In this document: piece by piece, positions 1-64,000 of the stretch
Numbering within the stretch: position 1 is the first letter of the stretch
Layout of the letters: each line of letters starts with the position of its first letter
Source of the DNA: Tricharina praecox
Taxonomy: Eukaryota
Direction of reading: 5' to 3'
NCBI RefSeq assembly: GCF_024521635.1
Contig: NW_026250425.1
Span: 372,001-436,000, forward strand
Length of the DNA: 64,000 nt
Notes under the pieces: generated by a model
Told to the model about the DNA's origin: nothing
Database searches by the model: none
What the model saw: only the letters and a program-made list of their open reading frames with translations
Position numbers and translations under genes: made by a program

Positions 1-3000
1 GTCGCCACGGCTGTATAATGCGCGCGCTTTGTCTGCTACTTTGCGGAGCCCGCAGAGACAGCGGCGGATCAACCGCGGGATCGATGAGTCTTTACCGCCA
101 GCTTCGTCACAGGCCCCTCCAACTCCGGATGCCGATCTCCCTGCTGCTCGGTCTTATCGCCCTCCTCAGCCTACTAGGTCTTCCAGTACGGTTGTTGAAT
201 CACCCAATACCATACAGAACAAGAGGAGAAAGGTCCAGAATCAGTGTACCACGTGGCAGTCCGATGAGGAGAAGAAGGAAGAGGAAGAGGAAGAGGCGGA
301 AATGTTCACGCGACAAAGAAAAAAGCGGGCGACATCGCGAACTGCAGGCGTAAAGGAGGAAACTACGCCAATGCACGTACCCCGGCAACTACAAGAAAGC
401 CAGGACAGTCAACGTTCTCGATCTCAGTGGTTCACACAAGGAGTGGTCAAAGATTCAGACGATGAAGAGGACTTCTCCGATAGCGGCGATCACGAAATGG
501 AGGAAAGCTACGGTATGGGGGATGATGCTGACCTTCTGAGCTTGCTGGAGGACGAAGAAGCTGCCAGTAACCACAACCCAATCCAGAGGGCCAGCGATAA
601 GGGCAAAGCATACGCCACGCCAGTACCACGAATTTCGCCTGCTAAGGTCAGACGGTCACCCCGCAAGGCTAAAGATCTTCCAGAGCCAGTTCCACCCAAC
701 GTGGAGGACGATGACGAGTTTGCAGGGATGTCCGAAACACAGTTGAAGACGATGCTTTCAAGTCTCAAGCAACAGAATTACGAGTTGCTAGATGTCCTCC
801 AGGATCAGTACTACGATGCGGGAGAAGCACCCCCAATGAAGCTGATTACCGAGAAGAAGAAGCTGAAAGCGAAAATTGATCTCGTTACGAAAAGAATTGC
901 CAGTGGTGTCTCAATACCCACTGCCAGCAGTAATCCTTCGTTGATCTCTAGCCCCATCAAGAAGCGCAGCGGCATGGTAGAAGCTACTCAGTATCCTCAA
1001 CTGCAGCCGTTCAATGAACCTCCCACGCATACTAATCCTATACCGTCAACGCCATCGAAACGCAATAAGTACGGGGATGAAACCACGGCTAGCCCCATCA
1101 CCCGGACAATACGATCTCCGCTCAAACCTCCGTCCAGGAGACATTTGCATCCTCCTCCTCCCCCGCCAAACCGTCAACCATCTCCGTCTGTTCGACGAGG
1201 CTTTCCCCAGCGAACTCTCGAGGGCCTACGTCCTCCCGACTCTCCACCGCCGTTCGATCCGGACGATTTTGATTTCGAGGAGGTTGATCCAGTTCCTCGG
1301 AATGTTCCTCAGAATGTTCCTCGGCCCGCTTTACAAAGTGAAGACGAAAACTTTGGCAGTGATTTCGAAGTCGAGGATCTGGAAGAAATCGAGGATGATG
1401 ACATTCGGATAATCGATCCACCACCAACTAGAAAGAGAGCACCCCTCGGTCCTTCAACCGGGAATTCACCAACCCGCAGGACCATCGACCAGGTTCTCGG
1501 AAAGAAGCCCCAGTCAACGCAGCTCGCAAATCCACACATTGAGCTCCTCCAGGGGAAACACCATACCCAGCGTGCCGCGACGGTCGATCTGAATAGTCCT
1601 ACCATGCAGTACCCATGGTCAAAAGAAGTCGCCGCTGCCTTGCGCCACCAGTTCAAACTGAAAGGGTTCCGAAGCAATCAGCTCGAGGCCATCAACGAAA
1701 CTCTTTCTGGAAAAGACGTCTTTGTGATCATGCCCACGGGAGGCGGAAAGAGTCTGATCTACCAGCTTCCTGCTGTGGTTAAGTCGGGAAAGACCCGAGG
1801 CGTGACTATCGTTGTCTCGCCATTACTCTCTCTGATGACCGATCAGGTGGATCATCTTCACGCGAACAATGTTATGGCGTTCTTGCTCAACGGAGAGATC
1901 GAGGAGGCGAGGAAGAAGTTGATATTTCAATGGTTGCGAGACCCCGATGTCGAAAACATGATATCCTTGCTTTACGTAACCCCTGAGATGATCGGAAAGA
2001 GCAACTACCTAATCGACACACTCCGCGATTTACACCGTCGGGGGAAACTCGCCAGAATAGTGGTTGACGAAGCTCATTGTGTATCGCAATGGGGCCACGA
2101 CTTTCGACCGGATTACAAGGAGCTCGGGACTATCAGACCCAACTTTCCAGGCACCCCCTGGATCGCTCTGACGGCTACAGCCACATCGAAGGTGCAACTG
2201 GATGTTCAACGCTGTCTGGGAATGACCGGCTGCAAGGTGTTCACCCAAAGCTTCAATCGTCCCAACCTGAGCTACGTCGTGCGGTCAAGGAACAAAGGAC
2301 CCAAAGTTCTGGCCGATATCGCGGAAATCTGCCAGGAGAACCGGAACAAGGCGGGTATCGTTTACTGCCTGAGTCGGCAGACTTGCGAAAAGGTGGCAAA
2401 GGTGTTGCGGGACCGTGGCATCAACGCTGAACATTTCCACGCCGGAATGGCGTCCGACGAAAAGAGCAAGCTGCAGAAAGCCTGGCAGGCGGGACGGTGC
2501 CATGTAATCGTCGCAACGATCGCGTTCGGCATGGGAATCGACAAGTCGGACGTGCGTTTCGTTGTTCATTACAGCATACCGAAGAGCTTGGAAGGATACT
2601 ATCAGGAAACGGGCAGGGCCGGCAGAGATGGCAAACCCAGTATCTGTACCTTGTTCTACAACTATAGCGACGCAAACTCTCTCTTCCGGATGGTGGACAG
2701 TGGCGAAGGTCCGCACGACCAGAAGAAGCGACAGAAGGAGATGATTCGACAAGTCATCCAATACTGCGACAACGAGGCAGAGTGCCGGAGAGTACAGGTG
2801 CTTCGGTACTTTGGCGACACGAAGTTTACGGCAGATGAATGCAATGCCTCCTGTGATAATTGCTCCTCCGGAGTCGAGTTCGAGCGGCGTGATGTCACCG
2901 ATTATGCCAAAATAGCCCTCAAGATCATCCAGGCATTAGACGGGCAGAAAAAGACGCTCCTCTATGCGGCGGACGTCTTCAAAGGAGCTGGCAAGAAGGC

Positions 3001-4293
3001 TCAGGATACCGATGGCCATATCGAGGGATTCGGGGCTGGGAAGCATTGGACAAAGTCAGACTGTGAGAGGCTCTTCAATAAACTCTCGTCCGAGGAGTTC
3101 ATTGGAGAGCTGCACGTAGCGTCGCGCAGCGGATGGCACAACAGCTATGTCAAGGTAGGCCTTCCCGTTTCTCGATAACATACTCATCTCAACATATCTA
3201 ACCTTTAGAACAGTTGAACAAAACCAATGCCAACAAGATCCTGAATGGGAGAGAAAGGGTGTTCATGTCTTTCATGAAGGAGGGGCAAACGAATGCGAAG
3301 AGGCCCGTCGTCGCGAGGAAACCCGCCTCTTCCACAGCATCCTCTAGGGGCGAGCTTGAGCTGCAGTCTACAAGAGCGAGAGAATCTGACCTCGGTGGGT
3401 TTGTCGTGTCGGATGGGGAATATGATAGCTTGGGGATGCCGCCGATACGAATTGGTCCCTCTCGTAAAGAGCCTTCCGCACGAGCACGCAGGGCAGACCG
3501 CAATCCACCCCAGCAGCTCGGACAACCCATAACGGCAGAGGATGTTATGGCCACTCTCAACCCTTTGGAAATGGAAATGCTCGATCGATTCATCAAGGAG
3601 GCCAGGAAAATCCGGGGTAAAATAATGGAAGATAATGGATTCAGCCGCATCCAATCCGTCTTCGTGGATGGAATGCTCCAGAAGTTCGGAATATTCCTAC
3701 CGACAACCAAGGAGGCGATGGCAGCAATCGTCGGGAACGCAGACAGAGTCGAAGACTTTGGCGCCCAGTTCCTCGCCCTCTGTCGCAAGTTCGCCAAAGA
3801 GAAGGAAGAGAACTTTGCAGACGCGGACATAGGCGAAACCCCCATCTTCCGCAACTTTTCGCAGCCACCGACCGCGGGTTCCTTCATCGCTCTCGACGAC
3901 GACGACGACGACGATGCGGACGAGGATGAGGACTACAGCGGCGGCATGGCGGACGAGGACTTCGAAGACGGCGACACAAGCGAGTACTTCCGCAAAGACG
4001 TTGCCGACAGGCAGAAGGACATGATCAGCCAATGGGAGGCTGGAGCGAGCCAGGCCCGGCCGAAGAAAGCAGCGGTAGGTGCGCGGGGAGGCGGCCGCGG
4101 CGGTAGGGCCCGTGGCTTGAAGAAGCCGTATGGCAGTCGGGCTAGTGGCGCAGAGTCTGGCGGTGGCAGGAGGCAGAGTGGCGGGGCGAGGGGGTTCGCA
4201 AAGAAGAGGGGCGGTGCAAGAGGAGGTGGTGGTGCGGCTTCGCGTGGAGGCGGTGGTTCGAGAGGTGGTGCGGGTCCGAAGGCGTTGTGGTGA
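1..4293 (+). CDS. sgs1: RecQ-family DNA helicase (Sgs1/BLM/MusN-like), 5' end outside window; intron 3155..3213
   Basis: Frame is open from base 2. Motifs FRSNQLEAIN, MPTGGGKSL, DEAHCVSQWGHDFRPDY, ATIAFGMGIDK, YYQETGRAGRDG and RQC cysteines (ECRR..CNASCDNC). A GTAGGC..CTAAC..CAG intron joins YVK to LNKTNA. Exon 2 has an HRDC-like segment and an RGG-rich tail; TGA at 4291-4293. Confidence 0.95.
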
Positions 4294-5038
4294 TAAGGTT
4301 TTGGCTTCCCCAACCAACAACACGTTTTCTTTTTTGCCCCTTCCCTTGTTTTCCTGACGATTCTCCTTTTCATTTCATTTATCATTACTGGCCTCGTGGC
4401 CGTGGCCGTGGCCGTGGCCGTGTCATCGCGAAGGGAGGTACTCTACTTGGGTATTAGTGTATAGTATTCTTTTTTTCTTTCTTCTTCTGTTTTTCTTCTG
4501 TTTTTCTTCTGTTTTTTCTTCATATTAAACTTAGGCGGAGGCCGGAAGGGGAGTTTTGGATATTTGATTATTGTTTTGTAGGTATGCTGTTTAAGTTTGT
4601 ACTTACTCTACATTGGGAGACAATGATTTGACGGATTGGATTGGATTGGATTCCGCGACACCTACCTGGTCACTGGTCACTGGCGTGATGGAAATGCTCC
4701 GATACTCTATTGGTTATTGGAGAACACTGGACTTCAATCCGGGGACAATCACATGGTCACCAGTGAGATTCAATGCAATGCGGCTCGGTTTTATACTAAC
4801 GGTGGGGGTATTCCAATTTCCTTTCAAAAAAACTCGATCTTTGGGGGTGACTGTATATGCAAAAGGACTCTTCATATCAATCTCCGAGGAGCAGCACCAC
4901 CTACGGGGAAACGCCATACTCCCTCACTATCTCCCTCCCTCCCTCCTCTCCACCCACCCACCACATTCTCCACCACATTCTCTACCACATACTAGGCAGG
5001 TATCCCCGATTTTTCCACCGCTACACTACACTACTACA

Positions 5039-6602
5039 CTACTTACACCGCTTCTCAACAATGTTGACACCTGTGCGACGAAACGAGTCAGATCATTGTC
5101 CGTAAAAAAAGGCCAGAAAGATGTGGGGAGTGTACCATGTTCATCGTATTCCTTCTTACTGATCCACAGCTGATGGAAGCTTCCCAGACTCGCCAGGATA
5201 CTTCCACCCAGCCAATTGGCATACTTCCTCTCCATAGTATTTCCAGGCGCCGCAAGCCTAACACGGGGACCGGGGAACGCAGTGCTAAGCTCAAGGCTTA
5301 CACGGTCGTGGAAGCCGTACAGCAAGCTTCCCGCGCCGGTGACCACAACATTATTAAGGATGTGAGCCTTGATCTCGATATCGACGTCGCGCATAGCGGC
5401 GGCGACGAGGTGGCCTACGCCCAGGGTAGTCTCGGGGTCGGGGTGGGGGATATCGGGGGCGGTGAGCATGGCGCGGGGATTGAAGATGCCCTCTGCGATG
5501 CGGAAGCGCTCGGAGCCGAAGACAAGGTTGTAGCCGTCGGGGAACTCGAAGGTGCGCACGCCGACGCCGTTTGGCGGGGAGCCGTCGGGGTTGTTGGGCG
5601 GTATCGCGCCCCCGTTGATCCACATCTGGGCGGTGCACTCTTTGAACTCGGTGAGGACGCGCTCCTCCTCGAAGCTCTTGAAGCTGGACGTCGGCGCCTT
5701 GCCTTCCGGCCACGTCGTGCGCAGCGTCGCTTCTGCCGGCTTGCCGACTTCCACTGGGATCTTGGCCACTACTTGGTAGTGCGCGCTCAGCGGGATGTTC
5801 TGCGAGACGAGGTACGCGCGGATCTGGTTGCTCAGGAAGTCGCCGCCGAGCGGGGTGCGCGCGCTGCCTTTCTTGAGGACGAAGCCGTCGTGGATGGGAG
5901 TGACGGCGACGTTGGCGGCGCCAAAGTCGATGACCAGGCCCGACGACTTTCCGGACGCGAACCCAGCGCACACGGCATTCTTGGCTAGGTAGAAGGCGGG
6001 CACCTCGAAGTCCTCGAACGCAACCTCAATCGTCTTTTCACGGTTCTTGGTCGGGTTCCACACCGGCTCTGTCACGAGCAGCGGGTGCTCACGTAGGTCC
6101 TGCGCCAATCGCGACATGAGCGCGGTCCGCCACAGAGCTGGCGCCACGTCCCAATCCGCCACTATCAATCGATCGGTATTAGCTCAGACGAAGGAGCTGG
6201 ATTCGTAGAGGTGGGAGGGGAGGAGAACGCACCGATGCCGTCGCTCATGGGATTCGCGATCTCCATCCCCGCGCGCACCGTGTGCACGTCGTTATCGCCG
6301 AAGTAGAGCTTGCGGGCGCCGTCGGGGCCAGCGCCCTCGACGTAGCCGTAGTGGGTGGGGATCACGGACTTGGGGGTATCTTCGCCGGCGAATCCGGCGC
6401 GTGTCCAGCATTGGCCGGGATCAAGTACGAGGGCTGAGATTTCATCTAGATCAGAGAGCGAAAGAGTTCGTGTTAGATCTCAATGAGCTGACAGCAGCAG
6501 CAGCAGCTAAGGGCAAGCTCGCATAGATAGTCACGTACCACCGCCGTATTCTAGTGTGGAGGGCGCGTGGTTTGACGGGAGATTTGAGGGGCCGGCCGAC
6601 AT
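5039..6602 (-). CDS. arp4: Actin-related protein Arp4 (NuA4/INO80/SWR1 subunit); introns 6446..6538, 6162..6232, 5071..5135
   Basis: Spliced product reads [77 protein letters not shown], which is the Arp4 signature N- and C-terminus. Confidence 0.93.
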
Positions 6603-9600
6603 GTTTGAGTGACGCGAAATGACGCCGAGAATTGCGGTTTGCGGGTGGAGATTGCGGGTCGGGTTGGTGATGGTGGCTGTTTGGTGGGGAAACGCGACGA
6701 GGGCGGCGACACAAGACACGTGCCGGCTGAGCTTGGCGGGTTGGGTTTAGGCTATATCGATGAAGGTGCATTGTCACTCGACGTAGAGTGCTGTGATATA
6801 TCACTCGGTTTCCTGGTGATCTACCATACAGTAATATCACTCGGTTCGTTCAGTCGCGGACCTTGATTGTTTTCTTTGTTCACAGAATGGAGCCATGTAT
6901 TTGAGACTCATACCGCTTTGGCTGAAGCCTTGCACTTCAATATGATACATTGATCGATACAGCGGCAGCCACCATCTCCATCCATGTGTGCCATAGGTTG
7001 TGAGCCCGGTACAGCGCCATCAATGTTCTCGATACTTATTCCTTCTACCCTCATTGATTCTATCGATCCACTGTTTATCGTTCTACTATACCAATGTCGA
7101 GTCTTTCTGCCGACCAAATCTCTACCATACTTCCACATACCCGAAGAGAAATCTTCCAATATCAACCCCTTCAAATCTATCCGCGTTGCTTTGACGTTTA
7201 TACTCAGGCGGCTACCAGTGGGAAGAAGAGAAACCCCCGTCTGCCCGGCTAGCTCAGTATCCGTTGGTGCCAGGAAACGGAGCGTGTATGTACATTATAA
7301 CTTGTTTATCACGGCCGGCCACGAATCCAGAAGGTTGAAATCAGAAGAACCAGAGTTTTCATAGGTACTACTCAGGCTAAAGCATTGCATTTCAGTGGGT
7401 ATACACATAGAGTACCTTGACTGCCTAAACCGCCATTGCGACTGACAAGCTTCTTGTACGGGTTTCCTTGATCAGTGATCACCTACATACAAAGCGAGGT
7501 TTTATTGCTGTGTGGAACCGACTCATACAGTGCAGTGGAAGACTGCAGCCTGTATGTATGTAAAAAAATTCGCTCGAGTGGGGAAGATGTCGAGTGATCG
7601 ATCGGGTGTGGATAGGTGGCCCGACAGCCAGGCGCACTACCGTTCCAAGCCTAAGGAGATTGTATAATTGTATTCAGTGGCATGCAGCTGTACTCTACAT
7701 TCACCCTGGCTAGCCGAAGCCGCGAGTATTCTAGGCCGCGCCTCGCCTCCTGCGTACCGTATGTATATATCACTCGACTCCCACCAGAAGACGGATCACT
7801 TCTTCGCAACGTATGCACCGGTAACTCACGACACATGAACACCATACCAGTTGTCTCACGGGCACCCCAAGCTCCCACTAATCAGATTGGCCCGCCGCCC
7901 TAGTTCGTATACGTGCTTGCCGCCCAGCGGCCTCGAAACATTTGCATTATGATTCACGGTGATTGAGCTCAATGCGTGGGATTATTGTGTTGGCAACCTC
8001 AGCGGTTACTGCACCATGGCATGTCCCTAGCAGCTTACATAGCCGCGTGACCGCGTGGTCGCGCTTGAACTCCGGTGGGCACTGTGGCAGCATGGCAGCC
8101 TTGCAGGGCCATCCCGACCTGGTTGAGGGCTCGTTCCCTGCCGCGTGCGTGCGTGTGGGCACTGAATATCACCTCAAGCGATTGTAGCGATTAGAGTGAT
8201 CGGTAGGTAGGTAGAGTACTATATTCTTGTTCGTAGATATGTGGAGTAGAGTAGAGTATGTACTCTTGAGTAACGCGGCAGGCGGTGCGGGATTGAGAGA
8301 GGATGCTTCATGCCATGCCTTGCCATGCCTTGGTCGCATCCACAAAACAAAAGCCGAAGTCGTCCGAAGCTGTTTTGCTCTTGCGGGGACGCAGAGCAAT
8401 CCCCCCCTCTCCCCCTGAGAACACTCGCCGCCCCGCAAGACTCGCCCTAGGGAGGTATTCTCCTGGACCGAAAAGGGATCGTTCCTTCACCGGCCTTTCC
8501 TCGAAGGTTCCTCGGCGATTCCGCCGCCACCACCAGTGCTGCACGAGCACGAGGTTCGCCCGGACCGTCGCCGCCACCTCTGGAGTCTGCAGTCAATTTT
8601 GCTGGGGGGCACGACTAGATACGTACTAGTACTAGTGGCTAGCCACTTGGTTAGTGAAAAATGCAGGAACCAACAACGAACACAAGGGTCAACCTGTTTT
8701 GGCATGAGCTTAATTGACCATCGACTCTTTGCCTACAAACGTAGAAAGGTATGTATGTACTCTATCTGTGGCGATATCTTGGCAACGGCAGTTCGGTGGC
8801 TAGGCACTCTATTTGGAAGACGGTGAGATGCCCGCGGGTGGACTGGGAGGTTTGCACTGATTTCCGCTCGATGGATACCGGTATGGGGAGTTGAAGTCGA
8901 AGTTGAGGCGACGAGGAGGAGGCATCGCGATCGCGTGCGGCATCTCGTTCTTCCTTTCCTCCCTCCCCCCACGGGGCCCGCCCCCGGCGCGGCGGCTCCA
9001 GCTCAGTTTCGGTTCAGGGGGAAAGCCACCCGGCTATTGCCATCTAGATTGGGATGTGCGGTCGAACGATCGCCGTTGTTTTGTTTGGGATTAGTGTCGG
9101 AACGCCTTTTTTGTTCGCTTTTCAGCGGGGGCGGGGAGGGGGGGGAGAGTCGGGGAGTCGGGGAGTCGGGGGAGAGGTGATGTTCGACTTGACTTCAGGA
9201 GAAGAAAAGTGAGACATCCAGACTCCAACAGAGGGGGAGACGAGCCATCCAGATCTAGCACCAGAGAGGGAGACGAGCCCATCCCAAGCCCGTCTAGCCA
9301 GAATCCCATCTCGCTCGCTCGAGCTCATTTCTCGCTTGTTGGCTGAGCCTAGATAGGCGGGTGGGATAACCCAGGATGCATGATCATTTCCTCCGGCGCG
9401 GGCGTCTGCCCTCTGCCCTTTGCCCTCTGCCCTCTGTCCGTGTCTCCCTTTTCTGAGCGACGGAATCCCGTGCTCGCCTCGGTTCGCGATAGGACGACGA
9501 CCGTTCGTATGGCTATCTCGGCTTGGACGATGTCCTCTGGGTGGAACGGCCTGTGGTCCTCGTTATCAGCTGACAGCCCTGCAACGTCGAATCTCTCACC

Positions 9601-10095
9601 GGCTGATCTCTTTCCCACTCGCTCTCTCTCTTTGTCTCTGTCTCTCGCAATGCCTGGAGAAAGGGAAAGGACTGGGGGCGTGCAATCTCCCTTCGCAGAT
9701 GTCTTCAAGGATCTCATTGGTGTCGACTTGTGGGGTGCAGGGGGTTGAGCTTAGTTGGTGATGGTGGATGGTGTCCTGCATATCGGCGCGCGCTTTGCTC
9801 CAAGGGAATGACAACCCCTTTCCGCATAGATCATCTCATCCTCACTCACTCACTCACCACCCCTCCCCCAAAATCTCAGCCCTCAGCTATGCCTTAAAAC
9901 CTCCGCACAGCCCGCTGCCATTCACACCTCCAGCCGTCTTTACTGCCATCCACTCTCTTTCAAGAAAAAAATAAAAAAGCCCAGTCCTCGTCAATCCGGT
10001 AGAAAAACGTGTTCGTTTCTCACCCACATTCACTCTTTACACACCTACAACACTCGATAATACTCAATCACCACCAACCCAACCACATAATCAGA

Positions 10096-10840
10096 ATGCG
10101 TTTCTCAACTGTCTTCTGCGCCGTCGGTGCCTTCGCCGTTGCCGTCTTTGCCCAGCAGAACCCCATCAGCGAGCCTACCCAGGCCACCGAGATTATCGCG
10201 GGCAAGCCTTGCATGATCAAGTGGAACCCCACCTCTGAGGGAACAATCAGCTTGTACCTCCGCCAGGGTGACAGCAAGAACTTGGGCACCGTCGGCCCCA
10301 TTGCCGGTTAGTATTCCACTTCACACAGCATTTCCTTGCAAACAGTCAACTGACAATTCTCCAGAGGGCGTTGAGAACTCCGGTGTCTACGAGTGGGTTC
10401 CCGAGAAGGAGCTCCCCGGCGGCGACGACTACGCGATCCAGATCGTGTCCGAGGACGACGAGATCAACTACACGTCGCTGCTGTCTATCAAGAGCGACGT
10501 GAAGGCGAAGCCCGTATCGGAGTCCGCCTCCCCGTCCGCCTCCGCCTCCGAGGAGGCTCCCAAGTCCACCCACCACGACGCCTCCAAGACCATGACCACC
10601 GACGCCCCCCACCACACCACCATGGCCTCCAACGGCACCATCGTCACCTCCACCAAACCCTACAGCAACAGCACCGCCACCTCCACCAAGAAGAGCTCCT
10701 CCGCCCGCCCCAGCTCCACCTCCTCCGCTGAGGAGTCGTCCGTGCCCTCGACCCCCGCCGACTCCGGTGCCATCGGCGTTGTCCGCTCGCCGCTGGCGCT
10801 CGTCGCCTGCCTGGTCGGTGCGATCGTTTACTTCAACTAA
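10096..10840 (+). CDS. GPI-anchored Ser/Thr-rich cell-surface protein (Kre9/Knh1-like N-terminal domain); intron 10307..10364
   Basis: Signal peptide MRFSTVFCAVGAFAVAVFA. Domain pattern IKWNPT..ISLYL..NSGVYEW..DDYAIQI..NYT, then an S/T-rich stalk and a hydrophobic C-terminal GPI signal (DSGA..LALVACLVGAIVYFN*). Strong C-ending codon bias. Confidence 0.85.
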
Positions 10841-11779
10841 ACGCTCTCACCACCTCGCGCTCGAGTTCATTTCTTTCAGTGTGCGTTGCTGTTAACTGTA
10901 CTTTTTAACTTTATTATAACGGTTTGATGGGTTTATGGAGGGGAAAGGGGATGTACGTTTTCATGTTGGATTACAAAGTTATCAAGATTATAATATCATT
11001 TTTCGTGGTTGTTTTGGGGGAGTTCGAACATCTTTTTCTTTGTGTATATCTATATCTTAGGTACGGTACGGCGACGTCTGTTTGGTCTTCGTTAAAGAGG
11101 CGACAGGGAGTTGGTTGCGGTTGCGTTTTCGGCGCTATCATCACTACTACTACTACTACTACTACTATTGCTGAATCTTTTATTTATTACTATTGATGTA
11201 TCGCATCGATACGAGTGTTTAGCACTTTGTAGAGTACCTCCAACTCTGAATGTGACCGTGATGTTGTTAACAAGAGCACCCAAAATTAGCCCCCATTTGA
11301 TTCTCCAGCTCGCTCTGCGCAGTAATACGAATCAACGCAACTGGAAGTTTGAAAGTTCAACCAGTCGCATCCACGAAGGGATGTGTAGGTGTGTGTGTGT
11401 GGGGGGGGGAGGGGGGGAGGGGGGAGACATCCTCATCTCATTTTGATTCTCGATTCTCTCTCGATTGAAGGGGGGAGGGGGGGGGAGCCCACTGATTGGC
11501 GGGATTACCTTAGTACGGGCATAGCGTACGGCGTAGGCTGCGTAGCTCATCGTGTGAAGAATAGCAAGCATGGCAGAAGAAAACATGCATAAATGAGTGT
11601 AATTACACCATTACACCATTACACCAACGCGGCAAGTTGCAACGCCGTATTGGCAACGTCGGGCTGACGGCGAGGCGCAGTGGGGACTGGGATTGGGGAC
11701 TGGGACTGGTGCGTGGGTGAGTGGGTTGTGTTACGGTGGGTTGTGTTATGGTGGGTTTGGCTGGGTTGGCTGGGTGGGA

Positions 11780-11868
11780 CCTGGGATGGGGGGATTTGGG
11801 GGGAGGGGGGAGACATGGGGAGGGGGAGACATGGGGAGGGGGGAGACATGGGGAGGGGGGGGGAGACA
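11780..11868 (+). repeat. G-rich tandem repeat, about 4 x GGGGAGGGGG(G)AGACAT
   Basis: Directly visible, within a wider G-run-rich stretch 11680-11870. Confidence 0.8.
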
Positions 11869-14800
11869 TATAGAACAGAACATGTGCGGGTATCGTATCG
11901 TATCTCGTATCGTATATAACGAACCGCTTACCGCATCTTCGCCGCATCGTTGCTGAGTGGGTGCGCGGATGAGAGTGGATGAGAGTGCAGGAGAGTGCAG
12001 GAGAGAGTGGTCGCGTGGACGGTGCGGGACGCTGATGTTTTTGGGGATACGGCGTGAAGGCCGAGACTGATCTGCTCTGGTGTGAAGTGTGTAACTGGAG
12101 GTCGCTGAGGTGGTGGTGTACATAATAGTGGTGATGATGATGATGGTGGTGCTCGGAATAGCAGCCCAGTGCCTTTGACTCTTGGATTTATGGAGATTCG
12201 ATGGAATTAGCTTTTTCGTATTCTCCTACGTACATGGCGCGTGAGTGTCGGAGAGATGGAGATCTCTGATCTGCCGTCAGGAATAGTCTCCGCTCTATCT
12301 CGACTCTCGACTCGCGATCTCATGCGAGCTACCTAGAGTAAATTCTCGTGGCCACGGGTCGTAGGGCTGAGAGCTTAAATGGTACATGTGAGGTAAGTAC
12401 ACATGTAGCTACACGGTTACGTGTGACCTAGGTAGGAAGTGAGGCTTTTTATGGCCGAGCAGGATATCACCCGGGTGGGTATGAGTCAGCGGAGATGGGT
12501 TGGGGTCGGAGGTTTGGTCGGCGGGACTGGTAGACTCAAACATATCTTCTCACCCGACCCTTGAGGGCGCATGCTGTTGAATGTTTCAGTTGATTGATTC
12601 GCAAAACACAGCAGATGACCAGCTAGACATAACTACCAGAAAGAAGGAGAAGCAAGTATGAAAATCAAACAGGATTCTCCAGGCGTGCAAATATTACCAA
12701 TATCTTGAACGAGTGACGACGGTGGCTTTTCAACGAAACGAGAATCGCAACACATGATGCATCCGGGTACTCTACTTGCGGGTTGTGCACAATATGATGT
12801 AATCAGTACATATCGTCAAAAACCGCGAGAGTGTAAAGGCAATCGGACAGATGGGATTACAAGTACAAGATATGCAATATGTAGAATACCTCATATCATA
12901 GGTACCGGTGGAGTAGAGCTCATTGAGCCCGAAAGGAACAAGATGTCGATGCCGTGATCCCCCGGCAATCCCTCAAGGCTCATCCCCCGCCTTGAATGGG
13001 CCATGATATGTAACACCACCAAGCCGTGAGCCCAATGCCCATCGACAGTACTAAAAACGCCTTACATAGGAGAAAAACAAGCACACGGACAAAGAAAGCA
13101 CAGACAGACAGTCGGCACGAGACGAGAGAGGGTGCCGAGCAAGCCTACCAGGTAGGAGGTAGGTAGTCGATGATCTCAACACCTGTCTTGAGGCTTTTGT
13201 GCATGTACTTACGCACGCCTGGACAGACCACGTCAACCTGTGGTGCATTACACACGTACACAGGTATTCGAGCTTAACCATAAAGTCTATATGTAAACCA
13301 AGTGACACGCTCTCACTGGCCCACTCTTGAGTAGCCAAGTCCAACGTCAGCAACGCTATGGGACAGGTATGTAGAGTATCTTCAGCCCAACAGTTAGGTA
13401 TGCTTAACTTACCCGTCGCCCCGGCGTCCAAAAGACCAGTCACCACCGGTGGAAGCCGGACGTCTAGGATCGAGAGAACCATCTGCCATCATATTATAGC
13501 AAGGCGGGCCGAACCCGCATCAAATCACGGTAGCCTACGGACTGGTTTTGGCTTCTGTTCGGCCGTGAGATTCGAGACCCACCCAAGGAACACAGACAGG
13601 TTGAGAGTTCTCAGTGCTCACATCTCCCGCTCCCAGAATCGTTTCGTCACTCGGACCTAGGTAGACGAACCACCACGTTCTTAGCCTGTAACGTAGATAT
13701 GCTTATGCGTAAAACCTTTGCCTGACGGTATGCGCGTTAGGTGCCCAAGCTTGAGTTTATGCGACTAGCGTTAACTATGGCACAGTATATATGGCCAAGA
13801 TTGTGCGGCTGTGGGCGGGTTGGCCGTCGGAGGTTTCTTCGGGCACGGGGACTAATACTGGTAGAGTACCAGGTGGCTGCTCAATGGTAGGTAGTAGCTT
13901 GACGGAGACGGAGGAAGGTGCTCTGCGAGTACGAGCCGTACGGTATCAACGGTGAACACTTTTCTCCATACATTGAGATCTGGAGTACAATACCGTCCAG
14001 TCCTCAATCACACTCCAAGATGGTGTTTACCACCATCCTCATCGCCGCGCCTGCACTCAGAGGGACCACATTCTCTCCTGTTCCTGCCGCCGCCACCATC
14101 CCACCGGCCACCGATCCGGCCACCCCCGCGTCCTCTGTCACATGTGATTCCCGAATCCCAGCCCCACAGTCCCACCCCCGCATCCGCCGCGGAGAGATGT
14201 AAGGGCTTCTGGTGCTGACCACCCACCGAGAACGCGCCCCAAGGGCGCTGAGCAGCGAGAGTTCTCACAAACCCCGCGATTCCCACCACCACCGCCACGG
14301 GTTGTTTTATTCCGACTTGCCGAAGAAGTTGAGTTCACGCCGCGCCGTGTCGGTCCGACGTCCTTCGTTCGGGACAAAGAATTGCGTCCCACCTCCCGTG
14401 CCTTTTCCCGAAGGCTTTGCGGAGCAGGCTTGGGCGTTTGTTTTCTACGGCCCTACGGGCAGGTCGTTAACATTTTTCCACGGTTTGTGTTCGGGCTGTG
14501 ATATGAGGTATGTAGTAGAAATAAAGTTGATCGAAGCGACCAGGGATCATGGTGTATCGACGATTATGATCGGCTGCCTCATGTCTGCAATCTCTTCTGC
14601 CTGGAGAGATTCTTTGCCTTCGCTAAATTTCTGGTGTAATTGCACCTATGCACGAAAGACTCGTCTATTAGTATGCGAATGACGTACTATGAAGGGCTCT
14701 GAGCTGAGCCTAACCCGCGTACCTAGTCGAATGTAACGTGATAGAGTGACATCCAAATTGTCTGAAAGCTGCGCTGCATGGGCATATCCAGATTAGATTC

Positions 14801-15041
14801 TCGCGACGAGTGCTCAGTTGTGGGTTGACGGCGACGTCCATCTCTGTCAGTTCGGATAGTGGGGCATTGGGCCGAATTCTCAGGGTTCAGTTGGAACCCC
14901 AGACTCGGCTACCTGCACTGATGACGTACGTATCCGATTGTAACCGGCTATTGCCGTCACCGTGCTCCATATAGGTGCCGTAAGCTCTCGAGCTCCCGAT
15001 ATCGCGACTATTGTAGGAACACACTCAACGCCACATTTACA

Positions 15042-16343
15042 ATGTCGTGGCTTCCCATCCCCGACGACAGTGACTTCTCCCTCCACAACATCCCATTCGG
15101 CGTATTCCTGCACCCACCCACGTCGACGCCCCACTGCGCAACCCGGATCGGCAACCACGTACTCGACCTCCACGTCATCTCCAGTTCCGGCGGCTTCGAC
15201 CAGCTCGAGGGCTTCTCGCACTTCGCGGATGTATTCCAGCAGCCCACACTGAACGCCTTTGCCAGGCTGGGGCGGGAGCCCACCGACCGCGTGCGCTCGT
15301 TCCTGCAGTCGATATTCACCAGCTCCGGCCCTGGAGTGCTGCGCGACAACGAGGAGCTGCGCAAGAAAGCGCTGTTCGAGGACCCGGATCCAACAATGCT
15401 TCTGCCAATGCAGATCGGCGACTATACGGATTTCTGTGCGGGAAAGGTGCACGCCTACAATGCTGGCTGCCTCTTCCGTAGTCCCGAGAAAGCCCTGCAG
15501 GTGAACTATGAGCACCTGCCGATAGGGTATCATGGAAGGGCGAGCTCGGTGCTGCCACCAGGGACTCCAGTAAGGAGACCGTGGGGACAGACCGCCGAGG
15601 GAGTGTTCGAGAAGTGTAAACGCCTGGATTTGGAGCTGGAGTTGGCAGCGTTTGTGGGGAAGGAAGTTGGGCCATGGGATTCAAAGAATGCGGAGGCCGC
15701 CGGGGAGCATATCTTTGGCTTTGTGCTCATGAACGATTGGAGTGGTATGCACGCCTTTCCAGTGGTAACAGTGCCTAGGCTGATGTGATGAACAGCTCGA
15801 GACATCCAAGCCTTCGAATACGTGCCTCTAGGCCCCTTCACGGGCAAAAACTTCGGCACTTCCATCTCCCCATGGATCGTCCTCCCCAGTGCTCTTACCG
15901 CCTTCCTCACCGCCCCTCTGCAACGCACCTCTAAAATCCCCCTACAATCCTACCTCCAGCAGACCCGTACGGAGACCGTCTACGAAATTTCCCTGACTGC
16001 CGAGATCAACGGTCATACGTTTACGAAAATTAGCGGAAAGAACCTCCTTTGGAGCTTCGACCAGATGCTCGCGCACCATACCGTTACTGGATGTGGCATG
16101 AACCCTGGAGATCTGATCGGGAGTGGAACCATCTCCGGGACGGGATCGAAGGAAGCCGGGTGTTTGCTCGAGGCGACGAAGGGAGGGAAGGTGTCTGTGG
16201 CTATTGCGGAGGGAGTAGAGAGGACGTGGCTGGAGGATGGGGATGTGGTCGTTATTAAGGGACACTGTGGTGAGGGGGAAAGGAGGGTGGGGTGGGGGGA
16301 GTGTAAAGGCCTCGTCTTGCCCGCGACGGATGTGGGGCCTTGA
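15042..16343 (+). CDS. fahA: Fumarylacetoacetase; intron 15745..15795
   Basis: Motifs [82 protein letters not shown]. Confidence 0.95.
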
Positions 16344-17166
16344 GCACAGTGATGGATTGGTTATCAAGATATAAGGTATCCAAGTACTTTGGAATGAAGA
16401 TGCTCCAGAAAACTTTGGTTCCAGGACATCTCGACTGGCCATGTATTCCAGCCATACCACGTGCGAGCGAATTGAGGTCAGATGTGATAGGGTATTATGA
16501 TCATCATCAATGAAGCTCCATCTCTACGACGACAACGGCTGTGGCAACCATGTTCCTTTCCGCGGCCAATTCTACACAAATTTATCACCCAGCCCTCGAT
16601 GGTGTCTTCTTTCTCCAGGCTTCGAGAGGGGCTTCCACGAGTTGGGCTTGTCTATCTCTTGGTTTACAAGAATGTCTGTTGAGTACTCGATGTAAATCCA
16701 ATGGACATGACATCCCACCGGCAACCTAATGACCCACCCTCCTTTTCAATGCACACGTCTTCGAAACACAAAATCTAACTCAAATAAATGTGGAGAAGTT
16801 TACTTTCCTCACCCTAGCCCACGATGGACCAGTGGACGAGGGGTTTCCAGCCAGCAATGAACATGGTTTGTTTACCAGATAAGCTTCTGATATAATCTAC
16901 AAAAGCTTTAGGCATGAAATCTACCATAAGTCTATGCTCTGCCTAGACGTACGCGACGCCTCCAGACAAATCCTGAGCTCATCGACTACGTATACTTCAA
17001 CAATAACATGTACGTGGCCGTAACCTCTCCCGCAAAATTTGACTGCTTATACTTTCCATTCGATAGGTTAAAAGGGCTCCCCCCAAATGTCCCTCGCTGC
17101 TGAAGGATTCCGAAAAGTTCTCCAATCTCGCCAGTCCTGTCTCCGAAAAGTGGCAATCAATCGAGA

Positions 17167-19532
17167 ATGAGGCTTCATTCGCTTCTCCTCCTGGCTGCCA
17201 CCGCAGCTGCCTATGCCGCCGTGCCCCCAGCGCTTCCCGAAGACCACGTCCTTCGTAGCTTCCCCAGGGTATTCAACGGTCGTAATACTGACAATAAAGC
17301 GTTCTTCGACACGAATGTCCACCGTCACGGCAAGCGCGATCCGCAGCCCGTTGTGCAGCCTACGATCGCAGATTGGTGGACTCTGAACACACCCCAGTTT
17401 CTGCAATCCTACCTCAACTCGACCACGGCCGGCGAAATCACCGAAATACTTGGACGTTTCGGGGGCCTGGCTCATTGCTATGGCCTCGTCAATCTCCGCG
17501 GACACTCCAAAAGTACGTCCGATGCTGAGCAGTGTTCGAACCTGCGCGCCGAGCTGGGAACCGACGACAGTGCCCGCGCCGAGATGGTCCTCGCCTCCCT
17601 CACCAATTTCGCTTCGACGTTCGAGCTGATCGCCGATTCCATCGATGGAGGCTTCCGCGGCGCTGGGATTTTGATCGAAGAGCTGCCGTACACGAAGGCC
17701 TGGTGGGATAAGTTCCCAAAGGAGGGGAAGGCCAAGCTTTCCCAGGAGAACGTCATCTCTATCATTCGGGACTCGTTCATTAGTGGAATGCCCTGGTTGA
17801 CGCCCGAGGCTTGGAATTCCACCGCCGCGCTCGTGTACGACGAGGCTTCGAAGATGCGTGATGTCTCTAAAGTGGCGAATGTGGACCTTGGAGCGAAAAG
17901 TGCTTCGCTCAACAAGTGGGACCAGCTGTTTGGCAGCCAGATCGACCTGAAGTTCTTGGATGAAGCCCGCCGGTCGATGGACTACCATCCTACTATGGGA
18001 AGGGATAGTGTCGAGATCATGCGTGTTGCCGACGGTGGAGTTGAGGTGGCGGAGAAGATCGAGAAAATCGTCACCAGCGAAGAGTTTGCGAAGGCTCAAG
18101 AGGACACTTGGAATGCATTATTCTCGATGGTCCAGGCCATCGGAAGGCCCACCACCCTCAGGTCCAAGGTGGTGAAGCATCTCGACACGGTGTCTGTGCT
18201 GGACTTTTTTGGTGCCACGGCGTCGCTGGCGGAGCTTTCTGTTGGCAAATCGATCGCGGCATTGTTCAACGGAACGCTGGACATGAGCGGTGGCCTGTTT
18301 GAGCTGTTGGAGTACGGAAATCTGCTGTCGGCTAGAAACTGGACCGTTGAGCACCTGCGAGAAGTTTTCCCCGAGTCAGTTCCCCGAGTCCGTTTTTGCA
18401 CGATCTGTATGACTGACAAACGGACAGGATGCTTGCCAGACGCCTCTACCACAAGATCCTCAATTACGCTCTCGCGGAAGACCAGGTCTACATAACCTGC
18501 ACCATCCTGGACAAGGACGAGAACAAGCCTCTGTTCGGCAAATACGTCGAAGGTTCTACATGCTACCACGATCGCACGGGGCCGCAGGACATGAAGGCTT
18601 GTCTCGACAATGAGCACGTCTGCTACCTCTACCGATGGAAGGAGCCGACCAGCAAATGGAAATTTTGGTATAGGGCGCACAGCGACAAGCCCGCCGGAGT
18701 CGAGCACTGGGGTGCTGGACCGCACCTTACCAAAGTTAGCGATATCATCAAGTCGTCCGTGAGCTCCAAGCTTCAGAATCTCAAGGACTACCGCCTTACC
18801 CAGGACGACAAGCCCCTCTTGACGTCAAAATGGACTGACATCACGGAGGTCGGCAAGGCGTCGACTCCAGGTGTCTTCAACGTTCCCGTCTGCTACTCCA
18901 ACTACAGTTGGAACACGCCCCTCGAGGTCGCCCGCGAGAAGAAGCACTGGTACGAGACTCCCTGCCGCCAGGGCGACCCATACTGCCACGAGGCGGCTCT
19001 CCCGTGTTACTGCGGGTCCTGGGGATCCGAGACCATGGATGTGTGGGACGCGATCGGCCACGTCAAGAAGTCTAAGGACGGCGGTACCCGTGCCAGAAAG
19101 GTATGTGGAAAACGCATCAAGGATAGGATCACGCACCCTATCGAGGCGTACGTTGCCTACTGCAGACTCGATATCAAGCGTGTTGAGGGCTTGACGTCGA
19201 ATCGCGTCGACGGACGCTTCACCACCGAAGGAAAGGACAAGTACTGCGATGACGTGATCCGCATCATCGAGGTCAATGGCTACGAGAGCCCCGCCAGTAT
19301 GGACTCCGAAGTCAGGTATGCCATCTATTGCAAGATCTTGGGAGACGGGACTAGGTGCCGCATGTACGACGACCAGTGGGATGCTCTCCTGGCTGCTGTG
19401 ACGCCTGCGGTCGAGCTAGAACCCGATGCTGTAGCTATAGATGAGGTAGTGGAAGAGGAGGTGGAAAAGTATGAGAGTGAATTTGCGAAAATGGTACTGG
19501 AGGACGACAGCGGCGAGGAGGAGGAGGAATGA
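17167..19532 (+). CDS. Secreted protein of unknown function, 770 aa; intron 18375..18427
   Basis: Signal peptide MRLHSLLLLAATAAA and a Kex2-like KR site (HGKR-DP). A GTCAGT..CTGAC..CAG intron fuses the 442-aa and 367-aa ORFs in frame. Cys-rich C-terminal half and an acidic tail. Confidence 0.85.
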
Positions 19533-20021
19533 TTTTTTTCGAGCAATTATTTTGTCATCTATCCTTTTCCTTCTTCTCCCATCATTAATTTGTATACCTC
19601 TTTGTACAGTACGCGAGTACTGATCATCAATGCACATTTTGTTTTGTTTCGAAATTGATTCATCAAACCATCTGGATTATGCGCTGGGTAATTGGATTTC
19701 CTGTCTGTATCGTTTTGTCGATGAGACAATAAGAGACCTAGACGTATGCTAATAGATGGGGTTATGAGCTTCGTCGGCGGCGAATCAGTAGACACATAAG
19801 TCTTCCAAAGTGTTTATCGATCTGGTAATCATGTATTCCATAGTCCAATCCATCGTATCACCACTCTGGTATGTAGATGGCCGAAACCCACCCTTCTACT
19901 GCTAGAACCAGCCCTTCACATTTCAAGGCGAGAAAGATGGTAGAGCATTCGATGCACGCTCGCCCGTTCAATGTCCATCGGTGGATGTGCAGTTTCAAGG
20001 AGTGCGTGCTGGACCTCTGGT

Positions 20022-20028
20022 TATAAAA
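20022..20028 (+). promoter_or_regulatory. Candidate TATA box (TATAAAA) of the TFIIS-like gene
   Basis: TATAAAA about 75 bp upstream of ATG 20102. Confidence 0.45.
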
Positions 20029-20101
20029 CGCCGATAACTTCACCACAGACAGCTCTCTACACAGGCAATGGATACCAGATACAGCGAAATCAAAGCCCAC
20101 G

Positions 20102-20639
20102 ATGACACGCGGAAACAACCAAGATAACAGTCCGCCCCGCCCACGGACCAACCTAGCCGCGGTGCTTGTGGGTCGCAAAGGCAGGGGGACGCGGACAAAG
20201 CAAGCCCCGGAGCGCTCCATAACTGACGTGGAACTTTATGCGGTATGTACGGTGGTTTTTCCTCCGCTCTCCTGCAAACGTTGGCTGACTGATCGGTGGC
20301 AAGTCATGGACGAAACAACTCGCAACCCAATTGGCAAAGGCTTGGGGAACCCCCAGCGCCGCGGCCGAGCTCGTGGAACGAAATGCCGAGGCCGCGAAGA
20401 TGGCGGCGAAAATCATCAGGTCGTTGAGACAACGCTTCCCTTGGGGTGAGCCTTATTACATGCGCGAGGTAAAGCGCCAGGCTGCGTTGATCTATCTGGC
20501 GATCCAGCTCAATACCGATCTTGCGGCATCCATCCAAAACGAAGAGGTGAGTGTGGAGTGGCTGACGCAGGCGGGGAAAGCGGAATTGATTGGACAGCAT
20601 GATAGAGGGTCGATGGTTGGTGTTGAGATATTACACTGA
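20102..20639 (+). CDS. 158-aa protein with a stand-alone TFIIS central (domain II)/Bye1 TLD-like domain; intron 20243..20303
   Basis: A GTATGT..GCTGAC..AAG intron joins ORF 20102 to ORF 20331 in frame. The sequence AKMAAKIIRSLRQRF..KRQAALIYLAIQLNTDLAASIQNEEVSVEWLTQAGKAEL follows the TFIIS_M pattern (A..I...L..F; K.....I......N..L...l...e.S.E.L.....EL) by eye. Confidence 0.55.
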
Positions 20640-20770
20640 TTTTTTCATTTTTCATTTTCATTTTCCTTTTTTCATTTTCATTTTCATTTTTTTCATTCTC
20701 ATTTTTTCATTTTCATTTTTCATTTTCATTTTTTTCATTCTCATTTTTTCATTTTCATTTTTCATTTTAA
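20640..20770 (+). repeat. Imperfect (TTTTCA)n array, about 130 bp
   Basis: Directly visible; starts at the base after the TGA of the TFIIS-like gene. Confidence 0.95.
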
Positions 20771-21004
20771 TCATTGCATTCGACGTTTGAACAGCGACTA
20801 TTTCGGAATGTGTAATTTAGGTTGGGGCTGTGGGCCGAGTGACATCACGTGAAGCCCTGTAATTTTGTTACGGAACCCGCTAGCGTGAGTGTGAACTCAA
20901 CTATATCAGTGGGCGTGATATCTTGACGCCGACCTTTCTCTCCCACCATCACACTCGAAACTGCTTCATACCCGACGACTTGCATCCATCCAAAAGCACC
21001 CGTC

Positions 21005-21191
21005 CTCGGCGACGACTAAGCTCTTCATCCATACATCCATCCTCGGCGACGACTAATTGCTTCATCCATACATCCATTCTCGGCGACGACTAAGCTCTTC
21101 ATCCATACATCCATTCTCGGCGACGACTAAGAGCTTCATCCATACATCCATCCTCGGTGACAACCAAGAGCTTCATCTCGGCGACGACTAA
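21005..21191 (+). repeat. 37-bp minisatellite CTCGGCGACGACTAAnnnCTTCATCCATACATCCATY, 4 full copies plus 2 partial copies
   Basis: Unit starts at 21005, 21042, 21079, 21116, 21153 (degenerate, truncated) and 21177 (partial). Confidence 0.95.
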
Positions 21192-21224
21192 TTCAGATAA
21201 TTGGGCGCTCAAAAAATCGACAAG

Positions 21225-23896
21225 ATGAGGGCTATTCTTCCAGCTCTAGCTTTCCGCCTGGAACCAGCCCCATTCCCTCCGCTCATCCCCACCACCATCG
21301 ACAATATCACCGCCATCCAGAGAATAAATTTCACGAGCTGCGCCAACCAGTTCGCTGACGATATTCTCTACTACCTACTTCTAAGAAAAGACAATTTGTC
21401 ATTTCCTCTCACATCTGTGGATCTACTGAGCGAGTATGTATACTTGGACCCCCGAACATAAGACGAAAGTGTTGCTGACTCCTAGAAGCGTGGTGGATCA
21501 CTTTGCACAGAGCGACATCTCCGACAACATTCAGATCCCACGCGCACTAACCGCAGGCGTGATCAGCGAGTGCTTTCAGGCACTCGACGAGCTGTTTGCA
21601 AATAACGATGTCTTCAAGGTTCAGATGGACGAAAGGTCTAGGTTGGTCATTGAGAACATCAATTGGGAGGTAGTCGCTTGGTACGCGAGTGAGATGCGCA
21701 AGGCCAATCCTCGGGGATATGCCGAACTGGTGATCAACAGTCCGTCCGATGCCACCAATGAAGCACCTGGCTATCGTCCAGTGCGACTTTCGGATGTTTT
21801 CGCGCCTACAGAGCTCACGACAGATGTGGAGGACTTCACTGAGCGTAGTAGGTGCCTCCCCATGCAACTGACTCCTCCTCATCTCCAGACTTCCCCCAAA
21901 GACATCGATGCGGACTCGGCTGACCCAGCCATCACAGCTGCCGAACTGGATATTGACAGTCTGTCAGATACTACGAACGAAGCGTCCGGAAATAGTCCAG
22001 TGCGATCTTGGGATGTTAGCCCGCATACAGAGCTCACTACAGAAGTGCAGCACCTCACTGAGCGTCGTAAGTGCCTCCTCCACATCTCCAGATTTCCCCC
22101 TCCGAAGACAACGATGCAGACTCGTCTAACCCATCCGTCACAGCAGCAGTGCCAACGGAAAATATGGCGGCCACTGCGCCGATTACCACACCACCAATGC
22201 CAGCAGCGCACAATTTCACCATTCCGGCCTCTCTTGCGTCCGCCATGGCTGCTAGGCCTTACTATCTCCAGACGTTCCTCGGCCCCATTCCTATCGCGAA
22301 GGTTCGTTTACAGCGTCTGAAGGCCTTCGTGCAGAAGGTCTGTCTTGAAGCTCCCGCCGAGCTTCCCTGCCAGCATGTCACTGTGGATAAGTGCATGGAG
22401 AACAACGACGGAGTGGCTTGCAAGGACAAGTACCACTTCGCTATCGTCTACAACGCGTACACGAACGTCGCGTACGGCGATTGTACTTTCCTTTCGGGCT
22501 GCTATAACTGGGATACGTGTCCGTATATTCACTATACGAGAGTGCCAGCGATCAATCCCAAGACATTTGCGGACATGATCAAGTTGCCCAAGCAATTGGA
22601 GCAGGCCATGACCTACAAGTACGGGAACGTCGAGGAGGCTGTCCGAGAGATCGCCTCTGAGGTCAAGGATGGCCGAGAGTATCCCGCGCAGTGGATCAAT
22701 ACCGACATCATGAAGTTCAATTTCAGAGTCATCGGGAGGTACGATGTCATCATGATCGATCGTAAGTGTTTTCCTTCCCGTGAGAGGTATTCAATGCTGA
22801 CAGTCCCAAGCTCCGTGGAGCATCCACATGAAGCTGCCATACCAACAGCTATCAGACAACGACATCGGGAATCTTCCTATCGGTCGGCTGCAAGATTGCG
22901 GCATTATCTTCCTGTGGGTCACCGGTCGTGTCCACAACAAGGGCATTCAGTTTCTTAAGGATTGGGGGTACGTTTGCACACCTTTATTTTTCCCGTGGTC
23001 CAAGGGTTACTAATACCTTTCAGATACAAGTACGTCGACCAGATCACCTGGGTCAAGGTTAACCAGATCAATGCCACAATTGCGACGGGAAGGACCGGCC
23101 ATTGGTTGAACCACTGCAAGGAGACTTGCTTGGTCGGTATCAAGGGATCGCCCAAGGCGAACTTTATGCTCGACAAAAACTCGATCGTAGAGGAAGTCCG
23201 CGGAACCAGCCAGAAGCCGGATGCGGTGTGTTTCTTTCCTCCTACTCCACCCCCACCTACTAATTTCGCGAACAGATCTACGGCATCATCGAGCGGATGA
23301 TGGGACCTGCCGCGAGGAAGCTCGAGTTGTTCGGAAGGGTCCACAATCTCCGAGCTGGTTGGCTGAGTATGTTTCCCCTCTCCCCCAGCGAACGATACCA
23401 ACTAACACACCAAATAGCTATCGGCAACCAGCTCCCCGGTGTCAACCTCGTGGAGCCGATCCTCAAGCGTCGGTACCAGAGGTACCTCTGGCTGCAAGCC
23501 AACAGGCCCTCCAGGAGCGACAGTGAGGCCGACTCCACGCCCGCCACGCCCGTCCCGCCCACCAGTCCGCGCCGAAAGTCAGTTGAGTTTTTGTTGTCCG
23601 CGTCGTCCCCTTTGTCCTCGCCGAGCGCGCAGCAGCAGAACCGCAAACTGTCGTTCCGGGATCCGCCTCAGCAGGCCGAGCACGAGGCCAGCCTATTGCC
23701 GGACGCCCAGGACGCCCAGCACTTGCTGCCCCCCAGCCCCGGTCGCCGCTTGGTGACTCACGGCCACGGTCGCCGCATAGTAACCGATCAGAGCCCGAGA
23801 GGGGGCGCGGTCCTGGAAGCTCGCGCTTCCGTTCCCGGCACCTATGGTAGTGGACGCCCTCTGTTTCCCAGGACTCATCGCGGAGGCCACAGGTAG
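21225..23896 (+). CDS. ime4: METTL3/Ime4-type mRNA m6A methyltransferase (MT-A70 plus tandem CCCH zinc fingers), about 748 aa; introns 21434..21485, 21848..21937, 22067..22143, 22762..22810, 22968..23023, 23226..23275, 23367..23417
   Basis: ZnF1 CQHVTVDKC..CKDKYHF; ZnF2 GDCTFLSGCYNWDTCPYIHY. Then PAQWINTDI, spliced DPPWSIHMKLPY, FLWVTGR, WVK.NQ..TGRTGHWLNH.KE.CLVG.KG, VRGTSQKPD, RKLELFGRVHN and IGNQL. Spliced length is 2247 nt, divisible by 3. Introns 2-3 have alternative solutions. Confidence 0.9.
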
Positions 23897-24443
23897 TCGT
23901 CCGCGCCGTCGTCCGTGCCGCCGCCGCAGCGACCAGGAAGCCACAGACAGTCCGCGCCGTCGTCGCCGTCGTCGCCACCACAAGGAGGCCAGTAGCTCAC
24001 GTTACTGTGCTTGAGAGGGAGTAGAGATTAGATAGTTAATGAACTGATCTAGTCACCAAGTATATGGTTCACTGTGATTTATTTTTTGAAAACGCCCATA
24101 AACCATCCCAGAAATCCGTAGTACACAGGTAAGGTAAGTCTTCTCCGCTATCTTGTACAATGAACACATAGATAGCATCCATCTCGGAACTCGACCCCCG
24201 ACCCGACAGAATAGACCCCAAGTGCTATGTATATGCCGGCGCCTTGGCCGCCAGATCACTCGGTCCCGACAATGCTCGGCGGTTGTGTGTATCCCTGAGG
24301 CAAAATGCATGTGACCCGCCACACCGGACCGGCCGGCCCGCACCAGGGCTTTCACCTCGACTGGCCAGGGCGGGTAGGAAAAAGGAGTTCGTTGGTCCGC
24401 CATAGTTTAGGTACCTAGGCTGCATGCGAAATAAAACAGGAAG

Positions 24444-24444
<1 letters not shown>

Positions 24445-24475
<31 letters not shown>
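24445..24475. repeat. (CT)n microsatellite
   Basis: Directly visible. Confidence 0.9.
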
Positions 24476-24479
<4 letters not shown>

Positions 24480-26034
24480 CAAAATGCCAAAGCTAAGGCG
24501 GAAGGAGAGGCGTTGTCGTCGGATTCGACCGAAAAAGAAATCCATATCGTGATGGTCACCAGGCGATGCACAAAGGTTGCGCCTGTCACCTAAGGGCTGG
24601 CCACTGGCAACGGTCTTTGGCACGTACAGACGACGGTGAAGCCTGGTGGCAACAACCGAAGTTAACCTGAAGCTACCTAGAATATGGTAAATAGAGTGAT
24701 CAGCATAGCTTCAACTTTTCTGTCTACTGAGGCCTATTAGGTATATCCTTATTCTCAGCACGATTCCCTTTGTGTACACATTGAAGTTTTACGCATAAAG
24801 AAAGTGTGAGTGTACCTGAGTAGGAGAAATTCAAAGGTGGCACCGGGACTGTTGAATTTCCGGCTATTAGAAATTCAACAGTCAAACGAGACCTAGATTC
24901 ATCATTCCCGCAGAGGAATTCACTCTCACTCCCCGTGCTAAGAATAATCCAAACGCCTCACACTGTTGCACATACATTCTCCAAAGTTCGTCGAGTGATA
25001 TTTGTGCAGCTACCAGTAGATGGCGTCATATGCTGGCGGCCGCCCTTAACTAGAGCTGCAACACCAATGCATGCAACCACCTCATGTATGCATACGCTCG
25101 TCCATATTCTTCCCGTAGGCCTAGATTCACCTACATACCGTCCTCTACTATGTGTTATTCGACTTCGCATGGAGCATAAAGCATCAGCCCTTCCGTTGGT
25201 CAAGAGGTTCTCGACACGATTTACCGTTGGTACTTTACTCGTAGTTACCTGACGCGTACATGCAACTGACATGGCATTGCCTAAACGACGCAATCGCAAG
25301 TCTACTCTGGCAGTCACTCGAGCGAAGCGCTCCTCAATCTGAGCGGATGAGCTGAGGGAGATATGGAACAAGCGGACAGCCGTCCCGTAGCTGGAAGTAT
25401 GCGCTGCTAACTATACTACAGTTTGCGCCCCCCATCTCGTCGCTGCTGCTTTCGTTATTCGAGCTGACACGTGCATTGACTGTGTGCATTGATTGTGTGC
25501 AGCAAGTCGTTGCAGACTTGCAGTTGGCGGTGGTAGTCTACATACCACTGCAAACCTCCCCACTCCACCGTTTGCAGGTGTAAGTAAGTTGCGAGTTGCA
25601 GTCATGCAGACTCGTGCACAGGACAAAGGGCTTTCGTCGTTCGTTCGATCGCGCCAGCCAGCCAGCGGCCAACATGGAGCTACTAGTACCGTAGTTAGAG
25701 TACCTACAGTACCCGACGGGGTCGGTCGGGGCCGGGGTCGGCGAAGTGGTGAAGCGATGAAGTGAGATTTTTTTTCTCGTTCCTTTTTCTTTTTTCTTTC
25801 TAGTCGGAGTCGGGGACGGAGACGGCGGCGGCGGCGATCGGCGTGGGGATGTCCGATGATGCTGCTGCTGCTGTTGCCGCTTGTCTGTGGATTCCTTCTT
25901 CCCTGTCGATGTCGAACGATGTCGCAGGCCAGTCGGCAGCTCCCCACGGATAAGTACTCTACCTACGGCCCGAGCAAGTTTCTTTGCTATGTGCGGTGTT
26001 CTTAGAAGTGGGCCCTGGCTGGTCGATCTTCTTC

Positions 26035-26107
26035 TTCGGATGATGATGATTCGGATGATGATGATTCGGATGATGATGATGAGGATGATGATGATGAGGA
26101 TGATGAG
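26035..26107. repeat. Compound (GAT)n repeat with 15-bp period
   Basis: tcggatgatgatgat / gaggatgatgatgat units. Confidence 0.85.
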
Positions 26108-29100
26108 TGCCGCTCGCCGTACGGAAGGAGGAGGGAAGGAAGGAAGGATTCTTCAAGTATGTGGCAGTTCCGTGGGTCGCCCACGTTTGTTCACCTCACT
26201 CACTGGCTGGATTCTGAAATGCAGGGACCCGCGTCTCACCCGCCCACCACCACCACCACCACCACCAACCAGCACCACCGCCTCCGCTCGCCGCCCGCCG
26301 CTCGCCGAATCGCAATTCTCTACCACTCTATATACACTCCATGTACTCTATCCGGACTCCGGAGTCTATTGGAGTCCTAACCGAAACCCAAATCCAAATC
26401 CAAATATACCGTACACACAGTGCACACTGGTGAGTCGTGACTGCACACATGCCTTTCGTCTGCTGCTTCGCTGGCCAGCGGCGCGGGGGCAGCATGAAGA
26501 GTAACCAGTTTGCAATTTGCAGTTTACGTATGTCTTTACATCCGTACCTACATCTGCAGAGTACCCACCTATCCACCGAGTCACGAGTGTGGTTCTACCT
26601 ACCTTACACAGGAGATTGGACAGCATGCGCTGCGCTGCCAACAATCAAAGTGCCGAGATGAGGCAAGGCAATGCGAATACTCTAGGTATCATATGTAGAG
26701 TAAGTATGACTGGCTGACTCCTGACTCCCGGCTGCAGCCTCGATTGGTTGGGTTGGGTTGGGTTGGTCACTGGTGGCCCATCTGATCTGGTCGGCAGAGA
26801 GCGCTTATATGAGGTTTACAGAGTAGGTATGTGGAGTACCTGCTCGCCAAATGGATGCAGGTCCTGGAGATACTCTGTGGTGGGATGGTGGAAGGTTGTT
26901 GCCACTATATAGAGTACATACCGGTAGACACTCTACAACAACCCGCAACTTGCAAGTACTATATCCAGCTGAACGAACGAACGAGCTGAGGAAATGAATG
27001 AATCAAACTAAATCCCGTACCTTTCTACATACATGGTCGATTACAGATTATATACACGCATCATCCATTCCCCGCATTCCACATAGCCGCCGCTGCTCCA
27101 TACTTCAATCAAAGAATGAAATGTCGGCCAATCCCAAGTGCATGTCTGTCCGGGTTGCGGGACGTACATACACGAGCGGCTTTGCTGAAGTGTCCAGCGT
27201 TAGTTTTTGCAAAAAAAGTGGTGCACAGGGAAGAGATTTTTTTCTTTCTTCTTCTGCTTCCGGTTCTTCAAGCGACAACGACAGCAACCCACTGAGTCCA
27301 TGTCATGTTATCTCTAAAGTTCAAACTCAGTTTGGCCGCTCCGGAGAAGGGAGAAGGGATAAGGCAAAAGCAATGCAAAGCAAAAGCAAGGCAGAGCAAA
27401 AGCAAAGCGGGCAAGCAGCAGCATCAGCTATGTTTATAGCGCGCGGAACGGGATTCTCAGATCAGATCAGATGGCGACTGTTCTGTTCCGGGGTGACGCG
27501 GACAAGACAAGACAAGCAGCGCGGGGGGATCGTCGCCCGAGAGAGAGAAAGAGAGAGGGGGGGGGGGTCCTAATTTCTCTCACACGTCAATCACCAGCCC
27601 CGTGACTGCGCGTCGAGGTGCCAAGTTCAGAACGTGTATATTACCATATTTTATCTGGGAACCCGCGTTTCCATTTCGCCCCACGGAGTGACCTTTCCCG
27701 GATAGGAGAAATCAAAACAAACCTCCTGAACCAGTTAACCACTTACATACCACACACAAAGCCGAAAGAAAAGAAAAGGGAAGCAAAAGTGGAGCGAGCG
27801 AGCGAACGGAGCGCCCCGGCTGAGGGTTCCCCCTCCCCTCCCCTCCCCGACTTCCAGGCTTATGATGATGTTAGTTATGTCCCGCACTAGGAAGCGTGAC
27901 CTCAGACTTGCCCACCAACCAAGAGTGAGACCTGTCGAGATATCTATGATCCGTGTTGAGACTTGATCGACGTCGGGGACGGAGATTCTGATGCGCAATT
28001 CAGCTCAGCCTTAAGTTGCAGGTGCAGGTGTGATGCCATGGGAATGCCGTCTTGTTCCGTCCCGCCCGTCCGTCGCAACCGACCCAGATCGGCGTCACAG
28101 TTGTCCCTGAAGCTCCAGCTGTTATATATATTCGTTTCGGCGGGGCGTGTGGTTGGCTGGGCGGGCCGCAGTTTAAAAGGCTTTCCTTACAGACAGGTCG
28201 CAACATTCCTGAAAATTTATGCTTTGGCAGTTGACGGCTGTCAGCTGCCAGCTGCGTTCGCGTGGGATGATCCACCATCCGAGATCATTGGTCACGGTGG
28301 CCGGAAGATTTGAAGTTTGAGGCACGATCGGCCGGCGACTGGGACCGACAAGCCAGCCAGCCAGCCCTTTCCAGCTGCCATGAATGTGAATCGCAGGATG
28401 TCATTTCCCCGGCGGCTATCTCACCATCAATAGGTAGCGCAGACCCCATTCATGAATGGATATGAATGAATGTGCACTCATGCAGGTAACCGGATACCGA
28501 AATACCAATTAAGATGAAATACCGGTACCGGCTGTTTACGCCTCCAAGACTCCAAGTCCACAGCGAAGAATGTGTAAACAACAAGAAAAAGAAGTTTCTC
28601 GCCCTTCGCTGTGCCCTGCCCCGCTGCACCTGGCCGGCCTTTTGTATGTAGCAGTCTCCTTCCACCCCCCCCTCGAAACGAGGCGGCCAACGCTAGTATT
28701 CCTCACTTCTGGGACCTGGCAAGGGCTTCGTCTTGTGTCCGGAACGAGCCTGCCCTTCGCCTTTACCGCATGAAACAGTCTGTGCCCTAACTAACGGAAG
28801 CTTGGGGGCAGGAGGGTAGGCTCCCCCTCCGGTGGGCACACACCCTTCGCGATTGCGTTCGGATGACGAAAGAAACCCGTGAGGGGAGGGAGGAAAACGC
28901 TCAACGCGCTCTCCAATTCCCGCTTCCTTCCTTCCTACCGCGTTGACGATCGGATAATCTGCAACGCGCAACGCAGCACGGAGCACGCAATGCTGTGACG
29001 CCGACTGCAGGACGTACGGACGTGATGAATATAAAACAGAGGCGGAGGAAGGTCGGGAGGAAGGAAGGAAGTCGAGCTGATTTCCTTGCTTTTTTCGTCA

Positions 29101-30724
29101 CTAAAGTACCTAGAGGAGTTATAGTGCTCAGCTAAGTACTTGGTTAGTTAGCTGCATGGCTATCGGCTGCAAAGAATCGTTCGAGCGGGATTCCGGTCAG
29201 CGTCTGGGACTGGGGACGAGTCTCCACTCCACTCCAAACAGACGGCCGAGCGTGTGCGTGCGTGTGTTTCGCGTTGTTGTTGTGTTGTTTTGCGGTTTGC
29301 GGGTGTGGTTGCTCGTGCAACGCTACTCGATCCCAAGCCACAAACAAACCCGAAGTCACATGCTGTCGTGTTGTTTGGGCGTTTGGACGCGTCCGCCACG
29401 GGATGTTGCAATGTTGCATCTTCCGGACTTTGGGGCGGCGAAGGAAAGTGCAAATGTTCTGCGGTTATTTTGGTTCCGTGAGTTTTCGCAGTGGGACTGT
29501 GGGAGTTGTGTCTTCGTCCCGCGCATCGCGATTGCCGATGCCGATGCTGTTGGATTCTTTGGCCAGCCGGAGTCTCCACCCGCTCGCCCTTTGTTTGCCC
29601 CACGAACAAATCTGCTGCGTGCGTCCAATCCTCCGCGCTCAACGCTCTTTCTCCCTTCATCGCCGAAACCACAGCTCGTATATAACTATGGGAGCCCCCG
29701 CATCATCCGACCCATCGCATTGCTGCCTTGGGGCCGCTGCTGCTTCATGTGTACGGTACTCTAGATTATCAGGTATGTACCGTACACACTCAGGTATTTG
29801 TCGGTTGCTTGCAAGGTGGAAGGAGGAGGCAAAGGCCGGGATTTGATTTTCTGGTGTGCTTCGTTCATGCATGCGGATGCACAGCACCCAGCAGCGGTCA
29901 TCCAGGCCCCAGAGCATCGCGGCGAGCGAATAGGAATGCAGAGAATGGGGCTGGTGTTGGGGGTGGGATGGACTAAGTGGAGGACATGCTCAGGCAAGGA
30001 GCCGGGCGGTGGAGGTTGCTCTAGGTCGTTCTCAGTTACTTCTGCTGGCAGTCGACTATGGCGTCGGCTTTCCGTGGCAGGAATCGAGAAAGTGAAAAGA
30101 GAGCAAGTCAAGGACAGGATATCTACATGGCATGGTCAACGTGCACTTGTTCTGATCCCGGCCCCCAGCAAGTCCCGCCGAGTCCCTCCCTCCCTCCTCC
30201 TCCTCCTCTCCAGGCGTCTTCATCCACTTCGCTGAGTCCGCTCCCCTCCCCCCGTCCACCAGTCCAAACTCAATCCATCGACGCCAAGCGCCGCTTTATG
30301 CTATCGTATCCACCCCCGTCGTTGTCGGCTTCACCGTCGTCGCTCCAGTAACCGTCTTGGTGATACATAATAAAGCTCCACCTCAGCTGCAACTCCTCTT
30401 CTCCGCTCGCTCCACTCCCTCCCATCCCCCTCCCCCCCCACGTCGCGTGTCTTCCGCCCAGCAACAAACCGAACTATCCTCCATCGACACCCGCTACCGA
30501 CGACGCCCTCTTTACTCCCTCTCCTCCCACCACCTCCCCCTCCTCCTTCTCTATCCTTCCCGACAGCTCCTACCGACAACCGATACCGGTCGTGCAGATT
30601 CCGACTTCGATACGATACCACATTCGAGACACCGACACCCATACCGATACCGTTACCGATATCGATAAATATACCCAGACCGAAACACAAACCAGTCGTC
30701 TCCAACATCTTGCCTCGTCATTGC

Positions 30725-30802
30725 ATGCTCAGGAAGAACCGACACCACGACTACTACTTCTACAAACTGCTTCATCGGCACCTCGGATTATCACTATCCT
30801 AA
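30725..30802 (+). promoter_or_regulatory. Candidate upstream ORF (25 aa, MLRKNRHHDYYFYKLLHRHLGLSLS) in the cdc25 leader
   Basis: The only ATG I found between the pyrimidine-rich region (about 30310) and the cdc25 ATG at 31065. Confidence 0.45.
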
Positions 30803-31064
30803 TCTACTACACATTACCGATTTTGGCAGGATACTATAAACTCAATTCTGTCGGGGTTTCGTTGATTGCGTTGGTTTCTGCTTTCGTAACAGCGCCGTTG
30901 TTGTTTTCAATTACTACCATTTCGGCAAAAAAGAACCGCATTGCTGTGCAGTGAGCCGCTTCTCTAGGTCAGAAATCCTGCCGTACCAACTTGCCGAAGT
31001 CTCCCACAATCTTTGGATCCCATAATTATCTTTTTGGCCTCTCTACGCAAACAAAAAAACGAAA

Positions 31065-32871
31065 ATGGAGGTTGAAACATCTTCGCCATTGCAGTCCCAT
31101 GCGTTCCGCAATCCGGTGTGGCACGACACACCGTCGGCTACGACCACGGCTGTGTCTACGCCTACGAAGGGTTTGTTCGGACCCAAGTTGAATACCGGCT
31201 CGAAAGGCGACTTCTTCGACCAGGAAGGCAGGATGCAATCGTCTCCTACAACGTGTCTCGCAAAGGACCTGTCCCAGAACTTCCATATCGACCAGACGTG
31301 AGTTTGCATTGGAACCCGGAACCATCTCTAATAGTGCTTGCGAGTGTTGGTGTTAATCCGTTTTTCCACACTGCAGTCCATTGAACCCTACGCCCAGGAG
31401 ATCGCTATTCTCGAACTTGAATGCACGCTGTCAGTACTTCCGAGGTCATCATATTCATTCCCTATGTTTGGAATGCTAATTTTTTCCCCGTGCAGCTATG
31501 GTTACTACTCCCCCCATTCCCGCGTCGTCTCCTGGGATTGAGATGGACATCTCGCCCCTTCCGCACAAGGCCGCACACAACCGCATGCCTCTCACTCCCG
31601 ATTACGGTAGGATGAAAATGAGTATGGGTTTGGATATGGGTCTTTGCTCGAGTCCTCCATCATCATCGGGTTCCCCCGGAATGAAGCCACTCGGAAGGCC
31701 CAAACTTGCTGAGTACGGGACATTATCTGAATGATCGAAAGAAGGTATGTGCTAATGAGGGGTTTTAGACGTAAAATCTCCAGACCATCTCTGCTGCGAC
31801 AGGGCAGTCGATTGTCCGGGAACTCGGTGTCGTTCAAGACTCAGGGATCCGGTTCGATCAATATCGGTAGATCGTCGGCCAGTTCTCAGTTGGACCTGGA
31901 GGAACTCTTCACTGGAGGAGCATCTCCCGAGGGCAAGAGGATTGGGTCCGCTGCCGGCTTTCTCGGTCCCCCACCACCGAAGCCTTTTGCCATGGCCAAT
32001 GCAGATGGATCGCCCGTTGGACCGCTCACTCGCCTGAGTCGCCCAGCCGCCAGACCGAAGGGAAAGATTAGGCGTACTATGAGCATGTTTGAGCATCCGC
32101 AAGAAGTCGTCACTAAAGATGCGAACGAGGAGGTGTCCAAGTCCCCCATGGCCGACGCTGGCGAGAACACATACATCCCTTCGTTCAACGTAAAGGATGA
32201 CCCTCTCCGCCGCATCAACCGGGCCACCCTCATCTCAATCATGGATGGAGAATACGAGGAGCACTACGACGAATTTATGATTGTGGACTGCCGCTTTGAA
32301 TACGAGTTTGAGGGAGGACACATCGCCGGAGCGACCAATATCAATAGCATTGATATTCTGGAGGAGAAATTCTTTGCCGAGCCGCAGGGAGATAAGCGTC
32401 AGCTAATCATCTTCCACTGCGAGTACTCGGCTCATCGTGCACCGCGCATGTAAGATCGATCCGCGTCCATCGCTTTGCATGCGTAGCTAATCATCTCCCA
32501 GGGCTCTCCACCTCCGCAAGCGTGACAGACTCGTGAACATGCATCGTTATCCCGCACTCAACTACCCTGACATTTTCGTTCTCGAGGGTGGATACTCGTC
32601 CTTCTTCAGCCAGCATAAAATCCGCTGCGAGCCCCAACACTACGTCGAGATGGACGACGAGAAGCACAAGCGTACCTGTGAACGTGAGATGAGCAAGTTC
32701 CGCCGCAACCACAACCACAAATCGTTCTCGCGCACGCAGAGCTTTACATACGGCGCCCTCCCCGAAATTGAAGGCAGTCCTAGCGCTGGCCTGGCAGGCA
32801 AACGCCCGGCATGCGGATCAGGCGGCCTCGACATTGCGCCCCCGCGATCGAGACGAATGGCAACCTACTAG
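31065..32871 (+). CDS. cdc25: M-phase inducer phosphatase Cdc25/NimT/Mih1; introns 31298..31376, 31430..31495, 31713..31768, 32450..32501
   Basis: IVDCRFEYEFEGGHI, catalytic HCEYSAHRAP, YPALNYPDIFVLEGGYSSFF and CEPQHYVEM. N-terminal LAKDLSQNFHID..PTPRRSLF is typical of fungal Cdc25. Confidence 0.95.
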
Positions 32872-34496
32872 ATCGTGGCGATCAACCATCCATTCATACT
32901 GCATCCACGGATCGGCGTTCATTGTCTTTTATTACCTTTTTCGCATCAGCGTGTCGGATTTTACTCTCGTCAATTTTCTGATTCTCCCACCAACCGACCG
33001 CCCGACCGTTTCTGGTGCTCCACTAAGATTAACATGACGGCGTCTTGAGTGTGTGCGCAATATGTGCTCTCGTACATTTGTTCATAATGATGGGATGGTG
33101 CTCTAGTCCACCAAGAACATCATCCTGATACCCCCTCATTACAGTACATACTCGTATTCGATATACCCGCAACTTTAGGGGACGGGTTGCTGTTTTTCTC
33201 CTTTCCGCTGTTCTTTCCTAATGCTTTTTTTCTTTTCTTTTACTTACCGTTTGTTCTTCTCTGGTTGGGGCAGTGGTCGATAGGGAGTGTGTTGTGTGTT
33301 GTGTTGGGGCGGCGGAGAGATGGGCGTGGCGTACTTGGGCGTACTCTATGCACATTTTATCGTTTTTGTTTCCGTTTATCCTCCTCTTTTTGTACCGTCC
33401 GTCGGTCCGTCCGTCCATGGAGGGCTTCACCCCGTTTCAGTGTGCGGTGTTGTGTCCTACCAGTTTTTGTCTATCCCCACATCCTCGGTCCTGACCAAAC
33501 CACCACCTGCCCTCCTCTTGCCCTACAGACATTACGTCGAATATGAGGAAGGAAGAGAGTAGAAAGTATCTACATACCTGTGAGGAAAAAGAAGGAAGAA
33601 GCGTCTCTGTATGATTCGATCTCCTGTTTGTCTTTTTTTTGTTGTTTTTTTTGGACGTTGTTTTTCCCATGTGTTTTTTTGTCTGTACTAGGTACCGCTT
33701 GCTATCACTGGAAACTTTGGAAACCGTTTGCTAACGACTCGTTGATGGGAGAGAGTGGATGGGGGATTGGGGGATGCGGGTTAGGGGGATGGGCGGTGTG
33801 GGGCATGGGAGATGGGAGATGGGCTGGCTTTTTCTTTTGTTACAACAGGATATGGATTTGGAAGCTCTTTTCTTTTTGGATGGTGAGATGTGCGGGTGAG
33901 ATGGAGGATGGGGGATGGGATGTGGGTATGAGGTGTGGGCATGAGATGAGGGCCGGGGGTGTATATGAGTTCATGTTCAATCGATACCGATACAATACTC
34001 TACTACATACTCTATTACTACCTACTTCCGCCTGTGGGATTGGGGGGGGGGGAATGAGATGGAGTGGGAAGGTGGCCGTTGTCGAAGCATTGAACGTCGA
34101 GTTGAGTCCACTCACTTCACATCACTGGCCGGTGGGCGACACGTGCGCTCGCGTTGTTATTGTTTACTCGCGTTGTTTGGCTCGCGTTGTTTGTTGCCTT
34201 TCCGCGCGTTGTTGATTGTTTGTTGTGGGTCCCGGTGTGGGTGCTGCGGGTGTTATGAGTGGGTGCTGCGGGTGTGTAGTACGTGTATGACATGTGGGTG
34301 TGGTGCGGGGGGTGGTGGGACAAAATGCGGGGTCGATGGCGTCGTTGTGCAGGGGATGGGGAGGGGCGAGGGGGGATGGGTCCGTCGAGGAGTGGGAATT
34401 TGAGGATCTGGGGATTTGGGAATTTGGCTGCTGCTGCTGCTGCTTCTCTCCAGCAAAGCAGAATGGGGCCTCAGAGTCAATGGGTGCTAGTAGGAG

Positions 34497-34581
34497 GCAG
34501 TGGGCAGTGGGCAGTGGGAGCAAGTGGGCAGTGGGAGCAAGTGGGCAGTGGGAGCAAGTGGGCAGTGGGAGTAAGTGGGAG
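34497..34581. repeat. 17-bp tandem repeat GGGCAGTGGGAGCAAGT, about 4 copies
   Basis: Directly visible. Confidence 0.85.
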
Positions 34582-36350
34582 CCGAGAGGGGAATGGCGAT
34601 TGAATTGGAACTGGATTGGAACTGGCAGCCGTGAGGGGGCAGCGGGGCACCGGGGCGGTGGGGTGAAGACGAGTGGGGCGAGGGGCGAGAAAGGTGCGAG
34701 TTCTCTATCGAATTCTGCCCGCCCGCACCGGTCGCCCACGATACTCGTACATAACCTGGAGGTACATGGTGATGGCGATAGTAATGGTATGGCCTCCCTC
34801 GGTCTCAGCGCATATTGATACATCGATACCGGTACATTTGGCGCTGGTAACGGTTGTGCAGTGCATGTTCCTGCACACATATACTTCTTACTCATACACA
34901 CACATACACACACATATACGTACTCATGCACACACATACACATACACAAACATACACACTCATATGTACCCATATTATACATGCACGCGCATCGCAGACT
35001 TGCGTGCGTATCCACTCCAGCCAAAGAGCGCAATACTCGGTACCGTATAGTATCTGTCAGCCTGCGTTCCCAGAGCGCGAGTGGACCCTAGAGTCCTCCG
35101 GTAAACAGTTCGAGCTGTCCGTCGCGGAGAGCGGCGGAGTCACTGTTTACATACCTAATGTATGATGTATGATACTACGGTGAGTAACTAAACATGACTG
35201 GTATGATACCGTACATACTGTACAACACATGCTGCTATATACATCTTGCTGCTGTTGCTGCTGCATATCGCTCGTCGGTTCCGCCGAGGAGATCTACCAC
35301 CTAGGAGCTCTACCTAGCTAGGTATCACGGGGTTCACTGTTTGGCGGCTATATACCTAGTATGTATAGCGGGGGGCCACGGGCACTGGGCACTGGGCACA
35401 GGGCAGTGGGCAGTAGCGGAGCTGCGGGGAGGAGGGGTAAAGATCAGGTACCTACATCATAGTACATAGGTAGATACTAGATACTGGATAATAAGTACTG
35501 GACTCAGGAGCCTGGACTTGGGACTCGGGACTTAGGACTTCTGGAGGGATACCTACCCACCTATGTGCTATTTCCGGACACTATGGTTTCGGATCCGCCG
35601 CAGTACTACTTACCTATGTATCTACATTTACGAGCGGTGACAGCGGGCTCCGGTACGGTTTCAGATATCGAGCATCCGAGTGTGTGTGGTGGTGGTGGTG
35701 GGCGGTATCATACTCTATCACTCGAGCTCTTCGTAAGTACGGCAGGACTATTTCCAATTCGCTCTGCGGACTACATGTCACGATGTCACCGAGCGGAGGG
35801 TACTTACTCATATACTATGGAGTACTGACGGAGGGATTATGGGGTTAAAAGAATAAATCACAGTGAACCATATTTCGAGACTACCTACCTACATCATGAT
35901 GTCACCGAGCGGTGAGAGATGAACTGACGTGGTGCTGCGAAGGATATCGATATCGGTGCTGAGAAATCATCTATCAGCCGAATCATATTTACGTGACTTG
36001 GACGGTCGTCCTCCATCGTCGGACTGGACTGGGACCGACCCTTGGATCCGTTCCAGGCTCGGACCGTTCGGCATTTGAGCCGTCCGGACCGTCCGGACCG
36101 GACGATGGAGAACACTGGATAGCATACGTATATAGGTAGAGGACTTACTGCCGCAGCGGGAGAGAGAATAATCAAGTCCCGAGACTCCTACTTTTCACAA
36201 GCAATTTCAATACTATACTCTGGTATGAATCTGTCTCAAGATCTCCTATTCCTTGTACCATGGCCGTATCATGAGGAATTCACGAAGCATGTAACTCAGT
36301 CCACGGTAATGATACGTCTATATCAATAGGTACAACCGTATGACGGTCCA

Positions 36351-37079
36351 CGGTGCTACCGATAGTCCAGTCCATTCCAGTCCAGTCCAGTCCATAAAAT
36401 TGGAGGACGGCTTGAATTTAGTCTGTCCCAGAGATTTGCCGCCTCGGACTGCAGTCGACTGACAGACTGCCAATTTCTGGAATTTTTGGGTCGAACCAGG
36501 TATATGTAGCTAGAGGGTATCACTCTTTCAACCTATCAAATGTTCTCTTTCCGTACCATGCCAGCCCTCTATCTCCTACCCCACCGTCGTCTGAATAAAG
36601 ATATGATGGAGGTTTTCCAGCAGGAACCGCCTCCATGCGATTCCATGGACAATGTGGTACAGTACTCGTTGAATAAACCACATGAACCTCGCTGGAAAGA
36701 TCTTACCAAAATGGCCCTCCAGTATTTGAGCCTTCCCGCCATGAGAGCAGAGCTGGAACGAGTTTTTAATGGGGCTAAAACTACTCTCTCTCATCGTCGC
36801 TGCAGCATGGGTGAGGACGCACTGAAGGGCCCTGGAAAGTCTCAAAAGCTGGTAACGAGATGGTCTTGTAGCTGCTACAAAGGGTGATGTCAAGGAGATG
36901 GGGAATATCCTCAATGCAATGTGCGAGGCGGATCTGCAATAGCTGTACTATAGACGTGTATTCACAAAAAGTTCATTACTGATTTCAAACATTTTCCATT
37001 CAAAGTACCAGTCCATCAAGTCGACTGCAGTCCATCCAGTCCGCCCAGTCGACTGCAGTCCGTCCAGTCGAGTAACACT
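36351..37079 (+). mobile_element. Degenerate hAT DNA-transposon relic carrying the transposase C-terminal dimerisation fragment
   Basis: About 36600-36860 encodes RWKDLTKMALQYLSLPAMRAELERVFNGAKTTLSHRRCSMGEDAL, then a frameshifted LESLKSW. This matches the hAT dimerisation motif L.SIPA.SA..ERVFS. Flanked by CAGTC/GACTG subterminal repeat clusters at 36364-36466 and 37009-37070. Boundaries are approximate. Confidence 0.75.
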
Positions 37080-37781
37080 CCTTTCCCGATAAACGCTCGT
37101 TTTTTGCTACAGCAGCTTATGATCCTTCTCAGTGAGATCTATTACGGTTATACCTTATGCTAGGTACTGTAAAATGCTGGTTGCTGGTGGCTTTGCCTCG
37201 GAACAATGGTAGGCACTGCCCAGCGGCGACTGGGTCACAGATTGTTCTTATCTGTGGATATTTGAATCAGTAGTTATCCCATATATACCCCGAATATTCC
37301 AAGTATCTTTTGCTGACTCTTGAAAACTGCAAACGGTTGCGGACGAGGACTTTCTGGCCCACAGGGGATGGCATCTGGTTGTGGTTCTGAGTGTGATTTT
37401 GAGCTCCTGTTTGAATGCCCTCTTGTAGATGAGGCTCCGCAGGTTTCAACTGTAAAACGGATGTCTTGGAGACGGAACCGAACTGTCAAACATCCGTCGC
37501 AGCCCTACACGAGTGTGAGAATCGGTGAGCCACGGTGAGCAACCACTTTGAGTTTGACAGGGGCCGACCGCTTCCCGTTAGCAGGGAAAATCTTGGCATT
37601 CCCTGTCTCAGTACGCGTTAGCGCGGCTGCAAATAAAATCCGCTTAACTGAACTTTTTCTCGCAGCCTACTCAACCATCACCTTCAACCTCTTCCTCTCC
37701 CTCCTCCCTCCGCACCTCACCCTCTCTCCATTCCCAAATACCACCCTTCACTTCATACTCCCCTCAATTACGATCGCTACA

Positions 37782-39432
37782 ATGTCTGCCGGTGTTCAGT
37801 CCGTTGCTTTCTGGGGCCTCCAGGTCCCCGCCGGTGATGAGCCCACCATCGCCGCGTCTGAAATCCCTGGCGTTCACATGGTACGTGATCTTCGCGGGTC
37901 CAGGTTTATGTGCCGCACCATACTGACATCTTATTCTTTGCTCGCAGTTCCGTCTTACAATGGCTGCCATTGACCCCAGTGCGAAGCCACTTGACGAGAC
38001 CAAGCCCAAGCGCGCCACCTTGAAGATCATCCGCCGTCCTCTTGACCTCGATGACTATGAGGATGAGGACGAGGAGGACGAAGAAGATGATGAGGAAGAC
38101 GACGAGGAGGAGCAGGCCCAGCTCCAGCACACTTCCAAGAAGTTGAGGGAGGCCGACAAGGCCATCAAGAAGGCCCTCAAGGCCGCCGAGCAGAATGCTA
38201 TGGAGGTTGACGCCAAGGAGGATGACAGCGACGACGATGAGGATTCCGAGGGTGGTTTCGAGACTGAGGAGTTCGTCATCTGCACCTTGGACACCGAGAG
38301 AGTCTGTGCAACTAGTTCTTCCGACTCACGTATCTGCATCGACACTGACTGTTCTTCAGACTTACCAGCAGCCCCTCGACATCATCATCGGCGAGGATGA
38401 GGAGGTCTTCTTCAAGGTTGATGGTAACTACGACATCTCCCTTTCCGGAAACTACATCATTCCTCTCAACGAGAACGATGACGAGGAGAGCTACTCGGAC
38501 GAGGAGGAGAGCGAGGGCGAGGAGGATTACGATCTTTCTCCCGATGAGGAAGAGCTCATGAACCTCATTGGAGGAGGAGCTGAGTCTGAGGATGAGCTTG
38601 ACGACGTTGAGGAGCCGCGCATCACCGAGGTCGAATCCGAGGAGGACAAGACCCCCAAGAAGAAGGCGACCGAGAAGGTAGCCGAGAAGAAGCTCGGCAA
38701 GGCCGAGAAGAAGGGTAACAAGCGTGCTGCCGAGGAGGACGAGGGTATGTAAAACCCATCCATATCAGGCCGACGCGTGCTAACTCCATTCTAGCCAAGC
38801 CCGAGGAGCCCAAGCTCTCCAAGAAGCAGCTGAAGAAGCTGAAGGCTAATGACGGAAAGGCCGTTGCTGCCACCAACGACACTCCCGAGTCCAAGAAAAA
38901 GGTCCAGTTTGCAAAGCCTATCGAACAGGGCCCCACTAACGGCAAGAAGGACGCCAAACAGACTCCCGAGAAGCCCGCGACTAAGCAGACCCCCGAGAAG
39001 AAGGTTGCCGAGAAGAAGCCCGAGGCTGCTGCTCCTACCACCAGGGTTGTCCAGGGCATCACTGTCGAGGACAAGACCGTCGGTACCGGAGCTGTCTGCA
39101 AGAAGGGCAACAAGCTTGGTATGCGTTACATCGGAAAGCTGAACGATAAGAACGGCAAGGTCTTCGACAAGAACACCCAGGGCAAGCCTTTCACCTTCCG
39201 CCTCGGTAAGGGCGAGGTCATCAAGGGTTGGGACATCGGTCTCGTCGGCATGAGGGTCGGTGGCGAGCGTCGCATCACCATCCCCGCCAGCATGGGCTAC
39301 GGAAACAAGGCGATCCCCGGCATCCCCGCCAACTCTACCCTGTGCTTCGATGGTGAGTTCATTGCTCTTGGCTACTTTGTCGTCTACGAATATGGCTAAC
39401 ATGAAGCAGTCAAACTCCTTGAGGTCAAATAA
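37782..39432 (+). CDS. fpr4: Nucleolar FK506-binding protein (nucleoplasmin-like domain, acidic/basic tracts, FKBP PPIase); four introns (about 37881..37948, 38302..38359, 38746..38793, 39353..39408)
   Basis: [40 protein letters not shown], then [46 protein letters not shown]. Confidence 0.95.
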
Positions 39433-40119
39433 ATGATCGGCGCATCTTCCCTAATCTAATAGTGCTGCTGTGATTTTGTATAAAAAGTGTCTTCTGGTTG
39501 TTTTGCGATTTCTTTCTACATTGTGTGCAAGTGTCTCTGTTTTACGAGAATCTGTGGAACAAACGAAACGATGATGGGTTCAAATTATTCGGATCATATG
39601 CTCGTGATACTCTGTGCCAGAAATTGTGATCAAAGAAACTGATTACTTAGATTTTACCACTCGTAATCGCTGAGCACCATAGGTCTACGGACTATGAGCA
39701 TCGTAATCGTATCTTCATACCCCTTCCACGAGTGACAAATCGGGCGGTAGGTGATGGAATACGTGGTGAGTATCTTGCTTGTACAAAGATCTGCCTGATC
39801 CTTCCATCAATCCTTCTGTGATACCTAGGCGTAGCTGATTCCGCTGGCGGGTTCACCCCTCTAACCATGTAGCCACTGCGACAATCCAGCCCGGAACTCC
39901 GATACACAGCCAGGATGGTACACTGTGAGAAAATAAATCCAGTCCTTTCAAGTCGGTAACTTCAAATTGCATCACGGAGAGAGAGAGGTGATATGATGTA
40001 TGCACAAGGAATTCCGGGTGCACATATGTATGCCCGGGGAATTCGGAAATGATTTCTTATTCATGAAGTACAACGTTGCAAAGAACTCCAGTCTGGACGG
40101 ATGAATTGATGCGAGCCAT

Positions 40120-40632
40120 TTAGTCCCAACTGTATGCCTTCTGTCAGCTGTCATTGAAGAGAGAACACGGGAAAGGAGGAATCATACCCAGTATCCTTCA
40201 GTCTAGCAATATCGCCCTTGGTGCCCTTCTGCTTTCCCGAAGCGCCGCCCTCAACGACCAACCGATCGAGCTGGAAATACTGGCTCAACATGGTTTGTCT
40301 CTGTCCCCGCGCATGTTTGTCAGCACCCTTCCTTCTTGCTCTCCCGCTTCCACGCACCTGCAGCACTTTGAGATCGCGCTGACCGCGCGCAATCAGCTCC
40401 TGGACACGCTGGGGATCATGCTCCAGCCGGTGCTCGCGGAACGCATCGCGCGAGCGTCGCTTGGCGTATTCGCGGAAGTTGTAGGCGGCGAAGCGGTTCG
40501 AGAAGCGGAGGAGGTTGCGGTACTGTTACATCCCGGGTGGTGGCGAGTTAGTTAGTTTCGTCGCGCGGTCCGGGGGGAGAAACGGAGGGAGGGAGGTACC
40601 AGTGACCGCGCTGTCTGTGCTGTCTCGGCCAT
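40120..40632 (-). CDS. isd11: LYR-motif Fe-S cluster biogenesis protein Isd11, 106 aa; introns 40523..40599, 40301..40357, 40130..40187
   Basis: Spliced: [71 protein letters not shown]. Only a fragment appears in the ORF track. Confidence 0.93.
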
Positions 40633-40767
40633 ATCTGCGGCGTACGTGTGGATATGCGAGGTGGTGGTGGTGAAAATGCTTGCGGCGATGTGTGTGAGAT
40701 GGGGCTGATGGGGCAGATGTGGGGGACGCCAGAGAGAAACGCCGAGCCTCGTAAATTCACTCTAATT

Positions 40768-40803
40768 CTGACGTCGTCAGTGCTAAGGTTCCGCAGGGTT
40801 CCG
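40768..40803. promoter_or_regulatory. Palindrome CTGACG-T-CGTCAG plus CCG-N7-CCG in the isd11/hem14 bidirectional promoter
   Basis: Palindrome at 40768..40780; CCG cagggtt CCG at 40791..40803. Confidence 0.45.
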
Positions 40804-40914
40804 TGTAACCGTGCTATGTATTGTACCATACCACGCCATTGCGTCTGAGCAGTGAGGACCATCGGGAACAACTCAGATCGGACCACCTCTCTTCTTCCTC
40901 AAGACACGATCACC

Positions 40915-42687
40915 ATGTTGGGGAATACTTCGAGAAACATACACCTCACGGCTATGTCCAGCCCTCTCCGAGCTCAATGCCGGAATCTTATGGGCACAGC
41001 TACACGACAGCTCTCGATACGCGCCGATTCCCAGCAGATCAAGTCAGTCGCAATTCTCGGTTCAGCTTTCACTCTCCGACCGTGATTGGAGGGTTTCCGT
41101 ACGTGCTGACTATCGCTTGCAGGCGGCGGCATCACCGGGTTGTCGGCGGCATGGTACTTATCCAAGCTTGCGCCGGCGGTTCCAGTCACGCTGTACGAGA
41201 AGTCGTCGAGGCTGGGCGGATGGCTCAATTCGAAGCGTGTGGAGTATAATGGCGGGAGTGTGCTGTTCGAGCAGGGCCCGAGAACCCTGCGACCTTGGTC
41301 GATCGCTGGGCTGGTTACGCTGGATATGGTGCGTTGCGGATTACCGGGTGTTGGTCCACTACATCTTACACGGTTTTAGATTCGACAGCTGAAGCTCGAA
41401 GACGAGCTGGCGATCATCCCGAAGACTTCTCCCGCCGCTCGGAACCGGTTCATCTACTATCCCGACCGCCTCAACGAGCTCCCGAACAGTGCAGTCTCGG
41501 CGATGCTCTCCCCGAGACTCCCCGTGATGAAGGGTGTCCTCGGCGGTATCCTCAAGGAGCCATTCCGGAGGCGCCGATCACCAGATCTCCAGGACGAATC
41601 GGTTGGATCGTTCATCAGCCGGCGCTTCGGCCCAAGCCTTGCCCAAAATATGGTCTCGGCGGTCTTGCACGGGATCTACGCCGGCGATATCGACCGTCTC
41701 AGCGTCAAATCGCTTTTCCCCACGATGTGGCGGAATGAGGCGGCACATGGATCTTTGATCCTCGGGATGTTGCGCACAAAGAACAAAGCTGAGATCGTCG
41801 ACGATGTGACATTGCAGGCTGAACTTACTCCGGACAATGCTGAGCTCATGAAGAAGCTCGAGAACGCGAGCGTGTACTCGTTCAAGGGCGGTATTGAGAC
41901 CCTTAGTCGGGCACTTGTCACAGAGCTCAAGAAAAACCCCAACATCACCATCGAAACTTCCGCCGACCTTGGCAGCGTCGAATACTCCCCCGACGACGCC
42001 AATCTGCCGTTCTCACTCGGCGGCGGAAAACATTCCCACGTCGTCTCGACTCTCTATGCCTCAGTCACCAACTCTCTCCTCTCACCCACGCACCGCATTC
42101 CCGCGCTCGCACAAATCGAAGCCGTCACAGTCCTCGTCGTCAACCTGTACTTCGCGACGTCCAATCTCCTCCCAGTAGAGGGATTCGGCTATCTCCTTCC
42201 CAAATCCATCCCATCCTCCTCCAATCCGCACAAGGCGCTCGGCGTAATCTTCGACTCGTGCGCTACGCCACAGCCATCAGAGACGGGCACGAAGGTCACG
42301 ATTATGCTCGGCGGGCACTACTGGCAGGGCCGGACCTCGTTCCCGTCAGACGCGGAGGGCGTGCGGATGGCTCGTGACGTGTTGAGGCAGCACCTGCACA
42401 TCGACGAGGAGCCGCTTGCGGCGAACGTCGCGCTGAATAGGGACTGTATCCCGCAGTATAACGTGGGCCACGATGCGAGGATGAAGGATGTGAAGCAGGC
42501 GCTCCTGGAGACGTTCGGTGGACGCCTGTGTGTGGCTGGTGCGAGCTATAGAGGCGTCGGCATGAATGATTGTATCAGGTCTGCGAGAGATGTGGTCAAG
42601 GGGTTGGTAGAGCACGGGGGACGCTATACGGGGCTGGAAGGGGGAGGGGATGAGATCAGGTGGGTTGGGAATGAGAAGGGACGCTGA
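40915..42687 (+). CDS. hem14: Protoporphyrinogen oxidase; introns 41060..41122, 41329..41379
   Basis: Mitochondrial-type presequence. VAILG-GGITGLSAAW (FAD binding), RLGGWL, FEQGPRTLRP, GIYAGD, GFGYLLP, CIPQYNVGH and GVGMNDC. Confidence 0.95.
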
Positions 42688-43154
42688 AGGATGGGGATGT
42701 GGAATCGGGAGGAATACCGAAATACATGCCTACCTAGGCTTATAAATCTCGAATCCGCTCATTTCCCTCCAGCTCTCACAGTCCAAAGAGACAAGACCAC
42801 CGTGAGATTGTGGTCCGAATATGTACCTACATAGCCGGGTTCCACCGTTCACCACCAACGCACTCGTTTGATTTCGGGATTTATCCAGCTATGATGCCTT
42901 TTGTCTGCCTACTTACTTGACTAAGTACCCACCGGATAGCTCCGGACTCAGAATCTACGGTTAACCTCCAATATAGGGCATGGGTGTGTACGTATTCGGC
43001 ATAACCACGTACGCAGCCCGTGACAAATTACTGTTAACTGAGATTCACATGCCTCTCTACTAGGTGCTATATAGGAAAGCCGCCGATAACCAACGGCGCA
43101 TATGTAAGCGAAAGCAGTTTATCGCGCCCACCGAGCCGAGCCTGCCGAGTCCGC

Positions 43155-43236
43155 AGGAGGAGGAGGAGGAGGAGGAGGAGGAGAAGGAGGAGAAGGAGGA
43201 GAAGGAGGAGGAGGAGGAGGAGGAGGGGGAGGAGGG
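43155..43236. repeat. (GAG)n purine microsatellite
   Basis: Directly visible. Confidence 0.9.
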
Positions 43237-44675
43237 ACCGCAGCCGAAGTCAAAATCTACGCACGCCGAGTTTGAGAGCTCACGGGACCAAATGATGCTT
43301 CCGAGTGAGTCGTTCAGAGCACAGCGGGCATATATGTCGCAATGGAAACCGGATTACCTACCTCTGTATTCTTTTATTGGAAATTCGCACACTCGTGCCC
43401 GAAAGGCTAAAGGCTCGGTGGTTTTTCCAAAGCCCGTGCGCTGCATTGCGTTGCGATGCAGATCCGGAAGCGCCGACGCTCGGCTCGCATTTTTTTCTCT
43501 GGGGCGGGGTTCTAGCTTGTGCTGCTGCCGCTGCTGCTACTGCTGCCGGCGGCGGAAAACTCGGGCTGCGCATAATAAAGCATAATAAATATGATATTGA
43601 TATTGATAACTGCCGGATGGATTTTCAGGGGAATCGCTGTACAGCGCAGAGGATCTTGGAAATAACTGGAAATACGTATGTGCCAACCACCGTCCACTGG
43701 ATTTTTTGATTTGAAATGCTGGTAGTGGTGGTGGTGCTGGTGGTGGGCCATGATTGTCACCATTAAACCAATCAACACACGATCCGCATAACCTCTGGAG
43801 CCTGGAGGGCATTCGGGGGATGAAGATAGCGGTATCTATTCATCTCTTTGAACTCTTTAAACTCTCCCAGACCAAGCTTTGTATGTTTCGGCGGAAAGCC
43901 TGCGATCTCGGTTCACCGGCCAGCAGAACGATTTGATTGATTGCCAATTCGCACAGCATGGAACCGTAAGGTTATGGTCGGTAGAGGTATCAATACACTG
44001 ACAAAGAAATTCCACCATCAAACCCCAGAACGGCAGAATGGTTTGTCCGGTAGGTTGGTTGAAATATTCAACACAACCGTGTTAACTATCGGGCACGGTT
44101 CTCGATATCGACTTTTAACTTTTATCTACAATTGCTCCTGCCTCCGCTCTGTATGGCTCCAGGATATAGTACTTGCCAATCTAGATTCGTCACTCGTGGA
44201 TTTTGCACAGGCCAGTTTTAACCATCGGCGAGTTGTCCGTGAGTGACACTGCCGGGAACCGACATTTTTAACCATATAACTGCCAGTTACATCATAGCCA
44301 GCTGCTCTTAGGCGTCCGGGCGGGGCGCAATGCACGCCGTGTCTCACGGCCGTTGCTTTTGCTTTTCTTTTCTTTCGCTGCGGGTGTTTGTTTGGTGGTT
44401 GGTTGGTGGGTCTGGCTACTCTATCGCCATGGGGTTTGTATTATCTCCGGGCCGATCCCGATATCGACCTGCTGCGGGAGAAGTACCGGTATGATATGTG
44501 TGAGGTGCGTACGCACTCTAGGCTAGGTAGACTACGGTAAGAGAGAGGGAGGGAAGCAATATCGTTGGCCAACTCGGTTTCAATTTCAGAATCAGCCTTC
44601 GAACAGGACTGGCTCCCGTGGGAGCATGGGAGCAAGGGGGGAATGCCGGTGGGCATGTATGTTCTTAAGTACTTA

Positions 44676-45090
44676 GGGCCCGTTTGGATGGCCTCAGTTT
44701 TAACGAAAACTGTCAGTTTTTCGAGAAACCGAGGAAACAAAACTGAGACCCCGTTTGGATGGCACAAAAACTTAAAAAAATAAAACCGAAACTGTGCGGC
44801 TCCAACGACGAAACTGGTACTGACCTCGAGAGGCCATTTCTTTGCCGCCACTCAGTATCGCATTTTAACTTCAACCATGAGAAAAAAGCGGGGCCACAAT
44901 GTGTCCACTATTGAAGTTCTGGTGAAGCCTATCATTCAGACTTATGGCTGAGTAATCTGAGAACTGTCAAACGCTCTGTTCACCTCACGGTTCTCCGGAA
45001 ACTGAAACTGGACAGTATTCGGTGTCCCGGCGGGGAACTGAATTTCGCTCTAAAACTGGAACTGAAAACTGAGGCCATCCAAGCGGGCCC
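44676..45090. mobile_element. PIF/Harbinger (Tourist-like) MITE, 415 bp, TTA target-site duplication
   Basis: 26-bp TIRs GGGCCCG(T/C)TTGGATGGCCTCAGTTTT at 44676..44701 and 45065..45090, with 1 mismatch. TTA at 44673-75 and 45091-93. Internal AAACTG repeats; no transposase. Confidence 0.9.
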
Positions 45091-46543
45091 TTACTCACCT
45101 ATGTCATCATACGGCGGTTCGTGTTCGTGTTCGTCAGAGGGAGGAGGATGGCACCATCAGGGAATCCATATTCATCAGAGCAGGCAGAGAACGACATTAT
45201 TAATCGACACGGTGCTCACGCCGGTTCGTGCTGTGACTGTCCCCCTGGATGACGATCGATACGAGCTCGTCTGCTTGCTTGCTGAAAGATCAACCACTGG
45301 CCAGGGTGTGGTGCGGTGCGGTGCGGTGCGTTTCCACGTTATGTAGGTATTGTACTTATGTTTGCACATACCTATGGCCATCGCAATGGGGGATGGATTC
45401 GATGGAAGAGTAATCCCCTCCATTATCAAGAGCATTACAAATCCACCCGCTTCCCTTCGACTCACTTCGAGTCACATCACTTCGGCTAACTAACTTGACT
45501 CCACTCGCGAGTCGCGAGAGAGGGAGGGACTCGGGAGAGCCCGACCGACCGAACTGATTGCTTAAAAATTGCTTAATTGATTGCTTGCTTGCGCGGGCAG
45601 GTTGTGCTCGCTGCCTAGTCCCGGATAGGTGAAAGAAGCCGGCAACGCACTACGGTAAGGATGCACACGCACACGCACGGCCAAGTAAGCTTATCTTCCC
45701 GCAGGAAGCCAGCATCAACGGAATGTTAGGCGAGGAGAAGGAATGGATGGATGGATATGGCTTACGGAGCAAAAACACACCCCCCCGGACCTCTCCTCCC
45801 AACTGCTGCAAGGTGCGGCCGGCCGGGTACCTATCACAGTTACTCGGGTTAGTGGCTTCACAGCACACGTACGTACGTAACTGGGCGGTCTACCATATGT
45901 ACATACTGCAAGGACAAGGCAAAAACCAACCCCCCACTGATTACGGCCTTCTGATAGTTACTTTACTCACTCACTCACATACATGCTGCCTGCCAGCCAG
46001 CCTGTCCATCCGTCCGGCGAACATTCGAGGGCCTTTTTCATACCTGCTAACTGGCTTGCGTCAGAAGCGTGCGAGTTCAATTTCCAATCGAGACGATTGA
46101 CCGACGGTGACAGGGAGATGATCCGGGAGCTGCAGCTTCTGCAGCTGCCGGAGCCATGCTGGGGCGGAGATATCGTTGTTTCCGAGTGCACTGCGGGCCT
46201 GCGGCATTAGCCCGTGGATAACTATACGAGGCCATCATGATGTGGGTATCTATCTAGGGCCAAAACCTACTTTCATCGTCTCCCTCCCATGCAGGGGGTG
46301 GGGGGTGGGATGGTTATGTAGCTAGTGCTTGCTTGCTTGCGGGCGTGGGGGAGGGGCGAGCCGGCCGGCCGTGTGTGTATATGTATAGGCGGTCCTCGGG
46401 TTCCTTCCGGTCTTTGCTTTGCTGTGAACTGTCTGCATCATCGATATAGTTACTGCCTTTGGACGCCGCACGCCGCACGCTGCTCAGAGTCGCGACACTC
46501 TATACTCTATTCACCTACCGTCTCGACAGCAGCAGCAGCAGCA

Positions 46544-49500
46544 ATGGCGACCCACGGGACGAGCGTCGGTGCTAAGGCCACTGAGGTCAACACCACGGCG
46601 GCCTCGTCCATCTCTGCCTCCACGTCGTCTACTGAGTGTGCCTTGAAGCCGATAAGCAGTGAGAAGGATGGAGAGCCGGCGGAGAGGGATGGACGCTGGG
46701 GAGAGGCCTTCACCGACCCCGTGAATGTCGGCGAGGCGCTGCACGAATACGAGGAGTACGTTTGATTGATCGATCCCATTCTCGAGTCGGGACGTGTGCT
46801 GATGATGTGCGCAGCCTCCGACGAGAGCTCAGCCGAGTCCCCACGACAGGCCGACGGCCATCCATGAGTGGCCGGCACGGATCGGTCTTCAGCCCCAAGA
46901 AGCCCTCGCCGGACGAAGAAGAGGGCGAGGCCTCCGCCGACACCACGCTGATCGACCTCGAGGAGTATCTCCAGAACCGATCCCGCGAGCGCGGCAAAGA
47001 GGCGGGAATAATACCCAAGAAGATTGGCGTTTCCTTCCGCGACCTGACGATCTCAGGGTACGCCGGCGCGGGCTGGGTGCTGGTCGAGACGTTCCCGCAG
47101 AAGCTGCTCTCGCTGTTTGGGTGGGATATCGTCAAGTATGCGCAGAGGTTGCTGGCTCCGGCGCCACAGGAAAAGCCCATCATTCAGGGCTTCAGTGGTG
47201 TCGTCAAGCCCGGGGAGATGTTGCTGGTTCTGGGGAAACCTGGGTCCGGTGCTTCGACTTTCTTGAGGGCGTTGACGAATCAGCTCAGAGCTTATACTAA
47301 GATCGATGGCGACATTAACTACGCCGGCCTGCCTTTTGAGTTGGCTCTGGGACAGTTTAGAGGAGAAATTCTCTACAATGACGAAGGTGAGTCGCTACGT
47401 GTATTCGACGCGAGTCTTGAACGACTGACTGACATGTTTTTCTGGTAGAGGATACACATCTGCCAACCTTATCGGTGGAGCAGACCCTTCGATTTGCGCT
47501 GAGGGCAAAAACACCACATACGAGGCTTCCAGGAACCTCTCGTAAGGAATTCGTCTCGGAGATGCTGAACCTCTTCGCCACCATGTTCAAGATGAAGCAC
47601 GTCCTCAACACCATGGTAGGCAACCAGTTCATGCGGGGAGTCAGTGGCGGTGAGCGGAAGCGAGTATCGATCATGGAAGCCTTGGCCTCGCGGTCGACCA
47701 TCAATGCCTGGGATAACAGCACGAGAGGACTCGACAGCTCCACTGCCGTCGACTACATCCGCTCTCTGCGGATCCTGACCAGCATCCAACAGTCAACCAC
47801 CATCGTAACCTTGTACCAAGCCGGAGAGCAGATCTACAAGGAGTTCGACAAGGTGTGTCTCATCCACGAAGGCCGTCAGATATTCTTTGGTAAAGCCTCG
47901 GAGGCTCGTCGCTATTTTGAGGATTTGGGATTCGCCGCCACTGCCCGCATCACCACGAGCGATTTCCTCACCACCATCACCGACGCAAAGACTCGGCGTA
48001 TCCGCCCGGGTATGGAGGGCAGAGTACCGCTCACAGCCGAGGCCCTCGAAACAGCATTCAAGAGCAGCAAATTCTGGCCCGAGTTGCAGGCCGAACTGGA
48101 GGCATACGATCGGGAACGGCAGGAGACCTCGGCGGCAGACACGCGAGACTTCAGACAAGCCGTGGTGGCTGAAAAATCGCGGCGTGCGCCCAAGGGATCG
48201 CCCTACACCGTCTCGTTCCCCATGCAGGTATGGTATCTGACCAAGCGGGAGCTTCAGCTGCAACGACAAGATGTCATTGCGCTGCGAAGTAAACTGATCA
48301 ATGTCGTCATCCTCGGCCTGTTGAACGGCAGTCTTTTCTACAACATCAAGCGGACATCGGAAGGTGCATTCTTCATCGGCGGTGTGCTCTTCTTCAATAT
48401 CATCATTGTTTCCTGGATGCAGATCTCGGAGACTATCTTCATGGTCATGGGAAGAAACATCATGGCGAAACAGAAAGCCTTTGCGTTTTACCGACCGGCC
48501 GCTTTGATACTCGCCCGGACGCTCGCCGATCTGCCCTTGTTGGCTGTTCAGACTGTGATCTTCACTCTCATCCTTTACTGGATGGCTAATCTTGTCGCCG
48601 ATGTTGGCAAATTCTTTACCAATCTGTTGTTTGTCTTTGTGAGTTTCTTTTACCTGGCTGCATTCTATCTTTGCTGGGATGATGGCTGACGAAGGAAACA
48701 GACTACCGTGATCTGTGTTACCGCGTTCTATCGCGTGGTTGGTGCGTTCAGTAGGGACATCAACATCTCCATTCGACTTGCATTCATCGGACTCAATGTC
48801 ATCGCCCTGTTCGCGGGTTACATGCAGCCGTATCAGGCCATGAAGTCTTGGGTGTACAAATGGATCTACTGGGCCAAGTAAGTGCTTGCTCCACAACCAA
48901 ATGCTATAAACATCGGAAAGCTGACTGGCATGTGTCGAATAGCCCATTGATGTACAGCATGGAAGCCGTGATGGTAAACCAATTCCATGGGATGGAGCTC
49001 GAATGTTCACCATCCCACATCATCCCGGGAATCCCCGGAATATCTACGGCGAACCAAGCCTGCAATCTGGCCGGAGCGAGACCTGGCTCCCTGACAATCT
49101 CCGGAACGGACTACATCAAGACCTTCGGCTACGACCCATCGCACCTGTGGCGCAACTTCGGCGTCCTTATCGCCTTCACCGTTCTCTACATCATCGTGGC
49201 CATGCTCGGAGTCGAATACATGGATTTCGGTGCTGGCGGAGGGTCTATCAAGATCCTTACGAAGCCACCGCCTGTCGCAGCCGAGGAACCTCCCACTGTC
49301 GAAGAGAAGCAGGAGTCGTCGGCACTGGCAAACGACACCGAGAAATCGATGGATATCACACGCCGAGTCACCACCGTCAAAGCTAAGGGTTCGTTCTTCA
49401 CGTGGAGAAATGTCGATTACTCTGTTGGAGATGTACAGCTCCTGCACGGTGTCAACGGCTACTGCAAGCCTGGCCGTCTGACTGCGCTCATGGGCCCTAG

Positions 49501-51364
49501 CGGCGCGGGAAAGACTACGCTGCTGGATAATCTGGGCATGCGGAAACGTGTTGGTGTCATCTCCGGAGAGCTGAGGATGGATGGAAGGGAACTGGCGCCG
49601 GACTTTGGGAGGAGTACAGCATTTGTGGAGCAGCAGGATGTTCATGATGGTATGTACATGGCTGTCAGATGTTTTCGGTCTGATCCGAGCTAACGTTTAT
49701 TCACAGAGATGTCGACCGTAAGAGAAGCAATGAGGTTCAGTGCCCTCCTACGGCAACCGGCGAGCGTTTCGAAAGAAGACAAGTACAAATTCGTGGAAGA
49801 GATCATCAAGCTCCTCGAGCTCGAATCACTCGCCGATGCGATCATTGGGTCGCCGGGGTTCGGACTCTCGGTCGAGGAAAGGAAGCGGGTCACTATTGGA
49901 GTAGAACTAGCATCTGCGCCTTCCGAGCTGTTATTCCTGGATGAGCCAACATCTGGGCTGGATGCCAACGGTGCACTCTCCATCGTCCGGTTCCTCAGGA
50001 AACTGGCAGATGAGTCCGGTATCGCAATCTTGGTGACGATCCACCAGCCGAGTGCTGTATTGTTCCAGGAGTTCGACGACTTGCTGCTTCTGGCGCGCGG
50101 CGGAAAGGAGGTCTATTTCGGACCGATCGGAGACGCTGGCCAGACCGTAATCGACTATTTTGAACGCAACGGAGCAGCCGCCGCACCCGCAGACGCGAAC
50201 CCCGCGGAATACATACTGGATACAATCAGGGTTCCAGCCGGGCCTCAGGGCTGGACGGAGACCTGGGATTCCTCGCCGCAGAACAGCGCGCTGTTGGAGG
50301 AGATCAAGACCATCATCACCACCAGAAAGAACATTCCCCTATCTCGCGAGCTGAGAACCCAGGAGTACGCCATGCCGCTGTCGACCCAGATAGTGGCCTT
50401 GACGGAACGAGTCTGGCTGCACTACTGGCGCGACGCATCCTACGGCTACTCCAAGTGTTTCTCGGGCCTCTCGATGGCCCTCGTGGCCGGTGTGCTCTTC
50501 CTGCAGTCCGGCAATAGCGTCATCGAGATGCAATCGCGCACCTTCGCGGTGTTCCTCGTGCTGATCCTGTCGCCCATGATCCTGACGGCGGTGCAGCCCA
50601 AGTTCCTGCAGCTCCGCACGCTCTACGAGACGCGCGAGCGAAACAGCAAGATCTACTCCGCGCCCGCCTGGATCACGGCGATGGCACTAGTCGAGATCCC
50701 CTACGCCATCCTGAGCTCCGTGTTCTTCTTCCTGCCGTGGTACTACATGATCGGCCTGCCCAACAACGCGTCGATCGCGGGGTACGTATTCCTCTTCATC
50801 ATGCTATTCAACATCTGGATTCCACACATCGCCATGTGGATCGCGGCGGTCTGTCCGGACCTGACCATCGTCAACGTCGTGAACCCGTTCATCTTCATCG
50901 TCAACAACGGCTTCACGGGGATCCTGGTCACATACTACGCCCTGCCAACATTCTACCGTTCCTGGCTCTACTGGGCAAACCCCCTCACCTGGCTGACCCG
51001 CGGCCTGCTCGCAAGCATCATGCACGAGCTGCCGGTGCGCTGCTCCGCCGCGGAGCTCGTGCGCTTCACGCTCCCCGCTAACACCACGTGCGGCGCGTTC
51101 GCGGGCGAATGGCTACAACAGGCCTCGGGATATATCGTCGATATCGACGCGGCTGATGAGTGCCAATACTGCATCTTTGAAAACGGTGATGAGTACTTGA
51201 AAACTATCAACGTCCAGTTCGAAAACAGATGGAGGGACCTCGGAGTCTTTTGTGTGTTTTTGGTCACGAATTTGGTACTCGTGTACACGCTGTACTGGGC
51301 GTTTAGGGAGTATAGGTGGAGCAGGCTCTGGGCGAGGGTTAGGGGGCGGGAGGTGAAGAATTGA
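46544..51364 (+). CDS. Full-size PDR-type ABCG transporter; introns 46756..46814, 47387..47448, 48639..48701, 48878..48942, 49650..49706
   Basis: NBD1 GKPGSGAST / VSGGERKRVSI / WDNSTRGLDSSTA. NBD2 GPSGAGKTT / LSVEERKRVTIGVEL / FLDEPTSGLD. Two TM domains with LWRNFG and RWRDLG motifs. Confidence 0.96.
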
Positions 51365-53477
51365 GGTGGGGGAGGGATGAGGGAGCTAGGGAGGGTGGGA
51401 CGTGGGGACGGGGAGCGGGGGATGGGGTTTTGGATCGGATTTTTGTAGTTACATATGCATACGTAGACTTCCTGGGGTTCTTTAGATATGGGATATGGGA
51501 TAGATAATGGGGGTGTTCAATGGTTAATGAAGGTGAATAGATGGGGTTTGGAACAATAAAGGCTGAGTGCGAATGCCTATCCGAGCAACGAGAACAATAC
51601 GAGTGTTCGAGCTGGTCCACAGCAGAGGCAGTCATATTGTCCCTCCAAATGTTTGTAAACACATGTTCTTCCGCGCCCATTGTCACCCGCGACTGTGAGT
51701 CCTGCCGAGTGCAGCCTTATGATCCCACCCTCGCAGCGCCGGACGAAAACAGGCTCGGGAGTCGGCTCGGGTACTACCTACTACTACCTATTACCGTATA
51801 CCCAGGTAGTACACACCGACGCGGCCGTGCACGCTCTCATGTGCACTGCACTACATATATTACGGTAGGTAGTACGGCAGGTATTACATACGCCGAGGGA
51901 TCTGCTCGGTAGTAACTGGGTAGTAACTGGGTAGGTGGTCGAGATAAGGATAAGGTTATCGATGGGAACCCGACGCCACTATGTAACTGCCGCCGGTCGG
52001 TAGTACTTTGCCCCCTGTGGGGCTGCTGGAGTGGGGCTGCTGGAGCTGCTGGAGTGGAAGCGTTCGCATGTGATGGTGGTGACGATGGTGGCCGGTGTGC
52101 GGACGGTGTCTGGCCGGTAATCGAAGCTGTGGGTGTTCCATGTGGGACCGTGGGTGTCGACTCTCGAGGCCCGAGGGTGGACTCTGGAGTTGAAAGTCCT
52201 ATCTATACCGGTAGTATCTGTATCCCACGAGTCACGAGAACGTCAGGAATACCGGTATGACCGCCCAGCGGCGGCGGGCTGGATCTCTCCCTCCCCCCTC
52301 CCCTACCCAAGGTACCTATACCTCGGGTGTACGGTGGTCCCTTCACCAGGTCTCACGAGTCACCAGATTGCCGAAAGTATGCATACTACATACGGTACCC
52401 AGAGATCTTGGGGCGAGGGTCCTTCTCCTCACCCTGAAAACATATCATGACTCACATGTGCGAGCTCGAAATTTTAGTCCTTCACTACATGGTATCTACA
52501 CCAAGCCCTAGCTCCCGGCCAGCTCCTGACCAGTTCCCGGGCAGTTCCCGCGCCAGGTCCCGCGCCAGGTCCCGCACGTTAGGTTCCGAACGCCAACTCC
52601 CGAATGCTAGTCCACATGTCAACTTTCAAGACTCAAGCTCCAGGGATACTATTTGTAGATAGTCTGGCCGTAACGGTTTTGCCGTGTGTACTCTACTCTA
52701 CAAATGCTGCGAACGTCGACGACTCGACGTCCTACATGCTTCGGTAAGTACATACTTTAAGTATGTGTCGATAACGTTAAACCGCCCTAGTCCAGTACTG
52801 ACTGGCACTGGCAAAGGTATTTCGGGGAGCAGCAAGCGCACACCCGACGGCTACGGAGCCGGAGCAGCTGCGAATACGACTGCGACTGCGACTGGGACTG
52901 CCGTATCAGTTGCTAGTAATTACTACTACGGGTAACGTCAGGGTCGTCGACACTCGAGCCTCGAAAGAACCCGAAAGGCGCAGGGAAGATACCTGTCCGG
53001 TGTCCACGCGAAAACTGAAATATGTAGAGCAGGTACCTGACTGCTCCGAGCCTCTGACTGGTCACTATGTAGATCCTGAGGATCCCGTGACCCGGTGATG
53101 GTGATCAACCTAGCCACCCGACAGTCCCGACAGTCCCGACCACTCGGACCCCTCGGACCCCTCGATGAGTCACACACACACCCACCCAGTTGCCTACATA
53201 CACGCGCACGCGCCACGCCGCCACACGGCCAAAAATCGGAACGGCCCCTCTCGTAACTCGTAACTCGTTACATCATTTCCCTTTCCCTCCCCCCTAAAAA
53301 AAACGCTCGTAAAAAAAAAAGTAAAAAAACAGAATCGGAGTAATCATTTCCCCGGGTGACGGGTCGAGGCGCGCCTAAATCCAAACGTTCCGAGTCCGGG
53401 TCCGTCCTGCCAGCCAACCAACCACCACCGCGACGGCAAGGCGAGGCTGATGGGGGCTGATGGGGCTTGGGGGCGCC

Positions 53478-53490
53478 CGGTTCGTCCCGG
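53478..53490 (+). promoter_or_regulatory. CGG-N7-CGG motif (alternative-oxidase-induction-motif-like) upstream of aox
   Basis: CGG ttcgtcc CGG, about 490 bp upstream of the ATG; TATAAAA near 53839. Confidence 0.4.
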
Positions 53491-53977
53491 TGCCTGATGC
53501 TGGCCGCTGGCCGCTGACTGGCCAAACAGGGAGCTGGCATCCGGCGGATTAGAAAAGCTTCACATCATAGCTAGAGTATTCTACCTACCGTAGAGTGGGC
53601 CCCTACCTATTCCTATACCTCCCGATTACTATGCCAGAGTCGGACACGGCGGGACGGAGCTCTGTCGTCCTGTCCGTCCTGGATGGCTGTGTGTTTTACC
53701 TACGTACTCAGGACTGGCAGTTCTGGGACTGAGGCTTCATTCGGCCGGTTGGAAATTTTTGGGGCTTGTCTGGTTTTGTTTTGTCTTGTCTTGTCTGGTC
53801 TTGTCTGGTCTTGTCTTGCGAGTCAAAAATCATTTTGTATAAAAGATGACCACTGGTCCGCCCTAGCTGTGTACTACATATTGTTCGGACCTCAGGTTGA
53901 ATCATCACCATCAACAGTATAAACACACAACAACAAGCACTTGACACAACACCACTCGATATCCTCCACAACCCACG

Positions 53978-55196
53978 ATGCTAGTATCCCCCAGGACGAC
54001 CAGAGCCGTTTGCTCACGGCTCGCCACGACCCATTTCCGGCCGGCGTGCTCGGTGCTGCTGCGGCATCCACCGGCCTACGGCCACACTTCGACCTTCACC
54101 ACCACGGCGGTGACCCACCTCCCGCGCTCCCAAGCCCAGCCCGAGCTCAAGCTCAAGCTCGAGTCCGAGTACACGATCACCGAGCCGACGTGGCCGCACC
54201 CAGTGTACACGTTCGAAGAGATGGAGCAGATCGTGAGTCGCTACCCATTCCCGCTCCGCTTCTCCCGGTTGGTTGGCTGCTAACACATGTGTGTGTAGAA
54301 AATCGCCCACCGCAAGTGCTCAAGCTGGTCCGACTACGTTGCGCTGACGGCCGTGCACGTAGCCCGGTGGGGCTTCGACCTAGCGACGGGGTACAAGCAC
54401 GACGCGGCGGTAGCACTCGGGAAGAAGGACCCCGCTGCAGCGGTGCAGAAGTACGCCATGAACGAGTCCAAGTGGCTGACGCGGGTGATCTTCCTCGAGT
54501 CCATCGCGGGCGTCCCCGGTATGGTCGGCGGAATGGTGCGACATCTCCACTCGTTGAGGCTCCTCAAGAGAGATAATGGCTGGATCGCGACGCTGCTCGA
54601 GGAGAGCCAGAATGAGCGCATGCATTTGCTCACGTTCCTCAAGTTCCGCGAGCCGGGGATCTTCATGCGCACCATGCTGCTGGGCGCTCAGGGGTGAGTC
54701 ACCTACCTCCTACCTCCTGTCTGCTGTCATGTGATCGATAGACTAACACCCCCCCGCCAGAGTCTTCTTCAACTTCTTCTTCCTCGCATACCTGATCTCG
54801 CCGCGCACGTGCCACCGCTTCGTCGGCTACCTCGAGGAGGAAGCGGTGATCACCTACACGCGGATCATCGCGGACCTCGACGCCGGCAAGCTCCCGAGCT
54901 GGGAGGGCATGGAGGCGCCGCAGATCGCGAAGGACTACTTCAAGCTCCCGCCGGGCAACGATAGCGTCAAGGATCTGCTCCTGGTAGTCCGCGCCGACGA
55001 GGCAAAGCACCGCGAGGTAAACCACACCCTGGCCAACCTGGAGCAGAAGATGGATCCGAACCCGTACGCTGCCGTGTGGCCAGCCGGAGTCCCAACGCCC
55101 AGCAAGGGATACCAGTGGATCAAGGGCACTGGCTGGGAGCGTGAGGAGCTGGCGAAGTTGGCGGCGGAGAAGCCGGCCGCAGTCGTCAAAGTTTAA
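53978..55196 (+). CDS. aox1: Mitochondrial alternative oxidase; introns about 54234..54298 and 54694..54760
   Basis: [51 protein letters not shown] and [12 protein letters not shown]; di-iron ligands intact. Confidence 0.96.
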
Positions 55197-55573
55197 TTCT
55201 CCTTTTCCTTTTCGTTTTGGGTATGATAGAAGCGGCGGCGTTTTGGTTGGGAATTTCTTTGTCTTTTTCCTTGTCTGCGAAGACGGCGATAAATACCTAG
55301 TGGGCGTCAATATTGTCTTGTCTTTCTCTGGTTTCCTAACATCTCTCCTATATCCATTTTGTTGTTTGTCTTTGTCTTTGTCTGCGCGATTCCTAGGATA
55401 GAATCATAGAAAGGGCTTTGAGCCTGAAGAATTTCATTTTTTCTCTTCCGTATTCTGCGCCTAATCCCCGCGGTAATCATCGTATAAAACCCCATCTGGG
55501 GCAAAGTATCCCGTCTCGCCATCGCTTAGTACCCCCGCAACAGCCCACCTCTTACCCTCACCCACCCTTACCC

Positions 55574-55961
55574 TCACACATCGCTCGGCACCGGCGGCTC
55601 CTCATAACTCTTGACCTTCCTAAACCCCTCCTCGCCGTTCTTGACTGCGACCTCTTTTCTGTCAAGCCTGACGACGTGGGCGCCCGGCGGTCCCTTATCG
55701 ACGGCCTTCAGGAACGCCTCGACGTCGCTCTCGGCGCCCTGGACTTCGCCCTGCACCGCCGTGCCCGACGGAAGGTTGTGCACCCACCCCGTCAGCGAGA
55801 GGTCTGTCGCTGTCTGCACCGTGTGCGCCCGGAAGAATACGCCTTGTACGCGCCCGCCGTGGGCAGTGAAGAAGATCTGGGCAGTATTAGTAGAGTGAAT
55901 GGGGGGGGTGGGGTTGAAGAGGGGGGGGGTGGGGAGTGGTACATACGCGTTTAATTGACAT
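55574..55961 (-). CDS. Acylphosphatase; intron 55877..55946
   Basis: MSIKR-IFFTAHGGRVQGVFFR..LTGWVHN..VQGEVQG..KGPPGAHV; catalytic Arg and Asn are present. Confidence 0.9.
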
Positions 55962-56363
55962 CGTGGGTTGCGGGTGTGACGAAGTGAAGTAGGTTGGTGG
56001 TGGTGGGAGACGTGAGCTCGAGGCGGGGTGGGAGCTGGGATGGGAGCTGGCAGGGGAGGGGGGGTCGCGGCTTGGCGCTTCATTGGCGCGCACTCGGTGA
56101 TGATCCAAGCAACAAACTTGGTCCTGTGGACGGCAGGATGTCATCTTGGATATCACTCGCGCGGCGGCGGCGGTGGCATCTTCGTCTACCGGGGCAGCAC
56201 TGTACGGTGCTCTACATACGGGTTTGATTGACGTGCAATTGAACTCGATCGCAACTCAAACCCACAATACGCTAGAGGAGTGACTGTCGATGCCGATGCC
56301 GATGCAGGCACACTAGAGTGGAAAAGTTGCGCCGAAAGTTGCACCGCTCGAACCTACTACCTA

Positions 56364-56962
56364 CATGGCCGGCACTTGTAAATTTGTTGCACCGAACCAA
56401 GTTGGCCCAATCTAGACCGATGCAGAAAGATTAGCAACGAGTGATATCAAAAGCATTCGGCGAGTGGACTCTTCCGCAGAGCAACTGTGTAAGTTAATAA
56501 AAACAGGCTCTCTACCGGTGTGTATCTAACGGCGTACATTCACGCTTCCATCCTCCCGAAGCTTTTCTAAACATTTGGTGGTGTAGGTAGTAGTAGAGTC
56601 CGCCACCGGTATAGAAGTATCCGCTGGTGGCCCGCCTGCAACCTGAGTGCCTGTTTGTGACTCGAGTCCCGGCCCCATAAGCTCTGTATCAGCGCTGTTG
56701 CTCCTTTCTCTAGTGTTGGAACCGAAGATGTTGGAAGCACAGTGGGTCAGAGGCGGCGACGGTGACTGCTATGGTACCTAGCAACTGTGACTGGTGGCAA
56801 CTGTGACTGGTGGCAACCGTAACTGGTAGCAACCGTGACAGCTACCAGCACAGCTGCAACCAGACTGATTGAGACAGTGAGCAGTGTGGTTGTGTAGGCG
56901 CACTGCCGCCTCCTAACCGGCATACTTTGCAGCGTAACAAATTTACACACGCCCCGGACATG
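56364..56962. mobile_element. Possible old MITE with degenerate TIRs
   Basis: Perfect 12-bp inverted repeat TGTAAATTTGTT (56377..56388 / 56936..56947) extending outward to CATG(G/T)CCGG. Left flank TA, right flank TG. Contains a 16-bp tandem repeat at about 56781-56840. Confidence 0.4.
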
Positions 56963-58013
56963 TGGGGGGTAGGCTATTTCCAGTGGTCGTGTTCGGCAGA
57001 GACGGGCGGGGACAGGCCGTGATTTTTATCGGTATTCGCCGACCCGAAGAATATCGGGCCGTAGCACTGGGACGTAGCAGTGGCGATGAAGATGCCAGTT
57101 CAGTTCGGGGTAAATACCGAGTTCATTCGCCGCACAGGGCCACAGTCTGGAGCGGTGCGCCTCGGGGGGTTTTTTGTTTTGTTTCCGTTTTGTCAGTCGC
57201 AACATTCATTGCGTGGAAAGCCCTTCCGAGCCGCCTTCATCGTGGCGCGAAAACGAGTGATATTTCCTACTACCTACGTGGTATCGAGGTCCGTGAAATG
57301 CTTTTTCTTTCCTTCTTTCCGTGAGCGTGTGAATATGGTGAGCGCATCTGCACACTCAGGAATTCCGATCTATCATCTATGTTTTCTCCCAGAGGATCTG
57401 CATAGTGGGTGGTTGTCCATTTCCTCTCCCACCCCCAACTCGTTACGATACTAGATACACTACGTAAATATACCCCGCGCTGACAATTGGTGGTCTCTGT
57501 GTACGGTATTCCACCGTAACGCACTCTACACGATGGCCAACCATAAACTCGTGGCTGAGCCCACAGCCCACAGCCTACAGATGTGCTTCTAGCATCCGAC
57601 CAATTGGCTAGTTAGGCGCCGCAGATCGCATTGCGCAGGTCGTAGCCTGCAAACGCCAACCCGAGAGGTGGGACATCGAGCTACTGCTGTAATATGTTCG
57701 ATCCTATTCTTCTACATATATACTCGTATTATATTTTACATACGAGATGCACATGCGGGCGGGCTGTAGGAGGGTACACTCGGAAAACAACTCGCACACA
57801 GATTCTGTACATATCTGACGTGGCGTGGCGGCGGGTCATCACCATGTCTCAAGTGCGCATTGTTGGGGAGCTGGAGTTATTAAGTAGGTGGAGTAATAGA
57901 TAACCCGCATTCGCATATCCTGTCCGTCTCCTACATACATACGGATGATAGAGTCCTCATCCAGCACTTTCTCTCGGGCAGCTCCTAAACGACAGCAGAA
58001 ATAACCGGTAAAG

Positions 58014-59225
58014 ATGGTGTATACCACGCAGGCAACCTTCTCGGGCGTCTCCCTGGACGCGGCGGGCCTCGTCGCCCTAGCCGACCTTTCCAGCATCGCG
58101 ACCCGAACCGCCATCGTCGGCTCGGCCTCCGCTCTCGACTCGCTATTTCTCGCTCCGGGAATCCACCGACAGCAGTTTACCGCCGAAGTGATCAACAACG
58201 GCGAGCAGCCGGCGACAGCCGCACTCACCACCGAATATGTCTTTCGCATCGAGAACCAGGCCACCGTGAGCTTCCTGCAGCGGGTCGGCGTGACGGGACA
58301 CCTCGTCAACCTCAAGGTGGAGCGGGATAAGACGCATAGGCTTTTCGATCGTTATTGCTTCAAGGGCGGGGTGTGGAGCTCGATCCTGTACCTGCTCGGG
58401 CCCGTCTTGACGGTGGTGTCGCTGGCGGTTCTGGGGGCGTTGGGTGATTGGTGGGGGTTGGGATCGGTTTCGGCGCTGGTCATTGCACGACTAATCAATG
58501 TCGTTGTGATGCGGAGGAGGAGTAAACTCGGATGGAAAGGTAGTCTGTCGCCCTTTGTTTCCTCGCGCTCGAGTCCGAGTTGTGCTTGTGGGTGTCAGTG
58601 AAGCTTCCACCCTCAAAGTGTCGTTCTCATGGATACATGAATCGGCCATGGGCAGGAGCTGAAGGCTGAAGCTCGGGGGTGGAGATGAGTCTTCTGTTTT
58701 TCTCGGTATGCTGACCTAATAATCGAATGCAAAGGGTTGGAAGAGCCAGGCGAAATCGGTGATCTTCTAGTGCTTGTCAGTCAAGACCGATGGATCCGCA
58801 TGCAGGGCCTGGTGAACGACCTCAAGACCGTCACGGCCGGCTCCTGGCTTCGAAACACGACATCGATGGAGGGCTTCGCGGTAGCACTCGCCACGCTGAT
58901 CGTCTACGCCACGGCGGCCCTCGCCGGCAACGCCACTCGAATCGGAAGCTTGATACTCCTAGGACTGTTGTTATGTTCGGCCGCGTTACTGGGTCTGAGC
59001 AACGAGGTTGCAACACATATGCACATGCATGGATGTCGGATCTCGATCGTTGGGGAAAAGAAGGCGTATGAAAGGAGGTTGGATATGGCGTTGGAGCTCA
59101 TACACGAAACCGGGAGGGAGGATTGGGCTATCGGGCTGGGGATGATCAATACACGGGCCGGGAGCGCGGCCCGCAGGGGTGAAAAGGTCGGGGAAAAGGT
59201 GGAAGTCAGAGCCTGTGTACTTTAG
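58014..59225 (+). CDS. Fungal multi-pass membrane protein of unknown function; intron 58540..58734
   Basis: Splicing gives GWKG-LEEPGEIGDLLVLVSQDRWIRMQGLVNDLKTVTAGSWL. Four hydrophobic segments and an N-terminal LDAAGLVALADL motif that I recall from fungal hypothetical proteins. Confidence 0.8.
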
Positions 59226-59580
59226 AGTGTCTGCTTGCTGTTGGATAGCCGTGACTCGGATTTGGACGGTTGGGATGGTAGTGGTGTTGGTAGCGGCGGC
59301 GTCGGTGACAGTCTGGACTGTTTTTTCTTTCTCGATTTTCGGTATCCATTTTCTTTCTGGGTTGGAGTTGAATGGTTGTTTGGATTTTGGACGAGGTATG
59401 GAGTTTGGAGGTGTAATTTCCAGGTACATAGAAGCAGAAATGGTACTGAGCGAGAGGAAGACCTGTCGGCGGGAGGAAACAAATGTGGTTAGTAGTGGGC
59501 ATCAACGTTGGAGGGAATCAACTTTGGCGGGCATAGCGGGGTCTTCTTCTTCTTCTTTCTTGATCATCATCTTCTTCTTG

Positions 59581-59820
59581 CTCGATCATCATCTACAGAA
59601 TAGACGATCAACCCCTATCACCTCTTTCTTTTTGGGCCTTATGTGTTCTCCTTCTTGCTCGATCATCATCTACAGAATAGACGATCAACCACAATCTCAG
59701 AATCTCCTCTTTTTCCTTGGACCTCATGTGATCTCCTTCCTACTCGATCATCATCTACAGCATAGACGATCAACCACAATCTCATCTTTCTCCTTAGACC
59801 TTGCGTGTTCTCCTTCTCTC
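59581..59820. repeat. Three-copy tandem repeat (period 77-85 bp) with a conserved 33-bp core
   Basis: Core CTCGATCATCATCTACAG(A/C)ATAGACGATCAACC at 59581, 59658 and 59743. Confidence 0.9.
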
Positions 59821-61967
59821 GGCCGGCCGCTTGCCCGGCTGGAGAGCCATTGACAAGGAGCCCTCGCAAAATCACAACGTTCGGTCCATGATTAAATCCA
59901 TTTTTCAACTCCGGCCTCAGTCTCGGTCTCATACCCGCTCAAGAACACGGCCGCAAGTATCCATCCATCCTAGGCCACGAGTATCCATCCATCCTAGATC
60001 CACCCGCAAAGAATTTGCGATGGCTGGTACATACGGCTGACTGGTGGATGGGGCTGACCTCTGGATCTTGCGTCCTGCGCCACGGCGGGGAGTCCGACAT
60101 GTGCATGTGTTTTGCTTGTTCTGACATAGGTAAGTAAGAAGTATCTTGATTCTACATACACCAGTCGACAGTGGGGATACGTGGTGGGGGATTATCCTTT
60201 CCGTTTGTCCTGCATTCCGCCTCGGATTTCGGTGATAGGCCACTGCTTACCCAAATACATGGTGCTTAGTTCCATAACCCATTCTGCCCAACTGTCATCG
60301 AGCGACCCGATGTGGCTTCTTTTCCCCGCCAGAGAAAGAGAGAGAGGTCTTCAGTTTATTTCGCATGCAGCCTACCTATCTAGACTATAGCAAACCGTCG
60401 TACTCCTTTCCTGCCCACTCTGGCCGGCCGGGGGTTGAGATCCCGTTACAATCCAGCACGATGTGGCGCCGCTGTCTTTTCCCCGCCATCTGCGTCTAAG
60501 ACACTGCACCTACAGCGAGTGATGTTGCATGAGTGTCCACCTCCGCCTCATTCGCTGTGGCTGTGGCTGTATTTGGGAAGTATCTCTGGAAAGAAAACCC
60601 GCTCATAATGTATTTCGGGTGGCAAATAACATCGGGTATGTAGGGCATCTCAGTACCGGTTGTCTCGATGTGCTTCTACGAAGGGTATGCGAATGTGTGC
60701 GCACCCTCGACGTGTCCAGCCTATCGATGAGTACTCTACGCAGCTCGGCCCGCATATGCATCCCCATTCGGTGGCTGGCAGCAAACAACAAAAATAAAAA
60801 CAAAGTCATCACGATTCACCCAGCCTCCCACCCCTCGGGATCTCTTTGTTAGGGATATCTGCGTCAAGATATAGGTAAGTACTTAAAGTACTTACATAAT
60901 TGATGTGATGTCCGCAGGGTCCGGCACAGGAACCAGCCCCATCGGGAGGGGGGGGCGCGGTGGAATGTTCTTTTCGCGGGCCGGGCAGGGCGGTAAAAGA
61001 GGGCCATTCAATTGGCCGTGTCGACACGGAGAAGAGGATATCGCGCCACGACGAACTCCACCACTCTACTGATGAATGGACCGATAGACGACGGAAGGTA
61101 TCTTTAGGCAAGACACCACGGGCGATGTCAATGCAGCCTGCAGTCGTTCATCTCTACATTCGAGGCGAGGCAGACAGGTTGACTCGTCCAACACCACGTA
61201 CCTACTCTTCGGCCATGCAAATCTGCCCCCTCCTTCACCACTCGCTGAGGTTTTTGTCTGATGTACATAGTACGTCTCAGAAATTCGACATGCTCATTGA
61301 CACCTCATCCAACGATGCTTTGCCAGCTGTCCGTTGCGGCCTGTCAGGACGCAGAATGCGGTTAGTTGGGTCAGCTCGTCTCATCCATGCGCAAAGAGAC
61401 AGCGGCCAGGCAGCGACTCCATCAATGTTTCTGGTCCGAGCCCGCAATGCGGTAGCACAGATAAGTGCGCACTCCTGACGATAGTCTACGTTGGCGATGC
61501 AGGTTGGGGCTGTCGGCGTGTGCATGGCTGGTAAGTGTTCAATCGACCAGTAACTTGTAAGTATGTACTAACCTTCTCCTCAAAGATCGTCTTAGTATAA
61601 GAAAACCTCAGTGGAGCAAGTTCTTACGATTCTTTCCTCACAGGATATTCAAATCCAAGCTCCTCCCCGTCTGTTCGCTACTCGGCTCCTGGCTCACTGT
61701 ATCGGATATATGGGCCCGCTCAGCTATTACTATAGTCGGCATACCCTTCTCCAGAGTCTTCCCGAGACCGATAGACACTGACCAATGGTCCCAACAGACA
61801 AACGGATATACGTACGAGTCAACGGCATCCAGCATACCAACGACCACCTAGGCAGATAGAATCCGGGAATACGCCTTCTGCCCGAACCCTTGCGCAGCAC
61901 TACCCTCCCTCCTTCCTTCCCTACTCGAATCACTGCTCCGCCGAGTCTCGGACACCCGTTCGACACC

Positions 61968-64000
61968 ATGCGTCATACAGAGTGTGAGGCCACTCAGCAC
62001 TTCCGGTCGTATCTCGGCCATGAAATCATGTGGATAGTCACCACCGCTGCCTTGGCAGTCCTTACCATCCGGCGGTATGTGCTTGCCGGTCATCGAAACG
62101 GAAACACCAGGTCTGAGGGAGAGACTGCCCCGAGCATGCCGGTGGTGGAGAACGAACCGGTGACAAATGACGACGAAGAGAAGAAGGAGGAGGCGTTTGA
62201 GAAGTTCCTGAAACGGCACATCTGCTTGCCGGATTACGAAGAGATCGTCAGGAGGGTCTTGAGAGAAAATGAAGCCCAGAAGAGGGAGGACGCTCGGAAG
62301 AAGTCTCAGATGCTTCTGCTCCAGCAGGAGAAACGCTCGGAAGAAATCGAGGAGAGAAAGAAGAAGCTGGTGAAAGTAGAGACGATCAGAGCAACCTCCA
62401 CGAAAGTCTCGAGCGGGTTCGAGGAAGAGAAGGAGGCCCAAGAGAATTTTGAGATAGAGATGGCCAAAAAAAGGAATATGCATAATGTGGTCGAGGTGTG
62501 GAGTAGAAGAACCTTGGCTACGAAAGAGGTGGGGGGAGAGGAGAGGGAGAGGCTTTTGAAGAATATCGTGGCCGACAAGTGGAAACTGAAACTCGCCGAG
62601 AAAAAGAAGATTGAGGAGAACAACAAGATGCTGATCGAGAAACAAAAGGCCGCCGAGGAAGAGAAGGTAAACAAGAGAAGGGTACACGTCCAGGTGGCGG
62701 CCAATAAGTGGATGATCAAAACGGCGGAACGCAAGCAGGCGGAGGACAAGATAGATGTTGAAATCGCGTCAAGGGCCGCCGAGGAACAGAGAACGAGGGA
62801 AAGGGTGGTAGTAGAGCTGGATGTAGCCGAAGAGAGGAATAAGAGAAGACAACGTGAATGGGTTGAGGAAGAGCGAAAAAAGGAGTGGGCGAGAATTGCG
62901 AGTCAGGGTAGAGAGGTTTGTCGATCCTCTCAATTGCGTCCTTTCTGGTGATCAATTGTTAACCTTTGTGCAGGACAAGTCCGGGGATACCAAACGCACT
63001 CAGCCACAGTCTGATGGAAAACAAACGGTCCTTACGGTCGAGCAAGCAATGGAGCCTTGCAAGCAGCTTGGAGAAGGGCAACTCCTATCGAAGCTCAACA
63101 TCGCGCTACATACTCAACACAGCGTCAACACGATCGAGGGTCTTACGGAAGCCCTTCGTTATTGCATTTCCCACGATTACGACTTCGGTACAGCATATGC
63201 CCTACTCCGGAATGGTTGGGAACGGCTCGGCGATGCGCATAGCAGCTTGACGGATAGACTCGCGGTCGAAGAGATCGATAACCGGAGACGAAAAGGGGAC
63301 AGGGACATGCTGAAAAGCGATGAAGACGGCCACCTTGCCATCATCGACCCAGTCACGGTTAAACCGAGAAGGATCTGGGATCTTTTGGCGCATCGGGTGG
63401 TTCCATACGACTCGGTTGACGCTTTTAAGACCAAGAAGCCATGGGCCATATCACATAGCTGGGTGGCCGACATAGAGACGGTGATGACGTCGGTCAACGG
63501 ATTCGAGTGGCCGGTACCCCTACCCAAGGACGTAACTCTCGAAGCCGTTCGAGACGAACTGTTGGATGCCGGCGCCGAGTACTGCTGGCTCGACATTCTT
63601 TGCCTGAGACAGGTATCCGATTCCAAATCATTCGAGCATCTACGGAGTTTGGAATGGGAGATCGACGTGCCGACCATTGGAAACGCGTACTTGGGAAACG
63701 GCAAGGTGGTTCGATATTACAACGGTCTCGGGAGGCCGTTTGAAACTTCTGGATGGGGCGACGTTCACCACTGGTCAAACCGCGCATGGACTCTCCAAGA
63801 GTTCAAAAGCGAGTCTATTGTCGGAGGGGTGGCTAATCCGGCGGGACTTCCTACACGCAAGATCGCCGATGGCCGATTCAGTGGCCAGTCGATGAAACAA
63901 TACGAAGCCCATTGGGACAGCATCTCGAAGCTCTTGGAGTACCGGACGCCCACTACTCCCCACAGCGGTCTCAATGAAAACCCAAATCGGGCAATCAGAA
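61968..64000 (+). CDS. N-terminal TM anchor + charged coiled coil + HET-like domain protein; intron 62916..62973; runs off the window end (start may be 62028)
   Basis: Exon 2 is open from 62974 to 64000 and absent from the ORF track: YDFGTAYALLR..PRRIWDL..RVVP..WAISHSW..NGFEWPVPLP..EYCWLDILCLRQ..EWEIDVPTIG..YYNGLGRP..HWSNRAWTLQE. SHxW, WxDxxCxxQ and RxWTLQE are HET-domain hallmarks. Confidence 0.85.

Follow-up and report, generated by a model that had tools for sequence, protein, structure and literature searches.

METTL3, the counterpart of yeast Ime4, is the catalytic subunit of the mRNA N6-adenosine (m6A) methyltransferase; it is generally thought to need METTL14, and METTL14 and METTL4 are both without CCCH zinc fingers. 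For filamentous ascomycetes, the m6A writer has been reported to be MTA1, and the current view is that their Ime4-Kar4 writer was lost (PMC10826363, repeated in PMC11361730). According to the census of Kim et al. 2023, Pezizomycotina keep MTA1 (METTL4 clade) only, IME4 and KAR4 having been lost; in its Table S1, 'Pezizomycotina' occurs in the MTA1 and YTH1 sheets and never in those for IME4, KAR4, WTAP or VIRN, no MT-A70 protein is entered for Pezizales, and YTH readers are given for six Pezizales species (PMC10826363). The original prediction for this locus had described model Pezizomycotina as being without a clear Ime4, in agreement with that census. No earlier report of an Ime4/METTL3 gene in Pezizales was found in the literature on Ime4, METTL3 and MT-A70 in Pezizales and Pezizomycotina.

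The gene described here lies at 21225-23896 of the window, the whole 64-kb stretch of DNA that was analysed, on the + strand, as do all of its features given below. It is predicted, with a probability of about 0.78, to be a functional, vertically inherited Ime4/METTL3 orthologue, the catalytic subunit of an mRNA N6-adenosine methyltransferase, in a Pezizales-like genome. The best named matches of a neighbouring RecQ gene are all Pezizales (Wilcoxina, Tuber, Choiromyces, Geopyxis, Ascodesmis and Ascobolus; 57-64% identity) and, judged by sequence, the host is a Pezizales-like fungus (Pezizomycetes, early-diverging Pezizomycotina) and not a model-type filamentous ascomycete. The neighbourhood is made up of ordinary fungal housekeeping genes, and the 5' neighbour gene (17104-19529) also adjoins the homologue in the related loci L003 and L008/L009 (microsynteny). 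Pfam scans of 9 + 129 ORFs detected no Kar4/METTL14, Mum2/WTAP, Vir1, YTH, MTA1 or further Ime4 within the 64-kb window. Of the 'retained m6A system' first proposed, an intact Ime4-type gene is in place and the system itself is half shown, the search for partners having covered this window.

The gene runs from an ATG at 21225 to a TAG at 23894-23896 in seven exons, separated by six GT..AG introns (52, 77, 49, 56, 50 and 51 nt); a CTRAY branch motif is present in every intron. The predicted spliced coding sequence of 2337 nt is one open frame for a product of 778 aa, in which a family-specific N-terminal domain is followed by two CCCH zinc fingers and then by the MT-A70 domain. A TAG>CAG change at 23894 occurs in one sample. 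A short way before the ATG, within the 5' UTR or the promoter, Tandem Repeats Finder calls a 37-nt tandem repeat of about five copies (20973-21177, unstranded; period 37, 4.7-5.3 copies, 84-90% matches), and at this place a contig of run X1 steps back by 74 nt, the length of two units.

Exon 1 (21225-21433) begins with the start codon and encodes the initial 69 residues of the N-terminal domain (MRAILPALAFRL...), and is matched at 57-62% identity in loci L002-L005 and L007 (tblastn); the N-terminus MRA(I/T)LPALAFRL is conserved in the family. Intron 1 (21434-21485; 52 nt, GTATGT..CTGAC..TAG) has its counterpart in relatives, whose exon 1 and exon 2 matches are separated by 51-59 nt at the same place. 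Exon 2 (21486-22066) contains the remaining conserved N-terminal domain in its first 108 codons, to which the alignment of relatives (48-50%) is confined, followed by a variable linker with a tandem duplication. No Pfam family matched exon 2 or the N-terminal domain as a whole, and comparison of the family N-terminal profile with 21 METTL3-type N-termini gave a probability of 3.5% and no homology (hhalign). An AlphaFold2 prediction of the Sphaerosporella model described below, made with a 10-row alignment, was too poor for a fold search (mean pLDDT 45.8, pTM 0.29), and the first 108 residues of exon 2 retrieved bacterial clusters only from the ESM Atlas (0.90), a recognition below the level of known families that was taken as noise.

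Both CCCH fingers of the original prediction are found in exon 3 (22144-22761), after a linker, at 22368-22436 (C-x7-C-x8-C-x4-H) and 22482-22532 (C-x5-C-x5-C-x3-H), and they align to the METTL3 zinc-finger domain. The same exon starts the methyltransferase domain with the SAM contact TDI (22701-22709) and ends with the D and the first base of DPPW. Exon 4 (22811-22967) continues with (P)PW, gate loop 1 (SIHMKLPY) and WVTGR, after which a divergent VHNKGIQF follows (GRVHNKG, 22924-22944). Intron 4 (22968-23023; 56 nt, GTACGT..TACTAAT..CAG; phase 2), whose position is conserved in all close loci, leads to exon 5 (23024-23225) with the interface loop (NQINATIATGRTGHWLNH; the stretch KVNQINATIATGRTGHWLNH lies at 23055-23114), CKETCLVG and gate loop 2 (TSQKPD). 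After intron 5 (23226-23275; 50 nt, GTGTGT..CTACTAAT..CAG; phase 0), exon 6 (23276-23366) encodes IYGIIERM...RKLELFGRVHN, a SAM-binding segment with ELFGRVHN at 23324-23347. Intron 6 (23367-23417; 51 nt, GTATGT..CAACTAAC..TAG; phase 1) precedes exon 7 (23418-23896), which carries (T)IGNQL (GNQL, 23423-23434), the family-conserved LVEPILKRRYQRYLWLQ, a Ser/Pro/Arg-rich tail of about 130 residues with no match in PDB or Pfam, and the TAG stop. The TDI, ELFGRVHN and GNQL segments are therefore intact, as had been claimed.

SAM contacts were mapped from human METTL3, and the product-pocket residues were those listed in PMC10441475. Residues kept, in human METTL3 numbering, are D377, I378, D395-W398, I400, M402, Y406, T433-R435, K459, R471-H474, H478, E481, K513, E532, R536, H538, N539, N549 and Q550; all catalytic, SAM-binding and product-pocket residues examined are present in the predicted product. 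The claimed drift from human METTL3 is borne out by the alignments, in which R465 and R468 are both Ala and GRAMELG is replaced by GRVHNKG. Yeast Ime4 sequences are also without R468, so this loss is not peculiar to the gene.

The view that this is a bona fide METTL3/Ime4-type gene holds up in pairwise comparison. The zinc-finger domain of exon 3 matches human METTL3 273-395 with E 1.1e-13 and the solved zinc-finger domain 5yz9 with E 2.3e-11. In pairwise HMMER searches of all PDB chains, exon 5 reaches 77.6 bits with METTL3, 43.7 with ciliate MTA1 and 13.8 with METTL14, and exon 4 scores 45.1 bits with METTL3 (E 6e-11 over human 397-447) and 24.7 with ciliate MTA1, with no match to METTL14; no chain named METTL4 is among the 36 (exon 5) or 20 (exon 4) PDB matches with E up to 10. 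Against Pfam MT-A70 (PF05063; cut-off 23.9 bits), exons 4 and 5 reach 37.3 and 58.4 bits and exon 6 alone 20.3, at consecutive profile positions (9-66, 68-139 and 141-167). The similarity of these predicted MT-A70 exons and their collinearity with METTL3 are far beyond chance. Assignment to the METTL3/Ime4 clade is supported by pairwise scores and domain architecture, the trees having been built from METTL3-type sequences. Two other identities were considered and rejected: METTL14/Kar4, with 13.8 bits and DPPW in place of EPPL, and METTL4/MTA1, whose fingerless architecture differs from that of a gene with zinc fingers.

As an Ime4/METTL3 orthologue, the protein would bind SAM and flip the target adenosine into the DPPW pocket while the CCCH fingers hold the RNA, and would write m6A on mRNA that could be read by the catalogued YTH-domain proteins of Pezizales. 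The interface loop, altered in its first half, the altered helix after WVTGR and the family-specific N-terminal domain suggest partner contacts unlike those of METTL3-METTL14-WTAP. In the human complex, the interface loop is described as held by METTL14 contacts (PMC10441475). The enzyme might instead be imagined as a neofunctionalised METTL3 type that is active but differs from the Kar4-dependent mRNA writer, either in working alone or as a homodimer or in acting on a different substrate (structured or small RNA, ssDNA). Such a change of function would suit the long family stem (about 1.9 substitutions per site), the family-wide changes of QLQRIIRT to QINATIAT in the first half of the interface loop and of AMELGREC to VHNKGIQF in the helix after WVTGR, and an N-terminal domain that neither matches Pfam nor aligns with other METTL3 N-termini. 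The loop and helix changes sit outside the catalytic pocket. However, the zinc fingers are both preserved, as are the RNA and product-pocket residues, and R468 is missing from yeast Ime4 as well. Neofunctionalisation would also suit the blanks for KAR4, WTAP and VIRN in Pezizomycotina in the census tables (PMC10826363), but these weigh little because the same census missed this Pezizales IME4 family too. Altogether, a neofunctionalised enzyme is considered unlikely. That the census sheets record no Kar4/METTL14, Mum2/WTAP or Vir1 in any Pezizomycotina does count against the preferred reading of an orthologous mRNA writer (PMC10826363).

Whether the catalytic motif is formed at all depends on intron 3 (22762-22810; 49 nt, GTAAGT..GCTGAC..AAG; phase 1). 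Exon 3 ends in ...ATC GAT C and exon 4 begins with CT CCG TGG, so that D-P-P-W is read once 22762-22810 is removed; the original prediction of a DPPW rebuilt across a 49-nt intron was right in this, while its placing of the split as D-P|P-W was not, since it is really the first Pro codon that the intron interrupts. In nine of nine close loci an intron occurs at that site and in that phase, and introns 3-6 all occur at the same sites with GT..AG in these nine, which represent four lineages beside the window. In seven of them DPPW is rebuilt and followed by an in-frame continuation, and in 58 more distant METTL3-type loci it is uninterrupted in the DNA. Exons 3, 4, 5 and 6 align to human METTL3 273-395, 397-447, 449-515 and 517-545, so that successive exons neither overlap nor leave a gap. 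Three observations thus support splicing of the predicted intron 3: its recurrence in nine related metagenome loci, the unbroken collinear match to human METTL3 and the purifying selection described below. Two population SNPs lie within this intron.

The linker of exon 2 raises a different question. A tandem duplication at 21766-22149 comprises two copies about 80% identical (copy 1 at about 21766-21943, copy 2 at about 21985-22149), and in the alignment 16 nt are deleted from copy 2 and 3 nt inserted into it, changes that shift the reading frame. A contig of an independent sample (X2, record 7, 21376-22360) covers the duplication wholly, with 4 substitutions and no gaps. The frame would be restored by intron 2 (22067-22143; 77 nt, GTAAGT..TCTAAC..CAG): among 109 frame-restoring GT..AG pairs, only the donor at 22067 offers a consensus sequence and a typical intron length together with a branch motif placed 14-20 nt from the acceptor, and use of 22146 or 22149 as acceptor would keep the frame just as well. 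In relatives this region is one continuous ORF, and L004 has coding sequence in the homologous stretch. Intron 2 therefore appears to be lineage-specific, and its removal would be required for the N-terminal domain and the zinc fingers to share one frame; left unspliced, it would break the frame and no full-length protein would be made. It would be a second intron on which the gene depends, and the original prediction does not mention it.

The same stretch gives rise to the proposal that the gene is a decaying or dead copy, whose frame was broken by the duplication and its indels, whose intron 2 signals are coincidental and whose conserved 3' half is no longer part of a full-length protein. 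The change of frame between 22066 and 22144, with the skipped stretch homologous to L004 coding sequence, would be expected of such a copy, and signs of decay are indeed seen in relatives: one nucleotide is deleted from exon 3 of L004 and one, directly after DPPW, from L005 and L007, and the L005-L007 group has lost a zinc-finger Cys and reads GRTSRWPNH for GRTGHWLNH and ELFGGERN for ELFGRVHN. The family is thus not uniformly maintained, on account of these frameshifts and degenerate motifs. However, no stop or frameshift occurs in any other exon of the window gene, its key residues are all intact, and a perfect GTAAGT donor with TCTAAC 14 nt before CAG at a typical 77 nt is the sole such solution among the 109; the second sample, moreover, has the same arrangement without indels. 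A search for sequencing runs containing this DNA listed four soil-metagenome DNA runs, all of one study, and no RNA run. Contigs from three other samples (soil-metagenome DNA) show no indels in the gene. The 20 SNPs within it are divided between introns (6 SNPs, 335 nt) and exons (14 SNPs, 2337 nt), and all four in the core from the fingers to the methyltransferase are synonymous. Over 118 codons of exons 4 and 5, dN/dS is 0.13 against L004 and 0.12 against L003. On these sequence comparisons the gene is under purifying selection, and a dead copy is rather improbable.

The original prediction also raised the question of whether close Ime4 orthologues are ubiquitous in Pezizomycotina. They are not: an exhaustive HMMER search places the relatives in about a dozen clusters, of which two are named and both belong to Pezizales, the rest being metagenome sequences. 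Pyronema omphalodes KAI5815855.1 ('MT-A70-domain-containing protein, partial') joins the family clade with support 100/100, and the identity over exon 3 is 37-38% for Sphaerosporella brunnea FN846DRAFT_990048 ('hypothetical protein'). The window gene and the named members have traits such as (I/L)ATGRTGHWLNH and GNQLP in common, and the diagnostic intron inside DPPW and the linked neighbour gene are shared across the family. In trees of METTL3-type sequences only, the family is monophyletic (100/100), with a stem of about 1.9 substitutions per site, so that its description as fast-evolving was apt. Its position within the METTL3 clade has weak support on a long branch; the best careful tree puts the family, Saitoella and two yeast Ime4 sequences on one side of a branch (73/81), and the nearest match beyond the family is Saitoella, a Taphrinomycotina ascomycete. 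Horizontal transfer into a Pezizales ancestor from a non-ascomycete eukaryote, in keeping with the lack of IME4 in any other Pezizomycotina class in the census tables (PMC10826363), with a poorly resolved METTL3 backbone and with a chytrid as the nearest non-family row by path length in the careful tree, is nevertheless very hard to credit beside that grouping with ascomycete Ime4, the Saitoella match, introns of fungal type (49-77 nt, CTRAY branch motifs), an ordinary housekeeping neighbourhood and microsynteny across family lineages.

Both named models are automatic, neither is called Ime4, and both are absent from the MT-A70 sheets of the census (PMC10826363, Table S1). The Sphaerosporella model runs through the DPPW intron and stops, and so is without an MT-A70 domain; the Pyronema model is partial at its N-terminus. 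Automatic gene models end too soon because DPPW is interrupted by an intron and the catalytic part is divided among four short exons, and the family is consequently missed by domain-based censuses. The predicted intron through DPPW thus helps explain why surveys have missed the gene, and this is a practical blind spot.

An intact, selected Ime4 in Pezizales would turn the view of loss in all filamentous ascomycetes into a lineage-by-lineage sorting of two writers. The Pezizomycotina ancestor may have had both IME4 and MTA1, Pezizomycetes keeping IME4 and the later-diverging classes MTA1. A natural comparison would then be available in one subphylum, with a METTL3-type writer in cup fungi and truffle relatives and a METTL4-type writer in the remaining classes. 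Pyronema serves in the laboratory as a model of fruiting-body development, and the link between Ime4 and sexual development is for that reason testable in a filamentous fungus. A wider reading can be offered tentatively, as something of a long shot: that IME4 and MTA1 were retained in complementary fashion at the first split of Pezizomycotina (Pezizomycetes with the METTL3 type and without MTA1, later classes the reverse), that partner surfaces of the Pezizales enzyme (interface loop, helix after WVTGR and a new N-terminal domain) were remodelled so that it works without canonical Kar4/METTL14-Mum2/WTAP, being self-sufficient or having a new partner, and that, in the lineage of the window, the intron at 22067-22143 was gained when coding sequence was intronised after a frame-breaking tandem duplication.

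Compared with described systems, the predicted protein is closest to human METTL3 and Saccharomyces cerevisiae Ime4, which likewise have two CCCH fingers directly before MT-A70, DPPW and the SAM and product-pocket residues, and with which it is 36-60% identical over the aligned exons. It differs from human METTL3 in having Ala at R465 and R468, VHNKGIQF for AMELGREC after WVTGR and LPYQQ where the human protein has LPYGT, and from METTL3/Ime4 in general in its 175-residue N-terminal domain, unrelated in profile comparison, in its long Ser/Pro/Arg tail and in a methyltransferase domain spread over four short exons with an intron in DPPW. For the catalytic exons, the second-best solved relative is ciliate MTA1/AMT1, an MT-A70 DNA 6mA methyltransferase (7f4l, 7yi8), which at 43.7 and 24.7 bits reaches about half of METTL3's score and has no match to the zinc-finger exon. 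The MTA1 of Pezizomycotina (METTL4 clade; Magnaporthe, Fusarium, Cryphonectria) likewise has an MT-A70 domain with DPPW, but in the Table S1 rows of PMC10826363 these proteins are 350-460 aa long and have no CCCH fingers, whereas the gene described here is METTL3-like.

The METTL3/Ime4-type MT-A70 methyltransferase gene of Tricharina praecox (window 21225-23896, plus strand) is, as judged from its sequence, an Ime4/METTL3 orthologue kept in Pezizales, intact and under selection, and a putative methyltransferase. The original prediction described a divergent METTL3/Ime4; its observation is confirmed and its interpretation supported, with refinements concerning R468 and intron 2. Reading of window 20800-24400, with donor and acceptor sites scanned, gave a single plus-strand gene of seven exons (21225-21433, 21486-22066, 22144-22761, 22811-22967, 23024-23225, 23276-23366 and 23418-23896) and six introns (52, 77, 49, 56, 50 and 51 nt, in order), each bounded by GT..AG and carrying an acceptor-proximal CTRAY branch motif. 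The spliced coding sequence of 2337 nt is a single open frame of 778 residues. The last bases of exon 3 are ...ATC GAT C and the first of exon 4 are CT CCG TGG, so that D-P-P-W is read once 22762-22810, a phase 1 intron within the first proline codon, is removed; the rebuilding of this motif over a 49-nt intron had been proposed, and the other motifs named with it (two CCCH fingers, TDI, GRVHNKG, KVNQINATIATGRTGHWLNH, ELFGRVHN and GNQL) were all found at their places. Immediately 5' of the start codon lies a 37-nt tandem repeat of about five copies (20973-21177), with a two-unit length difference in one contig, and a T-rich 42-nt repeat lies farther upstream (20642-20768). The stop codon TAG reads CAG in one sample (23894), which would add about 33 codons to the disordered tail, up to an in-frame TAG near 23994.

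Window DNA was found in four sequencing runs, all of soil-metagenome DNA from one study and one of them perhaps its origin, with no RNA runs among the matches; three indirect lines, namely collinearity, comparison and selection, support the predicted gene model. Exons 4, 5 and 6 match positions 9-66, 68-139 and 141-167 of the Pfam MT-A70 profile, and exons 3 to 6 align with human METTL3 residues 273-395, 397-447, 449-515 and 517-545, the lone residues absent between these segments being intron-split codons. A metagenome scan for relatives returned 80 loci, nine of which are close and form four lineages (L001-3, L004, L005-7 and L008-9). Every catalytic exon was matched end to end in all nine (tblastn), with gaps of 49-70 nt, GT..AG borders, and sites and phases as in the window gene. 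Among the 70 loci whose exon 3 match extends to the Asp codon, DPPW is uninterrupted at the DNA level in 58, and C|GT... stands at this point in nine, exactly the close family (two are otherwise and one ends at a contig edge); the DPPW intron is thus a shared derived trait of the family. Over exons 4 and 5 (118 codons), comparison with L004 gives a dN/dS of 0.13 and comparison with L003 one of 0.12, with dS near saturation. Contigs of three other samples contain no indels. Of the 20 SNPs within the gene, six fall in the introns (335 nt) and 14 in the exons (2337 nt; eight synonymous, six not), and all four in the finger-to-methyltransferase core are synonymous; the counts are low throughout.

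Intron 2 is a weak point of the gene model, and its splicing is predicted. Exons 2 and 3 form one ORF in relatives, and the 77-nt intron is absent from all of them. Exon 2 holds a tandem duplication (~180 nt; 21766-22149) whose copies are roughly 80% identical (~21766-21943 and ~21985-22149); in the second, the frame is altered by a deletion of 16 nt and an insertion of 3 nt. Donor-like (GTAGGT/GTAAGT), branch-like and acceptor-like signals occur in both. The reading frame is restored only with 22067-22143 (77 nt) removed, acceptors at 22146 or 22149 being equally usable; among 109 frame-restoring GT..AG pairs, only this solution pairs a consensus donor, GTAAGT, with the usual length and has a branch motif, TCTAAC, at 14-20 nt from its acceptor. 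The one alternative splice would use the homologous copy 1 donor GTAGGT at 21848 and skip copy 2 completely. A second sample's contig spans 21376-22360 with four substitutions and no gaps, so the arrangement is not a single-sample assembly slip. The stretch that would be spliced out is homologous to L004 coding sequence. Intron 2 looks like intronisation following duplication, and is a candidate recent intron gain.

Some relatives may be less stable. In the closest, L004, at 56% identity over exon 3 and 76-87% over exons 4-6, one nucleotide is deleted from exon 3 (L004:2400-2520), the mark of a recent pseudogene or of an error in the contig. The contigs L005, L006 and L007 come from different samples and are nearly identical; a 1-nt deletion (GGG to GG) directly after DPPW occurs in L005 and L007 (4520-4790 in each), and L006 is intact (644-915). 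Throughout this group the third Cys of finger 2 is lost, and GRTGHWLNH and ELFGRVHN are changed. The group shares three samples with the intact lineage L001-3 at a dS of 0.57 between groups, and may represent a paralogue in decay or a sister species. None of these deletions or motif decay occurs in the window copy.

The surroundings of the gene are fungal. The best named relatives of a RecQ helicase gene (2-3175) are only Pezizales (Wilcoxina, Tuber, Choiromyces, Geopyxis, Ascodesmis and Ascobolus; 57-64% identity), other classes being lower, and the other window genes are ordinary fungal ones (actin-family, fumarylacetoacetase, FKBP, PDR-type ABC transporter, alternative oxidase and others). 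The upstream neighbour (17104-19529) adjoins the Ime4 homologue in L003 and L008/L009, a linkage in three lineages. This large gene, which has no Pfam match, is made up of two overlapping long ORFs, with identities of 63-73% to L003 and 50% to L008/L009. An isolated hAT-transposase dimerisation-domain fragment (36510-36884) is probably a transposon remnant. A PDR/CDR-type ABC transporter (46663-51361) is spread over at least four ORFs and so intron-interrupted; beyond it lie an alternative oxidase (54299-55193) and an acylphosphatase (55577-56140, minus strand).

With exon 3 as the query, 1.84 billion cluster representatives were searched exhaustively (HMMER), and 203 proteins matched at E <= 0.001, 16 at <= 1e-10 and three at <= 1e-30. 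The best ten were the family (36-57% identity, apart from one row at 99% that represents the exon of the window itself or a near-identical copy), all truncated at or before the DPPW intron; below it, scores fall to generic METTL3/Ime4 sequences, Saitoella being next. Among 30 matches looked up by organism, of 150 listed, the only Pezizomycotina were Sphaerosporella brunnea, a hypothetical protein whose gene model runs into the DPPW intron, and Pyronema omphalodes KAI5815855.1, annotated 'MT-A70-domain-containing protein, partial'. A quick tree of 45 rows held the window gene, L003, L006, L009 and 41 of the 44 matches with both DPPW and GRTGHW (omitting P0255, P0281 and P0285), and a careful tree of 37 rows and 290 columns held four family rows, 14 named matches and 19 unnamed. 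Both trees cover METTL3-type sequences, and leave out the frameshifted L004, L005 and L007 and the near-duplicates L001, L002 and L008. The family, including Pyronema, is monophyletic (100/100) on a stem of ~1.9 substitutions per site, and the tree backbone lacks resolution. One side of a branch in the best careful tree (73/81) holds the family, Saitoella and the two yeasts, a grouping that fits vertical descent within Ascomycota; these are also the long branches, so attraction is possible.

In the published census, for which PF05063 proteins were gathered from UniProt, MTA1 (METTL4 clade) is given as the sole Pezizomycotina MT-A70 protein, with IME4 and KAR4 lost (Kim et al. 2023, PMC10826363, in the parts available), in agreement with the original prediction on model Pezizomycotina; the loss is restated in the available text of PMC11361730. 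In the searchable text of Table S1, with its taxon columns complete and its long cells truncated, occurrences 1-938 of 'Pezizomycotina' fall in the MTA1 sheet and 939 in the YTH1 sheet, hence none in the IME4, KAR4, WTAP and VIRN sheets, and 'Pezizales' and 'Orbiliomycetes' first appear in the YTH1 sheet, hence no MT-A70 protein is catalogued there for either (PMC10826363). A literature search for Ime4 in Pezizales found no report. Absence from domain censuses is probably explained by the exon structure of the family; it was likely missed because the Sphaerosporella model lacks the MT-A70 domain and the Pyronema model has NCBI as its only listed source in the cluster look-up, with no UniRef entry. 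Retention of Ime4 in Pezizales corrects the published generalisation of its loss in Pezizomycotina; the mechanism is not new.

The protein itself scores as METTL3. For exon 3, E is 1.1e-13 with human METTL3 and 2.3e-11 with 5yz9, a structure of the isolated zinc-finger domain. Exon 4 scores 45.1 bits with METTL3 and 24.7 with ciliate MTA1, with no METTL14 match; exon 5 scores 77.6, 43.7 and, with METTL14, 13.8 bits. The structure-match lists of both exons contain no METTL4-named chains. The N-terminal 175 residues are 48-62% conserved inside the family, with no Pfam match and no alignment to other METTL3 N-termini (hhalign probability 3.5%), and no match was found for the Ser/Pro/Arg-rich C-terminal 130. 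In alignments, D377, I378, D395-W398, I400, M402, Y406, T433-R435, K459, R471-H474, H478, E481, K513, E532, R536, H538, N539, N549 and Q550 are identical to human METTL3. The SAM-contact residues among the checked positions are those we take from the 2016 structures. Product-pocket residues are as per the available part of PMC10441475. The family-wide differences from human METTL3 fall outside the identical positions: the first half of the interface loop is QINATIAT (human QLQRIIRT), the helix after WVTGR is VHNKGIQF (human AMELGREC), and LPYQQ replaces LPYGT. Two arginines had been described as lost here; R468 is missing from yeast Ime4 (Trichomonascus, Komagataella) too and is not peculiar, so the loss of R465 alone is specific to the family.
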